17,745 nt of DNA from Phycisphaerales bacterium (GTDB taxonomy: Bacteria; Planctomycetota; Phycisphaerae; WQYP01), in contig DAIDJN010000067.1 of assembly GCA_027451365.1 (NCBI GenBank), positions 1-17,745 on the forward strand. The letters run 5' to 3'. The position numbers were made by a program, and so were the translations under genes. Below are positions 1-17,745 of this stretch, in pieces. The notes below the pieces were generated by a model. It saw only the letters and a list, made by a program, of their open reading frames with translations, was not told the origin of the DNA and made no database searches. Position 1 is the first letter of the stretch. Each line of letters begins with the position of its first letter.

Positions 1-109
1 GGCAAATCAGAGGATGAAAATTGTGAACCGGGAGTGAAAAACTGGTCTTCGCCGCGACCACACGAGGACACAACGCCATTGAAGGAGGCCTTTTGATGGT
101 TGAAATTCT

Positions 110-280
110 CACAGGAGGTATTGGAGGAATTGGATGTATCGCGGTGACGACGGGCAGACAAGATGTCTGCGGTCCGGCGACCAGGAGATTTTCCGGTCTG
201 CCAAGACTCATTGCGCCAGCGGCCACAACTTTGCGGCTTGGTGCCATGGTGGTGGTCAAATTGTTTATCCAGTGCAACCA
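110..280. repeat. Dispersed ~170-bp repeat, copy A, with a REP-like hairpin
   Basis: Ungapped match to 12750-12920 (offset 12640), 14 mismatches in ~170 nt by hand count. Contains the perfect hairpin GCAGACA-AGA-TGTCTGC. Confidence 0.95.
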
Positions 281-422
281 TAAACTGCCTTGAAAAAGGC
301 CGACCTTGCTTCGGTAAATTGAATCATACAATGGCATTCGCGGCGTACCAAGCCAATAAACCTTCTTGGTGGTCCATTCATCCGATTCCGTCGGCTCACC
401 ACCCATACGGAGGAAAAAAAAA

Positions 423-545
423 ATGAAGCACAGTACCTCCGTCGCCCTTACCTTGAATTTCGGCACTGGCGATACAATCCTATTTTCAACTCATTCGGCA
501 AATCTGCTTAGCCAAACAGGAACAGGTTGGGCCATGGAAGATTGA
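423..545 (+). CDS. Possible 40-aa small protein MKHSTSVALTLNFGTGDTILFSTHSANLLSQTGTGWAMED
   Basis: GGAGG at 409-413, then an A run leading into ATG 423; TGA at 543-545. No recognisable homology; below the ORF-track cutoff. Confidence 0.3.
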   Translation: MKHSTSVALTLNFGTGDTILFSTHSANLLSQTGTGWAMED

Positions 546-743
546 AGACCCAAGCCCGTTGGCAGCAGATGCCCCCCCACCATCCGCGCAAGCGATCGTT
601 CATCGCAATCGCTTTGGCGGCCAATTCCATCAGATTCAATCCAAGCTCGCCAGAGCAGGCGAATTGACGAATCGGCGGTTATAGTGTGCATTATAATCGC
701 GACGCGCAATACTGCGTGCCGCCCGGAAAGCAAAGGAATCTGT

Positions 744-1259
744 ATGCAACACCTGCACAGCCTCATTCGCAACATACCCGATTTTCCGCGGCCGGGAATT
801 CAATTTAAGGATATTACACCCCTGCTTCGCAATCCTGCCGGGCTGGCCATGGCTGTTGAATTGCTGGCCAATCCTTTTCGTGGCCGCAATGTCGACCTGG
901 TCATTGGCGCTGAGTCGCGCGGATTTATTTTTGGAACCGCACTGGCCCAGGCGCTTTCAGCCGGCTTCGTACCCATTCGCAAACCCAAAAAACTGCCGGC
1001 GGATAAAGTGTCGCTCACGTATGAATTGGAATATGGAAGTGATACTCTGGAAATCCATCGCGACGCCATTTTGCCGGGCGAAAAATGCCTGCTGGTCGAC
1101 GACCTGCTGGCCACCGGCGGCACCATGGATGCCTGTTGCCAACTGGTAGAAAAACTGGAGGGTAACATTCTGGGGATTGCCGTGCTGATTGAACTTGAAT
1201 TTCTTAATGCCCGAAAAAACTTCAGCCGTTATGAAATGCATAGCGTCCTGAGGTATTAA
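744..1259 (+). CDS. apt: Adenine phosphoribosyltransferase
   Basis: IPDFPRPGIQFKDITPLL, ESRGF, YELEYG and the PRPP-binding motif LVDDLLATGGT. AAAGGA SD precedes ATG 744. Confidence 0.97.
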   Translation: MQHLHSLIRNIPDFPRPGIQFKDITPLLRNPAGLAMAVELLANPFRGRNVDLVIGAESRGFIFGTALAQALSAGFVPIRKPKKLPADKVSLTYELEYGSDTLEIHRDAILPGEKCLLVDDLLATGGTMDACCQLVEKLEGNILGIAVLIELEFLNARKNFSRYEMHSVLRY

Positions 1260-1287
1260 TCAACGCTGGCATTGGCCGGGCTGAAAA

Positions 1288-1296
1288 TGGTATGAT
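1288..1296 (+). promoter_or_regulatory. Possible extended -10 promoter (TG-G-TATGAT) upstream of pssA
   Basis: TGnTATGAT in the apt-pssA intergenic region; no good -35. Confidence 0.25.
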
Positions 1297-1349
1297 ATGG
1301 ACACCGAGGACAAGGTTCCGCGCGCACTGGTAAACCGTTTTGAGGCCGC

Positions 1350-2297
1350 ATGAAATATCGCGAACAACGCTGGTTAAGGGAGGGGCCGGATGGCACCCGC
1401 AAGCAGGGCCGCCTGCGCCGGCGCATAGCTGTGCTCCCCACACTGCTTACGCTCGGAAATCTTTTATGCGGATTCGCCGCAATCGGCTACGCTTCCGGAA
1501 AACCGGTTGATATTAACGCATTTGGCAACAATTATTCGGTGGCCGGCTACCTTATATTCGGTGCCATGATTTTTGACATGCTGGATGGATCGATGGCGCG
1601 ACTGGCGAGGGCCACCAGCGACTTTGGCGGCGAACTTGACTCTCTGGCGGATGTGGTAAGCTTTGGCATTGTTCCGGCTTTTTTAAGCCTGAAATTAATT
1701 TCGTATTTGCTTTCAGCGGGTGGCGCGCCCCATGAAAACATCAGCCCGCTGGCGGAAAGCCTGGTGGGGCGTTTTTTCTGGGTCATTTGCGCCATTTATG
1801 TTTCCTGTACCGCCCTGCGGCTGGCGCGTTTTAATACTGCCAACCGCCAGGACGCCGACGCCCACATGGTGTTTCACGGTTTGCCATCACCCGGAGCCGC
1901 CGGTGTGGTGGCATGCAGTGTGATTTTTTTTGAAGCCCTGCAGCCCGGTGCGGCGCACATTCTTCCATTTAATGTATCGGCATCCATCGGTTCTGTCGTC
2001 ACCGGCATTTTCCCCTATGCACTGCCGGTTATTCTGCTCATGCTGGCAATTCTAATGGTCAGTCGCATCAGCTACGGACATCTGATCAACCAGTATCTGC
2101 GGCCGCGCAAGCCGTTTTCTTATGTGACCCGCGTCATTGTGCTGGTTCTGCTGCTGCTGATTGAACCACAGATCACCGCCCTTGTGGTTATTTATCTTTA
2201 TGCGTTTGCAGCACCGCTTCGCGCCCTGTGGCGAAAACTTCTCCACAAACCGGATATGTCAACCGCATCCATTGAATTGACTGAATCAGGCGATTAG
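1350..2297 (+). CDS. pssA: CDP-diacylglycerol--serine O-phosphatidyltransferase (CDP-alcohol phosphatidyltransferase family)
   Basis: LPTLLTLGNLLCGF, signature DMLDGSMARLARATSDFGGELDSLAD, RLARFN, FHGLPSPGAA; several hydrophobic helices. Confidence 0.9.
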   Translation: MKYREQRWLREGPDGTRKQGRLRRRIAVLPTLLTLGNLLCGFAAIGYASGKPVDINAFGNNYSVAGYLIFGAMIFDMLDGSMARLARATSDFGGELDSLADVVSFGIVPAFLSLKLISYLLSAGGAPHENISPLAESLVGRFFWVICAIYVSCTALRLARFNTANRQDADAHMVFHGLPSPGAAGVVACSVIFFEALQPGAAHILPFNVSASIGSVVTGIFPYALPVILLMLAILMVSRISYGHLINQYLRPRKPFSYVTRVIVLVLLLLIEPQITALVVIYLYAFAAPLRALWRKLLHKPDMSTASIELTESGD

Positions 2298-2339
2298 CAT
2301 TTCTCCAGCGCAGATCGGACCCATCGGCGGTTATTCCCT

Positions 2340-3380
2340 TTGGAGCATTCAGTGGCCCGCAAGTTATCTGAATATTCACCCGAATATTTTCTGGAACACC
2401 TGACTGATCTTGGACGCAGGCTTCGCGACACCGTCATCGCATCACGCCTGTCCAACAGCGTTCTTGCCGGAGTCGCCCGCCAGACCTTATCAGATACTAT
2501 TTATAATCTCGACACCCGCGTGGAGCCGGAACTGGAACGATTCTGCACACAATGGAGCCGCGACATTCCGCTGCTGCTTATCGCCGAAGGCGCTTCGCAA
2601 ACGGGAATGCCGGAAGGGCAAGCCTGTTTTCCGCCTGGAATCGCACCCGAGCAGGCAATGATTCAGCTCATCGTGGACCCCGTGGATGGCACCCGCGGCC
2701 TGATGTATGACAAACGCTCCGCCTGGGTTCTGGCGGGAATTGCACCGAATTTTGGAAATGCCACCCGGCTTTCTGATATTTTTGTTGCCATGCAGGCCGA
2801 AATTCCTGTCAGCAAGCAAACCATGGCCGACATTCTTTGGGCGACCCGCGGAAATGGCGCCCATGGCCAGCGGGAAAACCTGCTTACCGGATCGACCCAT
2901 CCGTTGCCGATCACTCCCAGTGGCGCAACAGACCTGGCACACGGATTCGGATCTGTGGTAAGTTTTTTTCCTGGATCGAAACGCCAGGCGGCCGACCTGC
3001 TTGAATTTATAGCTCACGGCTTTAACGGGCCACCTGATCCGGACCGCCCATTGCTTTTCGACGACCAGTATATTTCCACGGGCGGCCAGTTGTACGAAAT
3101 TCTGATGGGGCACGATCGGTTTGTGGTGGATATTCGCCAGGACCTGGACCGACTGGCGCGCCGAAAACCAGGTTTGTGCGCTCATCCGTATGATCTGGCA
3201 TCCATGCTTGTGGCGCAGGAAGCCGGCATTTACCTGACTAACGGCCGGGGTGCCGTGCTTGATGGTCCGCTGGATGTGCACACATCCATTTCATGGGCCG
3301 CCTGCGCCAATGCGCAACTAGGCCGCAAAATTGAAAGCCTGATCGCGGAATTTTTCCGCGGGCACACGACTGCCATTTAA
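2340..3380 (+). CDS. Inositol monophosphatase / FIG-superfamily phosphatase
   Basis: Metal-binding motif IVDPVDGT, plus HPYDLA..LVAQEAG corresponding to the WDxAA..l..EAG motif. Start uncertain (TTG 2340 or GTG 2352). Confidence 0.85.
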   Translation: MEHSVARKLSEYSPEYFLEHLTDLGRRLRDTVIASRLSNSVLAGVARQTLSDTIYNLDTRVEPELERFCTQWSRDIPLLLIAEGASQTGMPEGQACFPPGIAPEQAMIQLIVDPVDGTRGLMYDKRSAWVLAGIAPNFGNATRLSDIFVAMQAEIPVSKQTMADILWATRGNGAHGQRENLLTGSTHPLPITPSGATDLAHGFGSVVSFFPGSKRQAADLLEFIAHGFNGPPDPDRPLLFDDQYISTGGQLYEILMGHDRFVVDIRQDLDRLARRKPGLCAHPYDLASMLVAQEAGIYLTNGRGAVLDGPLDVHTSISWAACANAQLGRKIESLIAEFFRGHTTAI

Positions 3381-3454
3381 GCCCGACCCCGACAAAATCG
3401 AAGAATACGCAGAATGCCCGAATAATGAATGCCGACTTCCGCATGGCGGCATGA

Positions 3455-4366
3455 TTACGGAAATGGCTTCTCTTCACTTGAATGATCTGATTCGAATTCC
3501 CCGGATGCGTATGGCCTTACAGACTCCGCAGGCTGCGGCTGGCTACCGGGGCCGCCGGGTTCCGCCGCGACGGGTGTTGGTTGTCCGGCGCCGGCCTGAT
3601 CAGTTGTATCCGTCGGCTCATCCGGCGAAGGTGGCCGCAACTTTAAGACCAGTTCACCGGTTGCGGGCGCCTGTTCCACAATCAGCTTTTTAAGACGCAT
3701 CAATTCAAGCATGGCCAGAAACAGACCAATCATTTCGCTGCGGGAACCCCGACCGGCAAATAGAGCCTTAAGCGTAACAGGACCGTCGCGATCCAGACGG
3801 TCCAGAATATCAGCCTGATGCAGACTGATGGGTGTTTCATCCAGGACCACATCATGGCCGAACGCGGTGTGCCCCACGCTGGCCATGATGGCATTAAACG
3901 CATCCATCAGAACAAAAAGATTGACATCTTCAAGATCCAGCGGCACACGGGTGGTACCACGTGGCGTGCCGCGCGGGAAGCGCAGCAGTTCGGTCGCGTT
4001 TCGACGCTGCAGGGAATTGGCCGCGTCCTTGAAATGTTTATACGCCAGCAATTGTTCGACAAGCTGCCGGCGCGGGTCGGTGGCATCTTCCGGCGTCATA
4101 ACGGATGAATCCGCCGCATCCGCGACCGGTCGCGGATTCAACATGCGGCTCTTGATTTCCATCAGTGTGGCGGCCATTACCAGAAAATCGCCGGCAAGGT
4201 TAATATCCACATGCCGGATCACTTCCACGTGCGCCAGATACTGCGCGGTAATGCGGGCAATCGGAATGTCATGAATGTCCACTTCCTCTTTGCGGATAAG
4301 GTAAAGCAGAAGTTCCAACGGACCGTTGTACACATCCAGATCAACTCTGTAATCAGCCTGATTCAT
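3455..4366 (-). CDS. scpA: Segregation and condensation protein A (kleisin)
   Basis: YNGPLELLLYLIRKEEVDIHDIPIARITAQY, FLVMAATLMEIKSRML, FLAMLEL. ATG 4366 preferred; low-complexity C-terminal tail. Confidence 0.95.
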   Translation of the reverse strand: MNQADYRVDLDVYNGPLELLLYLIRKEEVDIHDIPIARITAQYLAHVEVIRHVDINLAGDFLVMAATLMEIKSRMLNPRPVADAADSSVMTPEDATDPRRQLVEQLLAYKHFKDAANSLQRRNATELLRFPRGTPRGTTRVPLDLEDVNLFVLMDAFNAIMASVGHTAFGHDVVLDETPISLHQADILDRLDRDGPVTLKALFAGRGSRSEMIGLFLAMLELMRLKKLIVEQAPATGELVLKLRPPSPDEPTDTTDQAGAGQPTPVAAEPGGPGSQPQPAESVRPYASGEFESDHSSEEKPFP

Positions 4367-4444
4367 CGTGATTTTAAGATAACGCCTTTTCGCGGATACC
4401 GCCAATCGGCACGCGAAAAAAGATCGCGCCCGGGCACCCCGGCG

Positions 4445-6463
4445 TCACATTTCCTCCAGCAGTTCAATGCCCAGAAGGTCGCGCAGACCCACGCCCAATA
4501 CCGCCTGTGTCAGCCGGCACAGCAGCAGCCGGCTTTGCCGCGACGTGTCGCTGGCGGCCTTCAACACCGGGCAGGCTTCGTAAAAGCTGGAAAATTCACC
4601 GGCAAGATTATATAGATAGCCGCAGATATAATGCGGCTTAAGGTCCCGCGCCGCAGATTCCACCACGCCGCCAAACTGACACAACCGCCGGGCCAAGGCT
4701 TTTTCCGAGGCATGTTCCAGAATAATATCCGCAGCGACCAGCAGATGGTCAATGGACTGGGCCCGAGAACCCGGCGCGGTTTCGGCCGCCTTGCGGAAAA
4801 TGCTGCATATGCGTGTATAGGTATATTGCAGGTATGGGCCGGTGTTTCCTTCAAAAGAAAGCATCCGCTCCCAGGCAAAGGCGTAGTCACCCGTCCGGTC
4901 CTGCCGCAAATCACCATATTTCACTGCGCCAATACCCACCGCTCGGGCGATGGCCGCCCGCCGGTCGGCCGGCAAAGTCGGATTTTTTTCCGCCGTCACC
5001 TGCGCGGCGCGTTCAATCGCCTCGTGAAGCAATTCGCGCAGCTTTACCGATTCTCCGGAACGCGTTTTAAAGGGTTTGCCATCGTCACCCAGAATGGAAC
5101 CAAATGGCGCATGTTCCAGTTTTACCGGCGAAGCCGTCTGTGGATTTATGTCCCAGCGTGCGGCGCGAATAGTGTCAAACACCATGGCAAAATGCTGGGC
5201 CTGGCGCGCATCTGTCGTATAAATAATGCGCTGCGCGTGCCAGTTTCGGTGGAGGGGCAACTGGTCCACAGGCGAATGCTTTTCTTCCTGAATCCGGAAA
5301 TACAAAGCGGCAAGGTCGGTGGTCGCATATAAAAATGCGCCATCCGTTTTGCGGATAATAAGCGGAAGCGGATTTTTTTCCTTGTCCACATAGCCGGGCA
5401 GAAACACACACAAAGCCCCCTGGGAATCCGCCAGATAGGGTTTGTGTATCACCTGTGGCTCTAGCGCCTCGACCACGCGGTCCGCGGCCTCCACCGACTC
5501 CATCGCCCCCCTGGCCTGGGCACTGTCAGAATCGGGAATTGCGGTTACATCCATCGGCTGTTCATGAGCGGGATGATAGACTTCATCCAGGCCGATCCGG
5601 GGGCCATCTCCACCGTACGCCATTGCCCCCTTCAGCCGCTCCACCAGTGGCGCAAGCCGATCTTTGTAAAAGCTTTCCCCGCGTTCGTCGGACTCGGAAA
5701 GCAGGACCCCCAGAAGCAGAAACAATTCCTGGCAATGCCGTCGGCTTTCATCACGTATCCAATGCCACAGCCGGACTGCCTCGGGATCTCCATTCTGCAA
5801 CGCCACCACGGCCTGGCGTGCCTCTTTGGCAAATTGCGGATCATTCTTGTCGCGTTGCGAAGCCTGTTTGTAATACGCGTCAAGATCGGAAATATGCGCC
5901 TGGCCACCCTGAATCACGGCATCTTTCGCATGACGTATCAACATGCCAAACTGTGTTCCAAAATCCCCCACATGATTCTGCCGTATCACCGTATGGCCAA
6001 GAAACCCGAGCGTGCGGGCAATCGAATCACCAATAATGGCGCTCCGCAAATGCCCCACATGCATTTCCTTGGCAATATTAGGACCGGCGTAATCCACCAC
6101 AACGGTGACAGCCGCGCCTACCGCATCCACACCACCGCGGGCAAGGTCCATCGAATTGGCGGCCAGCTTTTTAAGTTCCGCGGAAAGCCATGCCGCCTTG
6201 ATCCGAAGATTGATAAATCCGGGGCCAGCGATTTGCGGGGGCTCACACATATCATCTATAGAAAGGTGCTCCAGTATGCGCGCCGCAACGTCCCGGGGCG
6301 GCCGGGAAATCAGGCGAGCGAGCGCCATGGCCGCGTTACACTGATAGTCGGAGAATTTTGGGTCGCCGATTTTGATCTGCGGGTCGGACGAATATTCCGG
6401 CCCAAACGCCGCCGCCATCGCCTGACCGAAGCGCAGGCGCAAAGTAACTTCTATCGGAATCAC
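4445..6463 (-). CDS. argS: Arginine--tRNA ligase with an internal insertion
   Basis: DYQCNAAM, AGPGFIN, HIGH motif PNIAKEMHVGHLRS, GESFY, YATTDLAA, KPFKTRSG, GNTGPYLQY, terminal ..LEEM. GTG start with an AAGGA SD overlapping the rsfS stop. Confidence 0.98.
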   Translation of the reverse strand: MIPIEVTLRLRFGQAMAAAFGPEYSSDPQIKIGDPKFSDYQCNAAMALARLISRPPRDVAARILEHLSIDDMCEPPQIAGPGFINLRIKAAWLSAELKKLAANSMDLARGGVDAVGAAVTVVVDYAGPNIAKEMHVGHLRSAIIGDSIARTLGFLGHTVIRQNHVGDFGTQFGMLIRHAKDAVIQGGQAHISDLDAYYKQASQRDKNDPQFAKEARQAVVALQNGDPEAVRLWHWIRDESRRHCQELFLLLGVLLSESDERGESFYKDRLAPLVERLKGAMAYGGDGPRIGLDEVYHPAHEQPMDVTAIPDSDSAQARGAMESVEAADRVVEALEPQVIHKPYLADSQGALCVFLPGYVDKEKNPLPLIIRKTDGAFLYATTDLAALYFRIQEEKHSPVDQLPLHRNWHAQRIIYTTDARQAQHFAMVFDTIRAARWDINPQTASPVKLEHAPFGSILGDDGKPFKTRSGESVKLRELLHEAIERAAQVTAEKNPTLPADRRAAIARAVGIGAVKYGDLRQDRTGDYAFAWERMLSFEGNTGPYLQYTYTRICSIFRKAAETAPGSRAQSIDHLLVAADIILEHASEKALARRLCQFGGVVESAARDLKPHYICGYLYNLAGEFSSFYEACPVLKAASDTSRQSRLLLCRLTQAVLGVGLRDLLGIELLEEM

Positions 6464-6472
6464 TGCGTTTCC

Positions 6473-7492
6473 TTATCTGGATTTGGCCCGGCTCTTCTTG
6501 GCTGCGGATATTTTTTTAGCCTTTGATTTCGCCGGCTTTTTTGCCGCCTTGGCCGCCGTCTTTTTCACAACGCGTTTAACGGCCCTGGCCTTGCTGACCG
6601 GCTTGCGCGCCGTTTTGGCTTTTCCCTTACCGGCCGAACGCACCGGCTTTAGCGATTTGGCGACCTTGGCGGCTTTGCCGCCACCGGCGGTCTTGCGGAC
6701 CTTGGTCAGTGCGCCGCCTTTTTTCCGCACAGGCTTTGGTACCGCCTTCTTTGCGGCGTTGCCTGGCGTTTTGGCCTGCAGCGCCCGTTGCGGCTTCTTT
6801 TTTGGCGGCTTTCCGGACGCCTTTGAAACCAGTGCTTTCTTCGGACGATCCGCGCCAACATGCGCGGCACTCTCCTGAACTTCGATGACTTCAATCGCTT
6901 CCGCCCCGGCCACAAATGCCTCGGCAGCGGATTCCTCTTCAACAGTATCCGCGAAATCATTGGGCGGGGAAATTTCCTCAATGGCGGCGGAATCTGGCGA
7001 AACAGTCTGATCTGATTTTTCTTCCCAGAATTCGAAGGAATACGACAACTGTTCCTGAACATTGGCCAGCGCGCTGTCGGTCATGTCGGTCTGTGGCTGC
7101 AATTCAGCCGTTGGCAATTCAGGCTGATTGGGATCGCGCCATTGAATTTTCGGGCAATCGCCCCACAGCAGTTCAAGGTCGTAATACTGACGGCTGGCTT
7201 CGTCAAAAACGTGCAGCACCACATCCACAAAATCAACAAGTATCCATTTGGCGGATTCATAGCCGCTGGTGCGCCATGGCTTAAACCCGAGCGCTTCACC
7301 CGCGCGGCAAAGTTCATCCGCCACGGTGCGCATCTGGCGCGCGGACGTACCGGTACCGATTAAAAAGAATTTGGTTACTGGCGACCGCTGGCGTACATCC
7401 AGAAGCACCACGTTGCCGCAGCGCGTTTCGGCTGCGAGTCTGGCCAATGAAATTGCCGCGCTTAAGGCCGGGTCATGATTTGCTTCTTCCAT
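6473..7492 (-). CDS. rsfS: Ribosome silencing factor RsfS (Iojap/YbeB) with a long acidic plus Lys/Ala-rich C-terminal extension
   Basis: Residues ~10-120: FFLIGTGTSARQM, WILVDFVDVVLHVF, RQYYDLELLWGD. AGGTGG SD. The frame stays open ~220 aa further and stops 9 nt before argS. Confidence 0.92.
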   Translation of the reverse strand: MEEANHDPALSAAISLARLAAETRCGNVVLLDVRQRSPVTKFFLIGTGTSARQMRTVADELCRAGEALGFKPWRTSGYESAKWILVDFVDVVLHVFDEASRQYYDLELLWGDCPKIQWRDPNQPELPTAELQPQTDMTDSALANVQEQLSYSFEFWEEKSDQTVSPDSAAIEEISPPNDFADTVEEESAAEAFVAGAEAIEVIEVQESAAHVGADRPKKALVSKASGKPPKKKPQRALQAKTPGNAAKKAVPKPVRKKGGALTKVRKTAGGGKAAKVAKSLKPVRSAGKGKAKTARKPVSKARAVKRVVKKTAAKAAKKPAKSKAKKISAAKKSRAKSR

Positions 7493-7924
7493 GGTACGGT
7501 TCCACCTGTCAAAAATCCGGGCAGAACTGTCCGGGGGAATTCGGTGTCACCCACAGGCAACCTGCCATCGGCATACAGTTTCGCCGAAACCGCTCTCCGA
7601 TGCCAGCACACGGGAAAAAAAATCGGACAGTTTTTGTTGAAAATCGCGTTCGGTGCCTTTCGCCCGCCAACCCTGCGTCGGCCAGCCGCAGAATTCACCG
7701 CTCATTGGATCCGCCATTTATCGCCAGGTGTCAGGGACCCTTTGCAATCAAAATAGCGGCAGGCTTCAGCCTGTCCAAAAAAATCCATAAACGCGGAAAA
7801 CAGGATTTGGCATTGGCAATAAAATATTGTAAACTTCTTTTTCCGGGCTACTTTGGGCCGGTCGGCAAAGCCGATAAGCCCTGTATTCGGAGAATATTAG
7901 CAGGCATTCCGGTGCGTTGCATTT

Positions 7925-8124
7925 GGCAATCGCTGGCCTGCCGTTGTCAAATGGCCCCACAGGATTGCCTACTTGGTTAATCTTTTGGCTTGTAGCCGAA
8001 TGGCAGCGACCACCCCGCAGCAAGATGCGGTTGGATCGGTACTTTAGTGAGCGCCGCCTTTTGTATTTTGGCGGTTGTCGCAATGATTGTAAACCCCGCA
8101 CTGAGCGATATTTAGAGGATATTC
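7925..8124 (+). promoter_or_regulatory. Structured putative 5' leader of metK
   Basis: Four consecutive hairpins and one alternative pairing (see findings); no match to riboswitch consensus sequences I recognise. Confidence 0.3.
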
Positions 8125-9378
8125 ATGACAGCAAAGCACGGTCGTACGCACCTGTTTACAAGCGAATCGGTTTCCATGGGCCACCCGGATAAGGTTGCGG
8201 ATCAGATTTCCGATGCCGTTCTGGATTCACTGCTGGCAGTGGACCCGCACGCCCGTGTGGCCTGCGAAACACTGGTTACCACTGGTCTTGTGGTACTGGC
8301 CGGTGAAGTAACCGTGCACAACAGCAAAGCCATTGAAGCGTTGAACAATGCCGAAGACACGGCTCGCAAAACCATTGCGGAAATTGGTTATGACGACCCG
8401 CTTACCGGTTTTGACTATCGCAGTTGCGCAGTAATGCGTTCGCTCCACAGCCAGTCCGCGGATATTTCCCGCGGCGTAACTGAATCCGCCCAACATGAAC
8501 AAGGTGCGGGGGACCAGGGCATTATGTTCGGATTTGCCTGTACGGAAACGGCATCCCTTATGCCACTGCCGATTTATTTAAGCCACCGACTGGTTGAAAA
8601 GCATGCCGAACTGCGGCAGAACAAATCCATCCGCTGGCTCCGACCAGACGCCAAAAGTCAGGTGACCGTGGAATATCGAGGCCGACGACCGGTAAAAATT
8701 CATACCGTCGTGTTTTCCACCCAGCATACCGAGGAAGCGGTTGACACCCGATCTGACAGCTTTGCCGATGCGGCTCGCATGGAAATTATTGAAAAAATCG
8801 TCAAGCCGGTCATCATGGCGGAATGCCCGGAATTGTGGAACGAAAAGACCATTTTCCACATTAATCCGACCGGAAAATTCCTTATAGGCGGTCCTCATGG
8901 CGACTCCGGCCTGACTGGCCGCAAGATTATTGTGGACACCTACGGCGGTCGGGGGTGTCATGGCGGCGGCGCATTTTCCGGCAAGGACCCGTCCAAGGTG
9001 GATCGTTCAGCCAGCTATATGGCCCGCTATGTGGCAAAAAATGTGGTCGCAGCCGGCCTGGCAACAGCGTGCGAAGTGCAGCTTGGCTATGCCATTGGCG
9101 TAGCCGAACCGGTCAGCGTTCTGGTGGATACCGAAGGCACCAGCGTGGTGGATGAAGATATCATCAGCGATCTGGTGCGAAAGGTATTCCCTCTGAAGCC
9201 ACGGGGAATTATTGAGCATCTCAAATTGCTGCGGCCGATTTATCGCCAAACCGCCCGCCATGGTCACTTTGGACGCGAATTGCCTGATTTTACATGGGAA
9301 AAGACTGACAAAGCCGCCGAATTAGCAGATTTGGCCGGCGTTAAACCGAACGAACAGGCCGTCGGCGCGGCCACCTGA
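8125..9378 (+). CDS. metK: S-adenosylmethionine synthetase
   Basis: [64 protein letters not shown]. Confidence 0.99.
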
Positions 9379-9737
9379 CCCGGCATGTACCCAACGACAA
9401 ATAAAAGCGCAATTGAAATCAATATATTTTCTTTTGCCAATAGGGTGCGTGACACGTTTCGCTGTTGAAATTTGCTGTATGGAATACAGATAATCCGCCA
9501 TGGTAGGCAGGTCGCTATAATGTCCGGCATATTCCCGCCGGCGAAGCGTATGTGGAATTGATTTTCATGAATTGGCGGCACTTTTGATGTGGCTGGTGAG
9601 GCACTGGCCAGCAGGCTGAAATTCGGCGACGGATTAGGAGTTTGCGGCAGCTTGTTGGTTGAGTGGGAAATAAAATCTCCGTGGAACCACTTAGACCAAT
9701 TTTTGCATCGCCTTTTTCCTGGCATTCCGTTGGGGTG

Positions 9738-9888
9738 GCAGGCCAAAACACCTTGGGCGTCGGGCGTCTCGCGTGAAAAGAAGCCGCTGGGGGCCGCGTT
9801 CACCGCCCAGGACGCTGGATACCGCATAACCGCAAGCCATTGATCATCACCACGAAACAAAGGCGCACCGAAATAATCCAATCCACAG
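9738..9888. repeat. ~150-bp direct repeat, copy A (REP-doublet-like)
   Basis: Matches 10076-10239 with 20 mismatches in 151 aligned nt plus one 13-nt indel (hand count). Confidence 0.92.
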
Positions 9889-9908
9889 ATTCCACAGATT
9901 CCACAGAT
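9882..9908 (+). repeat. Perfect tandem repeat (TCCACAGAT)x3
   Basis: Read directly from the sequence. Confidence 0.95.
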
Positions 9909-10075
9909 TTTGCTTCCACAAGCAAATTGGCGGGAGTTCTATTTTTTCTGATCATAGATCGTTGTTAGTTGTAAAAGACCACAGCGGACGCGGATAAACT
10001 GCCACACCAGTATACGCCACCAATATCCCGTCAGAAGGCACGGAATCAGCAGCTAAATTCAGTGAAACCCATGCC

Positions 10076-10239
10076 GCAGGCCAAAACACCTTGGGAAATC
10101 ACTTTGGGGGTCGGGCGTCTCACCCGAAAAGAAACAGCGAGGGGCCGTGTTTTTCGCCCAAGACGCTGGGTAACGCATAACCGGAAGCCATTGATCATCA
10201 CCACGAAACAAAGACGCACCGGAATAAACCTATCCACAG
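10076..10239. repeat. ~150-bp direct repeat, copy B, abutting the IS4 remnant
   Basis: Paralog of 9738-9888. The extra AAATCACTTTGGG imperfectly duplicates the preceding AAACACCTTGGG. Contains the hairpin TCGGGCG-TCT-CACCCGA. Confidence 0.92.
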
Positions 10240-10240
10240 T

Positions 10241-10631
10241 AACCTACGACTCTCACGATGGATGATAGAAACGAACATTCGCCACCTTAAAATCACACTG
10301 GGCATGGATGTACTCAAGTGCAAGACCCTTGATGGGGTGCGTAAGGAAAGGCTGATATTTCTACTGGTATACAACCCTATCCGCATCATCATGCTGCAGG
10401 CGGCGCGACGGCAGGGTGTCAACATCAATCGTCTGAGCTTTGCTGATACCCTCGCATGGATACGCCATGGCGATCTGCATCGTTGTCCCCCCTTAATAGT
10501 CAACCCTCTACGTCCCGGCCGATTGGGACCGCGTGTACTCAAACGCCCCAAAAAAGCAGTTTCCCTATATGACCAAACCACGGGCCGTACTCAAAGCAGA
10601 ACTTTATGAAAAATATGGCGATTTGGCTTAA
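10241..10631 (+). pseudogene. IS4-family DDE transposase, 3' remnant, frameshifted
   Basis: RWMIETNIRHLK fits the IS4 (Y)-x2-R-x3-E-x6-K motif, followed by GMDVLKCKT and RPGRLGPRVLKR. After a frameshift near 10546-10556 another frame reads KQFPYMTKPRAVLKAELYEKYGDLA* to TAA 10629-10631. The N-terminal part is absent. Confidence 0.88.
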
Positions 10632-10644
10632 CTTAGTGGCATTA
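10627..10644. mobile_element. Right terminal inverted repeat of the IS4-family remnant
   Basis: The reverse complement TAATGCCACTAAGTTAAG resembles the IS4 end as I recall it (TAATGCC...AGTTAAG), and it overlaps the transposase stop. No left IR seen. Confidence 0.75.
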
Positions 10645-10646
10645 GG

Positions 10647-11966
10647 CTACGGCCCCGTTTCGCTCTCCCTAACATCTAACTCCTCACTGCCGCCTTTTCG
10701 TGCCCCCAAGTCGCCAACCATCCCCGCGCGGAAGGTCTCCGCCAGCAACAGCAATCCCAGGTAGCCCATCGGAACCAGGGCCGCCGAGCCGCCGGTTATT
10801 GCCGCATGCACCAGTCCATTTTGCATCAGTTGGTAGCCCGCCCAAAACGGCAGCAGCAGGAAAAACAGTCCGCTGCAGAATGTCGCCAGCAATGCAGCGG
10901 TAATTGCCCATGCCAGCCCCGGAGGAAGGCCCGAAAGGCCAAGGGGCCGGATGCGGGCGATTTTACCGGGCCCGCCCGCTAAAATTCCAGGCATTTGGGC
11001 ACTCGCGAAAATTAGTCGCATGGTCCAGGTGCCCAGCCATCCAATCAATCCAATTGCCAGCGACCAATACCCCAATTGCGTTGCTCTTGCCGCCCAGAAT
11101 AACCCGCTTGGTATCCAGATGACACCCTTGGACTCTACCGCTTCGCGATAGCAGTTTCCGGCGTGGCCTTCCGGCGGCAGCAATGGGGCGAGTTGTATCC
11201 ATTTGGGAAGATGCGGTGCAACAACCCGGAGGTGGACTGAGTTGCCTGCGGTGATAACCTCCGACTGTCCTCCTCCTGCACCGATGCCTCCGATCGGCAA
11301 TGGGCCGGCCAATACCCGTTGCATCTGGCCCGGATTCCACACCCGATGCAAATTCGTCGAAATGAAGGGCAAAGATGCCCCCGCCCACAGAAAGGATAAC
11401 GAATAAACGATGGTCAGCATTGTAACGCCAACAAAACTAATCACCCCGATTTCCATGAAAGCGGGTTGCGACTGCAATTGCCATGGCATTAGCCAGACTT
11501 CCGTACCCGATTGCGGGTCGGGACGCGCCAATTCGTCTATGGCGCGGCTGGCTCCCGCCTGTGCTGGCGTCGCATTTGAACCGGATTGGGGACCAGTTGG
11601 CCAAGCGCATAATATATTTTGCCAGACAAGCATGCTGCCCGACAACAAAATTCCCCACCCCAAAAGGCACGCGCCTGAGGCCGCAGGGACCGGGTCAGCC
11701 ACCAGCGTGGCGGCTGATAGCAAAGCTCCGGCAAGGGCAATGCCAATACCAATACGAAAGACCGGCGGTGCCAGCACCCTTATCCACCGACGGCAACGGT
11801 CTACCCATCTGTCAGATATGAATCGAACGCGGCCGAATGCGAACAGTCCGAGTATCGCCAGCATGGCGAGCAGTTTGCCCGCAGCCGAAAGCCCCGCAGC
11901 CCAAAGCCAGAGGATGTCACCGGCTGTCGGCTGCCCCGCGTTATTTAACATGTTGAGCAATAGCAT
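10647..11966 (-). CDS. Polytopic membrane protein, candidate immunity protein for the 12013-12750 RHS module
   Basis: 439-aa ORF with about 8 hydrophobic segments, starting 46 nt after the RHS-CT stop on the same strand. No family recognised. Confidence 0.65.
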   Translation of the reverse strand: MLLLNMLNNAGQPTAGDILWLWAAGLSAAGKLLAMLAILGLFAFGRVRFISDRWVDRCRRWIRVLAPPVFRIGIGIALAGALLSAATLVADPVPAASGACLLGWGILLSGSMLVWQNILCAWPTGPQSGSNATPAQAGASRAIDELARPDPQSGTEVWLMPWQLQSQPAFMEIGVISFVGVTMLTIVYSLSFLWAGASLPFISTNLHRVWNPGQMQRVLAGPLPIGGIGAGGGQSEVITAGNSVHLRVVAPHLPKWIQLAPLLPPEGHAGNCYREAVESKGVIWIPSGLFWAARATQLGYWSLAIGLIGWLGTWTMRLIFASAQMPGILAGGPGKIARIRPLGLSGLPPGLAWAITAALLATFCSGLFFLLLPFWAGYQLMQNGLVHAAITGGSAALVPMGYLGLLLLAETFRAGMVGDLGARKGGSEELDVRESETGP

Positions 11967-12012
11967 TTATTGTCCAACAAAATCCGAACGATGGCGAGCA
12001 CGCGCACGCCCC

Positions 12013-12750
12013 TCAGAACGGGTTGGGCCAACTGTGTTCGTAAATCTTCGCTGGCGCATTTATCCCTGGACCTGGCGGGACCGGGATCTCGAACCTTTTT
12101 GTCCACCATAAGAAGGAAGCTTCCCCTACCATCCAAAAATCGAATTCCCCCGCCAATTCAAATGTAATGCTGCTCGGATCAGCCTTAAAAAAAATATCGA
12201 AAGCCCCGCCAGCCCTCCCGGTCGCCTCAATGCTGAACCCAAGAAGCCCCACGCCGAAGCTGAGGCCGGCCGAAAGCCTGAGTTTCGATTCGACATAGCC
12301 AGAATTCAAGGGGCCGCCGCACTTTCCATTATGCAGATCAAGTATCAAGGACCTTCCCAATTGGGGCCCGACTGTGGCATCAGCCTCAATCTTCTCCCCG
12401 AAAAGCTCAAACTCCAAGCCAATTCCGGTACCGACATGCATATCCGCTGTGAGCCTCAGATACTCTCGTTTCCGCTCGATTTTTCTCTTGTAGCGGACCG
12501 ATATTTTAAATCCGAAGCCTTCGTAGACGGCAAATTTCGCAAGGGTCCCCTCGACCGTTAAGGCGCCCCAAGGGTCAACTCCTCCTGCTGGCATCCCCCC
12601 CACATACCCATACAAATTAATCCCGCCGGCATACCCAATCGGATCACGCTGAATCCAACGGCCAAGGACGGCGTTGTATGTCCGATTGCGGACGTAACAA
12701 CGCTGCGTTTCGGGATCAAAGCGGTAGCCGCAATAAATAATTTCATTCGC
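12013..12750 (-). pseudogene. Orphan RHS core end plus ~183-aa beta-rich C-terminal domain (module 3)
   Basis: ANEIIYCGYRFDPETQRCYVRNRTYNAVLGRWIQRDPIGYAGGINLYGYV..P...VDPWG. RHS similarity stops where the 170-bp repeat begins; no native start. Confidence 0.9.
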
Positions 12751-12920
12751 ACAGGAGGTATTGGAGAAATTGGGTGTATCGCGGTGGCGACGGGCAGACA
12801 AGATGTCTGCGGTCCGGTGACCAGGAGATTTTCCGGTCTGCCAAGACTCATTGCGCCAGCGGACGCTGCTTCGCGGCTTGGTGCCGTGGTGGTGAACAAA
12901 TTGTTTATCAAGTGCGACCA
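12750..12920. repeat. Dispersed ~170-bp repeat, copy B, at the 5' breakpoint of RHS module 3
   Basis: About 92% identical to 110-280, same orientation. Confidence 0.95.
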
Positions 12921-13033
12921 AGATAATTGCTCCGCAGACAAATGAGCTTGATGGAATTCTATTCGGCTGATGGCAAAGTGTGCAAATCTCCGGTGGCCTG
13001 ATCCGTCTGGTCCACAACATTTGACAATGGCTT

Positions 13034-13308
13034 GCGGAAGAATGCCGTCACTTCGTCATCCGTCCGCGGCCAAACCACAAAATGCCAATGATTCTTCATC
13101 AGCAACCAGGCCAATATCCGCAGCGGTATGCGGTGGTATGCGGCGGTATGCGTTCCTGAGCCTCTTATCCCGGCGCGCCGGGACTCAAAAGCGGCATCAT
13201 CATCATCTTCATTACGAACTCATTACGAAACAGGGCGATTCGTCCCGCGGAACAATTGAGTGCGTGGTAAATTTAGCCACCCGGCGTATGTCTTGCTTTG
13301 CGTGCCCT
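13034..13308 (-). pseudogene. RAYT / IS200-like Y1 HUH transposase, N-terminal remnant
   Basis: Reading across frameshifts gives (AGG)ARKARHTPGG*IYHALNCSAGRIALFRNEDDDDAAFE..EAQERIPLRILAWLLMKNHWHFVVWPRTDDEVTAFFR. This includes the YHxxN motif and the HUH motif MxNHWH. The half carrying the catalytic Tyr is missing. Confidence 0.88.
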
Positions 13309-13315
13309 ACGCCGC

Positions 13316-13344
13316 ACACTGTCCGCAATCCGGCCATCTGTCAA
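13316..13344 (-). promoter_or_regulatory. Putative sigma70 promoter of the RAYT remnant (TTGACA-N17-CAGTGT)
   Basis: Perfect -35, 17-nt spacer and weak -10, ending 7 nt before the former start codon, which fits a leaderless transcript. Confidence 0.45.
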
Positions 13345-13422
13345 TATTAGCTACGTACCCGTTTTTCTCTCCAGGCAACCGCCCGCTCGAAGGCCGGTTC
13401 GGCCGACATCCACGCAGCATCC

Positions 13423-13707
13423 TCATCTGTTCGCGCCCCCAACGAAAGCGCGACCATCCCCCTCCCTTTGCATACCGCCGTGGGGATATGCGGGCTGACT
13501 GCTATCGGATTGCCTCGGCCCGCTCCGGGATATTTGCAAAGACAGGGCCGTCTCCTGTCCAACCCAAAAAGCGACCAATAAAAAAATCGACGCGAAGACA
13601 AATGCGGAAGTGTACAGAACCCACCAGTTTTTCTTCGGAGTCAAAAAAGCAATCACTAATAGGAAAAATGGTCCTAAGACAAGAATACTAGGCAATATCA
13701 TCACCAT
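13423..13707 (-). CDS. Small two-TM membrane protein, candidate immunity paralog 2
   Basis: GAGGGG SD before ATG 13707; overlaps the upstream ORF's stop; two hydrophobic helices. The C-terminal third may be junction read-through. Confidence 0.55.
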   Translation of the reverse strand: MVMILPSILVLGPFFLLVIAFLTPKKNWWVLYTSAFVFASIFLLVAFWVGQETALSLQISRSGPRQSDSSQPAYPHGGMQREGDGRAFVGGANR

Positions 13708-13997
13708 AAGAGCCCCTCACCAGTTGGCCTCGTCTGATCGCCTCGGAACAGATCGTGCGGCGGTGGCGCCCGGGCCGCCATAGTCGCGGCCGACCGTTGC
13801 CCTTGTCGGTGTAAAAATGACCGCCGATCAATGTCGACTGATCGCTCAATTAACCATAGGCAGCAAAAAAGCCAAATTGCCCAAGAAACAGCGACGGCGG
13901 CCACCCTATGCCTGGGAAATATCCAAGCAATTAATATTATCACCGGCGGTCCCGCCAGCAAGCCCATGAATGTCATGACCTGGTTGTCCATAATCAC
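13701..13997 (-). CDS. Small two-TM membrane protein, candidate cognate immunity of RHS module 2
   Basis: GTGA overlap with the RHS stop (alternative ATG 13991); two hydrophobic helices, then a hydrophilic tail that may not be native. Confidence 0.55.
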   Translation of the reverse strand: MIMDNQVMTFMGLLAGPPVIILIAWIFPRHRVAAVAVSWAIWLFCCLWLIERSVDIDRRSFLHRQGQRSAATMAARAPPPHDLFRGDQTRPTGEGLLW

Positions 13998-16048
13998 CGC
14001 CCCGCCAGCCCGCCGGCCAGCTTTGCGCCGGCGCTTCCCGATTGGACTCGCTGGTAATCCAAATAAAGGTGTGGGTGCGGCCCCGGCCCCCTAGCCATGG
14101 CGACCCCGGAGTATATAACGTTAATTGCCCACTCGGCGCAATTGCTGAGGCCTGCATTGTAGTAGGGCGGACTCGCCTTCGCCGCTGCAGCCAATTTTGC
14201 AATCTCGGCAGCTGCTTTTTTCACGTCAACCTCGCAGCCATCGACGTAAACTGCATATTTCCGCAAGAAGTAATCGCTATGTAATGTAAGGGCGTTGGCG
14301 TAACCAATCGGCAAGAGGGAATAGGAGTCATTCGTGTGCACCACACCCGGCGTCAGCCAGAAGGTATCTTTGAATACCGCCCAAGTCGTCCCGCTCCCAG
14401 CTACCGGAAAAAATCCGTAATACACCCCGCCAACCTCGATAAAGGCATGCACAAACGTTGCCCGGGGAGATGCGGTGGCATAAGCCTTGTAGTAGTAGAC
14501 TCCCGGTATCTTAGCTTCCTTCAGCCCGCTCGGATCTACCATCCCCACCGGCCCGCTTCCCACAAACTGATACGTATTGGCCCCATTGACGTAAGAAAGC
14601 GGATCCTGCGAAATCCAAGTTCCCAGCGACGGCGAATAATTCCGGAAGCGTTCGTCATACAGCCCGGTCACCGCATCCAGCGTCATGCCTTGATACAGAT
14701 TGTTCACCATTGGCCGCGTGCCGGCAGGTGGCGTGCTCCAATCCGCATTCAATACGGTGATCGAACCATAAGGCGAATAGACGTAGCGTTGCACGACATC
14801 CCATGTTCCGGTGGTGCTGTTGAATCCAACAACCGCTGTGGTATCCCAATTCGCATCCTGCAGGAAGTACAGTCTGCTGTTCGGCTGAATAACGCCAGCG
14901 GAATAGGTGTCCTGCAATACCGCCGCGTTAATGTATGCGGCACTCAAGACCATTTGCGATGACACATTTGAGGATGCCGTGCCATTGGTGCGGGTTTCAA
15001 TGGCCTGCCAGTTGGAATTGTAATAGATGTAGTTAATCTCACCGGCAGGAATGCCGGTGCCACCTTGCGGATAGCTTTCGCTGATACGGTATCCGCGTGC
15101 ATCATACGTATAGGCCGCAATCAGTTGCCCTGCGGAATTGGTCACGCTCACAAGCCGATTCCAGGCATCATAAACCAGTTTGTTGCCGTTCTGATCGGTG
15201 GTCATGTTGCCATTGGAATCATATACAGGAGTCAGGAGACCGGAGACAGAAGTAATTTGGTTTTGTGCGTTGGCGGTGCGGGTCTGCGTCGTGCCATTCG
15301 TCGTGCTGCTGGACCAATTCCCCTGGCTATCCAGATTCCAGCTTTGATATGCCGCTCCGCCACGGGTTACCGCGGTTAATCTGTCCAGCAGATCATAGCT
15401 GTATGTTTCCGAATAGGCGGAATTCAGCACATTGTTTTTCGCAGTGACATTGGAATTCTGGTCATAGGTATAGGTGTATCCATCCACAGTTGTTCCTGCG
15501 GAATTCACCCAGTTCTGATTGACGACCCGACCGAATTGGTCAAGACCGACATATTGGTCGCCACCGGCACCAATGGAACCGGAGGCTCCAACCAAGGTCA
15601 GGTTAATGCCCGTCTGCGGATGATTACGGGCCACAATGGTTGAAAGGCCAAGATAACTGTACTGTTCAAGAACCTGGCCGGGATCGCCGGAATTTGCGCC
15701 ATCGCTGATGGAATCCAATCGACCAATTGCCGCGTCAAGCGCCCCGTTCAGGTTGGAACCTGAATAGTTGTAATCAATCGTTCTGCCGTTCGGATAGACC
15801 ATGCTGGTAAGCAAGCTCCCATTCGAGGGACTCGAATAGGTATATCCTACATAAGGCGTGGTGCTGGTGTCCACCGCACCGCTGACACTCTGGTATTGCG
15901 CGGTAATCTGCCCCAGGCCATTGTAGAAATTCTCCACCTGATTCACGATCGTTGTACCAGCCGTATCCGCGCGAAAGCCGCGCACACGGCGGAGTTTTTT
16001 CTTATGCCGCCGGGCGATCATGGTCGAATTTTCACAACTCATCGCCAT
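13994..16048 (-). CDS. 5'-truncated RHS/YD-repeat protein with a ~175-aa putative permuted papain-like C-terminal toxin (module 2)
   Basis: YD repeats (YTYDQNSN, YSYDLLDRL, YDAWNRL, YTYDARG), RYVYSPYG, core YQGMTLDAVTGLY..R.YSPSLGTWISQDP, and PVGMVDPSGL. RHS similarity starts at ~15970; the first 26 aa are unrelated. Confidence 0.9.
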   Translation of the reverse strand: MAMSCENSTMIARRHKKKLRRVRGFRADTAGTTIVNQVENFYNGLGQITAQYQSVSGAVDTSTTPYVGYTYSSPSNGSLLTSMVYPNGRTIDYNYSGSNLNGALDAAIGRLDSISDGANSGDPGQVLEQYSYLGLSTIVARNHPQTGINLTLVGASGSIGAGGDQYVGLDQFGRVVNQNWVNSAGTTVDGYTYTYDQNSNVTAKNNVLNSAYSETYSYDLLDRLTAVTRGGAAYQSWNLDSQGNWSSSTTNGTTQTRTANAQNQITSVSGLLTPVYDSNGNMTTDQNGNKLVYDAWNRLVSVTNSAGQLIAAYTYDARGYRISESYPQGGTGIPAGEINYIYYNSNWQAIETRTNGTASSNVSSQMVLSAAYINAAVLQDTYSAGVIQPNSRLYFLQDANWDTTAVVGFNSTTGTWDVVQRYVYSPYGSITVLNADWSTPPAGTRPMVNNLYQGMTLDAVTGLYDERFRNYSPSLGTWISQDPLSYVNGANTYQFVGSGPVGMVDPSGLKEAKIPGVYYYKAYATASPRATFVHAFIEVGGVYYGFFPVAGSGTTWAVFKDTFWLTPGVVHTNDSYSLLPIGYANALTLHSDYFLRKYAVYVDGCEVDVKKAAAEIAKLAAAAKASPPYYNAGLSNCAEWAINVIYSGVAMARGPGPHPHLYLDYQRVQSGSAGAKLAGGLAGR

Positions 16049-16115
16049 AATTGCGTGTCATTCGGCTATTTGCCAACTGTTTGATCGTCCCTTATCATGA
16101 AATTTAAGGCTCCTT

Positions 16116-16505
16116 TCAATTGAGTGGGCCACCGCACGACTCTCTTGTCGCCCCGGACTCTATCAATTTAATTATAAACTCATCGGGATTATCCGGCGAG
16201 ATGATGATATAGCGAGAGAAACCGCTCCTCTTGCGAATAAATACGAATTCACGCACAAATAACCGATTTACCATCGTTGAGTATCTGAAAAAATCGGGGC
16301 TGGTAATGAGGTCGCGATGGGTCATCTTCTTAACGGTCGCATCACAAAGGGGGATTGCGCAAACCGGTAGCAGGCCGAAGAGGACCACCCGAAGGTGCGA
16401 CGGCGTTATCTGGTAGGTTAAAACCACTTGCATGAAGAAATGGGCGCCTACACCACAGATAGCGAGGCTCGCGAGAATTTCAACTAAAGTGAAAAGAAGA
16501 TGCAT
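16116..16505 (-). CDS. Membrane-anchored protein, possibly with a bacterial PH-like domain; candidate immunity of RHS module 1
   Basis: N-terminal hydrophobic helix from ATG 16505, beta-rich body, and C-terminal IIISPDNPDEFI resembling bacterial PH-domain ends. Lies directly downstream of the RHS-CT. Confidence 0.6.
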   Translation of the reverse strand: MHLLFTLVEILASLAICGVGAHFFMQVVLTYQITPSHLRVVLFGLLPVCAIPLCDATVKKMTHRDLITSPDFFRYSTMVNRLFVREFVFIRKRSGFSRYIIISPDNPDEFIIKLIESGATRESCGGPLN

Positions 16506-16617
16506 TTTCTTGCTGCCCGCTTGCCAATCACGCCGATAACCGACCGATGCCACATCCGGTCTCGTTCCTACTAGGCCGAAGATTCCGGGCCTTCAGCCCG
16601 GCCCTATCTCTCGCACG

Positions 16618-17589
16618 TCAGGGCGGCACCACTTGCAGATTGCCATTCACATCCGTGACGTAGCCTGGCGGGTTTGCAAAAATATTGATCGGCCTAGTGC
16701 CCGCCGAAACCGTCGTCGTAGGAAAGCCTGAAACGGCAGCGCCAGCGCCGCGTCCAGCCGTCAGGCTACATATCCAAATGCCGTGGCTAATGGCAAAGGA
16801 GACTGAGCCAAAAGGAGTGTCCAGATTCCATTGCTTGAACGGTCCGTTCAGCGCGGAAACGCGACCCGCGTTTGTCATAAAGATCCCGCCCCCAACTCCC
16901 GCATAACGCCCTCCAAAGAAATCGGTCTGTCCCGTGTTTGAAGGAAAACCGACCGTGTGGCCGGGCGTACCAAAAGCTGCGCCGCCGGAAAGAAAGCCTC
17001 CACCGCTTATCCCGTTATGACCAATAAATACGCCGGCGCCCCCTGCCGCGGTTGCCCCGCCGCCAGCGACTACTCCGGCCGTTGCGCCCCCGGTACCGAT
17101 AGCTCCGACGCCAAATAAGCCCCGCGGATCCACCATCCCCACCGGACCGCTTTCCACATACCCATACAAATTTACCCCGCCCGCATACCCAATCGGATCG
17201 CGTTGAATCCAACGGCCAAGCACCGGGCTATACGTCCGATTGCGGACGTAATAAAGCTGCGTTTCAGAATCAAAGCGATAGCCGCAGTAGATTATTTCAT
17301 TGGCACCATAATCTGACTGCACATCATCATCGGTAAACCAGATGCCATCCGCACCCGGGCCGGTGAAGATCAGCGTATTGCCATACGCATCTGTATCATA
17401 CGCCTCCACAACCTGCCCGCTGGAGTTAACAAGCGCCACCGCGCGGTACAGCAAATCCTGCAAAAGATAATAACTTCCAGCCGCCAGATTCTGGGCACCA
17501 AGCGGAACCAAAGTCGTCAATTGAATACACTCGTCAATATATTGGCCCCATACATATTGCCGAATCGGAGCATCCGTATTGCCGCTGCC
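16618..17589 (-). pseudogene. Orphan RHS core plus ~165-aa glycine-rich C-terminal domain (module 1)
   Basis: RQYVWGQYIDE, VEAYDTDAYG, YCGYRFDSETQLYYVRNRTYSPVLGRWIQRDP, PVGMVDPRGL. The open frame upstream (to 17724) is not RHS-like. Confidence 0.88.
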
Positions 17590-17607
17590 CCGGCGGCCGC
17601 AACTAAC

Positions 17608-17634
17608 ACTTTGTGTCCTCTGTGATCTCTGTGG
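17608..17634 (-). repeat. Degenerate 9-mer triplet CCACAGAGA TCACAGAGG ACACAAAGT
   Basis: Read directly; lies just upstream of where RHS similarity of module 1 begins. Confidence 0.7.
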
Positions 17635-17745
17635 TTCGACCGTCCCGCCAAACCCATACGCATATCGCCCGCCCGGCCACGGGGGACCAATCGCGTTTTC
17701 TATGCTATCCGCATTCCTGACCATTTTATGGCCCCGTTTGAACCA

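Follow-up and report, generated by a model that had tools for sequence, protein, structure and literature searches.

Introduction

In orphan rhs-CT/immunity arrays (Koskiniemi et al., 2014, PMC3967940), RHS cores truncated at the 5' end carry variable tails and are followed by a small gene; exchange occurs at the core, and one array lies behind a main gene. Homologous recombination accounts for core swaps, not for the new seams made when orphan modules are first added to RHS arrays. For immunity genes, the XerC/D-linked polyimmunity loci provide a precedent in which a recombination enzyme has been proposed to build the arrays (Zhang et al., 2012, PMC3482391).

The TIRYT enzymes belong to the TIRtron, a little-studied transposon unit with a Y1-HUH transposase (Di Nocera et al., 2013, PMC3733652), in which a Y1/HUH gene for about 230 aa lies between terminal inverted repeats (TIRs), not REP hairpins, and whose TIRs, with a GGGGAC core, are dispersed as solo and paired copies; subclass 2.1 of the TnpA-Y1 transposases is treated by Quentin et al. 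(2018, PMC6006769). Our literature search found no link of TIRtrons or RAYTs to RHS: the string 'rhs' was found in neither PMC3733652 nor PMC6006769, whose supplements and figures may list neighbouring genes, and no account of base-exact joints between TIRs and genes of other origin was found in them.

The window studied here, a stretch of 17,745 nucleotides, carries RHS modules and TIRtron ends. A first-pass annotation had proposed that an HUH transposase and its short flanking sites may capture or shuffle toxin-immunity cassettes; this found partial support, in that two of its three refuting conditions did not hold, but a dedicated system is unproven. Compared with the published rhs-CT array, the genome holds 41 RHS cores over about 25 contigs, some seams carry a transposon end, and toxicity and immunity are putative. 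In place of a tyrosine recombinase with immunity genes alone, as in the XerC/D loci, there is an HUH single-strand nuclease beside whole core-tail-immunity modules. The TIR core differs by one base from the published TIRtron consensus GGGGWSAS, and the local TIRtron copy is a wreck.

Results

The locus and its repeated motif

The features of the window relevant here are:

16116..17724, minus strand: module 1, with RHS core 17119-17400, its tail and, after that, an ORF of 145 aa; TIR at neither end
13994..16057, minus strand: module 2, a 5'-truncated RHS with core 14525-14785 and a 176-aa tail; 5' end not at a TIR
13423..13997, minus strand: pair of small hydrophobic ORFs following module 2, labelled immunity from their position alone
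13339..13372, minus strand: left TIR of the TIRtron, outer end 13372, 27.2 bits; homology to the C11 copy begins here
13031..13308, minus strand: TIRYT (Y1/HUH) gene, dead 5' third; HUH motif kept, start lost, frameshifted
12778..13031, minus strand: repeated leader, type B, which precedes many truncated RHS cores here and in the same-genus genome G001
12013..12777, minus strand: module 3, with RHS core 12565-12774 (TIGR03696, 8.6e-17) and a 183-aa tail without Pfam match
10647..11966, minus strand: hydrophobic 439-aa ORF following module 3, labelled immunity from its position alone
10646..10668, minus strand: second TIR copy, 21.8 bits, same orientation as 13372; inner side cut by an IS4 end
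10181..10644, plus strand: IS4-family 3' remnant (NF033592, 2.4e-07; PF01609, 8.5e-05), its end abutting the TIR
9738..10239, no strand assigned: tandem repeat of about 350 bp, found in more than 10 other places in the genome

All five strings that had been proposed as motif sites are present, and the pair at 13350-13372 and 10646-10668 is identical at 19/23 positions and equal in orientation. As the annotation had cautioned, such a match could be chance: 1.7 pairs at 19/23 are expected in 17.7 kb, and the post-hoc pair alone is weak. A motif matrix built from 55 sites that adjoin transposase homologues gives 27.2 bits to 13350-13372 and 21.8 bits to 10646-10668, with the next-best site of the window at 3.3, and rejects the looser strings at 17727-17739 (-11.4), 9442-9463 (-12.0; part of another repeat) and 7726-7743 (-13.6), so that two of the five proposed sites are genuine copies. 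In 8 copies of a repeated RHS leader the 17727 site recurs 327 nt from the core, flanked on both sides by shared sequence, so it is no module border; sharing 12/13 bases with the 10646 copy, it may be a decayed TIR. In a scan with the matrix, the genome held 8 sites of at least 21 bits and the reversed genome 1.

The repeated 23-base motif is the TIR of a TIRtron/TIRYT, a small single-strand-DNA transposon with a Y1-HUH transposase. The consensus GGGGACGC agrees with the published GGGGWSAS at 7/8 positions, and the core here reads GGGGACG(C/T)AGCTAG. A single TIR folds with only -2 to -5 kcal/mol, a stem being formed just by a paired mini-element, and an Rfam search gave no match. An assignment to the REPtrons (a RAYT with GTAG REPs) was rejected, given the lack of GT[AG]G-footed hairpins beside the gene, the weak single-site fold and a score for NF047646 under the cut-off.

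The local enzyme is dead, as had been claimed: the remnant has lost its start, contains stops and frameshifts, retains model positions 1-79 of 229 and is missing the catalytic Tyr and the 3' TIR. The C11 copy, 87% identical, is broken likewise, and the assembly (93% complete) contains no intact TIRYT. Homologues carry NHWH and YVERN motifs (PF01797, 9.7e-09), with His in place of Tyr in the nearest one; the class is probably TnpA-Y1 subclass 2.1, to which the length of about 230 aa (median 238 aa) and the lack of REPs fit. A C-terminal tail that a first alignment had assigned to the window transposase was discarded, the stretch being leader DNA common to G001.

Conservation beside intact homologues had been named as one test of the motif. 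A TIR lies upstream of 32/75 homologues, inverted downstream of 23/71 and on both sides of 17/69, with 0/63 and 0/62 in the controls; among those listed, further homologues carry variant TIRs. The homologue elements measure 750-960 bp, and no target duplication was found in 17/17 of them (3.2 nt versus 3.3 nt in shuffles). The left TIR of homologues bears a -35 box, present in the window as TTGACA at 13339-13344 in the inner part of the 13372 TIR. The annotation had placed this site directly upstream of the RAYT promoter; promoter prediction for the window copy yields no full promoter and no callable -10.

Module ends and TIR copies in the genome

Modules 2 and 3 each end at a TIR; module 1 does not. 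Between the final small ORF of module 2 and the 13372 TIR are 50 nt. The 10668 TIR, whose outer end falls at codon 433, supplies the last 7 codons and the stop of the 439-aa ORF; a 67% homologue of this ORF (P0002) aligns to residue 432 and continues for 20 more residues. For a second truncation test, on a gene of contig C57, no homologue was found. The RHS cores of the window were confirmed by profile search, while toxin and immunity labels are positional only: 0/27 RHS tails reach the Pfam cut-off, and among 26 genes next to RHS tails Pfam recognises one barstar, the ORFs of the window lacking such a match. In G001 a ribosomal protein gene directly follows metK, and synteny with the window locus is broken, so that the two genomes give no filled/empty pair for a strain indel.

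The 8 TIR copies of the genome are not independent of one another; 7 of them come, in the same orientation, after the gene that succeeds an RHS or RHS-like tail, their outer ends lying -217 to +22 nt from the gene stop with different outer DNA in each. Homology between copies begins within 3 nt of the outer end in four IS4-type and two broken-transposase copies. The genome yielded no recognisable right TIR, the C11 unit has no second TIR, and two direct TIRs (10668, 13372) bracket module 3. That cassettes in general are motif-bounded is not supported, as a TIR lies within 2 kb of only 6/41 RHS cores.

The TIR is itself the target of an IS4 element, whose ends sit at one and the same TIR base in five loci of this genome and also in four others. 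The four IS4-type joints could therefore be the work of the IS4 transposase. The element removed the -35 box from four or five TIR copies.

Association with RHS genes and joints in other genomes

RHS cores occur at 6/77 homologue loci (0.76 expected) and at 4/76 metagenome TIR loci (0.28 expected), a count that excludes 48 further short metagenome loci (26.5 kb) in which no RHS was found; 60/76 have neither transposase nor RHS. The neighbourhood of transposase and RHS is thus enriched, but that this is special to the element is not supported: in five test genomes, 7/54 TIR clusters, 8/95 Y1 genes and 6/105 IS4 genes lie near RHS, so that neither TIR clusters (Fisher p 0.13) nor Y1 genes (0.58) are distinguishable from IS4, and the TIR signal comes from two of the five, the other three having none. 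The motif is likewise enriched near RHS modules, with seams that are often exact to the base. Transposase and RHS are co-oriented in 9/9 loci with an RHS core, compared with 17/29 for ordinary neighbours; a general rule that TIRtrons lie behind co-oriented genes was not seen (17/29 and 12/23, with a rough gene caller). Most solo TIRs in the neighbourhood of RHS are of the left type and face downstream.

Eight junctions in other Planctomycetes, picked after an earlier look had shown them, were tested for exact joints. At four (L058, L233, L235 and L237) the start of RHS coding DNA is at most 12 nt from a right TIR, and in L236 RHS coding DNA ends at a left TIR. The cut pieces in L235 and L236 are 89-93% identical to paralogues that continue across the joint, and the other half of the cut RHS piece is not on the far side of the element. 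L042 matches the layout of the window (TIR, transposase start, fused RHS); TIRs stand at successive seams in L042, L235 and L237, and 6/10 RHS regions of the complete genome G059 hold TIRs. No TIR-to-TIR joint was found among the 15 listed of 27 joints. In public contigs, the tail of module 2 is joined to a different RHS core in 4/4 runs of one study. Swaps had been expected to run from motif to motif, but the sole swap seen has its breakpoint at the RHS core.

Discussion

What can be concluded about the part of TIRtrons in these arrays? Three points are established here: the motif is the TIR of a TIRtron, there are joints exact to the base, and the local enzyme is dead. The comparisons suggest that some seams of RHS arrays are likely the work of TIRtron ends, as one of several seam makers and not as the border of every cassette. 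We see an even chance that the Y1/HUH enzyme of the TIRtron made such seams by joining a TIR outer end to new DNA, with tail swaps proceeding by homologous recombination at the core. An intact TIRYT, present earlier or acting in trans, would nick single-stranded DNA at the outer end of the TIR and join the nicked end without target duplication. A lone left end would take along to a new site whatever DNA adjoins its inner face, be it a dead transposase, IS4 debris, a leader or an RHS core; alternatively, two TIR copies would be exchanged, and either route would leave an element with flanks from different sources. In RHS arrays, the products would persist chiefly in the gap that separates an immunity gene from the truncated RHS after it, oriented downstream. 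There, the block of TIR and debris would add repeated DNA behind the cassette and, together with the RHS core, provide ordinary recombination with two places to cross over. HUH chemistry, no target duplication and one fixed end with variable cargo, as proposed here, are known from the one-ended transposition of IS91/ISCR and from IS200/IS605; the elements here differ in having inverted repeats, and neither an ori/ter pair nor a subterminal hairpin was found in them.

Weighing against joining by TIRYT are the few cores with a TIR nearby, the similar enrichment of IS4 and the lack of an intact TIRYT in the assembly. A passive origin we regard as a serious if somewhat unlikely alternative: whole TIRtrons would have inserted, been retained where RHS arrays have neutral gaps and then decayed, the Y1 enzyme being idle after the first insertions and the blocks spreading by homologous recombination and TIR-targeting IS4. 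Consistent with this are the 35/41 cores without TIR, the enrichment of IS4 near RHS, indistinguishable from that of TIRs or Y1 genes, the 5/7 IS4 matches near RHS that point the RHS way, the fixed TIR base at which IS4 ends, and the module 2 tail on another core in all four runs, the textbook route (PMC3967940). However, a passive origin requires seven separate one-way insertions behind immunity-position genes, yet no right TIR is recognised; copies that have the same broken transposase, or the same truncated IS4 block, differ outside the TIR end, and the flanks of single elements derive from different sources. Selection could also have shaped the pattern, if left TIRs were kept at seams as promoters driving orphan immunity genes, so that position and orientation would reflect selection and not targeting. 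The -35 box in the left TIR of homologues and the prevalence of left-type, downstream-pointing solo TIRs near RHS agree with such promoter donation, but the window TIR has no callable -10, IS4 took the -35 from four or five copies, and the base-exact joints are left unexplained, which makes it highly improbable.

At the other extreme stands a dedicated, integron-like system, in which TIRs would be recombination sites and a TIRYT in trans would excise TIR-to-TIR circles, such as 10668-13372, and stack cassettes at a TIR. The direct TIRs around module 3, the TIRs at successive seams in three loci and those in the RHS regions of G059 would fit; however, most cassettes have no site, the C11 unit lacks a second TIR, TIR-to-TIR joints are absent among the 15 listed, three of five test genomes have no TIR near RHS, and the site is often broken by IS4, so that we hold such a system to be improbable. 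Likewise rather doubtful is the broader proposal that the recombinases missing from the picture of Planctomycete polymorphic-toxin arrays are TIRYTs, single-strand HUH nucleases that would act in trans on an att-like TIR and capture and stack RHS tail-immunity modules. If true, a recombinase role of TIRYT would give TIRtrons their first function and let new orphan cassettes arise by a non-homologous route. Base-exact TIR-RHS joints and intact enzymes with their sites, as in L233, bear both on this role and on the first addition of orphan modules.

The behaviour of the IS4 element at the TIR has a parallel in the IS4-family ISRm22, which likewise hits a Y1-associated repeat at a fixed base; its target is a palindromic REP (Tobes and Pareja, 2006, PMC1525189), while here the target is a TIR.

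Setting of the island

The window, contig C67 of our assembly (4.06 Mb, 93% complete), is present in part in four public runs of one mine-drainage study. Its island follows a gene that we take to be metK, and the same-genus genome G001 has no island at that place. On the minus strand it carries three RHS modules (each an RHS core, a variable tail and the gene behind it), an IS4 remnant and a Y1/HUH transposase gene that is dead, as the first-pass annotation had said of its RAYT.

Features of the window:
1-434, left end: another leader and RHS start, with 99 identical bases overlapping contig C63
105-437, 12778-13031 and 17400-17745: conserved leaders
6473-7492: presumably an RsfS-like gene, with a long C-terminal extension, acidic and then Lys/Ala-rich
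8125-9378: presumed metK
9738-10239: tandem unit of about 350 bp, also on more than 10 other contigs and up to four or five in a row; neither Rfam nor the retrieved loci gave a match
10646-10668 and 13350-13372: main copies of the 23-base motif, outer ends at 10668 and 13372
right end: 141-base overlap with contig C82

The motif is a TIRtron end

A homologue search of genome contigs with the dead gene's longest open piece returned 186 stretches encoding a relative, of which the best 80, representing 77 loci, were used; the closest transposase homologues are recorded as Planctomycetota, mostly Phycisphaerae. The 15-base core of the motif, with up to three mismatches, lies just upstream of the homologues in 32/75 cases and, inverted, just downstream in 23/71, against 0/63 and 0/62 in control stretches 2 kb away. 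The motif is therefore a terminal inverted repeat (TIR), conserved beside homologous transposases as the annotation's reading requires. Di Nocera et al. (PMC3733652) described this arrangement as the TIRtron, with TIRYT as its enzyme, and in Quentin et al. (PMC6006769) it is equated with subclass 2.1. TIRtrons with both ends are 750-960 bp long, and no target duplication was found at such elements in the 17 loci examined. No intact TIRYT was found in our 93% complete assembly.

All five motif strings of the annotation occur in the window, and its caution that a 19/23 pair is weak by itself was justified, as 1.7 such pairs are expected. With a scoring matrix built from 55 TIR sites beside homologues, the two main sites stand (13350-13372, 27.2 bits; 10646-10668, 21.8 bits), but the three looser ones (17727, 9442, 7726) score below zero. 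Position 17727 falls within one of the leaders that recur ahead of many RHS cores, and 9442 is part of a different repeat. The latter (9442-9456) is short and matches at 15 places in the genome, against 8 when the genome is reversed; an IS4-like end directly follows 11 of the 15, and the window copy, at the island's edge, is empty. The TIR core is also identical to what is presumably the 5' terminus of tRNA-Ala genes (L260, L263, C58:113070), giving false positives in pattern searches.

TIR outer ends at RHS seams

Eight strong TIR copies occur in our genome, versus one in the reversed genome. Six lie within 2 kb of an RHS core; the DNA up to 5 kb from a core makes up 5.6% of the genome. Seven of the eight, including a C65 copy with an RHS-like tail and no core on its contig, share one orientation and have their outer end close to where the gene following an RHS tail stops (-217 to +22 nt); the eighth (C52) lies behind an unrelated gene. 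The inner side holds the transposase start in three copies and the same truncated IS4 block in four. Homology between copies begins no more than 3 nt from the outer end, beyond which all loci differ: at RHS seams the joint between the TIR outer end and varied DNA is exact to the base. A broken transposase, leader and RHS core (776 bp at 87%) are common to the C11 and window copies, which diverge past the TIR on one side and at the far end of the core. The 439-aa gene behind module 3 owes its last seven codons and its stop to the TIR at 10668; the alignment with its sole other homologue (P0002, 67%) reaches residue 432, the last few weakly, and the homologue has 20 residues more.

A second repeated end motif (C39, C54, C56, C62, C63, C65, C68), possibly another element end, begins many of the blocks that recur behind RHS modules; on C65 it breaks into the beginning of the transposase.

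Other genomes

RHS cores occur in 6 of 77 homologue loci (one a broken 67-aa frame) and, among 76 metagenome loci that hold an exact TIR, in 4. From 313 cores in 315 Mb (50 of 59 host genomes), 0.76 and 0.28 are therefore expected, a comparison in which the two sides use different models and thresholds and related genomes are not independent. Transposase and RHS are co-oriented in 9/9 loci, and ordinary neighbours in 17/29. Locus L042 repeats the window layout, with a small gene, a TIR and the beginning of a transposase that runs in frame into an RHS piece, and on the complete chromosome G059 there are whole elements, inverted pairs of 60 bp or solo left ends in 6 of 10 RHS regions. Among eight right-TIR junctions, RHS coding DNA starts within 12 nt in four and at 69 nt in one; of the others, two showed no RHS and in one the TIR is a variant that was positioned by eye. 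In L236 an RHS piece terminates at a left TIR. The pieces in L235 and L236 are 89-93% identical to paralogues that run on past the joint, whose other side does not carry the missing half. All these junctions were selected following a first inspection.

In G059 (L233-L245) and L069 the TIR outer half is often tandemly repeated several times, and 60-bp inverted TIR pairs form mini-elements, perhaps a trace of repeated cutting at this end.

One and the same base of the TIR adjoins an IS4-type end in five of our own loci (window 10644-10646, C16, C39, C57, C85) and in L043, L302, L304/L311 and L305 from four other genomes, so that in five genomes an IS4-family element inserts at a fixed TIR base, with either end. 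This resembles ISRm22, which inserts in REPs (PMC1525189), and the preference for TIRtron ends is a new specificity of that REP-targeting-like kind.

Origin of the seams

How did the TIR come to lie at these seams? The best explanation, to which we give about an even chance, is that nicking and joining by TIRYT at the TIR made some of these seams. By HUH chemistry, as in IS200/IS605 and IS91, an intact TIRYT, acting earlier or in trans, would have nicked and joined at the TIR, so that a lone left TIR moved with inner cargo or two TIRs were exchanged. The products would persist in the gap that separates an immunity gene from the truncated RHS following it, and the repeated blocks would then aid tail swapping by ordinary recombination. 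Less probable is that the copies are passive debris spread by IS4 and recombination; the IS4 transposase could have made some of the TIR joints.

A dedicated integron-like system we consider improbable. In five test genomes, 7/54 TIR clusters (0.9 expected) and 8/95 Y1 genes (1.4 expected) lie within 3 kb of an RHS core, but 6/105 IS4 genes do so too (1.5 expected), from which neither TIR clusters (p 0.13) nor Y1 genes (p 0.58) differ, and the TIR signal comes only from G059 (5/16) and G041 (2/9). Moreover, 60 of 76 metagenome TIR loci, many of them short, have neither transposase nor RHS, and most TIRs of five closely related genomes are on other contigs than the RHS cores. The fixed-base IS4 insertion likewise speaks against such a system, as does the exchange of module 2's tail, found on another RHS core in public contigs with the joint at 14569-14572 (4/4 runs, one study), which is the homologous route shown for Salmonella (PMC3967940); no TIR-to-TIR joint was found among 15 listed of 27 joints. 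The toxin and immunity labels are given by position: 0/27 RHS tails reach a Pfam cut-off and 1/26 genes next to them is a barstar. Promoter donation appears still more improbable.

TIRtrons and orphan RHS arrays are each already known; our literature search, which covered main texts, found no paper linking them. Beside polyimmunity loci, the text searched of PMC3482391 names only XerC/D recombinases, and a Stenotrophomonas preprint does not mention a transposase.

Nearly all 41 RHS cores of our genome are short 5'-truncated frames (full-length genes were perhaps lost at contig ends). Most of these dispersed cores are preceded by one of two or three conserved leaders, in several cases with an identical start and open frame, and leader and RHS frames could be short RHS proteins that are expressed and not silent orphans.
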